This document shows positions 1-64,000 of a stretch of DNA of 64,000 nt, piece after piece (the stretch's first letter is position 1; each line of letters starts with the position of its first letter). The notes beneath the pieces were generated by a model. That model was not told the DNA's origin and made no database searches. It saw nothing but the letters and a program-made list of their open reading frames with translations. The translations under genes and the position numbers were made by a program. This DNA comes from a virus. Taxonomy: Duplodnaviria > Caudoviricetes. Location: the IMG/VR virus record IMGVR_UViG_3300021256_000066, positions 65,507 through 129,506 of that record. One strand, given 5' to 3'.

Positions 1-1
1 A

Positions 2-796
2 GTATTGGCAATCGTAAATCAGAAAGGTGGTGTAGGCAAGACCACCACCGTACAAAGTCTGGCTGTAGCCTTGATGCGACACTGCAAGTCGTTGCACATA
101 CTGGTTATTGACCTTGATCCGCAGGGCGACCTGTCGAAGCTGATGCACTGGGACGCCGAGTTTGGTGACAGACCGACTGTGACGGATGCCCTGGCCGACG
201 AGCGTGGCATGCTGCCTATCTACAAGAGTGACCGAGGTGTGTATTACGTCCCGTCATCGAAGGATCTGCAGAACATCGAGCCGAAGATGATGGACCAGAT
301 GAAGTATATCCACCCCTACCTGCTGCTGCGTCAGCGGCTGTTGGGCAAGATTGAAGACTGCACGGGCGAAGGTATCACAAGCATCCCTGAGTGGTTCGAC
401 TACGTGCTGATAGACTGCTCGCCCGCTCTGTCGATGTGTACCTATAATGCGATGGGTGCTGCCAGTGGCTTGCTTATACCCGTCCAGATGGAGGGTTTGT
501 CGGTAGATGGCATTGGCTCTATCGTGGTGGAGATGGCTCAGATGCAGCAGGGACTGAACCCGCAGTTGCAGTTGCGTGGCTTGTTGCCTGTGATGGTCGA
601 TGCCCGTCCAAACATCGTGAAGGGCTTTATCTCCTACCTGCGCACGGCCTACGGTGACAATGTGACGCAGACCACTATCCCCCGTTCGGTGAAGGTGAAC
701 GAGGCACAGACGAAGAAGCAGGACATCTATGAGTATAAGCAATGGAGCCCTGCGGCTTGCGCCTATGAGAGTCTGGTGAAGGAGTTGTTTGATTGA
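2..796 (+). CDS. parA: ParA/Soj family partition ATPase (5'-truncated by window edge)
   Basis: Deviant Walker A NQKGGVGKTT, IDLDPQG, DYVLIDCSP; reading frame open at position 2. Confidence 0.93.
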   Translation, partial: VLAIVNQKGGVGKTTTVQSLAVALMRHCKSLHILVIDLDPQGDLSKLMHWDAEFGDRPTVTDALADERGMLPIYKSDRGVYYVPSSKDLQNIEPKMMDQMKYIHPYLLLRQRLLGKIEDCTGEGITSIPEWFDYVLIDCSPALSMCTYNAMGAASGLLIPVQMEGLSVDGIGSIVVEMAQMQQGLNPQLQLRGLLPVMVDARPNIVKGFISYLRTAYGDNVTQTTIPRSVKVNEAQTKKQDIYEYKQWSPAACAYESLVKELFD

Positions 797-850
797 TCGA
801 CGGGAAAAGCGATGATGAAGTTGATTGCCTGAATGAAAGAAATGCGCTTT

Positions 851-958
851 TCAAGAAAACAACATTTCTTTCAAGCAATATTTCAACATTTCAAGAAAAC
901 AAGAAATCAAGAAACAAAACTATCAATCAAGTATTCAATCAATTTAAATTGTAATCAA
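851..958. repeat. AT-rich array of (T/A)CAA tetramers at ~8-bp period; candidate centromere (parS/parH-like)
   Basis: TCAA/ACAA/GCAA at 851, 859, 875, 883, 891, 899, 907, 923, 939, 955, between parA and the RHH gene. Confidence 0.5.
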
Positions 959-959
959 T

Positions 960-1343
960 ATGGCAAACAAGAATGAAACCAAGAAAGAAAACCAGTGGGA
1001 CTTCCAGAAGATGCAGGAGTCGCTGGTGAGAGACCACGAGAAGAAGATTACTCAGGGTTTTGAGCATATCAAGAGTGGAAAGAGTGGGGCAGAGTTGTCT
1101 GTGGCTTCGGAGCCCGCACCGCAGGCACCTGTGCCGGGAGTGGCAAACCATCAGGCGCAGGAGGCAAGCAGACCCCATGAGAAGGTACAGGAACCGACGA
1201 AGGGTGTGCAGACGTATATCCCGATGTCGCAGTACATCAGACTGAACAACATCCGTGCCGTGCGCGGTGAGACCATCGGCAACCTCGTGGCGCAGTCGAT
1301 CGCCCTCTGGCTCGATGTGCAGGAGGGGAAGAGCAAGCCATAA
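960..1343 (+). CDS. Small ParG-like centromere-binding protein (C-terminal ribbon-helix-helix)
   Basis: Follows parA; low-complexity N-terminus, then KGVQTYIPMSQYIRLNNIRAVRGETIGNLVAQSIALWL (strand-helix-helix pattern). Confidence 0.6.
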   Translation: MANKNETKKENQWDFQKMQESLVRDHEKKITQGFEHIKSGKSGAELSVASEPAPQAPVPGVANHQAQEASRPHEKVQEPTKGVQTYIPMSQYIRLNNIRAVRGETIGNLVAQSIALWLDVQEGKSKP

Positions 1344-1663
1344 CTCTAAATCGGTTACGCTATGACCGCGACGGAAGTGTACCTAAACTCCCAATCGGTT
1401 ACACTAAACACGGCTGAAAGGCCGATGGGCAGGGAGAATCGGGTGCGCTATAAGTCAAGACAAGACACCATCTTTATACGCTTTATAGAAAAAGAGAGAA
1501 AGCAGAGATTTCATTACATGGTATATTGTCTTACGGAAAACAGAAATGCCGACAAACAAAGGGTTTCAAGGGCGAGAAGTGTAACCAATCGGGAGTTGTG
1601 GTACACCTTTGCGGGAGTTTAGCGACACCCGCAAGTGTAACCAATCGGGAGTATAAGTACACA
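1342..1663. repeat. Iteron-type plasmid origin: ~30-bp repeats AGTGTAACCRATYGGGAGT-N3-4-GTACAC
   Basis: Direct copies at 1578-1607 and 1634-1663; inverted copy at 1376-1405; partial copies at 1342-1361 (inverted) and 1612-1629; directly upstream of rep. Confidence 0.75.
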
Positions 1664-1678
1664 TTTTATATATTATAT

Positions 1679-2944
1679 ATGGCACAACAGACAGACAGAC
1701 AGCAGCAGATGGCACTGGCACAGCAGATGGTGAGTCAGCGGGCTTGGGTGAAGACCCCGTGGAAATATACCACGCTGGGCACGGGGCTCTCGCTGGTGCA
1801 GCAACAGGCATTGCTCATGGTCAGCGAACACCTGCAGGGCTATATCCACAAGTTCTTCGACCTAAAGCTCGACAAGGCGCACGGCAAGCCGAAGTCGCTC
1901 TTTACAGACTACGTGCTGGAACAGGGCATCCCGCCGTTCCGCATCTACCTGCAAGACCTCGGCGTGCAGCCGAACCACTACAAGGAGACGCGGCGGGTGA
2001 TTGAGGAAATCAACCTGAAGGTGGAGCACCCGGAGTTTGACGAGGACGGACGGCCTACGGGCAAGACCACGCTGACCAACGTCTTTTCGCAGTTCGGCTT
2101 TGAGGACACGGGCGACTACTACCACTTTACCGACGATGACGGCAAGCGCCAGCCGGTGATGATGAAGCAGCCGTATATCGATGTCAAGATCAATCCCGAC
2201 GTGGCGATGTGGGCGTTCGATATGTCACAGGGCTACGTGAGCCACCTGAAGATGATTGCACTCTATGCCACCAAGCGGCCTACACCGCGTGTCTATCTGC
2301 TGCTGATGCGCGAACTAAAGCGCGACCAGGCGAGAGCCGACATCCGCATACCGCTGTCGGAGCTGAAGGAATATCTGGGCATCGTGCCATATACCGACCG
2401 CAAGACGGGCGAGGTGATTACTCCCTATCCGATGTTCCGCTCGTTCAGGCAGAAGGTGCTCGATGCCGTGCAGCAGGACTTGCAGCGCATGGCACGGGAG
2501 GTGCCGCCGCAGACCGACATCACCTTCACCTACGACCTGTGCTACCCCGGACGGCGCAAAATGGGCGACCCCGACGCGATACTCTTCCACGTGGAGCGCA
2601 CCAGCCTGGGCATGGCCTACGGCATCGTGGTGAGCAAGGCGCGGTTGCCGGTAGAGCCGGATATGTTCGCCACCGACCCGCAGCAGCAGCCGTATCGTGA
2701 CGCTTTCGGACGGATGATGGCCGAACTGCTCGCCGTGGCTAAGACGGAACAGGCTCGCGAGGTGTTCCAGTCGCTGCGCTTCGAGCACTATGACGAAGCA
2801 AGGCATACCGTGCTGGTGAAACTGACCGACAAGCGGCACTACGACTTCCTGGAGAGTGCCGCCGTGCGTCCGCATTACCTCGCTGCCCTGCGACGGCACT
2901 TCAGCGACGATGCCGTGCCGCTGTATCGGTTGCCGAAGGACTGA
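1679..2944 (+). CDS. repA: Plasmid replication initiator, Rep_3/RepA family
   Basis: LSLVQQQALL...DVKINPDVA...RVYLLL...IPLSELKEYLG...YPMFRSFRQKVLD...DITFTY pattern; ATG 1679 follows an AT-rich leader. Confidence 0.82.
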   Translation: MAQQTDRQQQMALAQQMVSQRAWVKTPWKYTTLGTGLSLVQQQALLMVSEHLQGYIHKFFDLKLDKAHGKPKSLFTDYVLEQGIPPFRIYLQDLGVQPNHYKETRRVIEEINLKVEHPEFDEDGRPTGKTTLTNVFSQFGFEDTGDYYHFTDDDGKRQPVMMKQPYIDVKINPDVAMWAFDMSQGYVSHLKMIALYATKRPTPRVYLLLMRELKRDQARADIRIPLSELKEYLGIVPYTDRKTGEVITPYPMFRSFRQKVLDAVQQDLQRMAREVPPQTDITFTYDLCYPGRRKMGDPDAILFHVERTSLGMAYGIVVSKARLPVEPDMFATDPQQQPYRDAFGRMMAELLAVAKTEQAREVFQSLRFEHYDEARHTVLVKLTDKRHYDFLESAAVRPHYLAALRRHFSDDAVPLYRLPKD

Positions 2945-2963
2945 GGCGCATCATTTTGCGGTG

Positions 2964-3001
2964 GTGACGAAAACTATCCCTCACGGGATGACTTTCGTCA
3001 C
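2964..3001. terminator. Stem-loop after rep (terminator or REP-like hairpin)
   Basis: GTGACGAAA..ATCCC/GGGAT..TTTCGTCAC inverted repeat; no clear U-tract. Confidence 0.4.
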
Positions 3002-3053
3002 GACTCGGCAGAGCTGATGCGGGCATCGCTCTGCGCTCGCTGCTCCGAAAGTT

Positions 3054-3087
3054 GTCCCATTTTTTATTTTCTTAATATTACCTTTGC
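3054..3087 (+). promoter_or_regulatory. Putative late promoter GTCCCA-N19-TACCTTTGC
   Basis: Bacteroidetes -7 element TAnnTTTG at 3079-3086; same upstream GTCCCA as at 54195 and 58611. Confidence 0.55.
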
Positions 3088-3100
3088 CAAAGAAAGATTT

Positions 3101-3838
3101 ATGAAACCGATTTTTGATATGAACAAGACAAAGCAACTATTACGCGACATCGCGGCCATCTGGCGTCGGCGATGGGAACACACGAACTGGACGGCGGCGC
3201 TGACATGGGTCGTGGGCGGCATCCTGACGGCGGCTGCCTACGTGCTGGTCGTGTCGGTCATCATGGGCATGCTCAGTTCGTGCGCCACGAAAAAGGAACT
3301 CCACGAGCATCACCAGCACACCGTCAGTGCCGACACGCTGGCCCAGGAGGCCCGTCACGACAGTCACACCAGCCATACGACCGCCAACATCGACTCGCTC
3401 GTAACGGCCTCCGTCTGGGCGGCGATGCAGGAGTTCGTGGCGCAGGAAAAGAGCATGGAGACCACCACTGAGACGATCACGACCTGGGTGGACTCGCTCG
3501 GAAGGGAGATGCGGCAGGAACAGCGCACCACGCAGCGCGAGCTCTCGCGGCAGGAACAGCAGCGCTGGCAGCAGACCGAGGCACGCTGGCAGAACGAGCT
3601 CCACCAGACGCTGCGGCAGATGGACTCAACGTGGAGCGACCGCATCAGCCGCTTCGAGAGCCACCTGCGCGACTCGCTCAACCACGAACTCAGCAAGCAG
3701 ACCGAGACCAGCGGCGCACCCGCCCTCACGTGGTGGCAGCGAATGTGGCAGTGGCTCAAAGGCATCCTCGCGGGTGTCGCCATCTGTGGCGCCCTCTATC
3801 TTACCCGCCGTTTCTGGCAGCCTCTCATCAAACGGTAA
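3101..3838 (+). CDS. Lipoprotein with C-terminal TM helix; candidate unimolecular spanin
   Basis: Hydrophobic segment ending in lipobox-like LSSC, coiled region, C-terminal WWQRMWQWLKGILAGVAICGALYL. Confidence 0.55.
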   Translation: MKPIFDMNKTKQLLRDIAAIWRRRWEHTNWTAALTWVVGGILTAAAYVLVVSVIMGMLSSCATKKELHEHHQHTVSADTLAQEARHDSHTSHTTANIDSLVTASVWAAMQEFVAQEKSMETTTETITTWVDSLGREMRQEQRTTQRELSRQEQQRWQQTEARWQNELHQTLRQMDSTWSDRISRFESHLRDSLNHELSKQTETSGAPALTWWQRMWQWLKGILAGVAICGALYLTRRFWQPLIKR

Positions 3839-3843
3839 CGGCG

Positions 3844-4080
3844 ATGAATAACATGCACGGACACAGGCGCATCCAGTGGACCGACGAGCAGCTGGACTAC
3901 ATGCGCAAGCACTTCCCGACGGAGCCTGCGTGCGACATCGCCGACGTGCTCGGGTGCAGCAGCGCCACGGTGAGCAACCTCGCACGCAGCATGGGACTGA
4001 AGAAGTCGCCCGACTTCAAGGTGAGTAACTACACGAACCGCTACGTGCAGCGCGGCGGGGTCGTCAGAAAGGTGGAATAA
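3844..4080 (+). CDS. Small HTH DNA-binding protein
   Basis: WTDEQLDYMRKHFP...DIADVLGCSSATVSNLARSMGLKK. Confidence 0.7.
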   Translation: MNNMHGHRRIQWTDEQLDYMRKHFPTEPACDIADVLGCSSATVSNLARSMGLKKSPDFKVSNYTNRYVQRGGVVRKVE

Positions 4081-4115
4081 TCTATACACTTCTTTTGAAT
4101 TTTATATAAGGCGAT

Positions 4116-4445
4116 ATGAAACAGACGACGGAAACAAATTACAAGCATTTCTACACCAAGGGCAACACCGACTACTTCATCACGAAGGAGGGCACGGTGC
4201 TGAGCGCAAGCGACCCTGACAGCGACCCGCAGACGTGGCGCGAGATAGCCACCTATAACGGCAAGGGCTACCGCCGCGTCAGGCTGCAGGGTAAGACGTT
4301 CAAGGTACACCGCCTCGTGGCAGAGGCCTTCGTGCCGAACCCCTACAGCCTGCCAAACGTGCTCCACAAGGACGGCGATCGTGAGAACAATCACTACACC
4401 AACCTGGAGTGGAGCTCACGCCAGAGTAATCATCCACGAGCATGA
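4116..4445 (+). CDS. HNH endonuclease (HNH_3 type)
   Basis: VHRLVAEAFVPNP...VLHKDGDRENNHYTNLEW. Confidence 0.85.
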   Translation: MKQTTETNYKHFYTKGNTDYFITKEGTVLSASDPDSDPQTWREIATYNGKGYRRVRLQGKTFKVHRLVAEAFVPNPYSLPNVLHKDGDRENNHYTNLEWSSRQSNHPRA

Positions 4446-4591
4446 CTGACCGACCGATGATACTGGGGCGGTACAGCCCGAGCCAGAACGGCATAGTGGT
4501 AAGTCCATCGGGGATTGCCCTGTGCCTTGCATGGGGGGGTAACGGGCACGACACCGATAAACCGAAAATACTGATAGAGTATGATATTTAG
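4442..4591 (+). CDS. MTase TRD-like cassette 1 (49 aa; G7 tract 4533-4539; in frame)
   Basis: MTDRPMILGRYSPSQNGIVVSPSGIALCLAWGGNGHDTDKPKILIEYDI; ATGA overlap with the HNH stop. Confidence 0.7.
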   Translation: MTDRPMILGRYSPSQNGIVVSPSGIALCLAWGGNGHDTDKPKILIEYDI

Positions 4592-4769
4592 AGTGACCAA
4601 TACTGCGCAGCCGAAGCCGATACGGGGGGGGCAAATCAGAGCAGTCAACACGACGGGCGACCTGTGTGCCGCCACGCTTACCACGAGATACGATGCCGTC
4701 GGCCCTACGAATATAATTACGCTGGCACACTATCCGATGACCGTAATACTGATAGAGTATGAAATGTAG
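4581..4769 (+). CDS. MTase TRD-like cassette 2 (G8 tract 4624-4631; in frame)
   Basis: ...VNTTGDLCAATLTTRYD...TLAHYPMTVILIEYEM. Confidence 0.72.
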   Translation: MIFRVTNTAQPKPIRGGQIRAVNTTGDLCAATLTTRYDAVGPTNIITLAHYPMTVILIEYEM

Positions 4770-4913
4770 TGGAATAATAAGAATAGGCAACCTCTTCTAC
4801 GACAGTTTCCGCAGTGGATTCGACGGAAACGTTCAGGGCTGTATGGGTGTCACTCAGACGGTCTTGGCTGCCAACGGGGGGGGTATATCTTGGTAGAATA
4901 TGACAACCTATAA
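4759..4913 (+). pseudogene. MTase TRD-like cassette 3, frameshifted at G8 (4876-4883); G9 restores ...QTVLAANGGGYILVEYDNL
   Basis: Manual translation: premature TAG at 4894-4896; the conserved VEY end lies in the shifted frame. Confidence 0.68.
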
Positions 4914-5082
4914 GGCAATCGGCTGGACGCGCAGCGGCAACGGCAGGGGCGATGTGGACCGCTACCACCTCCGCGACATCTCCAACACCATCACCTCGTT
5001 CTGTGGGGGGGGTATTGGGAAGGATTCTGCCACCGGCATGTATAACACCACACCGTATATACTCGTAGAATATGAACTATAA
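4900..5082 (+). CDS. MTase TRD-like cassette 4 (G8 tract 5005-5012; in frame)
   Basis: ...DISNTITSFCGGG...NTTPYILVEYEL. Confidence 0.72.
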   Translation: MTTYKAIGWTRSGNGRGDVDRYHLRDISNTITSFCGGGIGKDSATGMYNTTPYILVEYEL

Positions 5083-5267
5083 CAACTCGCGACTGAACGC
5101 GATGATCATGGGGGGGGCAATGGGAGCCGAACTACCACGGCGAGATGCTCGACACCTACAACCAGCAGGCACACCGCCACACGGCGATCACCATACTGGC
5201 AGGCATATCGTCGCGCAACCACTACTTCGTGTGTGAAGAACGTTTACCATCAAAACTTAGAAAATAT
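5072..5267 (+). pseudogene. MTase TRD-like cassette 5, frameshifted at G8 (5110-5117); G7 fuses it in frame to the MTase core
   Basis: MNYNNSRLNAMIMGG / QWEPNYHGEMLDTYNQ...AITILAGISSRNHYFVCEE continues into the core ORF; current frame stops at 5234-5236. Confidence 0.68.
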
Positions 5268-6740
5268 ATGATTGCAAAAATTTATCCTGACGGGCACCCT
5301 GACTTGCAGGGAAAGAAAGACCCTACGCACCCAGTGCGCTATTTCGACATCCGAAAACTCACTCCACGCGAGTGCTATTCACTGATGGGCGTGCCGCCGC
5401 AGCAGATCGACACGCTGATGAAAACCGAAAAGAGACCATATATGGCATGGGTGGGCGTAGATGCCGAACTGGCTGTGTTTGGACTGGAGCCGAGTGCCAC
5501 GCGCCGCGAGGTGGATGAAGCATATCGCGAGGCTATCGAGAGCCTGAATAACCAGGCAGCTGACGATGCAGACGCACAGGAAGAAACCGACGAAGATACC
5601 GCACGGCTGATGGCAGAGAAGCCCGAAGACAATGCCGAGGAAACCGCGCTGATGCGACAGAACTACGAGATGAACTATCAGCGCATCATCGCTGCCAGTC
5701 AGGAGCAGCGTTACGGTGACGTGCAGATTATTGCCAACTCATCGCATTACAAGCTGGCGGGTAACTCCATCGTCTGCGACGTACTGATGTATATCTACGA
5801 GGAATTGCTCTACCCCACGTACCGCCGACTGCCGCAGGAGCAGACCGACCTATTCGCCCAGCCACAGTTCCGCTTGACCCGAGACTGGAAGAAAGAGCCG
5901 CTGAAGTTGGTAACACTTTGCAGCGGTTACGACAGTCAGGCAATCGCTATGGATATGCTGCAACAGCGATATCCGGACTTCCGATGGGAACTGAAGGCAT
6001 GGAGCGAGTTCGACCCCGAGAGCAGCCGACCATTGGAAGAGCAGCCCGCCATAGTGGCCCATAATCTGCTGTTCCCACAATACAAGGATTTGAACCGGGG
6101 CGACATGACCAAGGCTGATTGGAGCGACCTCGCCGATGCAGGTATCGACCTGCTGACATATAGCACTCCGTGTCAGTCCATCTCACAGGCTGGCAAGCGA
6201 GAGGGTATCAAGAAAGGTAGTGGCACTCGCAGTGCCGTACTTTGGAGTACCGAAGAAGCTGTTCGCCAGATGCGACCGAAGGTGCTGCTGCAGGAGAACG
6301 TGCGGGCGCTTATCAACAGCGTGAACATGCCCGACTTCAAGGAGTGGTGCAGTCTGCTGGAGAGCCACGGCTACGTGAACTTCCTCGCGCCCTCGTTCCC
6401 GACGGTCTGGGGCACCGACAAGCGCGACAAGAAGACCGTGCCGGGCATCCTGAACGCCAAGCACTACGGCGTGCCACAGAACCGCGAAAGGGTGTATATG
6501 GTCTCCGTGCGTGCCGACATGCTCGGCGGCACGCAGTACGAGTTTCCACGTCCTTTCCCGCTCGACAAGTGCATCGCCGACGTGCTGGAGGACAATGTGG
6601 ACGAGCGCTTCTTCCTAAAGCCCGACTCGGTGATCAAGTTCCTCACCGTCAACGAACAGACCGACGGCAGCGACATACACTATATGGTAACGGACCACAA
6701 ACTGAGTGATGAGGAAATCAGACGTGCAAGAGGTGAATAG
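5268..6740 (+). CDS. DNA (cytosine-5) methyltransferase catalytic core, circularly permuted (IX-X-I...VIII), no internal TRD
   Basis: IRKLTPRECYSLMG (IX) and KLAGNSIV (X) precede TLCSGYDSQ (I), YSTPCQSISQAG (IV), QENV (VI) and HYGVPQNRERVY (VIII). Confidence 0.92.
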   Translation: MIAKIYPDGHPDLQGKKDPTHPVRYFDIRKLTPRECYSLMGVPPQQIDTLMKTEKRPYMAWVGVDAELAVFGLEPSATRREVDEAYREAIESLNNQAADDADAQEETDEDTARLMAEKPEDNAEETALMRQNYEMNYQRIIAASQEQRYGDVQIIANSSHYKLAGNSIVCDVLMYIYEELLYPTYRRLPQEQTDLFAQPQFRLTRDWKKEPLKLVTLCSGYDSQAIAMDMLQQRYPDFRWELKAWSEFDPESSRPLEEQPAIVAHNLLFPQYKDLNRGDMTKADWSDLADAGIDLLTYSTPCQSISQAGKREGIKKGSGTRSAVLWSTEEAVRQMRPKVLLQENVRALINSVNMPDFKEWCSLLESHGYVNFLAPSFPTVWGTDKRDKKTVPGILNAKHYGVPQNRERVYMVSVRADMLGGTQYEFPRPFPLDKCIADVLEDNVDERFFLKPDSVIKFLTVNEQTDGSDIHYMVTDHKLSDEEIRRARGE

Positions 6741-6872
6741 GGGGGGCAAATCGGCGGTTGCTACTGGAAACAGAAGGACGGCTATGTGCGCCGTCCGCTC
6801 TGGGGACTGTCCCGCACGCTGAAAGGCGATGGCAATCATCCTGCAGGAATAATCATTGAGTATGAATTATGA
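6733..6872 (+). pseudogene. MTase TRD-like cassette 6; G7 tract (6740-6746) out of frame with GTG 6733, but body is in frame with the core across its TAG
   Basis: GGQIGGCYWKQKDGYVRRPLWGLSRTLKGDGNHPAGIIIEYEL. Confidence 0.62.
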
Positions 6873-7003
6873 AACAGACACCGAGAGCGTGCATCTACTA
6901 CAACTTGTCGCTGATGTATAACGACGGCATGAAGTGGGACTTGGTGGCCAAGACGGTCATCGGCGACACGCATCCACAAGCGCTATTGATAGAGTATGAG
7001 TAG
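6869..7003 (+). CDS. MTase TRD-like cassette 7 (44 aa; no homopolymer)
   Basis: MKQTPRACIYYNLSLMYNDGMKWDLVAKTVIGDTHPQALLIEYE. Confidence 0.65.
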   Translation: MKQTPRACIYYNLSLMYNDGMKWDLVAKTVIGDTHPQALLIEYE

Positions 7004-7196
7004 CATTACCCCCCCCATATTGCGGCAAGTCCCTGTTCGGCGAGTGCGGACGGAGTGGGCAAAAGCCGTCAGGCGGCAGACTGGTACCAACCCTTTTCAG
7101 GCCAAGCAACTGGAGGAGTTTGTGTCGGACTACATGCCTACCATCACCGCCAGCGCAAACATCGAGAACTATATCAAAGTAGAATATGAAATATAG
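6996..7196 (+). CDS. MTase TRD-like cassette 8 (C8 tract 7009-7016; in frame)
   Basis: ...RVRTEWAKAVRR...MPTITASANIENYIKVEYEI. Confidence 0.7.
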   Translation: MSSITPPILRQVPVRRVRTEWAKAVRRQTGTNPFQAKQLEEFVSDYMPTITASANIENYIKVEYEI

Positions 7197-7358
7197 AATA
7201 CAGACAACAAGCACCATGCCGATATACGAAGGCCACCTGGTAAAACCCGGATGGCACCACAAGGCTTGTGAGGTGCTGAATGTGGGGGGGTATCGACATG
7301 TATTCACACCCAGAGCAACAATCTGCTTCAAAAAATCATCATAGAGTATGAGTTATGA
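7186..7358 (+). pseudogene. MTase TRD-like cassette 9, frameshifted at G7 (7284-7290); G8 restores ...NVGGVSTCIHTQSNNLLQKIIIEYEL
   Basis: Manual translation; current frame stops at TAG 7342-7344 inside the junction motif. Confidence 0.68.
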
Positions 7359-7518
7359 AACCAATTAGTTATAAACTTGGAGTCCACATCGTAGGTCATC
7401 GCCTGGAGTGGAAAGGTGGGGGGGTATTGAGAGTAATATGTGGAAGAACATCTGCCCTTGCATCCGTATGAACGATTACAAATGTCCAATGAATTGTCTG
7501 ATAGAGTATGACGATTAA
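7355..7518 (+). pseudogene. MTase TRD-like cassette 10, frameshifted at G7 (7418-7424); G8 restores ...ICPCIRMNDYKCPMNCLIEYDD
   Basis: Manual translation. Confidence 0.66.
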
Positions 7519-7656
7519 GACGCGATATATCAACTGCAACTGCGACAATACGGTCAAGTCGATACTGGCCGGATGTTACAAGTTCGGTGCTGCCACTCTG
7601 CTTAGGGGGGGCAAGCCAGTATGACATCGGTATTGTTTGAATATGAATACGATTAA
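7508..7656 (+). pseudogene. MTase TRD-like cassette 11, frameshifted at G7 (7605-7611); G8 restores ...KSILAGCYKFGAATLLRGGQASMTSVLFEYEYD
   Basis: Manual translation; current frame stops at TGA 7622-7624. Confidence 0.66.
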
Positions 7657-7843
7657 ACTGCGACAGACCACATCGGCCACGGCCAAGCCTATACGGGGGG
7701 GGTACTTCCTGCCCGTCAACACAGCATCAGGAGGTGTCGCTTGCACGCTCAACACCCGCTACGACGGCATGCAGCTGCCAGAAGACATCCTCACGCTGGC
7801 CCATTACCCCAAGACCGTCGTGCTCAGAGAGTATCATTTATGA
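7643..7843 (+). CDS. MTase TRD-like cassette 12 (G8 tract 7695-7702; in frame); paralogue of cassette 2
   Basis: KPIRGG...VNTASGGVACTLNTRYD...ILTLAHYPKTVVLREYHL. Confidence 0.72.
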   Translation: MNTIKLRQTTSATAKPIRGGYFLPVNTASGGVACTLNTRYDGMQLPEDILTLAHYPKTVVLREYHL

Positions 7844-7955
7844 AGGACGAATCAACAGCAGTCAGGACGGCATCGTCATCAGCGCCCGAGGCATTGCCCT
7901 CACCCATACCGCTGGTCACGGCAATTGCCCGAAGATATTGATAGAATATGAGTGA
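7833..7955 (+). pseudogene. MTase TRD-like cassette 13; ATC at the position where other cassettes have ATG; paralogue of cassette 1
   Basis: (I)IYEGRINSSQDGIVISARGIALTHTAGHGNCPKILIEYE. Confidence 0.6.
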
Positions 7956-8202
7956 AGCGAAACGATACAGCACAGCAGGTCGCCCGTTCCTTGAAATCGC
8001 CACGAGGGGGGGGCAGACCGTACTGCGAATCCGACAAGCCACCGAACAGGGCTATATCGAGTGCGACCCGCAGGGTGTCTGCGACCTTGCCTACCCGGAG
8101 AGCGAACTGCGCCGTGCCCGTGTCAAGGACCGAGGCCGCGTCTGCGGAACGCTGATGAGCGACAATCAGCAGTTCTGCGTCTTCATCGAACATGACATAT
8201 AG
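7948..8202 (+). CDS. MTase TRD-like cassette 14 (G8 tract 8006-8013; in frame)
   Basis: IRQATEQGYIEC..GVCDLAYPESELRRARV...VCGTL; resembles, from recall, variable-region segments of phage C5-MTases. Confidence 0.75.
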   Translation: MSEAKRYSTAGRPFLEIATRGGQTVLRIRQATEQGYIECDPQGVCDLAYPESELRRARVKDRGRVCGTLMSDNQQFCVFIEHDI

Positions 8203-8246
8203 TACAAAATATATACGAATATCTCAACAAACAAAACAAGAATCTT

Positions 8247-8570
8247 ATGAAACAGACATTTGAATTTGACGAAGAGCAGGTGCTGACGATTGTAACGGCA
8301 CTTGGAGTATTGAAAGACCGCATCGGTCAGAAAGGCAGCTGGTTGCAGCGCAAGCGAATGCCGACACTGCGCGGACGATTGGCCGACTGTATCACCATTG
8401 GTGACGAAACGGAGGCCGACGGGGTGCGCAAGGCTCTGGCTAAGGCGCAGAAGGATCACCAGAGCCGCATTACCCGAGGCGAGAAGATTGCCGAACTGAT
8501 GAACGATATCAAGCAGCAGGCGGGTGTGACCACCGAAAGACTGCGTGACTACGACATCGCGGAGGGCTGA
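8247..8570 (+). CDS. Hypothetical protein
   Basis: 107-aa ORF with AT-rich leader. Confidence 0.7.
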   Translation: MKQTFEFDEEQVLTIVTALGVLKDRIGQKGSWLQRKRMPTLRGRLADCITIGDETEADGVRKALAKAQKDHQSRITRGEKIAELMNDIKQQAGVTTERLRDYDIAEG

Positions 8571-8718
8571 CCGATGGCAGACCTCACTATCACTATCCCG
8601 AGCCAAGACCTCGGTGACTTCTATCGGATGTTGCGGGACTTCAGGCGAAATCGTGGCAACACGTTCGCCTACCTGCAAATCGAACTTGAACAGCGATACC
8701 CCAAACTGAAAGAGCGAT

Positions 8719-9099
8719 ATGGAACTGCATCTGAAGATTAACGACGTGGTGGGCATGGACGACGAGAAGCGCCACATACTGCGAGTGGACGAGGAAAGCC
8801 TGCGCACGGCACTGATGGCTCACCCAGGATGGCTGACGCAGAACGTGGTCAAGGACTGGCTCTTGAAGCACAACACCAGACTGCTGAACGAAATCATCGA
8901 CGACCCCACGCTGCGCAACAACATCTATATGGCCGAGAAAGCCAAGCGCGACGGCAAGGCCGAGCAGCGTGAGCGGCATCGGCTGTTTGAGATTGAGAAA
9001 AAGCGCAGGCACGACCAGTTCATCGCATCGCAGAACTATCGGCAGAGCGTAGATTACATTCACAACGTATTAGGATGGAACAATGACGAAACCGATTAA
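8719..9099 (+). CDS. Hypothetical protein
   Basis: 126-aa ORF. Confidence 0.7.
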   Translation: MELHLKINDVVGMDDEKRHILRVDEESLRTALMAHPGWLTQNVVKDWLLKHNTRLLNEIIDDPTLRNNIYMAEKAKRDGKAEQRERHRLFEIEKKRRHDQFIASQNYRQSVDYIHNVLGWNNDETD

Positions 9100-9125
9100 G
9101 GGGTCTAACCCCGTGACTATATAAT

Positions 9126-9947
9126 ATGCGAAACTACAAGGAACTATCAGAGGAGGAGGTGGAGCAGCTGGAGCGGCTCTACCCCGTGACACCGAACAGG
9201 CGGTTGAGCCAGATGTTTGGCGTGTCGGTGGATGCCATCAACGACCACTTCGCACGACCTCGCGGCTGGCAGAAAGACCAGTCGGCCATCAAGCACGCCA
9301 CGCACGGCACCTACCACGAGTTGACGGAGAAGGAGGAGCAGTGGATCGTGCGCCACTACCACAACACCCGCAACGGCGACATCCTGGCGAAGTACGGCAT
9401 CGGCGAGAGTCAGCTGCACAAGGTGCGCAGGAAGTACGGACTGAAGAAGAGCGACCGATTCATGCAGAAGACGCGGCGCGAGGCGGTGGCGCATAGTGTG
9501 ACGGCCTTCCGCGAGCACGGTGAGAGTGAACGGGCTGCGGAGCGGGCACGGCAGGCGTGGGCCGAGCGCAAGCGCAAGGGCGACTACGGCAACGTGGGCT
9601 TTAAGAAAGGAGAATCAAACAAAGACCGCATGTCGCCAAGGCGATACAAGCAGATGATGGAGAAGGCACGGCAGAAGCGCAACGAGACCATCCGTCGCGA
9701 CCGTGTGCGCATCCACTTCGGACTGGAGCCGAAGACGAAGCTGGTGAAGAACTGGGACGCCAACCGCGACTGGCGCAAGTGCCACTATCGGTATAAGTTC
9801 CGCGAGTTCGGCTACGACGTGGAGAAGGGCGGCAACGATATCTACTACTTCGCCGACACCGTGCGCCACCCCATCATGGAGCGCAACGCACAGCGGCATG
9901 GCATCAGGATTCTGCCTGCGGAGGAAGAGGAACAACGAATTGTCTAA
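9126..9947 (+). CDS. Basic protein with two HTH-like repeats
   Basis: LSEEEVEQLERLYPVTPNRRLSQMFGVS and LTEKEEQWIVRHYHNTRNGDILAKYGIG. Confidence 0.65.
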   Translation: MRNYKELSEEEVEQLERLYPVTPNRRLSQMFGVSVDAINDHFARPRGWQKDQSAIKHATHGTYHELTEKEEQWIVRHYHNTRNGDILAKYGIGESQLHKVRRKYGLKKSDRFMQKTRREAVAHSVTAFREHGESERAAERARQAWAERKRKGDYGNVGFKKGESNKDRMSPRRYKQMMEKARQKRNETIRRDRVRIHFGLEPKTKLVKNWDANRDWRKCHYRYKFREFGYDVEKGGNDIYYFADTVRHPIMERNAQRHGIRILPAEEEEQRIV

Positions 9948-9969
9948 CAATAATAACACTGGAAATCTT

Positions 9970-10734
9970 ATGAAACAGAACGAGAGAGAGGGGCAGACTT
10001 TGCTACCGGAGAACTATCACTACTACAAGGTGCTGGCCGAATCAGCCACGGGCAAACGGCTGATGGCGCTGCTGCACGCCTGCAAGAAGTGCGAACAGGC
10101 CGCCGACGACTGGTGCAAGAAGTTCGGGGCGAAGTATTACTGCGACGATCCGAACTACTTTGCGGGGGGCGTGGCGTGCGTGGCTTTCGACGGCAAGCCC
10201 GACCCGAAGCTGTGGCGGGAATACACGACGGTGGAGGGTGAGCAGTATTACCTGCCGGCCTGCGAGGCGGTGGCCGACAGGGTGGAGATACCTCACAGGG
10301 ACTATGCTCTGCACGACACTTGGGACACGATGTATCTGCGCAACCAGATACGGGAGGTCACGGAGAAGGGCGACGACGGCACGGATGTGAAGCGGCTCTA
10401 CGTGGCACGGCTGTCGTTCCGGCCTGCTGGCAATCAGACAGACTCGCACGGAAGGCCTGTCCAGGCCGGACGGGCACTGCGGCGGGCTATCGGGGCCGAA
10501 CAGAAGCGGCTGCGCCTGCCGGTGGTGACAGTTCAGCAGGTCTATCAGGCCTTCGGGGCCGTGGTGCCCGACGGACGGCTCACTCCGCGCACACCCATCG
10601 TGTTCCTCTGGGGAGCATCCATCTACATCGGCTCTGCCTACCCCTGCGAGGCGAAGGGACTGACGGAGATCACGATGCAGCAGTGCCGCACCGCCGCCTG
10701 CAAGTTCGAGCGAGAGGACGGACGGGGGAGTTAG
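9970..10734 (+). CDS. Hypothetical protein
   Basis: 254-aa ORF converging on the integrase gene. Confidence 0.7.
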   Translation: MKQNEREGQTLLPENYHYYKVLAESATGKRLMALLHACKKCEQAADDWCKKFGAKYYCDDPNYFAGGVACVAFDGKPDPKLWREYTTVEGEQYYLPACEAVADRVEIPHRDYALHDTWDTMYLRNQIREVTEKGDDGTDVKRLYVARLSFRPAGNQTDSHGRPVQAGRALRRAIGAEQKRLRLPVVTVQQVYQAFGAVVPDGRLTPRTPIVFLWGASIYIGSAYPCEAKGLTEITMQQCRTAACKFEREDGRGS

Positions 10735-11927
10735 GTCTTGGCGGCAGCGTCGGTGTCGAACACGCGGTCGAGCAGACGGAAATTATTGTCGTTGATCACC
10801 GAGAAATCTTTCTGAATATAGATATCAGCCACGTCGTAACTGCCGACGTGGTTGAGTGCTTCATCGACATCGCCTTTCGAGAAGTGCATCAGGTTGCGCG
10901 AGAGCGTGGCGAAGGTATGCCGTGCCTGGTAGAACTGCAGGCCGTCGATTCCAACCGCCTCGCCGACGGTTTTCAGTCCGAGGTTCAGTGCCTTGTTGAA
11001 CGTCGATTCGTCGCGGTAGCGCTCGTGGAACGAGAAGACGCGACTGCTGCCCCGATAGCGCTTGATGAGCTTGGCGATGACGGGGTGGATGCGCACCTCG
11101 ATATAGGCATCGTCCTGACGGCGGTCGCGGGTCTTTATGCGGTTATACTTTAACACACCACCCGTCAGCGTCCGTGCCTCGTACATATCCACGGAGTTCA
11201 TACCCATCAGACAGAACGAAAGCACAAAGCAGTCGCGGGCCAGTTGCGGTCGGCTGTGCGCCTTGCCCTTGTAGCGATAGATGGCGAGCAACTGTTCCAG
11301 CGTGAGCGCACGGACACCCTTCTTCATCGGCTGTCGCGGCACACGGAAGCGCAGGAATGGGTCGTTCTGGATAGGCTGGTCGTAGTCGGTATTGTAGCGT
11401 CGCATGGCCTCGCGGTAGAGGTGGCGCATCTGTCCGAGGTAGAGCGACGCGGCACGGGGCTTGTCGTGCATCGTCTGCGCAAAGCTGTCGAGCAGGGGGT
11501 AGGTGATCTGCGCGAACGGCAGCGACCGCCGACCGAGGTGCTCCTCCAGTCGGTTCAGCATCGTGCGGTAGTTCTTGGCGCCCTTGATGTCGTGGCGCCG
11601 CAGCCATTCGTCGGTAAACGTGAAGAAGTCGAGCACCTGCTCTCCCTGTGTCAGTCGGGCGGCAATCTCCTGAGCGTCCATCGTCGCCGTGCCAAGCGAC
11701 TCCAGTTGCAGTGCGTCGAGCCGTTCCTGCAACTCGCGTCGCTTCTGTTCAATCATCTTCGCCTTCTCCGGCTCACGGATGCGCTTGCCGTTGGTAGTCA
11801 GTTCCGAGTCGGTGGCGGTGACACCCGTCGGGATGCGCTTCTTCGTCCGGCCTTCGCACACCAGGAACGACACCGGGTGCAGCCGTTTCTTATTCTTCTT
11901 GCCAATCTCAATCGTAATTGTTGCCAT
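10731..11927 (-). CDS. int: Tyrosine integrase (Bacteroidales type; arm-binding, SAM-like and catalytic domains)
   Basis: FCLMGMNSVD, YNRIKT, FYQARHTFATL, ALNH...ADIYI. Confidence 0.92.
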   Translation of the reverse strand: MATITIEIGKKNKKRLHPVSFLVCEGRTKKRIPTGVTATDSELTTNGKRIREPEKAKMIEQKRRELQERLDALQLESLGTATMDAQEIAARLTQGEQVLDFFTFTDEWLRRHDIKGAKNYRTMLNRLEEHLGRRSLPFAQITYPLLDSFAQTMHDKPRAASLYLGQMRHLYREAMRRYNTDYDQPIQNDPFLRFRVPRQPMKKGVRALTLEQLLAIYRYKGKAHSRPQLARDCFVLSFCLMGMNSVDMYEARTLTGGVLKYNRIKTRDRRQDDAYIEVRIHPVIAKLIKRYRGSSRVFSFHERYRDESTFNKALNLGLKTVGEAVGIDGLQFYQARHTFATLSRNLMHFSKGDVDEALNHVGSYDVADIYIQKDFSVINDNNFRLLDRVFDTDAAAKT

Positions 11928-11968
11928 ACCTTTATATATATTATAGGTCCTGCGCCCGACGTCGAAAG

Positions 11969-12255
11969 CTCCCCGTAACTCCCCGTAACTCCCCGTTACT
12001 TTTGACGGAAATCTGACGGAAATTTATCGGCCTGAAAGTGGAGATTCCATCCAAAAACGACCTCTCCAATTTTTGCCGAAAATCCACGCAAACCTTTATT
12101 TGCAGGGATTCCACGGCTGTGATCCCGTTGGGATTCAAACCCAAGACCTTCAGAACCGGAATCTATGCCGCAGAAACCCGCATGGAGCCTTTGCCCGTCG
12201 GTGTTTCGTTGTTTTTTGTTTGCTCGTTTGACGGAAATACAGCGGAAATCCGTCA
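11969..12255. mobile_element. attP region with putative arm-type sites
   Basis: TGACGGAAAT at 12003, 12014 and 12229; CAGCGGAAAT at 12240; three CTCCCCGTWA at 11969-11998; all flank the tRNA-like core. Confidence 0.75.
12119..12164 (-). other. att core: 3' half of tRNA-Arg(CCG), not a complete tRNA
   Basis: Minus strand AGATTCCGGTTCTGAAGGTCTTGGGTTTGAATCCCAACGGGATCAC = anticodon loop, T arm and acceptor 3' strand; 5' half absent. Confidence 0.82.
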
Positions 12256-12765
12256 CTACTCTCCCGCCGACGGGAGGTCTCCCTCACCCGTCGTTCCGAG
12301 TTTGAACGGCAGGTCGCCCATCAGTTCTTTCGAGCGGTAGGCCGCCAACTGCCGTCGCAGGTCGGCCACCTGTTCCTGCAGGTTGTCGATCAGTGCCTGC
12401 TTGTCGGCAATCCGTCCGTCTTTGTCGGCCAGCAGTGCGTCTTTGTCCTTCAACTGAGCCTTCAGTGTAGCGATGGTCTCGTTCTTTGCCGCGAGGGTGC
12501 CCTTCGCGTCGCCCTGTTCGGTCGGCTCATCCACAACAAGCATCTCCCCCTCACCGTGCATCAGCCAGTTGGCCGAGATACAGCCGTAGGAGCGCTGCAC
12601 TCTCACGCAGATATTGTCGGTCAGCACTTTCGGGTCGCCTTTCAGCATCCGAGATACGTTTGGCGCCGTCGAACCGATGGCGTCCGCCATGTCTTTTTGG
12701 GTATGCAGATACCCGTGGTCACGCAGATAGTTGAACGCTGCGTTCATCCGTTCCTTCTTATCCAT
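12256..12765 (-). CDS. CI-like repressor (XRE HTH plus coiled-coil C-terminus)
   Basis: TQKDMADAIGSTAPNVSRMLKG...ISANWLMHGEGEM; divergent from the early operon. Confidence 0.85.
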   Translation of the reverse strand: MDKKERMNAAFNYLRDHGYLHTQKDMADAIGSTAPNVSRMLKGDPKVLTDNICVRVQRSYGCISANWLMHGEGEMLVVDEPTEQGDAKGTLAAKNETIATLKAQLKDKDALLADKDGRIADKQALIDNLQEQVADLRRQLAAYRSKELMGDLPFKLGTTGEGDLPSAGE

Positions 12766-12823
12766 AATAACTAAAATAAGTTAAATAATAACCTAAGTTG
12801 CGATGGATAATAATATTAATTCT

Positions 12824-12954
12824 TATCTTTGCAATCCGTAAGCAAGTAGTAAACTACGAACTAATCGGGCAAAAGAATAGCCGTTGACGCATAAAGTTCT
12901 AATCCACAAGACATTTGCGCCACTTTGCAATACCAAAATCCAAGCGCAAAGATA
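12824..12954. promoter_or_regulatory. Face-to-face Bacteroidetes -7 elements of the lysis/lysogeny switch
   Basis: TATCTTTG on + at 12824-12831 and on - at 12947-12954. Confidence 0.6.
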
Positions 12955-13005
12955 CGGCTTTCTTCCCGATTATTGTAAGATAGGTGTAAACTTTTTAATT
13001 AATTT

Positions 13006-13251
13006 ATGATTTGCGAAAAGGTAGGAAGAGCCGAATGGCAGAGTATGAAAGTGGGTGATGTCCGTATCTATACATTACCTGACGAGAAGGCAAAGGAAGC
13101 CGCACGGGTGGCCGCTCAGGCCGTGCAGAAGAACGACCGGTACGACTTCCAGCGTTTCTTCGAGCAGGATTTGCGACAGTTGTTGGGTGGTGATTTCGAT
13201 GCCGTGGTGCCGAACATGGACACGACCATCGCATTCAAACGTATCAGGTAG
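13006..13251 (+). CDS. Small early protein at the Cro position
   Basis: First rightward ORF after the switch. Confidence 0.6.
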   Translation: MICEKVGRAEWQSMKVGDVRIYTLPDEKAKEAARVAAQAVQKNDRYDFQRFFEQDLRQLLGGDFDAVVPNMDTTIAFKRIR

Positions 13252-13255
13252 GCGT

Positions 13256-13567
13256 ATGAACATCGAACTGAAAGACTTGTTGTCGCTGATGACCGATGCG
13301 GTGGATGCAGGCGTACAGAAGTACGTGCGCTCTTGTGACCCGCAGGCCGACTATATCAAGCAGGCCGAGGCAAAGCGCTACCTGCAGAAGCTGGGCTTCA
13401 AGGCGGCGATGCTGCAACGGTGGGTCGATGGCGGACTGCTCACCCCCGTGAAGACGAGTGACGCGCAGAATGCGTCGGTCATTTATTCGATGGCGGACAT
13501 CAAGGCGCTGGTCAGTTCGGTACGTCTGAAGACCCTTACCAACAAGTCGGACCACGACTATATATAA
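13256..13567 (+). CDS. Excisionase/MerR-like winged-helix protein
   Basis: YIKQAEAKRYL...MLQRWVDGGLLTPVK...VIYSMADI. Confidence 0.55.
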   Translation: MNIELKDLLSLMTDAVDAGVQKYVRSCDPQADYIKQAEAKRYLQKLGFKAAMLQRWVDGGLLTPVKTSDAQNASVIYSMADIKALVSSVRLKTLTNKSDHDYI

Positions 13568-13749
13568 AGGTAGGTATGATTGCCGATGGTCCTATCATCC
13601 ACTTTTCGCCCGCCGACGCGCCCGACCTGCCTGAGCTCCACAATCCGAAGGAGCTTCAGCCGAAGAAACGCGAGACACCAGGGCCGAAGGACTGGCAACC
13701 GATAGGCGACATCTGGTGAAAACAGAGAAACAATAATTCATCAATCGAT

Positions 13750-15441
13750 ATGGGAATAACAGTGTTAATTGTATTCGTACTTGCAATAGCAGGGGCAATC
13801 GTGTGGTTCTTCATCAAAAACAAGAAAGAGCCGAGTGTTCAACCGGAGAAGCCATCAGAGGCTGCCTCACAGCCTTCAGCGCCACCTGTGGATGACACAT
13901 CAGCGCAACAAGAACAGCCGAAGGAAGAACCGAAGGAAGAGGTAAAGGAAGAGCAGAAGCCAGTGGAGGAAGAGAAACCAGTGGTCTCCAAGCCAAAGCC
14001 TGATGACAAACCCAAGCCCATTCCCTTTGATGACAAACCAAAGTATGACGAGGAGTTTGAAGGCTACCTTGACAAGTATAGCCAATTTGCTAAGATAGAG
14101 AGGGATTCTTATACATATAGATACTTCTATGAGCTGTTCATAGAGGCAAAATCACAGTTGCGGATAGACACTTCTCATGGGTTGCCTATCCTTCTGAAAC
14201 AAGAAAACTTTCCCACTCTCTACGAATGGGGAGACGAAGGCGATCCAAAGAAAGCACAAGACTCTCTTATTGGCTGGCTATTCGCTCTGCAACTTGCAGA
14301 ACTGAAGCCCTATTACAGGGCAGACATCTTCAAGGTAGGCTATGAGATGGGTGGCTATGATAAGTATTCTAATATCTACGGCTATAAGTTTGAACTTGAC
14401 CCGAATGTTATGCGTATATTGGCTGGTGCGATCTACCCCGCAATGAAGGGTTTTTGCAAGCCAGTGACGGAGACTCTGAGAAGAGAGGTGGAAGGCTCAA
14501 AGTATAGCAAGACATTAGGTCAGCTATACACAGATGAGAAACGTGATAACGTGGCACCGAGTGGATTCTTTACTGACTTCCGTGTGTTCATGCCTACAGC
14601 ACCGGCTCCATACCTCTCCACATACAGCAAGAGAAGCGACAGGACTTATCCCAATGAGCCGAGGGATGAGTATGACAATCTCAAGATTGACCGCCAGATT
14701 CACGAAATGATAGTAGAGGCATACAACCTCAATCAGCCAGAGCACTACCAGGAGGTAGTGCAAGCCATAGCCGACAAGGAGGCTAAGAAAGAGCACCTGT
14801 TTGGTAAAAACGTTAATACAAAGCATTATCACTTCCACCCTGTATTCGGTGAGGACACGATTGGTGTTGAACTACCCTATGATGGTGTACTTGGTGACTT
14901 TGCATACCTATGCCTGCAGACCGGCAGCGCATCAAGGGGAATACTACAGAGTGCCACGATTACACCTCCGCAGTATGGCAGATTAAGACCTGGGTGTAGT
15001 TGGAGTCAAGAGGCAAAGAAAAACTCTAAAACTGACGACAGGAGGAATATCCTCACTAACTTTGAGATTGAGGATGGTGATGGATCACCAACAGGCTACT
15101 ATGACAAGAATGGTAACTGGGTATATATGAACGGGATTCATAATCCCGCAGAGTTTGAAGAGTACCAGAAGACACATCTATATGCCAACTCATATCCAAG
15201 TGGTCATTCAAGTGGTATGTTCTGCTGTTCAATGGTATTGATGGAACTGATGCCCAACAAGGCAGACCTTATTCTGAAAGCTGCCAACCAATATGCAGTG
15301 AATCGCACGATTGCCCGTTACCACTGGACATCGGACACTATCAACGGAAGGGTGCTTGGAAGTGCCACCAATGCAATATGCCATGCGGCGAGCGACTATT
15401 ACAAGATGCTGAAAACCATCGAGAAAGAGTTGTCGTGTTAA
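13750..15441 (+). CDS. Membrane-anchored PAP2/class A acid phosphatase-haloperoxidase superfamily protein
   Basis: N-terminal TM, P/E/K-rich linker, motifs YGRLRP, SYPSGH and RTIARYHWTSD. Confidence 0.82.
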   Translation: MGITVLIVFVLAIAGAIVWFFIKNKKEPSVQPEKPSEAASQPSAPPVDDTSAQQEQPKEEPKEEVKEEQKPVEEEKPVVSKPKPDDKPKPIPFDDKPKYDEEFEGYLDKYSQFAKIERDSYTYRYFYELFIEAKSQLRIDTSHGLPILLKQENFPTLYEWGDEGDPKKAQDSLIGWLFALQLAELKPYYRADIFKVGYEMGGYDKYSNIYGYKFELDPNVMRILAGAIYPAMKGFCKPVTETLRREVEGSKYSKTLGQLYTDEKRDNVAPSGFFTDFRVFMPTAPAPYLSTYSKRSDRTYPNEPRDEYDNLKIDRQIHEMIVEAYNLNQPEHYQEVVQAIADKEAKKEHLFGKNVNTKHYHFHPVFGEDTIGVELPYDGVLGDFAYLCLQTGSASRGILQSATITPPQYGRLRPGCSWSQEAKKNSKTDDRRNILTNFEIEDGDGSPTGYYDKNGNWVYMNGIHNPAEFEEYQKTHLYANSYPSGHSSGMFCCSMVLMELMPNKADLILKAANQYAVNRTIARYHWTSDTINGRVLGSATNAICHAASDYYKMLKTIEKELSC

Positions 15442-15821
15442 AACGAGGTGATGATGACGGAGCGCATGGTAATGATAGCGATAGAACTGTTTGCCATGCT
15501 GGCAGCAGTGTCGCTCTTTTGGAACAAACCCGACAAACAATAATGAAACCCCGTTGCAGACCAGCCGCCGACGCTGCGGGGAATAATGTATAAAACTATA
15601 AAACTTATGAAACCGATTATGAACAAAGAGACAAAGACAACGGAGCCAGACCGAAGGGGACCGTCGATGACCGACGAGTCGCCGACACCGAGTATCTGGT
15701 ACAGCTGAGTCGCGTCCGACCAACGATTCTGACTCCAGCCCCGCCGTCATCCCATTCTTGATGCTACGGCAGCCTACCACAGACGGCGGGGCATTTTCAA
15801 ACATTCAAAAGAAAAGGCGAT

Positions 15822-18104
15822 ATGCGAACTATTTTGCTATCACACAACAAGACAGCCTACGAGAAGGTGATGCGGGCATTCGAGACGAGCCGCATGACCT
15901 GCGTGTGCCACCCGACGGGTACGGGCAAGTCGTACATCGTAGCAGCCGTGGCGGAGTCGTTCGACAAGGTGCTGATACTGGCACCCAACAACTTCATACT
16001 CCAGCAGCAGAAGAGCATCCTCGACTGGCACGGTGGCATCGACTACCGCAACTATTCTTGGCTGATTAAGAACGTATGGAATGTCACTGAGAAGTACGAC
16101 CTGATAGTGCTCGACGAGTTCCACCGCGCCGGTGCCCAAGAGTGGGGTGCTGCCGTCTCCCTGTTGTTGGAGAGTCAGCCGCAGGCGAAGATATTCGGTA
16201 CGTCGGCAACCCCCATCCGCTATTCCGAGGATGAGCGCGACATGAGTGACGAGCTGTTCGACGGCCATGTGGCCAGCTATATCACCATTGCCGAGGCATG
16301 GACGGTTTACAACATCCTACCAATACCTCGCTATGTCAGTGGACTGTTCCGATGGGACAAGACTATCAGCGAGGCACAGGAGCGCATTGAGCGCAGCCGT
16401 AGTCTGAGTGACAAGGAGAAGCGCGAGCGCATCTTCCGACTGAGCAATAAGCGACTCGACTGGGATTTGTCGTATGGGATGCCGACTATTCTGAAGAAGC
16501 ACATGGATAAGGATGCCCGTCGCGTCATCGTGTTCTGTGCCCATATCGAGGACTTGGAGCAGATGCGTCAGCAGGTTTGCCGTTGGTTCCGCGAGGCGGG
16601 CTTTACTATTGCCAGCATCAGCATCCTGCACAGCAAACTAAAGGATAGTGAACAGCACGAGCAGATGAACAGATTCGAGGACGATAGCACTGATGGCGTT
16701 AAACTGATGTTTGCTATTGACATGCTGAACGAGGGCATCCATGTGCCCAATGTCAGTGCGGTCATCATGCTCCGTACAACCGAGAGCCGTATCATCTATA
16801 TGCAACAGATGGGGCGTTGTCTGACCGCTGCCAACACAGAGAATCCGCTGGTATTGGATATGGTGGACAACATCACCACAACGACGGCCATCAAAGACTT
16901 GCAGATTGAGTTTGACCGCTTGGAGCATATACAGGCCGAGCGCGAGGGACGCGAGCCCCGCAAGTTTGAGGTAATAGATTATACGCTGGGGGTTCGTGAC
17001 CTTATCAGTAAGCTGGTTCCTCAACGGGTCGTGATGACCGCCGATGAACGTCTGGCACTGGTCAAGCAGTTTATCGCAGACAACGACCGCCAACCCGTTC
17101 AAGGTAAGGATAAGGAGATGTTTGTTCATTGGCGGTGGCTCTGTATGTATGCCGCCGATAACGAAGAGGTTAAAGCACTCCGCCGCAAGTATGGTTATAT
17201 ACCTGTGACGATAGACGAGGCAGTAGCCGAATTAGAGGCTTATCATCAGCGCACAGGACTGTTTCTGTCGTTTCCCAACCAAAGAGAAAACAAGGAGGTT
17301 GAACGGCTGAGCGGAATATGGCAGCGGCTGCGCAGGAATCATCCGAATCACCCCGTAGTGTCTGCGTGGCTGAAACGGCTGGAAGAGCAGAAGGCCGCGA
17401 AGTTCACAGAGACGATGCAGAAGGTCAGGCAGATGGCTGAACGTGGCGAGAAGTTCATGAAGACCAACGAATATCTGTTTCTGCACCGCAACTATGCTGA
17501 CCACCCAGAGTTTGTGGCTTTCTACAAGCAGTATTGTAAGCAGAATGTCATCATGACCGTTGACGAACATCTGGATGTGCTTGATGCGTTCTGTCATCAT
17601 ACTGACCGGCTACCAACCCATGAGACCGACGGACAGGCATACAACTCGTATAACTATCTGCGGCGGCATTGTGCTGATCATCCACGACTGAAAGCCATCG
17701 TTGAGTGCTACCATAAAGACAACAAACTGGCACGTCGCAGGGCAGAAGACCTGAAAGCCATCGAGCAGTTTTATTGCGAGAACGGCTACCTGCCGCTGAC
17801 ACGCACATCACTCGGTCTGAGATGGTCGAGACTAAAGCGGTCATACCCCGATGACCCTGACGTGCAGCGCATCGAACAGAACTGCCGCTATAAGCAGACC
17901 CGTACAGCCTATGTGAAGGAGGATGTTCGGATATACTGTGAGATGAACGGCGAACTGCCGACGAAAACAAAGAACCGCCAGCTTTACAATCAATGGCGCG
18001 GTCTGCGTATGCGACATCCACACGACCCAGACGTACTGGACCTGATTGCCAAATACGGTAATCCAAGACAACAGCCAAGGAAGAATAAACAAAAGCAAAA
18101 ATAA
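15822..18104 (+). CDS. SF2 (ResIII/DEAD-like) helicase with C-terminal helicase-associated-like repeats
   Basis: PTGTGKS, LDEFH, SATP, DMLNEGIHVP, QQMGR; repeated ..LP...W..LR..HP.DP.V units. Confidence 0.88.
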   Translation: MRTILLSHNKTAYEKVMRAFETSRMTCVCHPTGTGKSYIVAAVAESFDKVLILAPNNFILQQQKSILDWHGGIDYRNYSWLIKNVWNVTEKYDLIVLDEFHRAGAQEWGAAVSLLLESQPQAKIFGTSATPIRYSEDERDMSDELFDGHVASYITIAEAWTVYNILPIPRYVSGLFRWDKTISEAQERIERSRSLSDKEKRERIFRLSNKRLDWDLSYGMPTILKKHMDKDARRVIVFCAHIEDLEQMRQQVCRWFREAGFTIASISILHSKLKDSEQHEQMNRFEDDSTDGVKLMFAIDMLNEGIHVPNVSAVIMLRTTESRIIYMQQMGRCLTAANTENPLVLDMVDNITTTTAIKDLQIEFDRLEHIQAEREGREPRKFEVIDYTLGVRDLISKLVPQRVVMTADERLALVKQFIADNDRQPVQGKDKEMFVHWRWLCMYAADNEEVKALRRKYGYIPVTIDEAVAELEAYHQRTGLFLSFPNQRENKEVERLSGIWQRLRRNHPNHPVVSAWLKRLEEQKAAKFTETMQKVRQMAERGEKFMKTNEYLFLHRNYADHPEFVAFYKQYCKQNVIMTVDEHLDVLDAFCHHTDRLPTHETDGQAYNSYNYLRRHCADHPRLKAIVECYHKDNKLARRRAEDLKAIEQFYCENGYLPLTRTSLGLRWSRLKRSYPDDPDVQRIEQNCRYKQTRTAYVKEDVRIYCEMNGELPTKTKNRQLYNQWRGLRMRHPHDPDVLDLIAKYGNPRQQPRKNKQKQK

Positions 18105-18246
18105 TGATTATGGAACAGAAGAAAAAGGATGAAATGACCGATGCCACCCGTGCCGCATTTCGCGATGTGCTCGATATCTATTATGCGCAAGGTTTTGAAG
18201 CAATGCTCGACAAGGTGAAGGAACTAAGCGGAGTGGAGAGGTGATT

Positions 18247-19209
18247 ATGAGCAAGACATTAAAGATACTTTCCCGACCAAAGGGGAATGCCGAGGAATAC
18301 GGACGATGGAGCGTGAACCCGTACATCGGATGCAGTCACGGCTGCCTGTACTGCTATCTGAAGAAAGGCCCGTCCGGGGCCTATCTCGGGCAGGACAAGC
18401 CCGTGCTGAAAAAGGGTGTGGTGAGCCAGGGACATGCCTACCATCTGGCGATGGCGGAGATTATCGAGAATCGCGAGGAAATCGTGAAAGACGGCGGGCT
18501 GTTTATGACGTTCACAAGTGATCCGTATCTGCCGGAAACACGCAAGTTGACATCATGTATCGTTAAAGAGTGCATACAAACATACAAGGTGCCAGTAACC
18601 CTTCTGACCAAGCGTGCAGACTTCTTGCCGCTTGTGAAAAATCCAAGATTTGAAGATGTCGAACGCTGCAAGGAGTGGGCAACATCAGTCGGGTGTTTTG
18701 TAAAAGAGTTGGAAACGCTGAACAAATTACTCGCTACGGGATTTACCTTGACTGGTCACGACGAACTGGAGCCTAATGCTTCGCCAAACGCAGACCGCAT
18801 TAAGGCAATGCGCTTCCTGAACGAACTGAAATTGAACGTCTGGGCATCCATCGAGCCGGTGATCGACTTCCCTTCTTCGCTCGACATGATATACCAGGCA
18901 CTGAACGCTGGATGCCAGCACTTCAAGATCGGACTGCTGACGAACAACACTCGTGTGGTGCGCAAGGACTTCCAGATAGGCGAGCATCAGTTCAAGGCTT
19001 ACGATTTGCGCGGCCTCCTGCACTTCGTCGATGACGTGATGCGGATGACCGACGGCAAGGCGACGGTGTATTGGAAGCAATCGGTCGTTGACTTCTGTAC
19101 GACGGGAGCTGCGCATTACAGATTCTCCGAGAGAGAAGTCAGGAAGGCGATTATGGATTACCCGCACTCCGTCGGCAAGGACTGGAGTATGTTCAAGAAG
19201 GAGGACTGA
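18247..19209 (+). CDS. Radical SAM protein (SplB-like phage family)
   Basis: NPYIGCSHGCLYCY (CxxxCxxC), FTSDPY, LLTK, WASIEP. Confidence 0.82.
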   Translation: MSKTLKILSRPKGNAEEYGRWSVNPYIGCSHGCLYCYLKKGPSGAYLGQDKPVLKKGVVSQGHAYHLAMAEIIENREEIVKDGGLFMTFTSDPYLPETRKLTSCIVKECIQTYKVPVTLLTKRADFLPLVKNPRFEDVERCKEWATSVGCFVKELETLNKLLATGFTLTGHDELEPNASPNADRIKAMRFLNELKLNVWASIEPVIDFPSSLDMIYQALNAGCQHFKIGLLTNNTRVVRKDFQIGEHQFKAYDLRGLLHFVDDVMRMTDGKATVYWKQSVVDFCTTGAAHYRFSEREVRKAIMDYPHSVGKDWSMFKKED

Positions 19210-19212
19210 CCT

Positions 19213-19617
19213 ATGGCAAAGAAAAAGAACCAGAAGACATCGACAGAGATGCTGCAGGAGATGGCCGACGACTTCGGCAGGATGGCGGAAGACATGAAAG
19301 CGCTGATGGAGGGCTATATCGGACCGACACAGCAGGAGTACATCGACAAGATCAATGCCGACTGGAACGGCTATAACTTCATCGTCGTCTTCGGTCACGT
19401 GTACCGTCTGACCAACGAGAAGAAATACAAGGAGAACGGCTCGCTGCGCTGCCCCTGCGAGGTGTGCGAACTGAACGGCAGTTGCTGTCAGGACTCCGAC
19501 AAGACGCTCTGCGGCATCCTTCGTGCTGATACCGACGAGTATTTCTACGATGCAGGCGAGCTGGTCATCGACAAGCGCGGCAAGATGAAGGTTAAAAAAT
19601 GGTATGGTGATAAATAA
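19213..19617 (+). CDS. Hypothetical Cys-rich protein
   Basis: 134-aa ORF. Confidence 0.65.
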   Translation: MAKKKNQKTSTEMLQEMADDFGRMAEDMKALMEGYIGPTQQEYIDKINADWNGYNFIVVFGHVYRLTNEKKYKENGSLRCPCEVCELNGSCCQDSDKTLCGILRADTDEYFYDAGELVIDKRGKMKVKKWYGDK

Positions 19618-19629
19618 AGACTAAGATAT

Positions 19630-19840
19630 ATGGCAAAGAAAGTATTTCTCGGAAATGGACTAAGCCGCACGGCGATGGTGTTCAAGATTGCGACGCTGGC
19701 AGGACATAAGCTGACAGTGCCTGAAATGAACCGCATCAAAGATATCAACCCCCGCGCCCTGGAGCGAGTCTATGACTCCGTATTGGGGGGGGGTAAGTAA
19801 GGGCGACGCGCTGTTTGCACTCAGACTTGTATTGAAATAA
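19630..19840 (+). CDS. Small protein with G9 tract; stops at 19800 as written, G8 would extend it to 19840
   Basis: MAKKVFLGNG...YDSVLGGGK* versus ...VLGGVSKGDALFALRLVLK*. Confidence 0.5.
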
Positions 19841-19861
19841 TATAAAGGTATATAGACGATT

Positions 19862-20449
19862 ATGGAAGAAGACATAAGACCGGAAGATTATGGCTACGAT
19901 AGTGAGGCCATTGCTGAACAGGCACGGGAGATTCTGAAGCACAACAGGCCCTATCAGAAAATCTACGAGCAACTGGAGCGACTCGATCCACGAACTGACT
20001 TCGTGAAGCGCAACTACCTGTTGACACAGGCTCGGCTGATGGAAGAAAATGAAATCAAGCGGCTGATGGATCTCACTAACAAGCGCCGTCAGGACGTGCG
20101 TCGCATCGGTGACTATCTGGAGCAACACAACCCCGAGGACAGCGAGAAATATGAGACGTTGATGGCTGGCTTTGCCTTCCTGCTCGACATGATAGATTTC
20201 ACGCTCCACGACATCAACGAAATCCTCTTCCGCAACAAGACCGACATCAAGATGGAGAACTTTCCCGAAATCGTGAAGTGCCGCAAGTTGGCAGAGGAAA
20301 TGGCAGGTAATGACATCCAGAAGATGCCCGAATGGCAGCGCAATATGTGGATGTATGAGAGCGACCGTCTGTTCAATTACCTCAAGACGCGTTCTGCAGA
20401 TTATCTCCGACGGGCCGAGCGGGAAGAGAAGAAACGTATCAAAAAGTAG
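19862..20449 (+). CDS. Hypothetical protein
   Basis: 195-aa ORF. Confidence 0.7.
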   Translation: MEEDIRPEDYGYDSEAIAEQAREILKHNRPYQKIYEQLERLDPRTDFVKRNYLLTQARLMEENEIKRLMDLTNKRRQDVRRIGDYLEQHNPEDSEKYETLMAGFAFLLDMIDFTLHDINEILFRNKTDIKMENFPEIVKCRKLAEEMAGNDIQKMPEWQRNMWMYESDRLFNYLKTRSADYLRRAEREEKKRIKK

Positions 20450-20459
20450 CCGACTGACC

Positions 20460-21713
20460 ATGCCGAAACCGAAGGGAGTGATGAGAACGGCGCTGCCCGT
20501 CAGGCCACGAAGGAACGTGGCACTTGCGATGGACTGGCAGGGCGATGGCGACGGAGAACTGGCCGTCATCACGGCGGGTGCCGACGTGGAGTGGCTAAAG
20601 GAGATATTCACAAGTCTGTGCAGTTCCATGAACGGCGTGGCCAGAGGCTTCCGTATCGAGAGCCAGCGACCGCCGATGTGCCGCAACGGTTTCGTGAACG
20701 AGCGGCTGGCCGTGGTGCTGGAGGGCTACGATAGCAACCTGCTGATGCCAGACGGAGTACTTACGGTCGTGCAACTTATGTTGGAGCGCTACGTGAACGG
20801 AGGCTATGTGGACTGCTACCGGCTCGATGACCTGCTGAACCTGTCCGGGCGCGATGAATGGAAGATTATTGTGCCGCAGGCTATATCCGTGCCGAAGACC
20901 AGGCGTAAGCCGCAAAAGAGAAAGACCGGCGGGCTGTCGGCACGACCTGACAATGAAACAAAAGAGAAAATGGCAAACATATATTTGAGAGTACCTTGGT
21001 ATGTGGCTGCGTACTATCGTGGCCGAGAGGAGAACAACCAGCTGACCGAATGGCAGCCGGTGGAGTTCGCCGAATATACGCATGAGTATATGATCCTTCA
21101 GAACAACCTGCGCTATATGCCGGAGCAGGTGCAGTCGCGTAACTGCTACTCGCAGCGGGCATGGAACAACATCCTGAAAGGCAAGAGCCCAGACGGCAGT
21201 CAGACCATCCTGCGCCGCGACCCTGGCGAGTGGCCGTCAATACAGGAGGTATCGACGCTCATCGGTGCCGCCTGCCACGGCAAGCAGTCTGGCTCGGAGT
21301 ACCTCTGTATCAGGATGCCCCGCGAGGTGTACTACAACAAGCATGTGTACCGCACCACTGCCGACTACTGCCTGTCCTACGACATCGGCATCCACCTGTC
21401 GGCGGTGCTCATGCAGAAGTTCTGCTATGAGTACCTTGAGTGGACCGAATACCGCAAGGAGTTCTGTCGCCGTCAGGGGTTCAGGGCGAAGACCATAGAC
21501 ATCGTGGAGATGTTCTTTACCCAGTTCAATTTCCCTGCGGCCATCCTGCCGACGGAGCGCGAGTCGCTCAGACGCTACCACACCCGCTGGCTCTCGAACG
21601 CCCGGCGACGAGCCGCCTACCACTACCAGTTCGAGGACACTTCTTTCCTTGAACACATCAGTGACGATGACCAGCGCCGTCTCGAACGCGAAAAGAAGAA
21701 AAAGGATTCATAA
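20460..21713 (+). CDS. Hypothetical protein; probable second in-frame start at 20970 (MANIYLRVPWY...)
   Basis: Long ORF with an internal A-rich leader before ATG 20970. Confidence 0.6.
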   Translation: MPKPKGVMRTALPVRPRRNVALAMDWQGDGDGELAVITAGADVEWLKEIFTSLCSSMNGVARGFRIESQRPPMCRNGFVNERLAVVLEGYDSNLLMPDGVLTVVQLMLERYVNGGYVDCYRLDDLLNLSGRDEWKIIVPQAISVPKTRRKPQKRKTGGLSARPDNETKEKMANIYLRVPWYVAAYYRGREENNQLTEWQPVEFAEYTHEYMILQNNLRYMPEQVQSRNCYSQRAWNNILKGKSPDGSQTILRRDPGEWPSIQEVSTLIGAACHGKQSGSEYLCIRMPREVYYNKHVYRTTADYCLSYDIGIHLSAVLMQKFCYEYLEWTEYRKEFCRRQGFRAKTIDIVEMFFTQFNFPAAILPTERESLRRYHTRWLSNARRRAAYHYQFEDTSFLEHISDDDQRRLEREKKKKDS

Positions 21714-21746
21714 ACATAAACATGACAGAATAAAAATAAGGAAATT

Positions 21747-22217
21747 ATGAAACAAGAAGAGTATTTGTCTGGCATCAAGAAGCAGCAGAGTTTGATTAGG
21801 AAGTTGTTTGCCAACCGCAAGCGCCGCTCAGAGGTGATTGACGAAATAACCCGTGAGCGCTACGGACACCTGAGAGGAAAGTTCTTTAAGGCAGGGGGTG
21901 AGTACTTTAAGAGGCAAGACGGCGTGACCTATTATATTGCTGCCGTGCATGGTGACAGCAAGGACACCGTTACAGACGAAGTGTCCGTCAGACTTGAATG
22001 TCGGTTTATCATGCCGTCGGCTGTTATTCCTGGCTTTCACATCGAGTGCGACGAAACCAACGACAACATCGGTTTCTATACAGAAACATTCCGATTTGCC
22101 GTCACCGACAACCTCGACGACATCCTGGCACCACTCTATATCACAGAGGAAAAAGCTGCCAATGAGCTCAGGGTGATGTACGACAAGTTTGTCAGGAAAT
22201 TCCTGAAGAAAGGCTGA
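21747..22217 (+). CDS. Hypothetical protein
   Basis: 156-aa ORF. Confidence 0.65.
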   Translation: MKQEEYLSGIKKQQSLIRKLFANRKRRSEVIDEITRERYGHLRGKFFKAGGEYFKRQDGVTYYIAAVHGDSKDTVTDEVSVRLECRFIMPSAVIPGFHIECDETNDNIGFYTETFRFAVTDNLDDILAPLYITEEKAANELRVMYDKFVRKFLKKG

Positions 22218-22249
22218 AGGACAAATCATAACATATAATCAAAGGCGAT

Positions 22250-22912
22250 ATGAACGAAAGAAAAATGACCATCGGCGAGGTCAAACAGCTTGTCGAGAAT
22301 GTATTGAGTGAGAACAGCAACGTGACCGTGGAAAGTATTGAACCGAACAGCGACGGCGACTATTGCACCGTGGTTCTGAATGGCGACGTGTGGCTGAATG
22401 TATTGAATGCCATCGCTAAGGCTGTCGGCGATGAACTTATTATCAGTGGCGAGGACTATAATCAGATCAACCTGTTCTTCCGCATGCCTGAAGCTGGTAA
22501 GGCTGGTGTTGGCTACGACAATCATGAAAAGAAAGCTGCACCAGCCATCCCTGCCGACATGAGGCACAAGAAAGAGTTCTACGACTCCGAAGAAATTATA
22601 ATCCCCGGTACGGATGTGAAACGCAGTCGTACCGAGGAAAACGAACAGGTGGTGGCGTGGATGAAAGAGACAGGGCATTATCCCATCGTGTATCTCCGCC
22701 TTGACGACGTTGTGCATGTGGAGGTGAGCGACATCTATGACCAGAAGGTGCGCGACATCCTGGAGCGCGGCGCGGCGGTAGGCGGCGACGGTCGCAAATA
22801 TAAGATCGAGAATCCCGACAACATCTTCCCCATCGGCGACAGCATCTGCGTCCGTGCCACCTGCGTCGATACGGGTCGCAGCGATGTCTATGGACTGGAT
22901 TTCTTGGTGTAA
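22250..22912 (+). CDS. Hypothetical protein
   Basis: 220-aa ORF. Confidence 0.65.
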   Translation: MNERKMTIGEVKQLVENVLSENSNVTVESIEPNSDGDYCTVVLNGDVWLNVLNAIAKAVGDELIISGEDYNQINLFFRMPEAGKAGVGYDNHEKKAAPAIPADMRHKKEFYDSEEIIIPGTDVKRSRTEENEQVVAWMKETGHYPIVYLRLDDVVHVEVSDIYDQKVRDILERGAAVGGDGRKYKIENPDNIFPIGDSICVRATCVDTGRSDVYGLDFLV

Positions 22913-22927
22913 GGATGGACTGACAGT

Positions 22928-23698
22928 ATGATCACAAAGGTGGTAATCAACAACAACGTGGACACGCCCATCGAGTATCTGAGCGGACTCGGGGCGTTCA
23001 AGAACGGCAAGACGTATGAGTTCAAGCCCGGCGTGAACATCATCGTCGGCAAGAACGGCTGCGGCAAGACCACGCTGATGAACCTGATAAGGAAGTATCT
23101 GCTGGTGGACCTGTCGGAGTGCTCAGCGGGTGCGCTCAACCACAACATCAATGCCATCTGCTTCGGCCTTGGCGACGACAAGCACATGTATGCAGGTGCC
23201 GACGTGTATGCCGACTACCGGCGCAACACGTTCCGCCTGTGCCATGCGGGGGAGAGGCAGCACAACGACGAGATATTCGAGAACGATCACTCCATCAGCG
23301 AGTTCTTCGGGCAGCGGGAGTCGTCAACGGGCGAGGGCGTTATCGTGGCACTGAACGCGCTCTTCACCAGGATGTTCAGCAAGGGCGCGAACCTGACGTT
23401 CGACTACACGCGGTTCAAGGACAACTACAAGCCCTATACGGATTACGTTGCCGACCACATCGTCGATGGCGACGAGTGGACCATCCTGATGGACGAGCCC
23501 GACAGGAACCTCGACATCGAGAACATCGGGCATATCAAGTCCGTGCTCGACTTCCACAAGCCGCACACGCAGATTATCGCCGTGGTGCATAACCCGCTGC
23601 TCATCTGCGCCCTCTCGAAGAACCCGGAGGTCAACTTCATCGAAATGACGCGAGGGTATGTGAAGAATATCAGGAAAATGGTAAAGGAGCTGGTGTGA
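22928..23698 (+). CDS. ABC/AAA-type ATPase
   Basis: GVNIIVGKNGCGKTT, SSTGEG, ILMDEPD, H-switch VVHNP. Confidence 0.85.
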   Translation: MITKVVINNNVDTPIEYLSGLGAFKNGKTYEFKPGVNIIVGKNGCGKTTLMNLIRKYLLVDLSECSAGALNHNINAICFGLGDDKHMYAGADVYADYRRNTFRLCHAGERQHNDEIFENDHSISEFFGQRESSTGEGVIVALNALFTRMFSKGANLTFDYTRFKDNYKPYTDYVADHIVDGDEWTILMDEPDRNLDIENIGHIKSVLDFHKPHTQIIAVVHNPLLICALSKNPEVNFIEMTRGYVKNIRKMVKELV

Positions 23699-23704
23699 GT
23701 GGCA

Positions 23705-24217
23705 ATGATTGACAAGAAAGAACTGCAAGACAGTGGGGAGACGATGCGCTGGAACGAGGACGTGGAGCGCAGGCGCAGGGAGTACCACGAGCAGCGGTGC
23801 GCCGAGAATGCACTGTACCGCCGTGCATACGAGCGGCAGCAGGAAATGCGGCGGCGCATGCAGAGACAGGTCAGCGAAGCCCTGACACAGTTGGCCGACG
23901 CGATGCACACGGACTGTATGCAGCGTGTGAACAGCATAACGGAGGATGCCTGTTGTCAGCCGGTAAAGACGCATGAGGAAGTGATGCGCGAGCAGGCCCT
24001 GATGGACAGCATGAGTAGGAACCCGACCGAGTGGTTTGCGCATAGCACGGGCTTCGGACTTGGCTTTGCCGTGGCAGCGATGATGTTTGCCGACGGCGAG
24101 AAGATGAAACGCCAGATGCAGGAGATAGAAGAAGAACGTCCGTACCTCGAAGAAATCAACCGCATCGACGCGCAGTTTGACAGAGAAATCATTCGCATGA
24201 GCGGGTTTGAATGGTAA
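23705..24217 (+). CDS. Hypothetical protein
   Basis: Coiled-coil ORF with one hydrophobic segment. Confidence 0.55.
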   Translation: MIDKKELQDSGETMRWNEDVERRRREYHEQRCAENALYRRAYERQQEMRRRMQRQVSEALTQLADAMHTDCMQRVNSITEDACCQPVKTHEEVMREQALMDSMSRNPTEWFAHSTGFGLGFAVAAMMFADGEKMKRQMQEIEEERPYLEEINRIDAQFDREIIRMSGFEW

Positions 24218-24231
24218 AAACAATAGAATGT

Positions 24232-26124
24232 ATGAGCAACATTATTAAACATTCGGATGTGGTATTGGCCACGAAGCAGCCGCACGAGGGATTCCGCATC
24301 GGCGACTACATCACCGACAGCAGGTTTGAAGCGTTCTATCTGATAGAGTCGGTTGAGACAAGACAGTGGGACGGACGAGACCATGAGGTGTACGTCTGCA
24401 AGGGGGTGAACCCTATTACGCTGGAAATGGACGGCAACGACCGAAACTTGAGCATCGACGAACTGACGAGGTACTATCAGGTGGTGGATGCCGACGTGGT
24501 TAAGCTGCGCGATATTGCCCACCGCGTACTGAACGAGGGTGCAAGCATTGAGGACATGCAGGAGTCGAGCGACACGTCACTGATGGCACTCGGCAACAAG
24601 CAGTCGCTCATTGCTTTGAGACAGAAGATAGATGAGACACAGCGGTCGGTGACGCTGGTGAAGAACTACTGCCACATGATGCAGACACAGGTGATGAACG
24701 AGCTTAAAAAGAAGATTAGTCAGGTGAACGGTATCGTTGAGAAGATGGGACGCGAAATAAAGAGGTTGGACTACGTGATTCAGACCATCGAGACCTACGC
24801 AGGCATCAAGGAGGAGATTATCACCTTGCAGTGCGGCGAACCCGCTCCAGAGACGGAACCGATAGTCATCCGGCAGGCCGTGCTGTTCATGGACGAGGAG
24901 TTTGCCTTAATAGACGATGATTTCGATTGGGAAAAGATAGAGTCGTTTGATAAGTGGCTGACCGAGGACGGGAACTTCAAGATACTGCTGCCCGATGCCA
25001 AGAGCGTGGTGGCCATCAAGCCGCGCCGCACGGACAAGAAATATAGCGACGACTGGTGGGAGAATAAGATTATGAACCGTCCGAACCATGTCACGCTCTT
25101 CCTGATTCGCAACGGCGAGAACCTATATCGTCTCGACAGCGAGCACATCTATCTCGAAGACCGCATGTTCCCTAATCTTGACGAGTATCAGCAGACGCTG
25201 GAGAAGGAGCAGAAGAATGGATGGTATGAGATTAACAAGGAGAAGGACAATCTGGCATCCGACAGAATGCGCCGCCGCTTCACCAAGGTAGCTTTCCTAC
25301 TGCAAGGCTTGTTGGATCGTAGTGACGTGTTCACACCACACAATGTCAAATGTTCGTTCCTGAAGATGGAGGGGTTGAACGAACAGGTGAAGATGGACTA
25401 TGAGCTCGACACGTCGCATCTGCTGATGGACGGTCGCCCCAGTGTCACCGAATGGATCAAGCAGACCAATGCTGGAATCAAGGAGGGCAGTCGCATCCTG
25501 CTCGTTAGTTGCAGCGATATGAACAGCGAAATGTTCCTGCGCTATTACAGCGACCGCTACAGCGTGCCCGGCTACCCCTCGTTAGGTGTATATACCGTCA
25601 AGAAAAATCCAAAATATACTACAGACAAAGACCACCAGTGGCGTGAAGCATATCGTCGTCCGTTCTATATATCCTATATGCCTAAGCAGGATGCCTATTC
25701 GTGGACGGACGGGCCGCACGACCGCAAAATCAAGTCGGGTATATGTTTCAATGAGAACGGCTACGATATCTTGAACTATGATAATCTGAATATCGACGAA
25801 CTTGACTATTACCTGAACAGCCGACTATATCGGTCGCAGTATTATCTCTACGTGCGATTGCTGAAGACGGCGCGGTCACTGGTCGAGAGGGAGTATCGCC
25901 AAGAAACTGACTTCATCAACATGCTATGCGGTGAACTCATTGCCGAAAGCCTTTGGCCCAAGGACGGCTACACCCACGACGGCATCGCTCGCATCGCCCT
26001 GCAGACCGTCAAAGACCGCCTGAAATGGAAACGCCCTATCTCGTCGAAGGAGCGCGAGACCTACTATCTTGTCCGCCGCACCTTATTTTCGGAAGCATTC
26101 AGGAAGAAGTATTTTAAGGCATAG
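24232..26124 (+). CDS. Large hypothetical protein with coiled coil
   Basis: ~630-aa ORF. Confidence 0.75.
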   Translation: MSNIIKHSDVVLATKQPHEGFRIGDYITDSRFEAFYLIESVETRQWDGRDHEVYVCKGVNPITLEMDGNDRNLSIDELTRYYQVVDADVVKLRDIAHRVLNEGASIEDMQESSDTSLMALGNKQSLIALRQKIDETQRSVTLVKNYCHMMQTQVMNELKKKISQVNGIVEKMGREIKRLDYVIQTIETYAGIKEEIITLQCGEPAPETEPIVIRQAVLFMDEEFALIDDDFDWEKIESFDKWLTEDGNFKILLPDAKSVVAIKPRRTDKKYSDDWWENKIMNRPNHVTLFLIRNGENLYRLDSEHIYLEDRMFPNLDEYQQTLEKEQKNGWYEINKEKDNLASDRMRRRFTKVAFLLQGLLDRSDVFTPHNVKCSFLKMEGLNEQVKMDYELDTSHLLMDGRPSVTEWIKQTNAGIKEGSRILLVSCSDMNSEMFLRYYSDRYSVPGYPSLGVYTVKKNPKYTTDKDHQWREAYRRPFYISYMPKQDAYSWTDGPHDRKIKSGICFNENGYDILNYDNLNIDELDYYLNSRLYRSQYYLYVRLLKTARSLVEREYRQETDFINMLCGELIAESLWPKDGYTHDGIARIALQTVKDRLKWKRPISSKERETYYLVRRTLFSEAFRKKYFKA

Positions 26125-26161
26125 GATTGACACAAAATCTTTAGTATAAAGATAAAAGATT

Positions 26162-26548
26162 ATGAAATGTAAACAATGCGGAGAAGAGAACGGTGATGCA
26201 AAGAGGACTTGCAGCCGTTGCGGAGCCTTCCTGGAGGGCTACACGCTGAACAATGTGACGGGCGAATACGGCTACCGTGGTGCTGACGGCGGGTGGTATA
26301 AGTCCGAAGAAGAGTACCGCGCTCACTGTCCGGGTGCGACGCACAGCGATGCCATCGACACAGCAAAGTTAGCGATGCGTCTGGCGATGACCGAGCGTGT
26401 CAAGACGGTAACGCAGACGGCAATGCGCGAGAAAATCAGTCCGATAGTCAGTCAGATGACCGCCCTAATAGCCGAAGCCTTCCAAGTTGGTTTCGACGCA
26501 GGAATGGAGTGCGGCAGATATACGGACTATAGCACAAAGGAAGGCTGA
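26162..26548 (+). CDS. Zinc-ribbon protein
   Basis: CKQC...CSRC. Confidence 0.65.
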   Translation: MKCKQCGEENGDAKRTCSRCGAFLEGYTLNNVTGEYGYRGADGGWYKSEEEYRAHCPGATHSDAIDTAKLAMRLAMTERVKTVTQTAMREKISPIVSQMTALIAEAFQVGFDAGMECGRYTDYSTKEG

Positions 26549-26552
26549 CACG

Positions 26553-27170
26553 ATGCAGAAACTATTCAAGCGATTACTCGATCTGCTGAATATCCACCCC
26601 GACGAGAACCAGCTGTGGACGCTATCTACATTGTTCATCGTCGGGCTGCTGGATGCCTATGTCGGCCCGGCCATCTCGAAGGCGTGGGTGACCGAACTGC
26701 CTGCCGAATGGCTCGCGTTCCAGTCACTCGTCTATTCCGTGGTCGGACTGTTCATCGGTATGATATGGAAAGGTTGGGTGCGCCGCAAGGCTATCCAATG
26801 GTTCACAGTGCTCTGCATCATCGAGTCGGCAGCAGGCTTCTGCGTCGGCATGTGGCTCTGCTTCGTGGAGTACAACGTGTGGGTGCTGGCCATCGCCTGC
26901 CTGCTCTACGGCACGCTGGTGTCTGAGTTCATCGGCAAGTGTCTGATGACGTTCCGTCCGAAGCTATGGAACGAGCACGAACGCGAGGTATATGACAACA
27001 ACAACGACGTGGTGTGCGGCATCTACTGCATCGCCGGCTACGTCTGCGCCCTGCTGTTCATGCCCTCTCTAAAGGTGGCCATGTTCATCTGGGGCCTGTG
27101 CTGCGCCATCGACAACATCGGCTGGCTGGTAGTGTATCACAGAAACAAGGATAAATTTACGGAGGACTGA
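26553..27170 (+). CDS. Multi-pass membrane protein (about 6 TM)
   Basis: Repeated hydrophobic segments; ATG follows a GGAAGGCTGA junction. Confidence 0.7.
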   Translation: MQKLFKRLLDLLNIHPDENQLWTLSTLFIVGLLDAYVGPAISKAWVTELPAEWLAFQSLVYSVVGLFIGMIWKGWVRRKAIQWFTVLCIIESAAGFCVGMWLCFVEYNVWVLAIACLLYGTLVSEFIGKCLMTFRPKLWNEHEREVYDNNNDVVCGIYCIAGYVCALLFMPSLKVAMFIWGLCCAIDNIGWLVVYHRNKDKFTED

Positions 27171-27237
27171 CGTATGCGACAAATAAGATTTAGAGCAAAG
27201 CCCAGCATATGGGCGGTAATCAAACGACATTAAGCGT

Positions 27238-27570
27238 ATGGCACAGCATCAGTATTATTGCGAAGAGTGCGGCATGCACCTCTTCGACAGCGAGAAGGAT
27301 GGCGGCGCGGCTGGCGCAGAGGCGCAGCGGAAGGGCTTTGTGTTCAAGATGCCGATTCTCTTTGGTATCGAGGGCTGTCACTTCTTCTGTTCAAAGGACT
27401 GCTGGAACAAGTGGCTCAACAGCCGCACCACTGAGCAGGAGCGTGCCGACGGCAACCGCTCCGCCCGTGAGATAAGGCAGCGTATAGAGGCCGACAAACC
27501 GAAACTCATAGAGGGGCTGCAGCGAATACAGCGAGCCTTTGAGATAGCGAGAATTCGCCGAAAGAAGTAA
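27238..27570 (+). CDS. Zinc-finger-like protein
   Basis: CEEC...FFCSKDC. Confidence 0.6.
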   Translation: MAQHQYYCEECGMHLFDSEKDGGAAGAEAQRKGFVFKMPILFGIEGCHFFCSKDCWNKWLNSRTTEQERADGNRSAREIRQRIEADKPKLIEGLQRIQRAFEIARIRRKK

Positions 27571-27592
27571 ATAACTTAAAAGAAATACGATT

Positions 27593-28318
27593 ATGGAAGA
27601 ACAAAACAAAAAGAACCAGCGTCCTGATGCGGTACCTGCATCTTTATCGGTGGACGCAGTAGAGCCAAAATATAAGAAGGGCGACCACGTGTGGGCCAAG
27701 CAGCCGAAAGAGTTGGCAGGGCGCACAGGCTATGTGATGGCGGTTGACACCTATCGCATGGTATATGAAGTGAGGTTCGGAACAGAGTTGTGGAAGATGT
27801 TGGAGGATGACCTCGAACTTGTTGACCCAGCGACGGAAGAAGTCCGTCAGGCCGTCTTTAAGCGCGAGGATGATGCCGACCAACCACTTACAGAACAGGC
27901 GGCTTACGACGAGTATCAGGAGCGCAGTAAGGTGTCTGCCGACCAACCACTCACAGAGCAGGCGGCCTACGACGAATATCAGGAGCGCAGCAAGACGTCT
28001 GGCGACCGTGCCGAGCAGCTGGCATGGGCGATGATTGTCCTGCTGGCGGGTCAGCTCATCGGCGGCTCGAAGTATGCGGAGTTCTACGTGCTGGGCGGTG
28101 CAGCATTGCTCTACTTGTTGCTGTCAACCATGCAGTATGTGTGGCAGTCGGTGACTATCTGGCTTGTCAAGCGCCGCATCAAGCGCACGGGCATCAAGCT
28201 CAACGACTATCCCGACTGGGTAGGTTTCGGCGCATGGGTGTTCTATTGGCTGAAGATGATCATCATCGCCCTCGGAGCCATCTACGGCGCAAGCCACTTC
28301 ATTTCGTTTGCAATGTAA
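27593..28318 (+). CDS. Membrane protein with SH3/KOW-like N-terminus and an internal 63-bp duplication
   Basis: KYKKGDHV...GRTGYV; two ADQPLTEQAAYDEYQERSK; C-terminal TMs. Confidence 0.65.
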   Translation: MEEQNKKNQRPDAVPASLSVDAVEPKYKKGDHVWAKQPKELAGRTGYVMAVDTYRMVYEVRFGTELWKMLEDDLELVDPATEEVRQAVFKREDDADQPLTEQAAYDEYQERSKVSADQPLTEQAAYDEYQERSKTSGDRAEQLAWAMIVLLAGQLIGGSKYAEFYVLGGAALLYLLLSTMQYVWQSVTIWLVKRRIKRTGIKLNDYPDWVGFGAWVFYWLKMIIIALGAIYGASHFISFAM

Positions 28319-28332
28319 AGGGGGACTGAGCG

Positions 28333-28845
28333 ATGAATTTATCAGAAGATATCAGGAAAGATATCTGGCAAATGGCTTCCGGCCCTGAAAGTGTATGCTA
28401 TATAGAGAAGCACGACGGCGAGGGATTCAAGGTGGAAGAGATTGACGGCGACTACTGTCATCTCTGTGCCACCGAGAAAGCGAGGGAGCTCGACAAAGAG
28501 GATGGCGGCAAGTATTATCATCAGGTATGTGAAGAGACATCGCCGGAGAGCGACCATTTCAGCCATTGCGCGGAGTGCGGCTGCCTGCTCAATGCCGCGC
28601 TAATCGTCAGCAGCTGGAATGAAGATGACATCAACTGCATTGTTGAAGATTTGAAGCAGGTGAAATCTTTTGAGGACATCAAAGGCGACCTTGCGTGGAA
28701 AATCGACCAGGTACTCGACAGCGAGGATGAAGCCTGCGAGTTATTCCCCAAACAGATGAAGTACATTGCGAGGAGACTGACTAACCTTTATAAGAAACAG
28801 AATCACACGGGGTCTGTCCCCCTTGTGAGTACGGCGCAAGAATAA
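28333..28845 (+). CDS. Hypothetical protein (CxxC x2)
   Basis: 170-aa ORF. Confidence 0.65.
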   Translation: MNLSEDIRKDIWQMASGPESVCYIEKHDGEGFKVEEIDGDYCHLCATEKARELDKEDGGKYYHQVCEETSPESDHFSHCAECGCLLNAALIVSSWNEDDINCIVEDLKQVKSFEDIKGDLAWKIDQVLDSEDEACELFPKQMKYIARRLTNLYKKQNHTGSVPLVSTAQE

Positions 28846-28861
28846 ATAAAATAAAGGAATT

Positions 28862-29443
28862 ATGGCAGAAAAGAAACAAATAGAGTTAAAGGTTCTGAAG
28901 AAAGACCAGTACGGGTACAGATGGATATTGGAGCCCAAGGAGCGCATCAAGTTCCGCGAGAAGTGCAAGCACAACAAGCTGGGCACGCTCTGCGATAAAG
29001 GCTACGAGTGCTACGTTGACGGTGGCGTACTGTTGGGCTGCACACCAGACGTGTCATGTCCGCGACTGAGGATGTGGGATAAGAAACACGGACTGGAGAG
29101 ACCTTTTACGATGGTCGAGAACAAATACCCAGACATGAAGCCGACCTCATTCACATGGCAGCCTGCCACCGAGAGTCCCGGAAAGCGACGGGTGCTGATG
29201 GCGCTTACGAGAAAAGACTTGGAAAAAGGTCAGTACGTGTTTGAATCCGTGCGGTTTCTCTCTCCCAATGTGCGGCCAGCCGAGTGTGAATTTCACGACA
29301 GCGAGGGGCGTAAGCAGTTGCCTGTTGCGTGGGCATACTACGACGAGATTATCAAAGGTATCGAACCTTGGATGATCAGCCGCGCCGAGAGTGCAGCGTG
29401 GGCTTGGTGGCCCGACAAGGAAGAAAACAAGCAGGAGGACTGA
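28862..29443 (+). CDS. Hypothetical protein
   Basis: 193-aa ORF ending QED. Confidence 0.65.
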   Translation: MAEKKQIELKVLKKDQYGYRWILEPKERIKFREKCKHNKLGTLCDKGYECYVDGGVLLGCTPDVSCPRLRMWDKKHGLERPFTMVENKYPDMKPTSFTWQPATESPGKRRVLMALTRKDLEKGQYVFESVRFLSPNVRPAECEFHDSEGRKQLPVAWAYYDEIIKGIEPWMISRAESAAWAWWPDKEENKQED

Positions 29444-29446
29444 CGT

Positions 29447-30154
29447 ATGAACGAACCGATTTGTGCCGACTGCAAGAAATGGGAGATGGGCGAGACGTGG
29501 GGAACGGGACGCGGCAAGACCATCGTGGAGTGCCGTGGGTGGTGCTGCAAGACACCGTGGCGCAAACCCCGATGGAACTACCAGTCTGTTTGTGGCAGCT
29601 TCGATCCCCGCGAGCAAACGAGCCTGATACTGCACGGGCAGGGCTACCCGACCGAAGAGCAGTTGCAGGAGATTGACGAAGAGATTATGAACTTCTTAAA
29701 CAAAGATGGTATGGAACAACAGGAACCACCCAAGCGGGACAAGGCGGCTGAGTATGCCCAGGTCGCAGGCCGACGCTTCCGACCGACGTTCGACTCGCCG
29801 ATTGACTATTTCGAGATTCGCGGCTACGATGCCGAGCGCGACATGGTGCTGACCACGGCGCACCCCAAAGGCGGCAGTGCTTTCGACGACGAGATTGAGG
29901 AGCGCTACCTCGTGGGAGCCTTCGAGACGGGCGATTACGTGGCGCTGCCGATGGCGGCTCAGCCGGGCGAGACCGTCTATGTGCTGCACACCTACCACAT
30001 GCCTGAGACCACCCGCGCCGTGCGCCAACAGAAGTTCTGTGGCCCCTCGTGCGCCCGCTGCCACCACCGTTTCGGCACGACGAGCAACGCCGCGTGGTGC
30101 GAGACCCACTGGCAGCAATCCCGCTGCTATCGGTTTAAGTTAGAAAAACGATAA
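29447..30154 (+). CDS. Hypothetical Cys-rich protein
   Basis: 235-aa ORF. Confidence 0.6.
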   Translation: MNEPICADCKKWEMGETWGTGRGKTIVECRGWCCKTPWRKPRWNYQSVCGSFDPREQTSLILHGQGYPTEEQLQEIDEEIMNFLNKDGMEQQEPPKRDKAAEYAQVAGRRFRPTFDSPIDYFEIRGYDAERDMVLTTAHPKGGSAFDDEIEERYLVGAFETGDYVALPMAAQPGETVYVLHTYHMPETTRAVRQQKFCGPSCARCHHRFGTTSNAAWCETHWQQSRCYRFKLEKR

Positions 30155-30174
30155 TTATTAAAAGATATAGGATT

Positions 30175-30489
30175 ATGGCAAGACGAAAGAAGAAATCACG
30201 GGGGCTGTACGACGAGTTCATCAGCGAGTACAACCGCCTGAAACTGACGAAACTGGAGCCGTATGTGCTGGCCGACATCATCGTGCAGGCTAACCGCCGA
30301 CGCAAGCGGGAGGTTGCGAAGTGGAAGCACGAGACCACGGCATACCGCAGGCAGTTCATTCGCGAGAGGGATGCGCATGTCAGGACGCAGAACAACTTCC
30401 GCAAGTACCTCGATGAATGCGAGCGCCGCGAACAGGACGGTAGTCATCTGCCCGAAGAGTGGAGCGACTTAAAGGAGAAGGAGGATTGA
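30175..30489 (+). CDS. Hypothetical protein
   Basis: 104-aa ORF. Confidence 0.6.
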   Translation: MARRKKKSRGLYDEFISEYNRLKLTKLEPYVLADIIVQANRRRKREVAKWKHETTAYRRQFIRERDAHVRTQNNFRKYLDECERREQDGSHLPEEWSDLKEKED

Positions 30490-30493
30490 GCGT

Positions 30494-30748
30494 ATGAAAG
30501 TTGAAAACAATCAAATTATTATTGAAGAGAACGACCTTGCTTCTATTTTGCCTTTTAATGAAAAGATGTCTAAGACCGATTGTTACAACAAAGGCATGTT
30601 TGATTTTGCAAAAACAGTAAAGGTTAAGATTGATAATGCGAGACAAGCAAAAGAGCAGAATAGCTACATATACTGGGGTTCCATTCTTGATTCCCTGCTT
30701 GATGACCTTGAGCATTTGACGCATAGTGTAATTTCTTTTAAGAGATAA
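30494..30748 (+). CDS. Hypothetical protein
   Basis: AT-rich 84-aa ORF. Confidence 0.6.
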   Translation: MKVENNQIIIEENDLASILPFNEKMSKTDCYNKGMFDFAKTVKVKIDNARQAKEQNSYIYWGSILDSLLDDLEHLTHSVISFKR

Positions 30749-30761
30749 GGAGGACTGAGCG

Positions 30762-31196
30762 ATGAAGATACCAGCAGTTGATTTACAGGTGGTCGGGTGT
30801 TTCGACAGCCGCGACGAAATGGAACTGAAGGCTCCGCGAGACTGCGGCAGCATAGTCCAGACACCGCACGTCACATGGTGCTTTGACGGCAAGGACTGGA
30901 TCATCCTCCGCATGGAGCAGTACATCACGTTCAAGGTTGTGAAGCGGCTCTATATTGCGGGGCGCGGCTACATCACGTTGATCCACAATCCTGACCGCCT
31001 GCCGATAGACCGCGACAGGTCGGCTGTCTGCAAGGGCCAGTTCCGTCTGCCCATCCACGGAATTGAACTCATGATGACGCTGATGATCACCCCGAAGCCA
31101 GGCAAAGACTGGGGGCTGATTACGTCGGAAGAGACCATCGGCGACTACGTGACCATCCGCATGTACCCAGACGAAGATAATGATATAAATGTATAA
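30762..31196 (+). CDS. Hypothetical protein
   Basis: 144-aa ORF. Confidence 0.6.
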   Translation: MKIPAVDLQVVGCFDSRDEMELKAPRDCGSIVQTPHVTWCFDGKDWIILRMEQYITFKVVKRLYIAGRGYITLIHNPDRLPIDRDRSAVCKGQFRLPIHGIELMMTLMITPKPGKDWGLITSEETIGDYVTIRMYPDEDNDINV

Positions 31197-31305
31197 AATG
31201 CCCGAAAACGCTAGAGTAACTTTAGCATAATGGTTTACCCACTAAACCATCATGGTTTACCCACTAAAGCGAAATGGGCAGGTTTTAAATAAGGAGGATT
31301 GAGCA

Positions 31306-31824
31306 ATGATAGTTGACAGACAATTCCATAACATCAAGTGCGACGCTTGCTGGCGGCTGATTGATGACGAGACGTGGTATGACGACAAGAATGCGCTCAC
31401 GACGCAGATACTCGACGAATGCAACTGGATAGAGTGCGAGGGACGGCACTACTGCGACGAGTGCTGGGAACACGACGATGACGACAATATCGTGACCAAG
31501 GACGGGCGCAAGTGGACGGACTACGACCATAAGGAAATCAGGCAGCACCGTATGAACTACCTCAGTCTGAGCGATGATATGACGCTGACGCAGTTCCGCA
31601 TGGAGCTGGTGAAAGGCGGGTGTCTTTTCCGTTCAATGGTTGGCTCGCTTTACAAGAGTATGCTGTTCGACGACCTGACGGAAGGTGAGGAATGGTTTAT
31701 GAAATTGCTTGCCAACCGAAAGGGAACGCCGGAGTCTGACTGCTATTACACGTTTGTGTCGCACGGCATTTTCCGTCTGGCACAGAACGATGCTTACGAA
31801 AGAATGTATAACCACAACAAATAA
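31306..31824 (+). CDS. Hypothetical protein (CxxC x2)
   Basis: 172-aa ORF. Confidence 0.65.
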   Translation: MIVDRQFHNIKCDACWRLIDDETWYDDKNALTTQILDECNWIECEGRHYCDECWEHDDDDNIVTKDGRKWTDYDHKEIRQHRMNYLSLSDDMTLTQFRMELVKGGCLFRSMVGSLYKSMLFDDLTEGEEWFMKLLANRKGTPESDCYYTFVSHGIFRLAQNDAYERMYNHNK

Positions 31825-31831
31825 TGGCGAT

Positions 31832-32347
31832 ATGAAAATTATAGCAAAACCAGGCACTGCACTTGAACAGACTATCAAGGCGATGCACGACAAGATTAAG
31901 AAGAGTTTCGACGAAGCAAACGACATGGTGGAGCAAATGACAGGCTCACGTCCTGTCAGCCCCGCCGGCATCTACCACTGGGGTACGATTATGAAGTTCG
32001 TGCCAGAGTTTACCTTCAAGCCCGAGGACGAGGACAAGATTGACAAGAAGGTGCTGCGCCCGATGCCGAAGGTCAGGAACGGTTGGAAGTCAAACCTCCG
32101 TACCAAGGAGGGCAAAGATTTCAGGGCAGCTTTCAACGCGAAGGCCGAAGAGTGGAAGGTGACGGAAGATGCGCTGCACGAGTTCGGCATCCACATGGCC
32201 GATTTCAATCGCGGTGTTTCCCACTACATCAGACCGATGTACGACTCCGAGCGCAATCGGTATTTCCTGCTTTGTAGCGACTCCATTCCGCGAGCCTTCG
32301 ACAAGAAGAAGTTGGCAAAGGATCAGTTTGATATTGAATACGAATAA
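31832..32347 (+). CDS. Hypothetical protein
   Basis: ORF after a GGCGAT leader. Confidence 0.65.
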   Translation: MKIIAKPGTALEQTIKAMHDKIKKSFDEANDMVEQMTGSRPVSPAGIYHWGTIMKFVPEFTFKPEDEDKIDKKVLRPMPKVRNGWKSNLRTKEGKDFRAAFNAKAEEWKVTEDALHEFGIHMADFNRGVSHYIRPMYDSERNRYFLLCSDSIPRAFDKKKLAKDQFDIEYE

Positions 32348-32361
32348 AGGAGGACTGAGGT

Positions 32362-32691
32362 ATGAAAGCGAAATGGAAAATAAGGGTAGGTCTGCGGGGG
32401 TGCAAGACATTCTATGAGCAGATGGAGGAGGAACAGATGCTGCCGTTCCTGCCAAGAAAGGGCGACGTGTTCTGGATGTCGGAGGATTGTCAGGACAGGC
32501 TGGAAAAGAGGGTGCTGAAGTGCATGAAGCAACATTGCGATTGCGGCGAAGGATGTCCGTTCATCAGCGTTGGAGAGCCAGACCTCAATAACCAAGTAAT
32601 AGTCCACGAGATTTATTTCAATGTCGAGCACCACGAGGTGAGAATTATACTAAGAGACGATTCTAATGTACTTTGGAATCAGCACGAATAA
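32362..32691 (+). CDS. Hypothetical protein
   Basis: 109-aa ORF. Confidence 0.6.
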   Translation: MKAKWKIRVGLRGCKTFYEQMEEEQMLPFLPRKGDVFWMSEDCQDRLEKRVLKCMKQHCDCGEGCPFISVGEPDLNNQVIVHEIYFNVEHHEVRIILRDDSNVLWNQHE

Positions 32692-32720
32692 CGAATATAC
32701 AATTAAAAAGGAATACGATA

Positions 32721-32921
32721 ATGCCAAAGGAATTTGACCAATCGACGGAAAGCCGCTTCTGGCAGGCGAAAGCACTGGATGTGGCGGAGGAAATAGACGA
32801 GCAGTGGCAACTTGTTATGAGTACGTTACGCAGTAAGCCTAACACCTACCTGATCCACGAGGGCTATTACCACATGGTTCTGGAAATGAAACAGGTAATG
32901 GAGAAATACAAGATGATATGA
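32721..32921 (+). CDS. Hypothetical protein
   Basis: 66-aa ORF. Confidence 0.55.
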   Translation: MPKEFDQSTESRFWQAKALDVAEEIDEQWQLVMSTLRSKPNTYLIHEGYYHMVLEMKQVMEKYKMI

Positions 32922-33181
32922 CCCAGAACCAGTTCGCCAACTACCACTACCGTCACTCTGAGGTGATGTTGTGGCACACGAAACACCCCGACTGCGACGT
33001 GGAGTGTATGCTCATCGGTGTGGACTTTGAGGGCGAGATGTTCCACCTTGTGCCGATCGACCAGGAGTTGTACGAGGACAAGGAATACTGGGTACACTAC
33101 AAGTTCGTTGACAAGCCGCGCCGCAAGCCTAAGATGAAGGTGGTCTATGGCGGCGAGGCAGAAATAGCAAAGAGTAAATAA
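32918..33181 (+). CDS. Hypothetical protein
   Basis: 87-aa ORF with ATGA overlap. Confidence 0.6.
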   Translation: MTQNQFANYHYRHSEVMLWHTKHPDCDVECMLIGVDFEGEMFHLVPIDQELYEDKEYWVHYKFVDKPRRKPKMKVVYGGEAEIAKSK

Positions 33182-33227
33182 AAAGGAATATGGCACATAT
33201 TGAATGGATTAAAAAGGAATTGGGAAT

Positions 33228-33617
33228 ATGATAGACTTCAAGCAAAATACAGATGACGGCTACGCTGCAGGCAAGGCTTGCCGCGAGTGGGAGGAAGAAC
33301 AGAATTGTGCGGTGATAGACCTCGAAAAGAAAATCTTCATCGAGGCTTTCAAGCGAGGACTGCAACATGAGCGCAAGAAGTGGCAGAAGTTCAAGTGGCG
33401 CAACCGACTGGAGAAACCAGAACCAGACTCATACATCATTGCCGCCGAAGACCTCGGCGACGGTCAGTATGAGTATATGGCTGGCACGTTCATCAACGAT
33501 AGTGAGCCGTGGATAAGCAACGGGCAGAGCTGCCGCATGTGGCACTGCATCGACCGCTGGTGCTATGCAGAGGATATGAACAAGACAATTCCTAAAGTCA
33601 AAAAGCAGGAGAACTGA
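33228..33617 (+). CDS. Hypothetical protein (DUF551-like C-terminus)
   Basis: KWRNRLEKPE...IDRWCY. Confidence 0.55.
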   Translation: MIDFKQNTDDGYAAGKACREWEEEQNCAVIDLEKKIFIEAFKRGLQHERKKWQKFKWRNRLEKPEPDSYIIAAEDLGDGQYEYMAGTFINDSEPWISNGQSCRMWHCIDRWCYAEDMNKTIPKVKKQEN

Positions 33618-33620
33618 CTC

Positions 33621-33971
33621 ATGATGACCACCGACGAAATTTCACGCTTCTTCAGCGAGGAAGAAGTAAAGAGGGCGTTCCAGTTTCCCGATTGGCCTGC
33701 TGGTACGGAGGTGGTGTGCTACTGCCGCTCTACCGACAGCCGCGATGCCATTGAGCAGATAACCCAGCAGAGACAGTTGAAGATTGTAGAATACGTCCAC
33801 ATCGACGAACTGCCGATAGCCAAGCTCTACAAGCCAGGGCAGGTGGTGCTCGCCAAGCGCGAGGCGTTGGAGTGGAAGAGCGATTCAACGATGCCGAGCT
33901 ACGAAGAATGGCGCAATCAGACGCCTGGCGGCCTGTGCCCGTCGGACTGGGATAGATTCATAGTAAGATAA
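33621..33971 (+). CDS. Hypothetical protein
   Basis: 116-aa ORF. Confidence 0.6.
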   Translation: MMTTDEISRFFSEEEVKRAFQFPDWPAGTEVVCYCRSTDSRDAIEQITQQRQLKIVEYVHIDELPIAKLYKPGQVVLAKREALEWKSDSTMPSYEEWRNQTPGGLCPSDWDRFIVR

Positions 33972-33989
33972 ATTAAAAGGAATACGATT

Positions 33990-34427
33990 ATGACAGAGAA
34001 GAAATTAAAGTATGCCTTCGGTACGAATGATACGCATTGCGAGGCTGACCTCTTCGACACGATCGAAGAACTGATTGAGTATGCACAAGCGTCATGGGAC
34101 GATAAGGACGGCAACCCATTCGATGAGGACTGCGACTACACTGGCTGCATCTACGTTGGCACGGCTGAGACTTACGAACCTGCCGACTTCGCGCCATCGT
34201 TGGACGATATAGCCGACCATATGACAGACAGGTTTTACAGCGACCACAACATTGACGATGACCAGGACGTGACCTACAGCAAGCAAGAAGAGGCGCAGAA
34301 GGAGTGGCGCGAGTTCATCAACAAGTATTTCGACATCCCCTGCACCATCATTGCCGACTGGAACGTCGGCATCTACGACCTGAAGGAGCACAAGTGGGTG
34401 GAGCGATATGATAAGAAGGAGGACTGA
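33990..34427 (+). CDS. Acidic hypothetical protein
   Basis: D/E-rich 145-aa ORF. Confidence 0.65.
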   Translation: MTEKKLKYAFGTNDTHCEADLFDTIEELIEYAQASWDDKDGNPFDEDCDYTGCIYVGTAETYEPADFAPSLDDIADHMTDRFYSDHNIDDDQDVTYSKQEEAQKEWREFINKYFDIPCTIIADWNVGIYDLKEHKWVERYDKKED

Positions 34428-34430
34428 CGT

Positions 34431-34865
34431 ATGCAACCACACAGACAATACACGACTGCCGACTTCGCGCACATCGCAGCGACGGAGTTTGCGGACTACG
34501 GGTTTCACCTGACGCAGAAGTGGCAGCACTGCAAGCGCATCACCGAGCGGCACTACCGCAATGCCTATATCCTTTGGGCGATGCGGAGGTTCGGCGATGT
34601 GGACGTTGCACGGGAGTTCCTTGAATATGCCATGCCCGACATGTTCGACCCCGTTTGCGACATCAACGGACTGCGCATGAGCCAGCTCAAAGCGATGGAC
34701 AAGGAGCAGATGACCGAGCGTGTCCGTACCGACGTGCGCAACCTTGCCATTGCTGCAAACATCGGCATCGAAAAGGCTTGGGATAAGTTGGAACTCATTA
34801 TGCCAGACCTGCACGACTACAGGCCAGTGACCGACGAAGATAAACAAAAATGGTATAACATATAA
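34431..34865 (+). CDS. Hypothetical protein
   Basis: 144-aa ORF. Confidence 0.65.
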   Translation: MQPHRQYTTADFAHIAATEFADYGFHLTQKWQHCKRITERHYRNAYILWAMRRFGDVDVAREFLEYAMPDMFDPVCDINGLRMSQLKAMDKEQMTERVRTDVRNLAIAANIGIEKAWDKLELIMPDLHDYRPVTDEDKQKWYNI

Positions 34866-34876
34866 TCAAAGACGAT

Positions 34877-35428
34877 ATGGAAAATCAGGTTGAGAAGTTC
34901 GATCCATCGAAACTGATGGACGGAGTAAAGGACAGAATCAAGGCTACGTTTGTGAGCCTTATTCCAGACGATGCTTGGAACAGCATGGTAGAAAAAGAAT
35001 TATACGTCTTCACGACGGGGAAGATTATTCCGCACCACGAGTATAAAGGCACCGACGGTAATGGACATGCTTATTACAGCGATTGGGAGGAACGCATTCC
35101 TTATGACCAGAAGCCTATCACCGACAATTACGGCAAAGTGGTGAAAGGAGCAGGTGACAATATTTCGCCATTACAGAAGATGATACGCGAAATGTTAGAG
35201 GAGAAGTTTCGTGCCGACCTCAAAGCATACTTGGAGACTGAAGAATATCAAGGTTTGTGGGACGGTTACGGATTGCCAAACATTAGCAAGGCTCTCGAAG
35301 AAATCCTGATAAAGAACAGCGGTATCATCTTCCAGAACATGATAGCTGGTATGATACAGTCGGGCTTTAACTTTATGAGGGCTAATATTATGCATAGCCT
35401 TCAAGGTGAAGGCTATAGTCAATATTAA
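34877..35428 (+). CDS. Hypothetical protein
   Basis: 183-aa ORF. Confidence 0.65.
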   Translation: MENQVEKFDPSKLMDGVKDRIKATFVSLIPDDAWNSMVEKELYVFTTGKIIPHHEYKGTDGNGHAYYSDWEERIPYDQKPITDNYGKVVKGAGDNISPLQKMIREMLEEKFRADLKAYLETEEYQGLWDGYGLPNISKALEEILIKNSGIIFQNMIAGMIQSGFNFMRANIMHSLQGEGYSQY

Positions 35429-35442
35429 GGAGGACTGACACG

Positions 35443-35859
35443 ATGACAGAAAAAGAATTAACGGACATGGAAGCTGCGATGACGAAAGAGATGATCATCG
35501 AGCGGGCAAAGACGCTGTGCCCCGTAGCGGATTTCCAGAAGCTCGGCGGCATGCGCTACTGGTTGGACGGCAATGAGATCCATTCGACATCGTACAACTG
35601 GGATAAAAAGAGACTAAAGCCGACGGGCTATCTGTGTGAGTTGGGTCGTGTCAAGACCTATCACACCGGCACAAGGTTCTTCTTTAAGCCGTCCGTGGAG
35701 GAAATGGTGGTACAATGCCCGTACCCAGAGGCAACGGCTTTCATGTATGTCGAAGGCACCTGCGACTACGACTACGAGCAGGATATATGGACGGCGGAGA
35801 CTATTTACTACACTGGCGACATGCCAGCGGAAATCAGGAATATGAAAATAAAATGGTAG
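35443..35859 (+). CDS. Hypothetical protein
   Basis: 138-aa ORF. Confidence 0.65.
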   Translation: MTEKELTDMEAAMTKEMIIERAKTLCPVADFQKLGGMRYWLDGNEIHSTSYNWDKKRLKPTGYLCELGRVKTYHTGTRFFFKPSVEEMVVQCPYPEATAFMYVEGTCDYDYEQDIWTAETIYYTGDMPAEIRNMKIKW

Positions 35860-35865
35860 GCGATT

Positions 35866-36282
35866 ATGGAAAAAGAACTTAGAAACGACCGCATGGCGGT
35901 TGAGAGATGGAAGCAGGCTTGCAAGGCAGGCTGCAAACAGAGTAATTACAGACGTGAGCGTGGGCTGACCGATACCCGCGACGACTTCTTTGTCGATGGC
36001 GTGCAGTGGGCAGACGAGCATCCTGCCGAAACCCAATGGCGCTCCGTGGATGAGTGGCCGAAAGACAAGGAGCCGATTCTGATGAAGCTCGACAACGGCA
36101 AGTATCAGTACAGCGAGTGGGAGTCCGACGGCAAGGGATTCAACGAGGGCTTTGCTGAAATCAACTTCGGCAACGGTGCGATGATGCGCCTGCCGATTAA
36201 TTTCCGCGTCGTGGCATGGCGACCGCTGGCCGACGTGATCAACGAGTTGAACGACCACGGCATTATCAAAAAGGAGGACTAA
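35866..36282 (+). CDS. DUF551-like phage protein
   Basis: FVDGVQWADEHP...WRSVDEWP...VVAWRPL. Confidence 0.6.
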   Translation: MEKELRNDRMAVERWKQACKAGCKQSNYRRERGLTDTRDDFFVDGVQWADEHPAETQWRSVDEWPKDKEPILMKLDNGKYQYSEWESDGKGFNEGFAEINFGNGAMMRLPINFRVVAWRPLADVINELNDHGIIKKED

Positions 36283-36285
36283 CCG

Positions 36286-36615
36286 ATGAACGAACAGATA
36301 GATATCGTAAACCTGCTGAAGGACAAGACGGCGCTTATCAAGTACCTCGTCGGGATGATACAGTCGAGCGAGAAGTTCGCCGTGAACCTGCCGCAGCTGC
36401 GCGAGAAGGGCTGGAGCGATCAGGGCATGCTCGACAAGGTGATTGAGATAACGGCCATCCAGTCGCAGCAGATAAAGCACCTGGCACTCGTCGCCCTGCT
36501 GGTGGTGCAGTCGAGCGACTTCAACGGCCACGTGGCTGACATGATGATCAAGATGGGACGCGGCGAGGAAGCCCTCAAGGCGATGTTCGACGCAAAGATT
36601 AAAGGGAAGCAGTGA
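36286..36615 (+). CDS. Hypothetical protein
   Basis: 109-aa ORF. Confidence 0.65.
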   Translation: MNEQIDIVNLLKDKTALIKYLVGMIQSSEKFAVNLPQLREKGWSDQGMLDKVIEITAIQSQQIKHLALVALLVVQSSDFNGHVADMMIKMGRGEEALKAMFDAKIKGKQ

Positions 36616-36652
36616 CCGATAAGATTAAGGAACTATTAAAGTAAACACGATT

Positions 36653-36874
36653 ATGAATGGTGTAACGTATCACAATCTGACAATCCATCAGCGCATTAAC
36701 GTCAAGAGCTGGATTAGACACGATATCCCTGTAGTCTGCGTCTATCATAGCGCATTGCTTTACGAAACGGAACTCCCCCGCCAGCTTGCCGACAATATTA
36801 ACACGCAGTGTGACAGGGAGTCGCTACTATTTCGCAGGAACTGGGAGTGCATGCGTTTCCCAAGAGTCTATTAA
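36653..36874 (+). CDS. Hypothetical protein
   Basis: 73-aa ORF. Confidence 0.5.
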   Translation: MNGVTYHNLTIHQRINVKSWIRHDIPVVCVYHSALLYETELPRQLADNINTQCDRESLLFRRNWECMRFPRVY

Positions 36875-36906
36875 TTTTTGAAGATACCGAGAAAAGATTA
36901 ACGATT

Positions 36907-37206
36907 ATGAGTACACAACCGACAAAACAAGAATTGATTGACAAGATTTACAAGGCAATCGTAAAGATGAAGGAGGAAGCTAACAAGGGTGTTATCAAAG
37001 AGCACGTGATTAGCTCCGTAGTTAATTGGAAAACTGGTGAGGAAACGGGTCAAGCTGCTGTACTGACCTGCGGAACCAAGTTTGAATACACAGAGGATGT
37101 TCTGAAGCGTTGGAAGGAACAACTCGGTGCCGACGAGTATCGAATCAAGGTGAATCGTAGCCAGCTGTTTATAACATTTATTGTTCATTACAAGCAGGAG
37201 GACTGA
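36907..37206 (+). CDS. Hypothetical protein (starts MSTQPTK)
   Basis: 99-aa ORF. Confidence 0.6.
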   Translation: MSTQPTKQELIDKIYKAIVKMKEEANKGVIKEHVISSVVNWKTGEETGQAAVLTCGTKFEYTEDVLKRWKEQLGADEYRIKVNRSQLFITFIVHYKQED

Positions 37207-37209
37207 CGC

Positions 37210-37404
37210 ATGGCAAACATTGAATGGACTGACGCTTTCGAGCAGCGGCTGAGAGAAAAGCTCGAAGAGGAGTATAAGCAGGCCGACCGCATGGTGGTGT
37301 GGGCTTCTCATGCCGACAAGCCCTTCAAGAAGGGTGGTATCATTAACGCTAAAGTCTCTGCCGACAGTATGATTAAATGGATCAAAAAGGAATTAGGCGC
37401 ATGA
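37210..37404 (+). CDS. Hypothetical protein
   Basis: 64-aa ORF. Confidence 0.6.
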   Translation: MANIEWTDAFEQRLREKLEEEYKQADRMVVWASHADKPFKKGGIINAKVSADSMIKWIKKELGA

Positions 37405-37607
37405 ACGACTATATCAAGTCCACTGACGAACTGCCGAAAGAGGCGACACCTGTATGGGTACGCATCTGTGGCTGCCGTCCTCGCAAGATGTACCGGCTTG
37501 GGGAGAAGTTCTTCTACTACAACGAAGAACTCTTCCGCAACGGAAACTTTTCAAGCATTAGCGACAATGTGCTGTGGCGATACTGCGAGAAACAGACAAA
37601 TAAATAA
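37401..37607 (+). CDS. Hypothetical protein
   Basis: ATGA-coupled ORF. Confidence 0.55.
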   Translation: MNDYIKSTDELPKEATPVWVRICGCRPRKMYRLGEKFFYYNEELFRNGNFSSISDNVLWRYCEKQTNK

Positions 37608-37621
37608 TTAAAACGAATACG

Positions 37622-38257
37622 ATGATGAAAGAAACAAAAGAAATGATGATCAAGTTGCCGATGATTACGGCACAGACAGCCCACGAGCTGAACAAGGCAA
37701 GAATCTACCCGCAGTCAGGGCGCTATATCGTACAGCTGGCTAACGGAGATATCGTAATTGCAGACGTAGAGCTACGTCCCATCGAACAGGGAGAGGCACG
37801 ATCATACGACGAAGAAGTGCAGTCGTATTGCACCTGCTTTGTCGGTCAGCCCGTAGTGCTCGACCCCGACGAGTGGACATTGGCTATCGACCTGGAGAAT
37901 GCGAAGCTGGCATACGAGGCCGACCGCAAACGAATGGAGGAACAGATGCGGGAAGCCAACGAACGCCACGAGGCTGAAATGGAGGAGCAGAAAGCAAAGT
38001 GCGAGGATGTCTGCCATGAGACAGAGGAAAACTGCGATAAGCTGATTAAAGAGAAGGAGGCGGACCTATCGGCCCACGCCGAGGAAAACGACCGCACACT
38101 GGCCATGCGCCGTATGGAACTGGAACAAGAGTACGAGAAGAAGAAAATGCAACTCGAACTCGACACCCCCAAGCGCTTTGCACAGGGCGAGTGGGTCAGC
38201 GGCAAGACTCTGACGGAAATCATCAGGACGCTGGTGGCCGGAAAGAAGGAGGACTGA
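37622..38257 (+). CDS. Coiled-coil hypothetical protein
   Basis: 211-aa ORF. Confidence 0.65.
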   Translation: MMKETKEMMIKLPMITAQTAHELNKARIYPQSGRYIVQLANGDIVIADVELRPIEQGEARSYDEEVQSYCTCFVGQPVVLDPDEWTLAIDLENAKLAYEADRKRMEEQMREANERHEAEMEEQKAKCEDVCHETEENCDKLIKEKEADLSAHAEENDRTLAMRRMELEQEYEKKKMQLELDTPKRFAQGEWVSGKTLTEIIRTLVAGKKED

Positions 38258-38261
38258 TGCA

Positions 38262-38738
38262 ATGGAAGAGGAAAGAATAGCCATCAACGGGATGAAGTTC
38301 AAAGCCGAAAGGCTGATTCCGAACTATGCGGGGCAATACACCTGCATGTGCGAAGAGTGCATCTTCGACAAGGACTGGGTGGACTTTGGCGATGAAAGTC
38401 CGTGCCGAAAGGTGGCTTGCATCCGTAACAAATGGCACGACGGGAATCGCAATGTATGGGCGGTTGATGGCAGCTTGGACGATTTGAAGAGGAAGCCCGT
38501 GACGTGGTGGGTGGAGTACACCTACAAATACCGCTGGTGGGATTACGACGAACGCTTGTGGCAGGAGGAGGAAGAAAGCAATGCGCAGCGTTTCTTCTGC
38601 CGCGAGGAGGAAATCAATGATAAGGTTAGGACGGATATTTGTGACGAAATAGGCGAGGAAGATGCGGAAGATAGCGATGTCAGACTGATTTCCTTCGATG
38701 TTTACGACCACTATATTACAACGGACTATGAGGTATAA
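38262..38738 (+). CDS. Hypothetical protein
   Basis: 158-aa ORF. Confidence 0.65.
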   Translation: MEEERIAINGMKFKAERLIPNYAGQYTCMCEECIFDKDWVDFGDESPCRKVACIRNKWHDGNRNVWAVDGSLDDLKRKPVTWWVEYTYKYRWWDYDERLWQEEEESNAQRFFCREEEINDKVRTDICDEIGEEDAEDSDVRLISFDVYDHYITTDYEV

Positions 38739-38753
38739 AAACAATAATGAAGT

Positions 38754-39362
38754 ATGAGTACACAACCGACAAAAGAAGAAATGATGCAGAGCATTCTCCT
38801 GCGAGAATACGACAGACAACATCGTCCGATGGTCAGACAGAAACCAACTCTCCACGAGCTGCTGCGGAAGTTTGCGATGCTGAAAGGACTGCCGGTAGAG
38901 AAGAAGCCGAAAGGGCTGGCGTGCAGGATGACAGACAGGACGATCCTGACGCTGTTCTACAGGCCAGTCGTGCACGGACGCTTTACCTTCTACGGCATGA
39001 GCACTGATTTATCCACAAAGTATGCCCGCGATAGATACTATGGCAAAGGTATGGTGGACGATCTGCGCAATAAGCTGGAAGAGAATATCGAAATATTAGA
39101 ATTAAGAAAAAGAATTATGGACCCAGAGAAATTAGATACAGCGGAGCGCATGGCCAAGAAGCGCCGCAAGCTGCAGGAGGTGTACGACCTGCTGAGTAGT
39201 TATCCGACGAAGGCCGAGATCAAGGTCACGGTAAAACTACCATACGCAGAAGGTGACAAAGTGAAGGAGGCCGTCATCAGCGAGGACACCTTCAACGCTA
39301 TCGTCTGCAAGCTCGCCGAGGACGAGATTAACCGCATCAACGAGTTTGTAAAATCATTATGA
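38754..39362 (+). CDS. Hypothetical protein (starts MSTQPTK; possibly two fused genes)
   Basis: 202-aa ORF with an internal A-rich leader near 39117. Confidence 0.55.
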   Translation: MSTQPTKEEMMQSILLREYDRQHRPMVRQKPTLHELLRKFAMLKGLPVEKKPKGLACRMTDRTILTLFYRPVVHGRFTFYGMSTDLSTKYARDRYYGKGMVDDLRNKLEENIEILELRKRIMDPEKLDTAERMAKKRRKLQEVYDLLSSYPTKAEIKVTVKLPYAEGDKVKEAVISEDTFNAIVCKLAEDEINRINEFVKSL

Positions 39363-39683
39363 GGGAGACTGACGTATGAACGAACAGATAGATATACAAG
39401 TCCCAAATCAAAACCGGCAGGGACTTATATTTGCATCAAACAATAAAACCATTTCGAGGCGATATGACAATCAAGGAAATATTAGAGATGCCAATCGTGC
39501 AGGATCACGAACGGCTGAAAAAAGAGTTCTGTAGGATGTGGCAGCAGCAGGAGAAACTGCTGAAAACACACGTTCTGCTCATTGAGAGCTGTCTGAATGT
39601 AACGAACGCATCAAGCAACTGGAGCAGGAGTTGGAAAAGCGTGAATTAGAATAATAAACCCTGTATTGAACCCCTAATAGTGC

Positions 39684-39806
39684 AAATGACGATGCTTGAG
39701 ACGATGCTTCAGGTGATGCACGGCACGGTGCAGAGGCGATGCTTCACACGATGCAGACGCGATGCAAAACACGATGCAAAAAGCACTCACTTTTGCATCG
39801 TCATTT
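39684..39806. repeat. Eight GATGC-core repeats at 11-12 bp period plus an inverted terminal copy; candidate lytic origin or initiator-binding array
   Basis: Cores at 39691, 39703, 39715, 39727 (GGTGC), 39738, 39750, 39761, 39773; TTTTGCATCGTCATTT at 39791-39806. Confidence 0.6.
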
Positions 39807-39845
39807 ACACTCCTTACACCCCCTCAGAGGGGTCACGATAACCGT

Positions 39846-40982
39846 ATGGCGAAGAATAAGAAATACGTCTATCTGCAGCTCTACCCGAAGGACTTGTTGG
39901 CCGACGAGAAGCTGGCGAAATGCGACAAGGCGAGTGCCTGGGGCGCCTACCTTGCACTGCTCAACATCATGTCGATGGAAGAGATAAGAGGGTGTGTCCG
40001 TCTGCGCGACTGGGACTCGCATCCCAACAACGAACGCAAGTCGCTGGTGGCTAATTTCCGTAAGGCTAACTCGTTGAGAACCAAGGCGGCAGCGTTTGCC
40101 CGTGTAGTGTCACAATGTACGCCGCTGAAGGTCGGACCGATGGCAGAAGGCATCGAGCAACTGCTCATTTTCGGTGTGATAGTCATGCACGACGATGCAC
40201 TCATCCAGCCTCGTATGTTCCGTGACAGTCACAGCGTTTTGGAGGGCTATGAGCCCGAACCTGAACCCGCCGAAGAAAAGGCGGAAGATGGGGTTGATAA
40301 GGGTGCGTCAGCACCCCCTAAAAAAGAAAAGAATAAAGAGGGCGTCGCACGCACACGCACACTTCGCGCAAACACGCATACGCGCTTTGAGAGTGAGAGT
40401 GAGTATAATAAGGGTAATAGTATAGGTAATAAGGGGGTGCAGGGGGGTGTTGCGCCAGTTAAATCTAAAACGCAGGAAAAATCCCCGAATGACGAAAACG
40501 GGACTTCTGGGGGTGAAGAAAATTCGGGGACGGGTAATTTATCGTTTGACGCACAAAAACGCGCTGACAGCCCCAAAAATGGCTCTGACGGGCAGAAAAT
40601 ACCCGTTGCTGACCAGCCGCCGACGCTGCGGGAGATACAGGACTACATGCAACAGCGTGGCGAGGGTGGCGACCCCTTCCGGCATATCACCGCCGAACAG
40701 TTCTATGACGAGGGTTGTATGAGCGGGTGGACCATCCGAGGGGGGCAGCCCCTCTACTCATGGCAAGCAAGGCTGCGATCCTTGGAGGGGTATCGCCGCA
40801 AGAACGGTGAGCCGACAGTGACAGAGGAGGGGTATGTGGCCTACCGTGACGGCAGACTGTTGGGTACACTGGCAGTCCGTCAGCAGCCGCAGGGTAGGGG
40901 ACAGCCCGTCACCTCCCCCAAGCCTGGCGATCCCGTCAGTGCCACCCCCACGGCGAAAGGCAAATACAAGAATAAATGGTAA
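39846..40982 (+). CDS. Phage replication initiator (YdaU/DUF1376-like N-terminus)
   Basis: YLQLYPKDLLAD...AWGAYLALL; low-complexity linker; PPTLREIQDY...FYD...GW; directly upstream of a DnaC-like gene. Confidence 0.7.
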   Translation: MAKNKKYVYLQLYPKDLLADEKLAKCDKASAWGAYLALLNIMSMEEIRGCVRLRDWDSHPNNERKSLVANFRKANSLRTKAAAFARVVSQCTPLKVGPMAEGIEQLLIFGVIVMHDDALIQPRMFRDSHSVLEGYEPEPEPAEEKAEDGVDKGASAPPKKEKNKEGVARTRTLRANTHTRFESESEYNKGNSIGNKGVQGGVAPVKSKTQEKSPNDENGTSGGEENSGTGNLSFDAQKRADSPKNGSDGQKIPVADQPPTLREIQDYMQQRGEGGDPFRHITAEQFYDEGCMSGWTIRGGQPLYSWQARLRSLEGYRRKNGEPTVTEEGYVAYRDGRLLGTLAVRQQPQGRGQPVTSPKPGDPVSATPTAKGKYKNKW

Positions 40983-41013
40983 TACGCATATACGCATATA
41001 AAGAAAAAGGATT

Positions 41014-41823
41014 ATGGACTTATCCCCAGAGCAGGAACAGCTGTTGCGCGAGGCGGCGGCGGACAATGAGCGCAAGCGGGCTGAGATAGAGGCCGCCAAG
41101 GCGAAGCGCGACCGCACGGCACGGATGGCCGACGTGATCCGTCAGTACCGCCGCAGTGGTGGCTTCAAGGGCGACGCGAAGGTGCGATGGCGGCTCTGCG
41201 ACGACCCCGCGACGGCGGTGGAGAAGGCTGCCGACCTGCTGATGCGCGGACTGGCCTATACCATCGGTCCTACGGCGCAGTGGTTGCCGGAGTACGATGC
41301 GGTGGCCGACTGGCTCAGCGACAACCAGGGCAAGGGACTGATGTGTATCGGCGACTGCGGACGTGGCAAGACCGTCATCACCCGCGATATCCTCTCGGTG
41401 CTGTTCGCCAAGACCATCCGCGTGCGCTTCCAGGACGGTACGACGGGGCACCCCGTCTATAACTACTTCCTCGCCAAGGAGCTGAAGAGCCGCTGGGCGG
41501 AGGTGGAGCGCTGCAAGATTATCTGCGTCGATGACGTAGGCACCGAGGCCATCGCGAAGGTCTATGGCGAGACCCATAACTACTTCTCGGAGCTCGTCGA
41601 TCTCTGCAACGACCGCGACAAACTGCTGATATGCTCCACCAACCTCTCGCAAGAGCAGCTCTTCGGCGGCGTGGTCGATGAGCCAGACGACCCAGCCCGA
41701 CCCGACGGACCGACGCACCGCGTGGTCTATCCCCAGCGATACGACCAGCGCATCCTCTCGCGGCTGACGGGAAACACCGTGCGCGTGTGGTTCGAGGGCG
41801 AAGATTTGAGAATGAAACGATAA
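41014..41823 (+). CDS. DnaC/IstB-like helicase-loader ATPase
   Basis: GLMCIGDCGRGKT, ICVDDVGTE, STNLS, RYDQRILSRL. Confidence 0.82.
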   Translation: MDLSPEQEQLLREAAADNERKRAEIEAAKAKRDRTARMADVIRQYRRSGGFKGDAKVRWRLCDDPATAVEKAADLLMRGLAYTIGPTAQWLPEYDAVADWLSDNQGKGLMCIGDCGRGKTVITRDILSVLFAKTIRVRFQDGTTGHPVYNYFLAKELKSRWAEVERCKIICVDDVGTEAIAKVYGETHNYFSELVDLCNDRDKLLICSTNLSQEQLFGGVVDEPDDPARPDGPTHRVVYPQRYDQRILSRLTGNTVRVWFEGEDLRMKR

Positions 41824-41856
41824 TTCACATCAATAACATTTTAACATTCAACGATT

Positions 41857-42051
41857 ATGGACTACAAAATTTCAAAGGAACTGAGGAACCAGATTCTGCG
41901 ATGCTGGCAGAACGGCTGGCAGGTGTCAAATATCATGGCGATTTGCCGCTGCAACAAGCAGGCCGTGCGAGATGCGTTGCGCTCGAAGGGCATCACCCTG
42001 AAGGACGGTGACGATGGGCTGCGACAGAGTATCAACGACCTGGAGGACTGA
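41857..42051 (+). CDS. Small HTH protein
   Basis: WQVSNIMAICRCNKQAVRDAL. Confidence 0.55.
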   Translation: MDYKISKELRNQILRCWQNGWQVSNIMAICRCNKQAVRDALRSKGITLKDGDDGLRQSINDLED

Positions 42052-42057
42052 CGCGCT

Positions 42058-42285
42058 ATGGTACACTACGGTAAGAATCCCGAGGGCGAGCTGCTGATAA
42101 GGGTGTCGCCCGACGATGTTGGTGAGGTTTATGAGACATTGCAGTCTGCCGGGCTGCTGCAGCGTCGCACGTTCGACGGGCTGAAGCGCTACGTGGCGGA
42201 GCAGTTCGCCGACGAGATGGAGGCATATCGACGCCGCATGACGGCACAGATACCGCTGGTCGGCAAGGAGGTGCATCATGGGTAA
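42058..42285 (+). CDS. Hypothetical protein
   Basis: 75-aa ORF. Confidence 0.55.
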   Translation: MVHYGKNPEGELLIRVSPDDVGEVYETLQSAGLLQRRTFDGLKRYVAEQFADEMEAYRRRMTAQIPLVGKEVHHG

Positions 42286-42546
42286 GGCGAGTAACTTGTG
42301 CCGTGGCGAGCACTGTCCCAACCGCGCACAGTGCGTCCACTACCTGTGGTATATCACCTGCTTCGAGGCAGAACCATCGATAGCCCACTGCACCGACGGC
42401 AAGCTGTTTGAGCGTGACCCGGATAATGTGCATCCGCAACATCGCCGTTAAGCGAGGGCAGAACCAAACTCGTTTGAGATTTGCCGAGCGTAGGCGATGT
42501 CAACGAAGTTAGCATCAACATTAAGCGAATAAGAATTAAACGAATT

Positions 42547-42852
42547 ATGAGCAAGACACAAGACCAAGTGATTGACGACCTCAATCAGGAGAAGGAGAAG
42601 ATGTCCAATCAGGAGGCCATCGACCGCTGGGCAGAGTACATCATCCCAGCCGTGTTCAAGGCCGAGGACGCGCTGAGGAAGGCGAAGCCCGAATGGGATG
42701 CACGACTGCGTGCGCTGGGACAGCCCGGCGGCGAAGACCCGCACAAGGTGGCAGAGGAATACTGCCGTGAGATAGCAACCATCATCGTCCGCCTCGGCAG
42801 CGACTATGATCCTAACGACTACTCCGACCACCAGCCGGAGGATGACCTTTAA
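42547..42852 (+). CDS. Hypothetical protein
   Basis: ORF after an AT-rich leader. Confidence 0.6.
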   Translation: MSKTQDQVIDDLNQEKEKMSNQEAIDRWAEYIIPAVFKAEDALRKAKPEWDARLRALGQPGGEDPHKVAEEYCREIATIIVRLGSDYDPNDYSDHQPEDDL

Positions 42853-42867
42853 AACGATAAGACGATT

Positions 42868-43479
42868 ATGATTACACTTATCTTGGACTGGCGCGAGGTG
42901 CTGTGGTGGATGCAGGGCGGTATGGCGGGGAGTCATCTGCGCTGGAGCGTGTATGAGGATATGGTGAATAAGGTTTGGTCGCAGTGCTCGGAGCAGGAGC
43001 GAAGGAACCTGTGGCTCATCATGCGGCGCGACCTGGGCAGCTGGTGGCGACCCAACGGGTGGAGCGGCTTCGACCTTGCCAATGCGCACGGCGATGGCGA
43101 GTGGAAACCGCTGAAAACTTACGTCATCGACCGCGAGGATCCCGACGGCAAACCCGTGGCGTACATCATGGACGAGACACCGTGGAGGTACTTCCGTCAG
43201 GTGCTGGCCCGCTTCGACCCAGAGAACCAGTATGCCGTGACGATGGCAGTGCATAATCAGAAGGAACTCGATGGTATTTTGAGAGACCGCCACATGGGGC
43301 ATCTGATTGACTGGCCGAAGTTGTCGCACGTGAGAGGCGTAGATTGGGAGAGCGCCACCGTCACTGTCCGCGCCTACAAGTGGCAGGATGAGTACCGCAT
43401 CGACTGGAGCCGCCGCTGCGACGAGCTGCGCATCACGAAGGCGGAGCGGCTGACTATCCCAGACGACGGCACGATGTGA
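42868..43479 (+). CDS. Hypothetical Trp-rich protein
   Basis: 203-aa ORF. Confidence 0.65.
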   Translation: MITLILDWREVLWWMQGGMAGSHLRWSVYEDMVNKVWSQCSEQERRNLWLIMRRDLGSWWRPNGWSGFDLANAHGDGEWKPLKTYVIDREDPDGKPVAYIMDETPWRYFRQVLARFDPENQYAVTMAVHNQKELDGILRDRHMGHLIDWPKLSHVRGVDWESATVTVRAYKWQDEYRIDWSRRCDELRITKAERLTIPDDGTM

Positions 43480-43576
43480 GCCGCCGCGCCGACAGCCGCG
43501 AAGTCACCATCGAGCCGAACAAGGGGTAAATATAAAGGAACAACCCAAATATTCACTTTTTAAACAAAACATCAAA

Positions 43577-44776
43577 ATGGAAAAAGCAATTAAGTTTTCA
43601 ATCGAGAACAAGCATTTCGTCAAGGCGCTGAAGACCGCGACGAAAGTGATTAACCGCAAGAACGCACTGCCGATACTGAGCAGCGTGAAACTGACGATGC
43701 AGGACGGGCGCCTGACGATGACCAGCGGCAACTCGGAGGCGTTCATCACCCAGCCGCTCGCCGACTTCGCCCTGCTCGACGGACCGAAGGAGTGGGCCGT
43801 GTGCTGCGACCCCGCCACGCTCATCAGCGCACTGGGCGAGATCGGCGACCACCGGCTCATCATCGATATCTCGTTGCTGAACGTCATGCTGGTGCAGTAC
43901 ACGCTCTCGGAGCAGACCGCCGGTAAGTTCTCGCTGCCCGTCGATGAAGCCGTGGAATATCCCACGCCGCAGGAGGTGAAGGCCGTGGGCGACGAGCAGC
44001 CGACGGAGTTCCGTCTGCCTGCAGACTGGCTGTTGCGCGAGGTACAGAACGCCCGTCAGTCGGTGGCCAGCGACGAGTTGCGTCCCGTGATGAACAGCGT
44101 ATGTCTCGATGCCGACCAGGGTGGACTATGCCTTGTGGCAAGCGACGGCCACACGCTCTACACGACCCGCTACGAGTGGGGTTTGGGTAATCCCGACGGG
44201 CCGTTCATCCGCAGCGGTCAACCCCGTCAGGTGCTCATGGACAAGCAGATGCTCTCTGCCCTGCAGGACTGTTTCGGCCAGACCGAGCAGGTGATTATCC
44301 GCAGCAACGGCCATCGCGTCGAGGTGACTGCCGACGGCGGTGCCTGTATCAGCTGTGCGTGCTGCGAGGCCCGCTATCCCAACTGGCGCAGCGTCATCCC
44401 GCAGAACATGCCCTATGCCGTGACTGTCGAGATGCGTGCCCTGCTGTCGGCCCTGCGCCGCGTCAATCCGTTCAGCAGCGACTCGTCGAACCTCGTCAAG
44501 CTCTCCTTCGAGGGCAACGTGCTCACCGTCACTGCCGAGGACATCGACTACAACCGCGCCGCCTCGGAGAACGTCACACTGCAGGACACCAACCTGCCCG
44601 CCCAGTTCGCCATCGGTCTGAAGAACTCGTCGCTGATGGCCATGCTCCAGGTGGCCGCCAAGACCGAGAACGTCATCATCTCGCTGGCCGACGCCGCCCA
44701 TGCCATCCTCATCCGTCCAGAGGACTGCAAGGACAGCACAACGGCGCTCTGTATGCCGATGCTTTTAAATCAATAA
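43577..44776 (+). CDS. dnaN: DNA polymerase III beta sliding clamp
   Basis: KNALPILSSV, DELRPVMNSV, VASDGHTL, YPNWRSVIP, LCMPM. Confidence 0.92.
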   Translation: MEKAIKFSIENKHFVKALKTATKVINRKNALPILSSVKLTMQDGRLTMTSGNSEAFITQPLADFALLDGPKEWAVCCDPATLISALGEIGDHRLIIDISLLNVMLVQYTLSEQTAGKFSLPVDEAVEYPTPQEVKAVGDEQPTEFRLPADWLLREVQNARQSVASDELRPVMNSVCLDADQGGLCLVASDGHTLYTTRYEWGLGNPDGPFIRSGQPRQVLMDKQMLSALQDCFGQTEQVIIRSNGHRVEVTADGGACISCACCEARYPNWRSVIPQNMPYAVTVEMRALLSALRRVNPFSSDSSNLVKLSFEGNVLTVTAEDIDYNRAASENVTLQDTNLPAQFAIGLKNSSLMAMLQVAAKTENVIISLADAAHAILIRPEDCKDSTTALCMPMLLNQ

Positions 44777-44816
44777 AGGACTATTTACTATAAAATGTGA
44801 AAAAGATGCGCGAAAG

Positions 44817-44848
44817 TTTGGTCAATATGGAAAATAGTCGTACCTTTG
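44817..44848 (+). promoter_or_regulatory. Canonical Bacteroidetes promoter TTTG-N20-TACCTTTG
   Basis: TTTG at 44817-44820; TACCTTTG at 44841-44848. Confidence 0.75.
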
Positions 44849-44853
44849 CCGAC

Positions 44854-45026
44854 GCTACAAAGACAGTGGTAAGCCACTCCGTAAGAGCGAACGGTAATCG
44901 CTCACGACATCAGGTAGTGAGCCTTTTTTATAGGCCAAGCGTTTCGCGTACCCTTGTGGTATGTCCCCAAACGGCTGCCGTCCAGAAAGATTCATGTGCT
45001 CTTCGGGGTACTGCTGTCTTTGTAGC
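44854..45026 (+). ncRNA. Candidate structured leader/attenuator RNA
   Basis: 18-bp closing stem 44854-44871 with 45009-45026; competing hairpins and a T6 terminator at 44885-44929. Confidence 0.45.
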
Positions 45027-45276
45027 AACTGGACGTGCAGCCGTTCCTTTGTTAAATCGGCTGGTAAAAAAGGCTACTATGCAGCAAGAAGATATTTGGA
45101 AAGACAAGACATATCACACGGGGTCTGTCACCCTGTGTGGCACGACCACGAATTATTTATCAATTAAACATTCCACGTGTCGGGCTGCGGTGTGGGAGTA
45201 CGTGGAGCCCAGGGATTCTTTTCAGCCCTGCCAGCGTCGCAGCCCATTTTTTTAAGTTAAGAGTTAAGAGTTAAGA

Positions 45277-45717
45277 ATGAAACGCGATAAGATTTACATT
45301 TCCGGTCCCGTGAGCAGCCGACCGCTGGGCGTGGCTATCAACCACTTCATGCTGGCGGAAGCCAAGTTGCAGGCGCAGGGCTACCGCACTTGTAATCCGT
45401 TGAATATGCGCCTTTGCGTATGGCTGGCTCAGCACGGTCACTACCGCCTCTGCCTGCTGCTGCAACTGTTGTGGATGTGGTGGACGTGCAGCTGTATCTA
45501 TCTGCTGACCGACTGGCACACAAGCGACGGTGCCAGACTGGAGCGATCCTTCGCCCGCTGCCTCGGTCTGACTGCCCTCTATGAGCAGACTAAGCGCAAG
45601 CCGTCGCCCGTCAGCATGACCGCCGAAGCCTTTGCCGAACTGGGCAAGGCCGTCGCTGCCTGCGGAGTGAATGATAAGACTATCAAACCGAAAAGTAAGA
45701 AACATAAAAAGAAATAA
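45277..45717 (+). CDS. DUF4406 family protein
   Basis: KIYISGP...F..AEAKL...GY...NP...IYLLTDWHTSDGARLE. Confidence 0.75.
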   Translation: MKRDKIYISGPVSSRPLGVAINHFMLAEAKLQAQGYRTCNPLNMRLCVWLAQHGHYRLCLLLQLLWMWWTCSCIYLLTDWHTSDGARLERSFARCLGLTALYEQTKRKPSPVSMTAEAFAELGKAVAACGVNDKTIKPKSKKHKKK

Positions 45718-45723
45718 GGCGAT

Positions 45724-45996
45724 ATGACACATCTGAAAATGACGGGCGATTTCTATGACGACGTGAAGAAGGTCAACGAGGCCATCGGTTATCTGAAAGG
45801 CATGATTGACTTTCTCGAAAAGGAGTGCATGGAACGCGACAAAGGGAAACCGGCAACAGAACTGTTCGTCCGCATCAACGACCTGAAGCGGGCGACGGAG
45901 AAGATGGTTGCCGAGAGTGAGCGGCTTGTGCGTGCTGCCGACATCGAGCACTACGGGCCGCTGAGCAAGTACGCAAGACCATATTTAGCATATTAG
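45724..45996 (+). CDS. Hypothetical protein
   Basis: 90-aa ORF. Confidence 0.6.
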   Translation: MTHLKMTGDFYDDVKKVNEAIGYLKGMIDFLEKECMERDKGKPATELFVRINDLKRATEKMVAESERLVRAADIEHYGPLSKYARPYLAY

Positions 45997-46001
45997 GAAC
46001 G

Positions 46002-46604
46002 ATGAAGACATCAAACTATTTAGACCCCGAGCGGCTGACGAAATTGCAGCAGCGTATATGGGAGATTGCCACTGCGCACGGATGGCACGAGCAGCCGATA
46101 CCGACGGCGCAGTATTGCGGACTGGTAATGACCGAAATGGCAGAGGCGATAGAAGCCGACCGCAACGGCAAGCGTGCCAACACCGAGGCGATGGCAGAAC
46201 TGATGCGGGTGCAGTCCGAGGGCGAGGAAGGACTGTCGGACCACTGGTACGACATGTGGTACGGCGAGTATTACAAGATGTACGTCAAAGGCAGTATCGA
46301 GGAGGAGTTTGCCGACGTGGTGATCCGCGTGCTCGATATGGCGCAGGAGGTACACGGCGACAAGATGCGCTGGCTGGGCTACTATCCTTGGGGGCAAGTG
46401 TACCACGAGGACAAGAGTTTCATCGAGAATGCCTGGTACTTCATTCGCGAGGTGCTGAACTGGGGCACGATGAACATCAGCGACTCTGTGTCGTTCATGT
46501 TTGACTGGGCGCAAGACCTCGGCATCGACCTCTGGCAGCACATCGAGTGGAAGATGAAGTACAACGAACTCCGTCCGTATAAGCACGGCGGAAAGAAATA
46601 TTGA
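46002..46604 (+). CDS. MazG-like NTP pyrophosphohydrolase
   Basis: AHGWHE, TEMAEAIEADR, EEEFADVVIRVLD, KMKYNELRPYKHG. Confidence 0.8.
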   Translation: MKTSNYLDPERLTKLQQRIWEIATAHGWHEQPIPTAQYCGLVMTEMAEAIEADRNGKRANTEAMAELMRVQSEGEEGLSDHWYDMWYGEYYKMYVKGSIEEEFADVVIRVLDMAQEVHGDKMRWLGYYPWGQVYHEDKSFIENAWYFIREVLNWGTMNISDSVSFMFDWAQDLGIDLWQHIEWKMKYNELRPYKHGGKKY

Positions 46605-46634
46605 ACAATAGTAACCAACAAAATTGAAACATTT

Positions 46635-47141
46635 ATGATTATGAGAAGAAACAGTAGTAGTTTGCCATCGGCGATTCTGCTGATGCTGGTCGGGGCTTTC
46701 GTGCCCGTAGTATGTTGGATTATGAGCATTCAGTTTGACCAGAACTGCGGCGGCTATCTGAAGCAGGCTGCCGATGCCAACACGGTAGAGCTGGCCAAGC
46801 AGCGCATTGACATTGCCGTGAAGTACATGGAGGACAATCACCTGACCGATGGCTACACGTCGGTACTGTGGCGCACGGAGAGCGACAATGTGGGTTATTG
46901 GTATAACAATGTCAAGGCTTGCCAGAAGGAGCTGGCCGAGTGTCAGGACGGTTCTCAGTTGGAGAAGTCGAACATGCTGATGAAAGTGCGCGAGTCGCTG
47001 ACCGACGACGGCGAGAAAGGTACGGAGCTGACATTGCCAAATGGTATCAGCCGCTATCCCAACAACGCTCTCTTCGGGGTATTGTTCTGGATTAGTGCTC
47101 TGATTTTCTGCTGTGGTTTCCGGAAGATTGCAACGTGGTAA
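46635..47141 (+). CDS. Membrane protein with N- and C-terminal TMs
   Basis: Hydrophobic termini. Confidence 0.65.
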   Translation: MIMRRNSSSLPSAILLMLVGAFVPVVCWIMSIQFDQNCGGYLKQAADANTVELAKQRIDIAVKYMEDNHLTDGYTSVLWRTESDNVGYWYNNVKACQKELAECQDGSQLEKSNMLMKVRESLTDDGEKGTELTLPNGISRYPNNALFGVLFWISALIFCCGFRKIATW

Positions 47142-47178
47142 GAGTATTATTTCTAAAAGTAAAAAGGACTAAGGCGAT

Positions 47179-47832
47179 ATGAAGAAAATCATGTTTAGCG
47201 AGCGGTTCGGACTGGAGCAGGCCGTGCTCGCAGGGACGAAGACCATGACGCGGCGCATCATCAATGGCAATTTTGAGAACGTAAAAGTGTATTATGCGAG
47301 TGGCGGTTGGCGGCACTTCGTCGCTGGCACCGATAAAGGAGGTTCAGTCGAATTGAAACCGCAATACGAGATAGATGAAATGGTGGCTATTGCACAGCCA
47401 TATAAGAACGATGACGTGCTGACTTACAATGCTTACAACGAGGACGGCACGGCCAGAGAGGACGGGCTTCAGCGGCATAAGGAAATGCTGGACTCGAAGG
47501 GTTATCGCAACAAGATGTTCGTCAAGGCTGAATACATGCCCCACCGCATACGCATCACCGGCATCAAGGTGGAACGGTTGCAGGACATCAGCAACGAGGA
47601 TTGTCTGCGTGAGGGCGTTTACAAGCACAACGCGGCGCCCGACGCTTTGGGCATGGATAGATACAAGTTTATTGCCTACGCATACAACGCAACGCCAGGG
47701 GAAAATATCAAGCGCTGGTGGTTTCAAACTCCCCGTGAAGCATTCGCCGCACTCATCGACCGCATCAGCGGACGTGGCACATGGCAGCGCAATCCGTGGG
47801 TGTATGCCTATACATTTGAATTGATAAAGTAA
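47179..47832 (+). CDS. ASCH-like phage protein
   Basis: AVLAGTKTMTRR...RIRITGIKVERLQDIS...NPWVYAYTFE. Confidence 0.7.
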   Translation: MKKIMFSERFGLEQAVLAGTKTMTRRIINGNFENVKVYYASGGWRHFVAGTDKGGSVELKPQYEIDEMVAIAQPYKNDDVLTYNAYNEDGTAREDGLQRHKEMLDSKGYRNKMFVKAEYMPHRIRITGIKVERLQDISNEDCLREGVYKHNAAPDALGMDRYKFIAYAYNATPGENIKRWWFQTPREAFAALIDRISGRGTWQRNPWVYAYTFELIK

Positions 47833-47857
47833 CAACCCAATTAAAACATTTACGATT

Positions 47858-48580
47858 ATGAGATCAAGAACAGCACAATGGTTTGAGTGCAAAGTGAAGT
47901 ACGAGAAGGTGATGGAGGACGGGCTGCAGAAGCAGGTCGTGGAGCAGTATGTTGTCGATGCCCTGTCGTTCGCCGAGGCAGAACAGCGTATCACCGAGGA
48001 GATGTCACAGTACATCAGCGGCGAGTTTGAGGTGGCCGAAGTGAAGAAGGCGGCCTACAAGGAGGTGTTCTTCATGCAGGACGGCGAGAAGATCCTGTCG
48101 CACGAGACGGAGAAGCTGAGCCGTGCCATGAACAAGGGCAGGGAGGCCGCTATGGAGCAGTACGACAAGCCGATGGACTGGAACCCGAACAATGCCGACA
48201 CCCGCTGGTACAAGGCGAAGCTCCAGTTTATCACCATCGACGAAAAGACGGAGAAGGAGAAGCGTACCAACGTGACCTATCTGGTGCAGGCTTGTTCGCT
48301 GCACAATGCGCTCGACAACATCGACACGGTGATGAAGGGCACGATGATTGACTACGTGCAGGCCAACGTCGGCGAGACGCAGTTGGTGGACGTGTTTGAG
48401 CATACTGCCGATGACAAGGCGGCTGAACTGATAGCTCTCATGGCGGAGGACGTGAAGGACGCATCGCTGAAGGTGGAGGACATCGTTGACCGCTACGTGA
48501 AGTCTTCCACACCCGAATTGCGCCAGCAGCTCATTGACAAGCTGACCGAGATACGCAAGAAGAAGTTCGGGATAGAGTAA
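47858..48580 (+). CDS. DUF4494 family protein
   Basis: WFECKVKYEKVMEDG...YVVDALSFAEAEQRI...WYKAKLQFITIDEK. Confidence 0.8.
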   Translation: MRSRTAQWFECKVKYEKVMEDGLQKQVVEQYVVDALSFAEAEQRITEEMSQYISGEFEVAEVKKAAYKEVFFMQDGEKILSHETEKLSRAMNKGREAAMEQYDKPMDWNPNNADTRWYKAKLQFITIDEKTEKEKRTNVTYLVQACSLHNALDNIDTVMKGTMIDYVQANVGETQLVDVFEHTADDKAAELIALMAEDVKDASLKVEDIVDRYVKSSTPELRQQLIDKLTEIRKKKFGIE

Positions 48581-48592
48581 CGAACACGGATT

Positions 48593-48811
48593 ATGAAAGT
48601 ATTTGCGATTGAACTGAACGGATGCGACGGAATATACGATGTTGTTTACGTCGCTGCTAACGACCGAGAAGGCGCGGTCGATGTATTAAAAGCATCACGC
48701 CAGAACCTGACTTGGTACGACGTAGTATGGCTTGAAGGTGCAAGCTATGAGACCGACAAGCCGTGTGAAATCCAATCAAGGCTCTGTACTGAGGATGGCG
48801 AGATAATATAA
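48593..48811 (+). CDS. Hypothetical protein
   Basis: 72-aa ORF. Confidence 0.55.
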   Translation: MKVFAIELNGCDGIYDVVYVAANDREGAVDVLKASRQNLTWYDVVWLEGASYETDKPCEIQSRLCTEDGEII

Positions 48812-48875
48812 TCCGTTAAATCCGCTAAATCCGTGGTCAAGAAAAAATAATTAGTAATTAACAAGCAACAGAGAT

Positions 48876-49253
48876 ATGACACGACAAGAATTAGAACGAT
48901 TACGCCAGCCGTGGCCGCCGGTAATGGAGATGGCCATGAGAGCTGGAGGGTGCGACCTGGAGCCGACGTATATTGAGGATGAGCATGGCTGCTACTCCAC
49001 GGGATTCTTCTGCTGGAAGGGGAAACATATCGCCATAACCATCGACGCAGGGCTGTGGCACCTGTCTGTCTCATGTAACCACACGCTTGGCTACTACGAA
49101 CTGAAGGAGATACGTTACACGTTCCTGCCAAACGCTATGTTCGTGGCGCAGGTGTTTCCACCCCGCGAGGACTTCGTGAACGTGCATGAGAACTGTTTCC
49201 ACTTGTGGCAGCTGGCACCAGGCGGCTACGCGGAATATCAAAAGGAGGACTGA
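48876..49253 (+). CDS. Conserved phage protein
   Basis: WHLSVS...QVFPPREDFVNVHENCFHLW motif. Confidence 0.65.
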   Translation: MTRQELERLRQPWPPVMEMAMRAGGCDLEPTYIEDEHGCYSTGFFCWKGKHIAITIDAGLWHLSVSCNHTLGYYELKEIRYTFLPNAMFVAQVFPPREDFVNVHENCFHLWQLAPGGYAEYQKED

Positions 49254-49276
49254 ATAAATTAAAAACAAAAGGCGAT

Positions 49277-50068
49277 ATGTTGATAAAACTTACAAGTAAA
49301 TGTTCGATGATGTGTCCGCATTGCATGGAGGACGCAAGGGAAACGGGGCTGATGATGACGCTTGACACGTTCAAGCAGGCCGTGAAATTCGGCACGTATA
49401 TAGGCAACAGTCATTTCGTGCTGTCTGGCGGCGAGCCGACGGAGAACGAGCATATCACTGAGATGTGCGAATGGACGCAGTTGGCTACCGGCTGCAGTTT
49501 CTCCATCGTGTCAAACGGAATGTGGCTGAAGGACGAGCGTAAACGTCAGCGCATCGAGTGGATAAGCCGGCTGAGTTGTTATCTCGGTATGCAGGTATAT
49601 ACCAACAAGCAATGGTACAAGGAATACGACTATGTGGTGAGCCATAAGCACGAATACGAGAAGTACGACAAAGTGATTGTCGATATAGACTCTCACATCT
49701 TCATGCAGGATCTCGGACGTGCCAGGACAAACCCAGAGGCGCAAAAGGAGGTAGATCAGAACCCGTACTTCATGTCGTGCCTAAACACAACGCTTGCTGC
49801 TATTCAGAAAGCAGATCCGCAGGAGTTTGGCATCACGATGATGCTGCACCGCCAGTTCTGCAAGCCGTCGGTAGATTGCGAGGGCAACGTCCACATGTCA
49901 GAGAGCCGCCTGTGCCCGTCGGTCGGCAATGTCAATACCGACAACTTTGCCGACATCTGGCAGCGTATGCGTGCTTTTCGCCCGTGCGGTCATTGCAGGC
50001 AGTATCGGAAATTCATGGAAAGCCAGCGCCCCGACATTGCAGCAGCGAGAGCCGTGATGGGGTTGTAG
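49277..50068 (+). CDS. Radical SAM protein with SPASM/twitch-like C-terminus
   Basis: CSMMCPHC, LSGGEPT, IVSNG, C-terminal Cys cluster with VGNV. Confidence 0.85.
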   Translation: MLIKLTSKCSMMCPHCMEDARETGLMMTLDTFKQAVKFGTYIGNSHFVLSGGEPTENEHITEMCEWTQLATGCSFSIVSNGMWLKDERKRQRIEWISRLSCYLGMQVYTNKQWYKEYDYVVSHKHEYEKYDKVIVDIDSHIFMQDLGRARTNPEAQKEVDQNPYFMSCLNTTLAAIQKADPQEFGITMMLHRQFCKPSVDCEGNVHMSESRLCPSVGNVNTDNFADIWQRMRAFRPCGHCRQYRKFMESQRPDIAAARAVMGL

Positions 50069-50101
50069 ATAAAAGGTAAATAACTTAAAAAGAATGTGAT
50101 T

Positions 50102-50506
50102 ATGACTATCAATTACGACAACATTCATCAGGCCATCGCGGCACTTAACCAGTGTGCGAAGGAGAACGAGAACCGTCAGACGGACACGGGAGCCGTCAGA
50201 GTGAGCGATCTATGCACAGACGTGGCACACTTTCTGTGCAAGGTGCATCAGGATCACAAGCAGTGGCAGGAAACGAAGGACGGCAAGATGCACGTCTATT
50301 TGTTCCACGACAATGATGACAAAGGGCAGATTGCCGACCTGTGGACGACAAGCGTGCCTGACATCGGCGAGCAGATAATACTCTGGGATAAAGGCGAACA
50401 CCACCACTACGAGGTGACGCGGCGCATCTACGGTGCCAATGTTGAAGAGAAAGTGGGCGTGTGGAATCTCTACGTGAAGCCAAAGCGAAAAGGATTTATC
50501 GACTAA
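50102..50506 (+). CDS. Hypothetical protein
   Basis: 134-aa ORF. Confidence 0.6.
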   Translation: MTINYDNIHQAIAALNQCAKENENRQTDTGAVRVSDLCTDVAHFLCKVHQDHKQWQETKDGKMHVYLFHDNDDKGQIADLWTTSVPDIGEQIILWDKGEHHHYEVTRRIYGANVEEKVGVWNLYVKPKRKGFID

Positions 50507-50558
50507 GTAATAACAACCGCCGCAAGGCATAGTATTAACAATCAAAATTCAAACGACA

Positions 50559-51032
50559 ATGCAAAACTTTGATGAATTGGCTGAGGGGTATCTCGGCCTG
50601 GTAGAGAAACAGAAAGAGAGTGAGGGCAAGGCCGTGGACAGCTTTACCCGTGGTGACATGGAGACGTGCTACGTCAGCGGGGCACAGTCGATGGAGCAGT
50701 TGCAGGAGGGCTGCGAGGGCACCTTCGGACAGGCCATCGGCTCGCTGAAGCACGGATTCCTGGTGCGTCGCAAGGGCTGGAACGGCTGGGGCGTGTTCCT
50801 CTTCATGCGTCCTTTCGACTCGCTGAAGGACGAGTTTATCATCGACACGGTGAAGTCGCTGCCCTACAACTTCAAGGAGTGGGTCAAGGCGCACCCCAAC
50901 GCCGAGGGCGAGCGGTTCTTCACCCAGTACATCTGCATGAAGGCCGCCGACGGCTCGATAGTGAACGGCTGGAACGCCACGCAGGTGGACATGCTCTCCG
51001 AGGACTGGGTGCTGGTGGACACCAACGAGTAA
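50559..51032 (+). CDS. DUF2829 / Tad2-like protein
   Basis: TFGQAI..LKHG..VRRKGWNG...YICMKAADG...GWNATQVDMLSEDW. Confidence 0.78.
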   Translation: MQNFDELAEGYLGLVEKQKESEGKAVDSFTRGDMETCYVSGAQSMEQLQEGCEGTFGQAIGSLKHGFLVRRKGWNGWGVFLFMRPFDSLKDEFIIDTVKSLPYNFKEWVKAHPNAEGERFFTQYICMKAADGSIVNGWNATQVDMLSEDWVLVDTNE

Positions 51033-51132
51033 GCCCGCACACCGCCACCGACCACGCAGGGCGACCGCCCCTGCGTGGGATTGGGAAACGACCACTAATT
51101 TCACGAATTACACGGATAAAATACAGAGAACT

Positions 51133-51759
51133 ATGAACAAAGAGATATTAGCAAGAGCGAAGGAGCTCGAAAAAGACATCAGGCAGATGGAGTCGGCTCT
51201 GTCTTACCACAAGCGAGGACGGTGGAGTCATTGGGACATCAACGACTATGCAAGCTCGTTCCACTTTGAGTTTTGCAAGAACTGGAGTCACAGGGATGCA
51301 GATATGCAAGACCTGCCGACATGGCTCAACAAGCCGTTGATGGAAGTGGTGGAGCGTGAGTTGGAACGATGCAAGCATGAACTCGAAACACTTACTGACG
51401 ATTCGGCTAAAATTATAACCGACGTTCCGGAGGCGGGGCAAGGCGAATGGCAGCCAACTGAAGTTTACAAAAATGGCGACAGAGTGAATTGTAATGGTGT
51501 CCATTACGAATGCCAGGGAGAATTTAAGCCTACAGACATATCGGGAAAGGTATCGTGGAAAGACTGTGCCGTCAGGACAATAGACCGACTGATAAGTTGG
51601 ATGCTATACTCCATGACGTTCTGCTTCCTTTTTGTTGTGGCAGGATTAGAACTGTCGGCACGGGAGATTATCGCCTACTCGCTGATGCTCGGACTGGTGG
51701 TTGGCTCCATCAACAATATCGAGCGGGTAATGATGGAATTGTTCAAAAAGGAGGACTGA
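51133..51759 (+). CDS. Hypothetical protein with C-terminal TMs
   Basis: 208-aa ORF. Confidence 0.6.
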   Translation: MNKEILARAKELEKDIRQMESALSYHKRGRWSHWDINDYASSFHFEFCKNWSHRDADMQDLPTWLNKPLMEVVERELERCKHELETLTDDSAKIITDVPEAGQGEWQPTEVYKNGDRVNCNGVHYECQGEFKPTDISGKVSWKDCAVRTIDRLISWMLYSMTFCFLFVVAGLELSAREIIAYSLMLGLVVGSINNIERVMMELFKKED

Positions 51760-52075
51760 CTATGGGCTATTGCAAGAAGAAAGGCATCGAACCGACGGTA
51801 TGTTACTGTCTGGCTTGTGAGTATTGTCTGCCACCAGCCGAACGCATCGGTGGGCGAATGTGTGATCACGAAATAATGGATAAGCAGGAGGACTGAGCGA
51901 TGACCAATGGAAAGAGACCGAGCAAGGCTGAAACGCATCGAGAGAAAGGCTGAAAGCTTTCAAAGGGGGTGCGTCAAAGCTTTCAATGGGGGTGTGCGAA
52001 AGCTTTGAACGGTTTTTAACACATCATTAACAATCGGAAATAATTAAAAGGAATACGAATTAAACAAACGGAATT

Positions 52076-52507
52076 ATGGCAATTATCAATGTAACGCAGA
52101 AGAACTTTACGAAATTGATGGCAGAGAAATTAGACGACATGGGTGGAATGGGCCTTCTGGCTGCTTCGTTCATGGGTGGTAGGGACAAGATGAAAGAGAC
52201 GATAACCAGTGTGCCAGACGAGAACCTGCTCTGGGTGAACACCGACCACGTGGTAGCGGCATCGGCCCCGATCGAGGCGGCCGAAACGGGCGAGGTGGTA
52301 TTCCGCATCTACTTCGACCACCCCGACAGAAACCACAACCCGATATGGATCAAGGGCGATGACTACAAGCGGTTCATTCTTGCATGGGCTGGGGAGATAA
52401 AGACTATCAACGAGGGCGAGTATGAGGTGCCGAGCGGCTACAGAGCCATCAGCAGCGATGATGGAAGCAAGGTGACTGTCGAAAAGATTGAAGCGAAGGA
52501 GGACTGA
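52076..52507 (+). CDS. Hypothetical protein
   Basis: 143-aa ORF. Confidence 0.65.
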   Translation: MAIINVTQKNFTKLMAEKLDDMGGMGLLAASFMGGRDKMKETITSVPDENLLWVNTDHVVAASAPIEAAETGEVVFRIYFDHPDRNHNPIWIKGDDYKRFILAWAGEIKTINEGEYEVPSGYRAISSDDGSKVTVEKIEAKED

Positions 52508-52510
52508 CCT

Positions 52511-52954
52511 ATGCGAGAAATCTTATTCAGAGCAAAGACCGTCAAGAACGTCCACTGGATATGGGGCGACCTGTTCCGTGCCGGCACCGAGCCGAGCGAC
52601 GGAGAGTTTGCCATCAGCTATTATGACGATGAAGACGGATGGATGAACGAGAACGTGCAGCCTGCTACCATCGGGCAGTTTACAGGACTGCTCGACAAGC
52701 ACGGCAAGCGCATCTTCGAGGGCGACATCGTGGAGTGTGTCAGCTGGAACGAATACTTCAGCAAGGACGGCAAGCCGATGGAACCATTTAGACGGAAGAT
52801 GTTTGTCGATTATCGCAAGGGAGGCTTCAAGATGGTGGAGCCGATGCCCGAGCCGATGAAGGACAACGAGTGGGACATCATCTGCAATGGCGACATTGAG
52901 ATCATCGGCAACATCCACGACAATCCCGAACTAATCCACGACAAAAAGTTATAG
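52511..52954 (+). CDS. YopX family protein
   Basis: MREILFRAK...TIGQFTGLLDKHGKRIFEGDIV...EIIGNIHDNPEL. Confidence 0.9.
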   Translation: MREILFRAKTVKNVHWIWGDLFRAGTEPSDGEFAISYYDDEDGWMNENVQPATIGQFTGLLDKHGKRIFEGDIVECVSWNEYFSKDGKPMEPFRRKMFVDYRKGGFKMVEPMPEPMKDNEWDIICNGDIEIIGNIHDNPELIHDKKL

Positions 52955-52957
52955 ACT

Positions 52958-53461
52958 ATGGGCGAAGAACCAATGAACATCGGCAAACTGTACGTCGGAC
53001 TGAAAAGCGACATCGAGCGGGGCGTTGAACTGCAGCCGCTGAACACCGACACGCTGAAACTGCGCGACTACCTGAACACGGAGCCGCTGGATATAGCACG
53101 GCTCGGTGACGCTACCATTGAGATAAGCGATGAAAATCCGCTCTTCGGTGGCGAGACGTGGAAGCCGCTCACGATAGATATGAGCTTCGAGGGTCATGCC
53201 ACAACGCTGCTGCCCGTCCGTCGCAAGGATCGTCTGCCCCGCAAGTTGAAGAAGGCGTCGAAGCGGGTGGCCTTTCAGATAAGCTGCGAGGGAGAGCCGT
53301 ACAAGGAGCAGGATGGCAACGTGCTCAACGTGACAAGTATGAGGGTGTCGGACGTGATAGTCACAGGCCGTCGCACCAAGTGGGTCAACCGCTTCATCGA
53401 CGGCACGCTGCTTTTCGGCATCGACCTAGGCAGTCCCGTCCGCATGGTTATTGAGCAATAA
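52958..53461 (+). CDS. Hypothetical protein
   Basis: 167-aa ORF. Confidence 0.6.
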   Translation: MGEEPMNIGKLYVGLKSDIERGVELQPLNTDTLKLRDYLNTEPLDIARLGDATIEISDENPLFGGETWKPLTIDMSFEGHATTLLPVRRKDRLPRKLKKASKRVAFQISCEGEPYKEQDGNVLNVTSMRVSDVIVTGRRTKWVNRFIDGTLLFGIDLGSPVRMVIEQ

Positions 53462-53518
53462 TCCGCCTAATCCGTGTAATCCGTGGTCAAAAAACAAAAC
53501 CTCAAAAAACAAGGAAAT

Positions 53519-53959
53519 ATGAACAAATTCAAAAAGGGCGATATGCTGGTAGTCCTTCAATCCAGCGACAGAAACAACGTCGGCAGGGTCGGCGCAGTGA
53601 TTGACATAACCGACGGCGACTACTACACACTCGACGTGATGCCTAACTATGCTTTCAAGGAGAACTGCTTGAAGAGGGCTCGGGGCGTGGACCTGATACG
53701 TGAGGAACGCCGACGGCAGATTGAGGTGGAAGGCTACGACACGATGCACGACCGCCACCATACACCGCAAGTGCTCTGCCGTGCCGCCGTGGGCTATGCG
53801 CTGCACGATGACCCGTCGAAGCTCGTGGCCGAGGACGCCGCAAACCTGTGGCCATGGGCGCAGGACTTCTGGAAACCGAAAGACCAACTGCGTAACCTCG
53901 TCCGTGCCGGCGCACTGATTGCGGCAGCGATAGACAGACTGCAATATGAGCGAGAGTAA
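53519..53959 (+). CDS. Conserved phage protein with KOW-like N-terminus
   Basis: LIREERRRQIEVEG..WPW...WKP..RNLVRAGALIAAAIDRL. Confidence 0.7.
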   Translation: MNKFKKGDMLVVLQSSDRNNVGRVGAVIDITDGDYYTLDVMPNYAFKENCLKRARGVDLIREERRRQIEVEGYDTMHDRHHTPQVLCRAAVGYALHDDPSKLVAEDAANLWPWAQDFWKPKDQLRNLVRAGALIAAAIDRLQYERE

Positions 53960-54143
53960 GAAGATGTGCTGCGAGTGCATCAACTTGGAGATGGGGACAG
54001 CTCCGTTCCTGAAAACCGTTCATGCGCATCAACCACCCCCTTTGATGCGCATCACGCACCCCTCTTGATGCGCATCAGTCCAAAATCCCATTGGCTCTGT
54101 GCACAGACCCCACCGGCCTTTTAGCACAGACCCCTAATTGACC

Positions 54144-54179
54144 AGCCCCGCTGACGGATTGCCGTTGGCGGGGCTTTTT
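54144..54179 (+). terminator. Rho-independent terminator ending the early/middle region
   Basis: AGCCCCGCTGACGG-ATTG-CCGTTGGCGGGGCT followed by TTTT. Confidence 0.8.
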
Positions 54180-54194
54180 CGTGGCATCGGCTTA

Positions 54195-54229
54195 GTCCCA
54201 AAATGGGAAACCGACTTTAGTAATTTAGC
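54195..54229 (+). promoter_or_regulatory. Putative late promoter GTCCCA-N20-TAATTTAGC
   Basis: Immediately after the terminator, before the tail module. Confidence 0.5.
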
Positions 54230-54248
54230 ACCAAGAAAACGAAACAAT

Positions 54249-54770
54249 ATGGAGACATTCGATGAGATGAAGGAGATATGCCGACGGGCGTGCCACGAGC
54301 GGAATGCCTGCAAGGAGGGCTTCGAGGCGATGCTGCTGGCTGAGAACACGGCTGAGCTGATGCACGTGTGGCGACGCTGGTGGGAGGACGTCTGGGAGAG
54401 CAAGTATGCCGACATCATGACCGAGCGCATCGCCACGGCGCGTGGCAGGCTCAGAAGGGAGATGCGTCAGAGCGACGTGTTCGTGAACGAGTCGAGTGAG
54501 CGCGGACTGGTGATCGTATGTCGGCCAGACCGTCCGATCCGTGTGGGCGGCAGGGCGAAGTGCTACGTGTTCGGCACCGCTGCCGATGTGACGGCCACCG
54601 ACCATGCGCAGGTGTATTGCCGCGAGAGTGGGGTCAGGCTGACGCTGCGGGGTTACGCCACGGGGCGGGTGAAGGCCGGCGACTGCCGCTGCTACGACCG
54701 CACGCTGCTGCAGGGCACGCCCGACAGCGTGGAGCTGCACGACCAGGCGAAGTTTGAGCCGAGTGAATAG
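54249..54770 (+). CDS. Hypothetical protein heading the tail module
   Basis: 173-aa ORF; C-terminal repeats resemble a beta-helix. Confidence 0.65.
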   Translation: METFDEMKEICRRACHERNACKEGFEAMLLAENTAELMHVWRRWWEDVWESKYADIMTERIATARGRLRREMRQSDVFVNESSERGLVIVCRPDRPIRVGGRAKCYVFGTAADVTATDHAQVYCRESGVRLTLRGYATGRVKAGDCRCYDRTLLQGTPDSVELHDQAKFEPSE

Positions 54771-54827
54771 TGAAAAGTGAATAGTGAATAGTGAAAAATT
54801 TGCTACCGCAACAGAAATAAGCAAGAT

Positions 54828-57539
54828 ATGAGAAGCCATTTGGAACTGAAGATTGACGGGCAGTGGCAGGCGCTGAAGCCCGACCAGAAACTGAGCATCG
54901 AGGAACCGTCGCCGCTGTGGAACGACACGCCGATGTTCTCGCAGCCGTTCACGCTGCCCTTCCGCTCGAACAGGGCGCTGCTGGGCAATGCCGACGACCC
55001 GAACAGCGACCTGCGGGCAACGGACTTCGACCGCAAGCAGGCACTGATATATGCCGAGGGCATCCCCTTCCGCTCGGCGGTGACGCAGGTGCAGGAGGGA
55101 GAGGTGATGGCCGACGAGCTGGCTATCAACCTCGACGCATCGACGCGCTCGTTCGACGACCTGATAGGCGACCTGAAGTGCCAGGACATCCCGATGAAAG
55201 ACCGCATACAGGTGGGAGAGAAGATCGGCAACGTGCATGTGGAGGTGAAGTACGACTACAGGATTACCGTCACCTATGAGGGCAAAAAGGGCGACGAGGA
55301 ATACTCCTACGACAAGGACGAGGCGAAGGCCGACTTCGAGCCTAACGTGACGGGATTCAGCTATCCGGGCCTGTGCCAGGTGACGGGCACGAAGCAGGTG
55401 GCGGTGATGAAGACCGAGAAGGTATATCCCAAGGGCGAGAAGGTAAAGGTGCCCAAGGAGAAGTACGGCTACCAGAACTCGACCTTTATCAACGTGACCG
55501 ATGCCTACGGCGAGAACAGCGACCACTGGGGCGAGGGCGGTGCGAAATACTGCAATGCCCGCGTAGCCTACTTGCATAAAGGACTGAACGAGGACGGCAC
55601 ATCGTCTGACGACGTGATCAGTCTGAAGGAATACAACCAGCAGGTGGGCGACCAGTACGAGAGCGTCTATCCCTACTGGGTGCTCGATGCCGACCGCCCC
55701 GCCAGCGGACTCTGCTTCTACGTGCTCTACTTCCTCGACTGCCTGTTCGCCTACCTCGACGTGGAGTTCGACAAGACGGCTTTGCTGGCCGTAGAGGACC
55801 TGAAGCACCTCTGCTTCTTCACCACCCACGTGCGCTATGACACCGAGGAGGTGGCGGGCTATCCGACGCTCACCACGATAGACGATGTGAACAAATGGCT
55901 GGAGAGCCGTGGCTGCGACGGCAGGCTGAAGATGGACGATCCCGAGCCGAAGTCGATACAGGAGTTCAAATATGACGTGAACCACAGCGGTCACTTACAG
56001 ACGGTGAAAGTCGGACAGAACGAGGTGGCCAGCATCAAGACCGAGGTGACGTCGATGCGCATCAAGGCGTTCAGTGCGAAGATCCTGGCGATGATAGCCA
56101 ACTCAGACAACTTCCCCGACGAGAGTGTGAAGACCATCCTCGACTCGCTGGAGGCATCGTTCGGCATCCGCTTCGACTACGACTACGAGCGCCACAAGGT
56201 GACGGCCTATCTGCTGCGAGACGTGCTGCGGAGCCAGGAAGAACCCGTCACGTTCAACGGCAAGGTGCGCCGCATGGAGAAGGTGGCCGAGAAGATTACG
56301 GGCTTCCGCATGAAGTATTCCGCCGAGAGTACGCCCAAGGAGCAGGAGCAGTATATCCGCCGTCAGAAGCGCGACTACGACACCGACTTCGACTACCGCG
56401 AATACCCCGAGGGCCGCGTCGTCATCGACAAGACCTACGAGGACATAGCTACCACCACGGGTGCCAATAATACGAATGTATATGTCGATCTGACCACGGG
56501 CGACGCCTTCAGGTTCAAGGTGAACAAGGAGACGGGCAACGACCCGCGCCTGTTCGAGGTCGGTCAGTTCAAGGGCGTAGAGGTGGGCGACTGTTCGGTG
56601 GAAGCCGAGGAGGACGATACCATCCGCGAGTACGTCTCGGACTTCCAGCCGATGTCGTTCAACGACGTGAACGCCTACAACCGCATCTCGGCCAACTCGA
56701 AGAAGCAGGTGGATGTGGAGAAAGGCGGCAAGGTATATACCTTCTCAAACTTCAAGAGCGGCGACCAGCCGATGCTCGTGGCCTATATCGACGAGGACAT
56801 GGAGCATGAGTTCGTGGAGCATAAGATCAACAACCCGCTGTCGGCGATACTGACCGACATCTACTGCAGCGAGGTGATGAGTGGCATCGAGAGCTACGAC
56901 CCGAGCGACACCGACGAGGGCGAGTCGCCCCTGCAGACCTACGACTGGGGCCTGGCGGTGGCGATGATGCGCGGCGGCGGCACCGATATGGAGATACAGC
57001 GCTACGACCCCGGCTACGACGGCTGCGGCAACGACAAGTGGCGCACCGTGGCAGGCGAGTATGCGCTGACCACCGACACGATGGACGCGATGGGCAACGT
57101 GTTCGATTATAACGGAACCCACGAGGGCATCGGCGATGGCGAGCGGTTCTCGCTGAAGATCACGGGCTACCGCCCCTTCCGCTACAAGTATGTCGGCGGT
57201 CAGCTCAGAATCAGCACCAACCCGAAGGAGTGGGGCGACCCGTCGTGGCTCGTGCCCTGCGACAGCGACGTGGAAGACCCGCAGCACCGCATTCAGGAGA
57301 AGATACGCTCGCGCGGACTCTATGACTCGTTCATGAGCGAGCTCGCCCATTTCCTCTTGAACCGCAAGCCCTACAAGGTGTATGTCGATTGCACCGTGGC
57401 CGAGCTGATGGACATCCCGAACCACTGGAAGCGTCGCTGGCGCTTCGGCGACAAGGTGGGCTACATCAACAAGGTGAACTACGATCTCTCGGTGGAGGAA
57501 GCCCTCACCGAGGCCGTCATCGAGTTCTACGCATTGTAA
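54828..57539 (+). CDS. Putative tail/baseplate protein (903 aa)
   Basis: LSIEEPSPLWN...FSQPFTLP N-terminus, acidic composition, gene position. Confidence 0.65.
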   Translation: MRSHLELKIDGQWQALKPDQKLSIEEPSPLWNDTPMFSQPFTLPFRSNRALLGNADDPNSDLRATDFDRKQALIYAEGIPFRSAVTQVQEGEVMADELAINLDASTRSFDDLIGDLKCQDIPMKDRIQVGEKIGNVHVEVKYDYRITVTYEGKKGDEEYSYDKDEAKADFEPNVTGFSYPGLCQVTGTKQVAVMKTEKVYPKGEKVKVPKEKYGYQNSTFINVTDAYGENSDHWGEGGAKYCNARVAYLHKGLNEDGTSSDDVISLKEYNQQVGDQYESVYPYWVLDADRPASGLCFYVLYFLDCLFAYLDVEFDKTALLAVEDLKHLCFFTTHVRYDTEEVAGYPTLTTIDDVNKWLESRGCDGRLKMDDPEPKSIQEFKYDVNHSGHLQTVKVGQNEVASIKTEVTSMRIKAFSAKILAMIANSDNFPDESVKTILDSLEASFGIRFDYDYERHKVTAYLLRDVLRSQEEPVTFNGKVRRMEKVAEKITGFRMKYSAESTPKEQEQYIRRQKRDYDTDFDYREYPEGRVVIDKTYEDIATTTGANNTNVYVDLTTGDAFRFKVNKETGNDPRLFEVGQFKGVEVGDCSVEAEEDDTIREYVSDFQPMSFNDVNAYNRISANSKKQVDVEKGGKVYTFSNFKSGDQPMLVAYIDEDMEHEFVEHKINNPLSAILTDIYCSEVMSGIESYDPSDTDEGESPLQTYDWGLAVAMMRGGGTDMEIQRYDPGYDGCGNDKWRTVAGEYALTTDTMDAMGNVFDYNGTHEGIGDGERFSLKITGYRPFRYKYVGGQLRISTNPKEWGDPSWLVPCDSDVEDPQHRIQEKIRSRGLYDSFMSELAHFLLNRKPYKVYVDCTVAELMDIPNHWKRRWRFGDKVGYINKVNYDLSVEEALTEAVIEFYAL

Positions 57540-57561
57540 CACACAAAAACATCAAGATATC

Positions 57562-58605
57562 ATGGCATCGAACTTACAACTTATCAGCGGTTCGCCGCTT
57601 ATCGGTTCGCCGATAGTCTATCAGGTGAAGGCAGGCTCGCCCGTGGGCGACGTCACCTTCCAGCGCGTGAAGCTCTACGTGTCGGCAGGACTGTCCACCG
57701 ACGGTGTGATGCGCCGCTACCCGCTGTCGCAGCCTGCCCAGAAGGGTGAGACGGTCAGGATCGACATCTCGTCGGCACTGCAGGCCGCCGCCGACAGGTA
57801 TGAATATTCAGCCGAGCCGCCCACCTATTACCCCTATGTCGAGTTCACGCTTGAAGCCTGCGACGAGTACATGCAGAACGGTCAGAACTCGGGCGACGTG
57901 GGTATCGTGACCAACCCCGGGGGCCGTGCGCTGATGGGCAGCTTCTCAGACTTGGAGCGGTTGCGGGCGCAGCAGGCAGGTCGCAATACCACGAAGTTCT
58001 CGCGTAAGCCCAACGGACAGGCATCGGTGGAGATAGTGACAGTGGGAGAGACCTACCTGCGGGCAGAGCCGATGAGCATGGGCATCGCCACCATCCAGAA
58101 CGGCCCGCGCATGAGTCAGTTCGCCATCGCTGGTGAGGGGCTGCACACGCTGTCGGTAGGCAGCGAGAGCATCAAGGTGTATGCCGTGCCCGATTCGCCC
58201 GACCGCTACTGGCTGCGGTTCGTCAACGGCCTGGGCGTGGTCGAGTCCGTCAGCGTCGCATCGCTCGTCAGCGAGGAAGTCAATTATAAAGTGTCGGAAT
58301 ACGTCGTGGCGCGTCAGGAGCTGTTCAATCAGGTGAGCCGTGGTGCGGTCATCAAGCAGAACGACCAGGAGCGGCTGAAACTCTCCAGCGGTCCGATAGA
58401 CCGCCTGTGGCAGCAGTGGTATCTCCATGAGCTGCTGCCGACCCCAGCGGCATGGATATGGATCGACGGGCTGTGGATTCCCTGCCACATCGTGCCCGAG
58501 GAGACCGTGAGCGGCATCAGCCGTGCCGACGGCAAGCTGCTGGAGGTGCAGTTCACCGTGCGTCTCGACATCAGCGGCTCGCCCTATGCGGCACTCGCCA
58601 TCTGA
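57562..58605 (+). CDS. Putative tail-associated structural protein
   Basis: LRFVNGLGVVESV...LSSG...WYLHELL; lies between tail genes. Confidence 0.6.
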   Translation: MASNLQLISGSPLIGSPIVYQVKAGSPVGDVTFQRVKLYVSAGLSTDGVMRRYPLSQPAQKGETVRIDISSALQAAADRYEYSAEPPTYYPYVEFTLEACDEYMQNGQNSGDVGIVTNPGGRALMGSFSDLERLRAQQAGRNTTKFSRKPNGQASVEIVTVGETYLRAEPMSMGIATIQNGPRMSQFAIAGEGLHTLSVGSESIKVYAVPDSPDRYWLRFVNGLGVVESVSVASLVSEEVNYKVSEYVVARQELFNQVSRGAVIKQNDQERLKLSSGPIDRLWQQWYLHELLPTPAAWIWIDGLWIPCHIVPEETVSGISRADGKLLEVQFTVRLDISGSPYAALAI

Positions 58606-58610
58606 GGTTA

Positions 58611-58644
58611 GTCCCAAAACGAAGCGGCGAAACGCTAACTTTGC
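58611..58644 (+). promoter_or_regulatory. Putative late promoter GTCCCA-N19-TAACTTTGC
   Basis: TAnnTTTG at 58636-58643. Confidence 0.55.
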
Positions 58645-58662
58645 CGAAAAACAGAAAAGACA

Positions 58663-61600
58663 ATGACGGAAGCCAAGCCACAGAACTACTGGATCAGTCC
58701 GACCGCACTGAAGATTACGCTCAATGCGCTGTCGGATGCCGACTATATGCAGGCCAGTGCTGCCAGCGGGGCGATGATTATGTGCTATATGCGCGGCATC
58801 GACGGACTGGAGTACGACCACGGCCACAACTACAAGCGCTGGCCGCTGAAGATATCGCCGACCTACTTCACCACGACCACGAGGAAGTATGTGTATATCC
58901 GCATACCGAAGCCCGCCGCCGACTTGGCCGATGTGGACGCCGACACGGCACTGGTGGTCTATCCCTCTGAGCGCGTCGATATCTACGGCATGACCGAGGA
59001 CGGACGGCAGCTGCTCGACGCATCCTTTTATTATATATACACGCAAGGTATCATCTCCGCGTCGGAGCCCACCGCCGAGGGACTGCGCCGCCGATGGGAA
59101 CAGGACATCGTGACCGGCACGCTGGCCAGCGACGAGGCCACCGAGGGGGGCGGCACGGGCGAGTGGTGGCGCTACGACCCCATCACCGACATGGTGACGT
59201 TCCTGAAGACCATCGCCTCGGCTACCTTCGAGTATCTGAAGGCCGCACAGGCCGAGATACACCACCTGAATGTGACGGGTATCTTCGATGCCGTAAAGGG
59301 CTATATCGACGACCTCAGAAGCCACAACTACCAGTCGGGACTGCTCGACGGCAGTGGTTTCCGTCTGACCAACGACAACGGCGAGGGCGCCTCGGAGCTG
59401 GAGGTGGACTTGCTGAAGGTGAGGAAGAAGGCCACGTTCATGGAGCTTGAGATCCGCGAGGAGACGTTCGTCGGCGGCAACCAGCACTACTCGCCTGCCG
59501 GTTCGACCATCTACCGCGTGGAGTATATGGATGAGAACGATCAAGCCATCGGCTATACCGTGATGAAGGTGCCCTTCCTGCTGAAGCGGTTCGCCTTCCT
59601 TGGCAGGATGTTTAACTATGCCGCCCGCAAGCGCATCCGTCGCCAGCTGTCATCCGAAGAGTGGCGGCAGGTACACCATTTCCGCTGCTACCTGCTCGCC
59701 GACGATGGCACCACAGCCACCCGCAACTGGTGGAAGGTGGGCGACCAGCCGCGCTGTCAGACCTTCAACAAGGCGGTATCGGCACAGAACAAGCGCGACA
59801 ACCTGTATAACTGGAAGCGCGACCATACGGGCGACGACCCTTCGACGCCGATGCCCGACTACACCACCATCGAGGGACCGTTTGAGACCGCATACTACTG
59901 GCGCCTGTGCTCGAATGTCGGCAGCGAGAAGCTCGACGATGGGCATGCCTACGACTTCATCGACATGCCATACGAGGGGTGGCCGGGCTACTCGGAGACC
60001 GACAAGCGCTCTTTCCGTGATGCAGGCTCCGGCATTCCCGTGGCGGGCGACACCATCGTCTGCATGGGCAACCGCACCGACCCGGAGCGTATGAACATGA
60101 TTTCGCTCTATACCAGCGGCAACGACAACAACCCGCCTGCCATCAAGGGCTACCGGGGCATTCACACGTTCAAGATTAATCCCGAGAACAAGGTGTTCGA
60201 GATCTCGCCAAACGAGTTTCTCGTCCGTTCTCGCATGTTCAAGCTGCTCGATGACTCAGACTATGAGTTCCCCGTGCCTCTCGAACGTGGCGAGTGGCAG
60301 CAGGGTGTGCGCTACCACTGGTATGACCGCGTGTCGTGGAAAGGCTCTATCTGGCTCTGTCAAGTACTCGATGACTATCTGTGGGAGGATGCCGCCGGCA
60401 ACAACTACGAGGGAAGCAGCGTCACGGACATCGAATACGGTGAGGGCGAGTTTGAGTATGCCACTGGCAAGACCGACCACTACTACCGCACAGGCCGCGT
60501 GAACGGCACTCAGGTGTATTACATCAGATATTATACCACCTCGGAGCCCGACCGCAACAACGAGCTGTGGCTGCGCGAGGTCAGCAAGGGCACCGAGATC
60601 GTGAGCAGCGAGATACACTATGCTGCCTCGCTCGACGGCGTGAACCATCCAGATGACGAGGACACGGGCGGCATCGACCCGTCAACGGTCGTCGTGCCCG
60701 ACGCGATGAAGTCGCAGACCACGGCGCTGTTGTCATCGTTTGCCCAGGCACTGGCTCCGACGGCGGTGCCAGTCGCGGGTTCGGCCACCCACGAGTACCT
60801 GTCGAAGCTCTACTACGAGGCACGGAGCCAGTATTACGACGGCACGTCTCCCTACGGACTGCCGCTGCTGTTCAGAAAAGAACTCTTCCCGTCGCTGACG
60901 GACTACTACGGTACGGACAGCAACCCCGACGGTGCCTTCAGCGCACTGGCAGGCGTACTCTTCGCGATGGTGCTCTGTGAGCTCCGTCCCGACCTGCACA
61001 ATGCCGTATGGAAGGCCGGCTACAACCTCGGCGGCGACAAGACGACGTTCATCTACAAGTATCGGTTTGAGAGCGACCAGAATATCGCCCGCATGGTGGG
61101 CTCAGTCCTGTGGGCTGCGATGCGTGGCATCATACAACCAGACACCAAGACCATGCAGCGCGAACTTGGCGGCAGCGACCTCGGAATCACCATCCGTGAG
61201 GTCTCTGACCGTCCGTTCGCCGATTACAAGGACACTTATTACATCGACCTGACGCAGTTCATGCCAACGGCACCAGGCCCGTACCTGACAGGCTACACCG
61301 ACCGCAGCAGCATCGGCGGTGTGCCCTACGACGCCTACGACCTGGCCGACCACAACCTTCAGCAGGACCTCGACATCTACAATCTCGTGGTGAGCGACTA
61401 CAACCTCGGTGGCTCGCACCATCAGGAGGTCGTGCAGGCGATTGCCGACAAGGAGATGGCGATGGCCCACCTCTTCGGCAGGAACCGCAGCCAGAACGGC
61501 TACTCGTTCCACCCTGTCTTCGGCACCGACACCATCGGCAAGGAGATTTCCGACAGCGGTGCGACGGCCTCGTTCGTGTCCGACATCGCCAGCATCGGTC

Positions 61601-64000
61601 GCGGCCTGCGCCGCCCGCTTCAGCTCGGTGCCTACTACGGTCGTCGCCGCCCGGGACAGTCGGAGACCGACGGCGTGTCGAAGAGCGGCGCGGCGGGCGT
61701 GCTGATGGACATGACCATCGACAACATCGACGGCAGTCCGTCTGGTTACGGCCGCGAGGGCGACTACAATACCCATGAGGCCAACAGCGTCCCTGCCAAC
61801 TCCTATCCGAGCGGTCACTCAAGTGGCATCTGGGCCGTAGCGCTGATGCTCATAGAGGCGATGCCGCAGAAGGCCGCACTCATCATGAAGGCCGCCAACA
61901 CCTACGCCATGAACCGTCAGATAACGCGCTATCACTGGAACTCCGACACCATTCTCGGACGTGTGGCCGGTGCTACCATCGCCCCGATGATGCGTGCGTC
62001 GTCAGACTGGCCCGTGCTCTTCGCCGCCGCCAAGGCCGAACTCGCCCAGGGCAGCGGCAGTGCGTGGAAGACCACCATTGAAGAGACGGGTATCTCGATG
62101 GGTAAGTATCTCTGGACGCGCACCACCATCCACTACGACGATCCGAACGACCCCGACCGTGAGCCGACACGCGAGTACAGTGTCGCCCGTTGGGGAATCG
62201 ACGGCGACGGCATTGCCGAGATCGACTCGCTCTATCTGGCCACGTCGAACGCGGCGCTGGTCATCGACACGCAGGCCGACACCTATCCGAAGCCGGGCGA
62301 CGCAGGCTGGGAACAGGCTGGAAGCCAAGCCAAGTGGTATGCCACCTTCGGCGATGCGGCTGCTGCCAACGGCGGCGTCGGCGCAATGCAAGGCTGGAAC
62401 GTATGGGAGAAGACCATCATCAAATACGATGCCTACAACACGGACGGCACCAAGAAGACCGTGCCCGACCTCGTAAACTACCGCTGCTCGCGCATCGGGC
62501 AGGACGGACAGATCGGCGAGGAGGAATACTATATGCTGGCCGAGAGCGACGACTTTGCCACCGTGTTCGGCTCGCTGACGCCCGCCTACAGCAGGATAGG
62601 CATCCGCTGGTATAATCAGTCGAACCCTGCCGCAGAGCGCTGGCGTCTCAGCGACACCACGCCGAACATTAACACCCAGATGTGGAGTGCCGTCATGCCT
62701 ACCTATAATAAAGACGTACATGGCAAGAAAGTCTATCTCTGGAACTTCGAGCAGTGTGTCGATGGCACGGGCACGGAGTATGCCACGCGGCCCGTCTGTA
62801 TCGGCAACCATGCCCGTGGCATCAAGGGAGTCATCGAGCTCTATGCCCTGTCGGCAAGCCAGACACCCGTCAGCGCCGAGCGCCCCATCCCTGCCGACAT
62901 CAACGCGAAGAACCAGTGGGGCGTCATCCCGACCAGCGGTTTCAGCGACCCGCAGGTGTGGGGCGACGAGAAGTACGACCGTGCCCCGACCGAGGCGCTG
63001 CCCTATCAGTGGAACTGGACGCGCACGCTCTACTCGTCGAAGGATGCAGAGGGCAAGGACTACGAGGACCACTACCACGTCAGTGCCGTGCGCGGCACCC
63101 GTGGCGAGGACGGTGCAGGCATCGAGTTCATCTACTGCCGTCCGCAGTCGCACAATGCCGACGGCACGCCTATCGCCGTGACCGTGCCAGACCCGAACGT
63201 GAAGAAGGACGCTGGCGGCACCGCCCGCACAGCGGAATACATCAAGACCCACGACGACTTCGTGCCATACCAGTGGACCGACAACCCCGTCGGCATCGAC
63301 TTCCTGCACCAAGTGGAGTACCGTGCCGAGCGCAAGTCGTCGGCAGTCAGTGGCACGGGCGGATTCACCGGTGGTCACGAGTGGGGACTTTTCTCTGCTG
63401 CTGCCGTACACTCGAAGTGGGGCAAGAACGGTCAGGACGGCGACGGCGTGGAGTATGTCTATATCCGCACGGCCACGAAGAGCGCCCCGACCATCACCAA
63501 TTCGAGCGACACCTACGGCGGCAAGACCTACCTCGACGACGACTACCTGCCGCTCAGCAGCGCAGGCCGATGCACCGACGATCCTGTCGGCACCAGCCAC
63601 GACCTGCCCTATGAGTGGGTCTGCAAGCGCACCAAGGCCGCCCCGAATGCCGAGACGGGTGCCCGTCAGTGGGAGAAATATTCTGGCGCAATGGCGCTGT
63701 GGGCGAATTTTTCCGAGAGCATCACGAAGAAGAGCGAGAGCTACCGCTATGCGACGAACAACACCGGCACAAGGCCTGCGGCATCGTCATCCGACTGGAA
63801 GACCACGAAGCCGACGCTGCAGAAAGGCTACTGGCTCTACACCGAGACTACCATCACCTGGAGCGACAACTCGACCACCGTGCTTTACACCGACGAGCGC
63901 AACCCGAACGACGGTGTGGCCGGTCAGGATATCATCGTTGATGGCTCGACAGAGATGAAGTACTACGTGGGCGACTCGAACACGTCGCACCCTGCCGAGT
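58663..64000 (+). CDS. Giant tail fibre/host-specificity protein (>1779 aa, 3'-truncated) with an embedded PAP2 phosphatase domain
   Basis: No stop seen from ATG 58663 to the window end, hence absent from the ORF track; ELEVDLLKVRKKATFMELEI, GKYLWTRTTIHY / GYWLYTETTITW repeats, GxDG collagen-like joints; PAP2 motifs at ~61636-61947. Confidence 0.85.
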   Translation, partial: MTEAKPQNYWISPTALKITLNALSDADYMQASAASGAMIMCYMRGIDGLEYDHGHNYKRWPLKISPTYFTTTTRKYVYIRIPKPAADLADVDADTALVVYPSERVDIYGMTEDGRQLLDASFYYIYTQGIISASEPTAEGLRRRWEQDIVTGTLASDEATEGGGTGEWWRYDPITDMVTFLKTIASATFEYLKAAQAEIHHLNVTGIFDAVKGYIDDLRSHNYQSGLLDGSGFRLTNDNGEGASELEVDLLKVRKKATFMELEIREETFVGGNQHYSPAGSTIYRVEYMDENDQAIGYTVMKVPFLLKRFAFLGRMFNYAARKRIRRQLSSEEWRQVHHFRCYLLADDGTTATRNWWKVGDQPRCQTFNKAVSAQNKRDNLYNWKRDHTGDDPSTPMPDYTTIEGPFETAYYWRLCSNVGSEKLDDGHAYDFIDMPYEGWPGYSETDKRSFRDAGSGIPVAGDTIVCMGNRTDPERMNMISLYTSGNDNNPPAIKGYRGIHTFKINPENKVFEISPNEFLVRSRMFKLLDDSDYEFPVPLERGEWQQGVRYHWYDRVSWKGSIWLCQVLDDYLWEDAAGNNYEGSSVTDIEYGEGEFEYATGKTDHYYRTGRVNGTQVYYIRYYTTSEPDRNNELWLREVSKGTEIVSSEIHYAASLDGVNHPDDEDTGGIDPSTVVVPDAMKSQTTALLSSFAQALAPTAVPVAGSATHEYLSKLYYEARSQYYDGTSPYGLPLLFRKELFPSLTDYYGTDSNPDGAFSALAGVLFAMVLCELRPDLHNAVWKAGYNLGGDKTTFIYKYRFESDQNIARMVGSVLWAAMRGIIQPDTKTMQRELGGSDLGITIREVSDRPFADYKDTYYIDLTQFMPTAPGPYLTGYTDRSSIGGVPYDAYDLADHNLQQDLDIYNLVVSDYNLGGSHHQEVVQAIADKEMAMAHLFGRNRSQNGYSFHPVFGTDTIGKEISDSGATASFVSDIASIGRGLRRPLQLGAYYGRRRPGQSETDGVSKSGAAGVLMDMTIDNIDGSPSGYGREGDYNTHEANSVPANSYPSGHSSGIWAVALMLIEAMPQKAALIMKAANTYAMNRQITRYHWNSDTILGRVAGATIAPMMRASSDWPVLFAAAKAELAQGSGSAWKTTIEETGISMGKYLWTRTTIHYDDPNDPDREPTREYSVARWGIDGDGIAEIDSLYLATSNAALVIDTQADTYPKPGDAGWEQAGSQAKWYATFGDAAAANGGVGAMQGWNVWEKTIIKYDAYNTDGTKKTVPDLVNYRCSRIGQDGQIGEEEYYMLAESDDFATVFGSLTPAYSRIGIRWYNQSNPAAERWRLSDTTPNINTQMWSAVMPTYNKDVHGKKVYLWNFEQCVDGTGTEYATRPVCIGNHARGIKGVIELYALSASQTPVSAERPIPADINAKNQWGVIPTSGFSDPQVWGDEKYDRAPTEALPYQWNWTRTLYSSKDAEGKDYEDHYHVSAVRGTRGEDGAGIEFIYCRPQSHNADGTPIAVTVPDPNVKKDAGGTARTAEYIKTHDDFVPYQWTDNPVGIDFLHQVEYRAERKSSAVSGTGGFTGGHEWGLFSAAAVHSKWGKNGQDGDGVEYVYIRTATKSAPTITNSSDTYGGKTYLDDDYLPLSSAGRCTDDPVGTSHDLPYEWVCKRTKAAPNAETGARQWEKYSGAMALWANFSESITKKSESYRYATNNTGTRPAASSSDWKTTKPTLQKGYWLYTETTITWSDNSTTVLYTDERNPNDGVAGQDIIVDGSTEMKYYVGDSNTSHPAE

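Follow-up and report, generated by a model that had tools for sequence, protein, structure and literature searches.

Does the giant tail-fibre gene at the end of this phage contig carry a complete enzyme of the PAP2/acid-phosphatase type within one of its repeats, as the original prediction held, and what would such an enzyme do on a fibre? The window, i.e., the whole 64,000-nucleotide stretch that was analysed, comes from an uncultured 129 kb phage whose hosts are Prevotella-type rumen bacteria. To our knowledge, the bonds cleaved by known tail enzymes lie in sugars, peptides or acyl groups or, among phages of Gram-positive bacteria, in teichoic-acid phosphodiesters. Our literature search found no published account of a PAP2 or acid phosphatase in a tail fibre; what it returned were phage names of the kind 'PaP2' and passages on other subjects.

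The fibre gene and its insertion

The gene and the repeat module under consideration are laid out as follows:

58663..63999, + strand: giant tail-fibre gene, first 1779 codons (ORF open at its 3' end)
60598..62136, + strand: split repeat module as a whole (residues 646-1158 in the translation)
60598..60660, + strand: N-terminal half of the split module (IVSSEIHYAASLDGVNHPDDE), in which beta-strand 1 leads into the loop (from the translation and the orthologue model)
60661..62064, + strand: insert of 468 aa (residues 667-1134), comprising short linkers and a pseudo-PAP2 plus PAP2 cassette, missing from P0040 and G001
62065..62136, + strand: C-terminal half of the split module (SAWKTTIEETGISMGKYLWTRTTIHY), in which the loop finishes and beta-strand 2 follows (from the translation, orthologue comparison and orthologue model)
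63739..63861, + strand: intact copy of the repeat module (SYRYATNN...WKTTKP...GYWLYTETTITW), residues 1693-1733 (from the translation)

The gene is cut by the contig end and resumes at the beginning of the 129,506-bp record; in its full length, the protein (P0003) spans 2612 aa (about 2600 aa). Its C-terminal third, including the continuation, matches the PHROG tail and tail-fibre families 2189, 6468 and 19556 (E 1.7e-10, 5e-8 and 2.4e-7, respectively), a virion structural protein family (E 8e-17), a collagen-like minor tail family and collagen-like repeats. Close relatives at 88-98% identity, which range in length from 2103 to 2777 aa, carry C-terminal tips of three kinds. Given the tail-fibre PHROG matches, this swapping of C-terminal tips and the presence of a DGR-diversified gene ~4 kb downstream, the product of ORF 58663-63999 is assigned by homology to the phage tail fibres. 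That the giant protein is instead a different kind of large protein, secreted by the infected cell or exposed on its surface, would be compatible with the N-terminal 640 aa and, more broadly, the N-terminal two thirds matching only PHROG families of 'unknown function', and with the upstream neighbour genes (54828-58605) yielding no PHROG or Pfam match. However, this alternative appears very unlikely considering the tail-fibre and virion-structural matches, the collagen-like repeat, the modular tips, the annotation of a distant relative as a tail protein, and the failure to find a signal peptide or transmembrane (TM) helix in the giant protein.

The insert-less orthologue P0040, from a related phage, served to place the insert borders: in P0040 and in G001, query residues 1-667 run directly into residues 1133-1689, the module being intact and the insert lacking. 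The predicted phosphatase-like insertion within the repeat module, originally placed at ~60660-62045, was thus borne out and refined to 60661-62064, and every string quoted for the split and intact modules is present in the translation. In the model of the insert-less orthologue, a strand at 95-106 is followed by a loop at 107-133; the repeat module was modelled with a pLDDT of 76.5 and a pTM of 0.38, and a Foldseek search with its fold retrieved no PDB match, i.e., no similar solved fibre structure. The insert is located in the proximal to middle shaft of the fibre (residues 667-1134 of ~2600), away from the receptor-binding tip.

The insertion is genuine and evolves under purifying selection, and orthologous fibres may carry or lack it. 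Both junctions are spanned by single contigs from independent runs and from other studies, with 30-36 substitutions and no indels, and the same insertion at the same site is found in relatives at 54-98% identity from other sources. Strain variants are mostly synonymous (34 of 40 overall and 23 of 26 within the insert), and the GC3 of the insert (0.818) is close to that of the two flanks (0.808 and 0.809), so that there is no compositional break at the borders. Although the contig end falls inside repeats of the same fibre gene, an assembly chimera at the insert borders, the concern raised alongside the original prediction, can be dismissed because independent metagenome contigs of other studies cross both junctions, relatives share the insertion site and GC3 runs on unbroken. 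The search for homologues that had been proposed at the same time showed that fibres with and without the insert both exist. That orthologous fibres function without the insert is a point against the functional reading developed below.

Fold and active site of the cassette

The insert contains the following domains and motifs:

60673..61197, + strand: N-terminal helical domain (~residues 671-845), which duplicates the PAP2 half in degenerate form and has no catalytic residues (hhalign)
61198..62055, + strand: catalytic class-A-type acid phosphatase (PAP2) domain (~residues 846-1131; structure alignment, Foldseek)
61636..61653, + strand: motif 1 (YGRRRP), with R994, R996 and P997 conserved (alignment of 109 modules)
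61801..61818, + strand: motif 2 (SYPSGH), with S1050, G1051 and H1052 invariant (alignment of 109 modules)
61915..61947, + strand: motif 3 (RQITRYHWNSD), with R1085, H1091 (predicted nucleophile) and D1095 invariant and an extra conserved R1089 (alignment)

The AF2 model of the insert (pLDDT 87.9, pTM 0.88) predicts a complete class A acid-phosphatase fold, preceded by a degenerate PAP2 half. The best Foldseek matches are class A non-specific acid phosphatases (NSAPs) throughout, the PDB sequence matches are class A acid phosphatases (E 3.5e-12), and residues 1038-1109 match the Pfam PAP2 family (PF01569) with 33.7 bits against a cut-off of 27.2. VIA-align superimposes model residues 197-485 on PhoN (2a96) with a Z score of 21.8 and an rmsd of 2.3 Å over 209 of 217 residues. 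Thus, with the Pfam score above the cut-off, the close structural match to PhoN and the conserved catalytic residues (see below), the claim of a complete PAP2/acid-phosphatase domain within the fibre repeat stands, whereas the description of the ~460-aa insert as a single PAP2 domain was too narrow: the insert is bigger and combines the complete domain with the degenerate half. The two halves are recognizably related (hhalign probability 97.2%, E 3.3e-11, 71 columns). The N-terminal helical domain falls outside the region aligned to class A phosphatases, and its Asp805 is kept in 108 of 109 modules.

With the class A NSAPs, namely, Salmonella PhoN (2a96/2akc), Escherichia blattae EB-NSAP (1d2t) and PhoC (9qcj), the cassette has in common the soluble all-helical PAP2 fold (Z 20-22, rmsd 2.3-3.0 Å over ~210 residues, 22-24% identity), identical motif 2 (PSGH) and motif-3 R/H/D residues, and the Arg-x-Arg-Pro of motif 1. 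Whereas these proteins are secreted 25-kDa periplasmic enzymes, the cassette does not correspond to such a stand-alone ~25 kDa form, being an internal domain of a 2600-aa fibre with no signal peptide. It further differs from them by the addition of the preceding degenerate half (the extra N-terminal pseudo-domain), ~80 loop residues, R983 and R1089, and by the loss of the motif-1 Lys. The score against the NCBIfam PhoC equivalog (NF045654) is 72.6 bits, below the cut-off of 430, and judging from sequence comparison, the cassette appears to be a distant relative of PhoC rather than its orthologue. No significant match to the cassette was found among the BFVD viral structures. A two-PAP2-unit architecture is present, in the same host clade, in the tandem secreted class A acid phosphatases of Prevotella and other Bacteroidota (~460-520 aa; the P0143/P0200 cluster, 'acid phosphatase [Prevotella sp.]'), which are likely evolutionary kin of the phage cassette. 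These cellular enzymes display K-x6-RP, PSGH and R-x5-H-x3-D in both halves, whereas the first half of the phage cassette has lost all three.

Vanadium-dependent haloperoxidases belong to the same superfamily, have the same active-site residues and two-bundle architecture, with a degenerate, inactive N-terminal helical bundle before the active C-terminal one, and occur among the structure matches, but their structural likeness to the cassette is far weaker (Z only ~10, as for membrane PAP2 enzymes in the same comparison), the sequence matches are all to acid phosphatases, there is no sign of vanadate or peroxide chemistry, and peroxide chemistry would be unlikely in the anoxic rumen or gut habitat, making a haloperoxidase in place of a phosphatase highly improbable.

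The prediction that all three PAP2 motifs are present holds for motifs 2 and 3 and for the Arg-Pro of motif 1, but the canonical motif-1 Lys is absent. In the K-x6-R-P pattern, R996-P997 is invariant and accompanied by an Arg at position -2, whereas position -7 is occupied by Gly989 and is variable or gapped across the 109 modules. Motif 2 conforms to P-S-G-H (P1049, S1050, G1051, H1052), the Ser, Gly and His being found in 109/109 modules, and so do R1085, H1091 and D1095 of motif 3 (S-R-x5-H-x3-D; 109/109), the leading Ser of which is Asn in the window and, across the family, Ser in 51/109 and Asn in 38/109 modules. The catalytic residues are 100% conserved in the 109 modules, including the 57 that are inside large proteins; the invariant set consists of His1091 (predicted nucleophile), His1052 (predicted general acid), Asp1095, Arg996 and Arg1085 (predicted phosphate-binding residues) and the motif-2 Ser-Gly. 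In PAP2 enzymes, the motif-1 Lys is a phosphate ligand. Because this residue is lost and Arg983 and Arg1089 are conserved gains around the pocket, the sequence suggests a substrate unlike the small phosphomonoesters of PhoN and PhoC. The missing Lys and the position in the shaft rather than at the tip are further points against the reading favoured below.

Distribution of the cassette and its stand-alone paralogue

As a mobile cassette, the module turns up in numerous phages. Approximately 60 copies reside in large fibre-like proteins of at least eight scaffolds, where they are grafted into loops or at either end; for instance, the cassette is combined with Collar and tail-fibre PHROGs in P0022, and with Peptidase_S74 and tail-fibre PHROGs in P0026. 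No PHROG match was obtained for the stand-alone copy or for scaffolds of the L007 type, P0017, P0021, P0023 and P0073, and a tblastn search with the cassette against 50,697 GenBank phage records returned no match. About 42 copies are membrane-anchored phage proteins, this stand-alone type being the commonest phage form of the cassette, and a few are Prevotella lipoproteins, which form a clade nested among phage sequences in a tree whose root rests on a distant outgroup. The window insert falls into a clade of 18 modules (99% support), every one of which is part of a fibre-like protein.

One membrane-anchored form is encoded in the window itself:

13750..15441, + strand: stand-alone paralogue P0188 (563 aa), with an N-terminal TM helix, a Pro/Glu/Lys-rich linker and the cassette, 43% identical to the insert

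P0188 adjoins replication genes, scores 39.3 bits against Pfam PAP2, has a GC3 of 0.50 and is placed on a distant branch of the module tree. In the stand-alone form, the TM helix is followed by positive charges, yet the linker is TonB-like. The possibility that the insert is a recent copy of this gene was rejected given the 43% identity, the placement on opposite major branches of the tree and the difference in GC3 (0.82 versus 0.50). Nor is the pairing of a fibre copy with a membrane copy obligatory, as G003 (100% complete) has the fibre copy only and G005 (92% complete) the membrane copy only. Because the commonest phage form is a membrane-anchored stand-alone protein, and one such protein is encoded in the same window, the family extends beyond tail enzymes. 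The prevalence of this form also raises the possibility that the primary role of the family lies inside the infected cell.

Predicted role at the host surface

We consider it rather probable that the insert is a fibre-displayed, cofactor-free, class-A-type phosphatase acting on phosphorylated host surface molecules. The cassette would protrude as a knob from the side of the shaft, at the loop linking two beta-strands of one repeat, would be displayed on the virion and would hydrolyse phosphoesters of the host envelope through a phospho-histidine intermediate. Candidate substrates include LPS or lipid A phosphates, phosphorylated capsule or glycan, and phospholipid or sphingolipid head groups. 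The outcome could be the unmasking or creation of a receptor for the distal tip or, alternatively, a short-lived catalytic hold on the surface during scanning by the fibre. Class A NSAPs are metal-independent and have an acidic-to-neutral optimum, properties that would suit an extracellular particle in the rumen. The virion display and the stripping or binding of phosphate on LPS, capsule or glycans that were originally proposed are plausible predictions.

Tail depolymerase tailspikes, esterases and glycerophosphodiester phosphodiesterase (GDPD) domains likewise represent enzyme domains grafted onto a tail protein to act on a surface polymer, whereas the phage cassette differs from them in that the host is a Gram-negative member of the Bacteroidota and the site is a shaft loop rather than a spike body. 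GDPD domains in the tail modules of Gram-positive phages cleave teichoic-acid phosphodiesters and thus set a precedent for phosphoester bonds as a tail target, and the tail-lysin survey that covers them has no phosphatase among its entries (PMC10194240). The chemistry differs, GDPD being a metal-dependent TIM barrel and PAP2 a metal-free histidine phosphatase with a covalent intermediate.

A broader scenario, which we regard as possible but doubtful, is that the fibre phosphatase edits a phosphorylated receptor or shield at adsorption, while the membrane-tethered paralogue edits the same group from within the infected cell, with the aim of superinfection exclusion or of keeping the progeny from sticking to debris. 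The pair would then be an analogue of the receptor-destroying enzymes of animal viruses.

Alternatively, the cassette might serve for binding only, as a lectin-like pocket that recognizes a phosphorylated surface group with hardly any turnover, if any, and so strengthens the avidity of the fibre. Such a module would fit the absence of the motif-1 Lys and the conserved extra R983 and R1089 around the pocket, and a shaft position would suit an auxiliary adhesion site; however, binding would not need the full catalytic set of nucleophile His, general-acid His and charge-relay Asp that is retained in 109/109 modules, and we deem this account unlikely. Still less likely does it seem that the cassette works mainly as an accessory enzyme within the cell or its periplasm, involved in phosphate scavenging for DNA synthesis or in remodelling of the infected-cell envelope, with the fibre copies being passengers that play little role in adsorption. 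The numerous TM-anchored modules, including the one beside the replication genes, the lipoprotein and tandem secreted relatives in Prevotella, and the orthologues that do without the insert all speak for this possibility, but it does not readily account for the 18-member clade confined to fibre-like proteins with conserved catalytic residues, the persistence of the insert at the same site down to 54% identity, the synonymous character of the within-population variation, or the complete phage G003 that has the fibre copy only.

Returning to the fibre-displayed phosphatase, the conserved enzyme module in a fibre loop suggests that some phages remove or grip phosphate groups of the bacterial surface. 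Being self-contained, predicted to be cofactor-free and tolerant of grafting over at least eight scaffolds, the cassette should be straightforward to express and assay, and it illustrates how nature engineers fibres by plugging in domains; the natural fibres with and without the insert offer a ready comparison for host-range work. Prevotella is the dominant genus of the rumen and a major gut genus, from which few phages have been cultured. A histidine acid phosphatase on the fibre, if true, would be a new chemistry for phage adsorption and would imply that a phosphorylated surface structure is a receptor or a barrier in Prevotella; should the fibre enzyme and its membrane paralogue indeed act as a pair, phosphate removal would be a previously undescribed way in which phages interact with the surface of hosts among Prevotella and the Bacteroidota.

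Borders and authenticity of the insert

The IMG/VR record (129,506 bp, CheckV completeness 100%; the window comprises its bases 65507-129506) ends within a giant fibre gene, the relevant features of which are as follows:

58663-63999, plus strand: giant fibre ORF, 1779 codons, open at the contig end
60598-62136, plus strand: split repeat module, residues 646-1158
61636-61653, 61801-61818 and 61915-61947, plus strand: the three PAP2 motifs, in translation
63739-63861, plus strand: intact copy of the module, residues 1693-1733

All sequence strings on which the original prediction of a PAP2 domain spliced into a tail-fibre repeat was based are present in the translation. The last 285 bases of the record (window 63715-63999) are 96.8% identical to bases 175-459 at its start, and bases 1-154 match bases 889-1042 at 98.7% (within genome positions 1-1060, locus L003); therefore, the point of linearisation lies within the fibre-gene repeats. 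A public protein of 2612 aa (P0003), with 100% identity across all 1779 fibre residues, is, judging by sequence, the full-length form of the fibre. The wrapped contig yields a fibre of 2469 aa versus 2612 aa in the public form, so that the repeat number probably collapsed in assembly.

Tail homologues both with and without the insert, for which a search had been proposed, were found. An orthologous fibre of 2099 aa (P0040), 69% identical upstream of the insertion site and 64% downstream, reads ...HYAASLDGLNHPADDSADWKATIAATGVSMGKYLWTRTTIYY... across the site with no intervening residues, and its genome (G001, 106.9 kb) contiguously encodes the counterparts of window residues 1-667 and 1133-1689; the insert therefore corresponds to residues 667-1134 (window 60661-62064). 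Both junctions lie within a stretch that is present in 18 public runs, which come from 8 studies of the gut of sheep, goats and cattle. The region 60300-62400 is covered whole by single contigs of two other studies, with 30-36 substitutions and 0 indels, and additional contigs cross each junction individually. Homologous inserts are found at the same site, flanked by YAAS(L/F)DG.N.P and WK...G.YLW.R, in relatives of 54-98% identity from other sources, and GC3 is continuous (0.818 in the insert, 0.808 and 0.809 in the flanks). These independent contigs, same-site homologues and uniform composition exclude an assembly chimera at the insert borders, the artefact flagged with the original prediction. 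Variants are synonymous at 34 of the 40 best-supported sites overall and at 23 of 26 within the insert.

In a model of this segment from the orthologue lacking the insert (pLDDT 76.5), a beta-strand with ...HYAASL at its end is followed by a loop of 27 residues, the strand YLWTRTTIYY and a third strand; in this model, the insert occupies the loop between strands 1 and 2 of the module. The fibre contains at least ten modules of this kind with loops of about 8 to 60 residues, by direct reading of the sequence, and the loop is thus naturally permissive. The repeat-module fold had no match among solved structures.

Fold and active site of the cassette

The insert matches Pfam PAP2 with 33.7 bits (cut-off 27.2), and a phmmer search against PDB sequences retrieved class A non-specific acid phosphatases only (best E 3.5e-12). 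Residues 671-1131 were modelled with AlphaFold2 from a 29-sequence alignment (pLDDT 87.9, pTM 0.88); the flanking module halves, modelled in isolation, are disordered. The predicted catalytic domain (residues about 842-1131) is superimposable on class A acid phosphatases, with Z of 21.8 for PhoN (2a96; rmsd 2.3 A, 209/217 residues aligned) and 20.4 for EB-NSAP and PhoC, compared to about 10 for vanadium haloperoxidases and membrane PAP2 enzymes; Foldseek results are concordant with this fold. The N-terminal helical domain (residues about 671-845) lies outside the class A match. Profile-profile comparison aligns its residues 763-835 to residues 1055-1127 of the catalytic half (probability 97.2%, E 3.3e-11), and the cassette is therefore a tandem in which a degenerate PAP2 half precedes one that looks active. 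Cellular Prevotella proteins that carry the name class A acid phosphatase and span about 460-520 aa differ in having complete motifs in both halves; these cellular tandem phosphatases are plausible kin of the cassette.

R994, R996, S1050, G1051, H1052, R1085, H1091 and D1095 are invariant among 109 distinct modules, and P997 is kept in 108 of them. By alignment with EB-NSAP, the invariant residues correspond to the phosphate-binding arginines, the general-acid histidine, the nucleophilic histidine and the aspartate partner of the latter. The canonical lysine of motif 1 (position -7) is missing, being Gly989 in the window and variable or gapped across the family; additional arginines are conserved (R983 in 106/109 and R1089 in 108/109 modules). 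The absent lysine is a real departure from the PAP2 family definition and may be a sign of a different substrate. Hence, of the complete PAP2 domain originally proposed, the fold and motifs 2 and 3 stand, but motif 1 lacks its lysine and there is an extra, degenerate half. Asp805 (61075-61077, in FESD), located in this catalytically dead half, is conserved in 108/109 modules, and such near-invariance hints that the pseudo-domain might contribute to the active site or substrate binding.

Distribution and evolution of the cassette family

An exhaustive phmmer search yielded 667 cluster representatives at E <= 0.001, including 61 at E <= 1e-30. The architecture census covered 113 full-length module hits (109 distinct sequences). 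In an anchored form, which accounts for 42/113, an N-terminal TM helix and a Pro/Glu/Lys-rich linker precede the cassette at the C-terminus; about 60/113 are large proteins without a TM helix, with an internal or terminal cassette and at least eight unrelated N-termini, and 11/113 have other architectures. The cassette constitutes a mobile family, with insertion sites that vary from one large protein to another. In the window type and in P0017/P0018, it occupies the loop of the YAAS...YLW module, and in P0052 that of a second module type; in the L007/L008 type, it lies upstream of a GDT.V...TDPER motif. It is C-terminal in P0021-P0025, P0022 and P0073, and N-terminal in P0069 and P0080. In the second fibre scaffold (IMG/VR loci L007:8927-14089 and L008), the cassette lies immediately upstream of GDTFVR.DNETDPERKGLM, and the homologous motif of the window fibre (residues about 462-480) is uninterrupted; thus, the sites at which related scaffolds acquired the cassette differ. 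Collar and tail-fibre matches are present in P0022, and P0026 has a Peptidase_S74 chaperone domain with many tail-fibre matches. A giant protein of 3370 aa (P0054) carries three cassettes (residues 760-1314, 2274-2762 and 2758-3211), and P0020 carries one full cassette plus fragments.

The cassette is found on 21 IMG/VR loci, including phages of 412-435 kb, and the full cassette in only about ten of 185,579 species genomes, mostly of rumen Prevotella. It had no match in GenBank phages (50,697 records, tblastn) and no significant match among BFVD viral structures. The Prevotella cellular form is a lipoprotein of about 505-518 aa comprising the whole pseudo-PAP2 and PAP2 unit (L038:5824-7362, L037, L040-L042); in the isolate Prevotella sp. 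ne3005 (L038:5824-7362), its neighbours are dnaK and the genes for a glutamate symporter, a DD-carboxypeptidase and an outer-membrane beta-barrel. These lipoprotein cassettes form one clade nested among phage sequences.

The window also encodes a stand-alone copy:

13750-15441, plus strand: P0188, 563 aa, N-terminal TM helix and TonB-like Pro/Glu/Lys linker

Its gene adjoins a DNA helicase gene (15822-18104). Positive charges come after the TM helix, so that the topology of the protein may be either periplasmic or cytoplasmic. GC3 is 0.81 in the fibre gene versus 0.50 in the stand-alone gene (overall window GC 0.54), a strong codon-usage split inside one genome, the GC-rich part being window 54-64 kb. 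A gene on a contig that was assigned to a Prevotellaceae MAG shares 90% identity with P0188. Given that P0188 shares only 43% identity with the insert, has a GC3 of 0.50 and falls on the opposite major branch of the module tree, the insert is not a recent copy of it. Nor do fibre and membrane copies form an obligatory pair, as some complete or near-complete genomes have just one of the two.

In the module tree, the insert belongs to an 18-module clade (SH-aLRT 99), every member of which is carried inside a fibre-like protein, with several scaffolds represented; membrane-anchored forms are the nearest sequences outside this clade, and at least six strongly supported switches between large-protein and anchored contexts are needed. 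In a fibre-scaffold tree built with the insert excluded, insert presence requires at least two changes, the insert-less P0040 groups with the insert-bearing P0006 (SH-aLRT 97), and the spacing of the two site-flanking motifs is exactly 24 residues in every insert-less fibre. Thus, the domain is optional and has been precisely gained or lost.

Fibre identity and functional interpretation

The C-terminal third of the fibre matches PHROG families of tail and tail-fibre proteins (E 1.7e-10, 5e-8 and 2.4e-7), collagen-like repeats and, at E 8e-17, a family of virion structural proteins. Distant kin of the N-terminal region are large proteins encoded by Crassvirales genomes and by a Bacteroides phage, together with a 2685-aa 'tail protein'. 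Relatives of 88-98% identity retain the insert despite having three C-terminal tips and lengths of 2103-2777 aa, a swapping typical of fibre mosaicism. At the start of the genome, a short way beyond the window and some 4 kb downstream from the fibre gene, there is a diversity-generating retroelement (DGR), the variable repeat of which is the 3' end of a 355-aa gene:

L003:6204-7271: DGR target ORF, 355 aa
L003:7084-7282 and L003:8231-8429: DGR repeats (one variable, the other the 199-nt template), 91% identical
L003:8241-9662: RT-like ORF that follows, weak reverse-transcriptase match (E 3.4e-6)

All mismatches between template and variable repeat fall at template adenines. The DGR near the fibre gene marks a host-recognition cluster.

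A selected, optional class-A-type PAP2 cassette, catalytically intact-looking, is accommodated in a shaft loop of a tail-fibre-homologous protein. We infer that it would be displayed on the virion, hydrolysing or gripping phosphoester groups of the Prevotella envelope, because the catalytic set is invariant, the modules embedded in fibres have a clade to themselves, and tail enzymes generally act in this manner, as do the GDPD phosphodiesterases that Gram-positive phages carry in their tail modules (PMC10194240). Both a binding-only role for the phosphatase pocket and a mainly intracellular or periplasmic role for the cassette stay in contention, since the lysine is missing, the insert is positioned mid-shaft and is dispensable, and membrane-anchored paralogues predominate. 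Our literature search found no description of a phage tail protein with a PAP2 or acid-phosphatase domain. As a displayed phosphatase, the cassette would represent a putative virion-associated surface enzyme, a kind already known, with a new chemistry.
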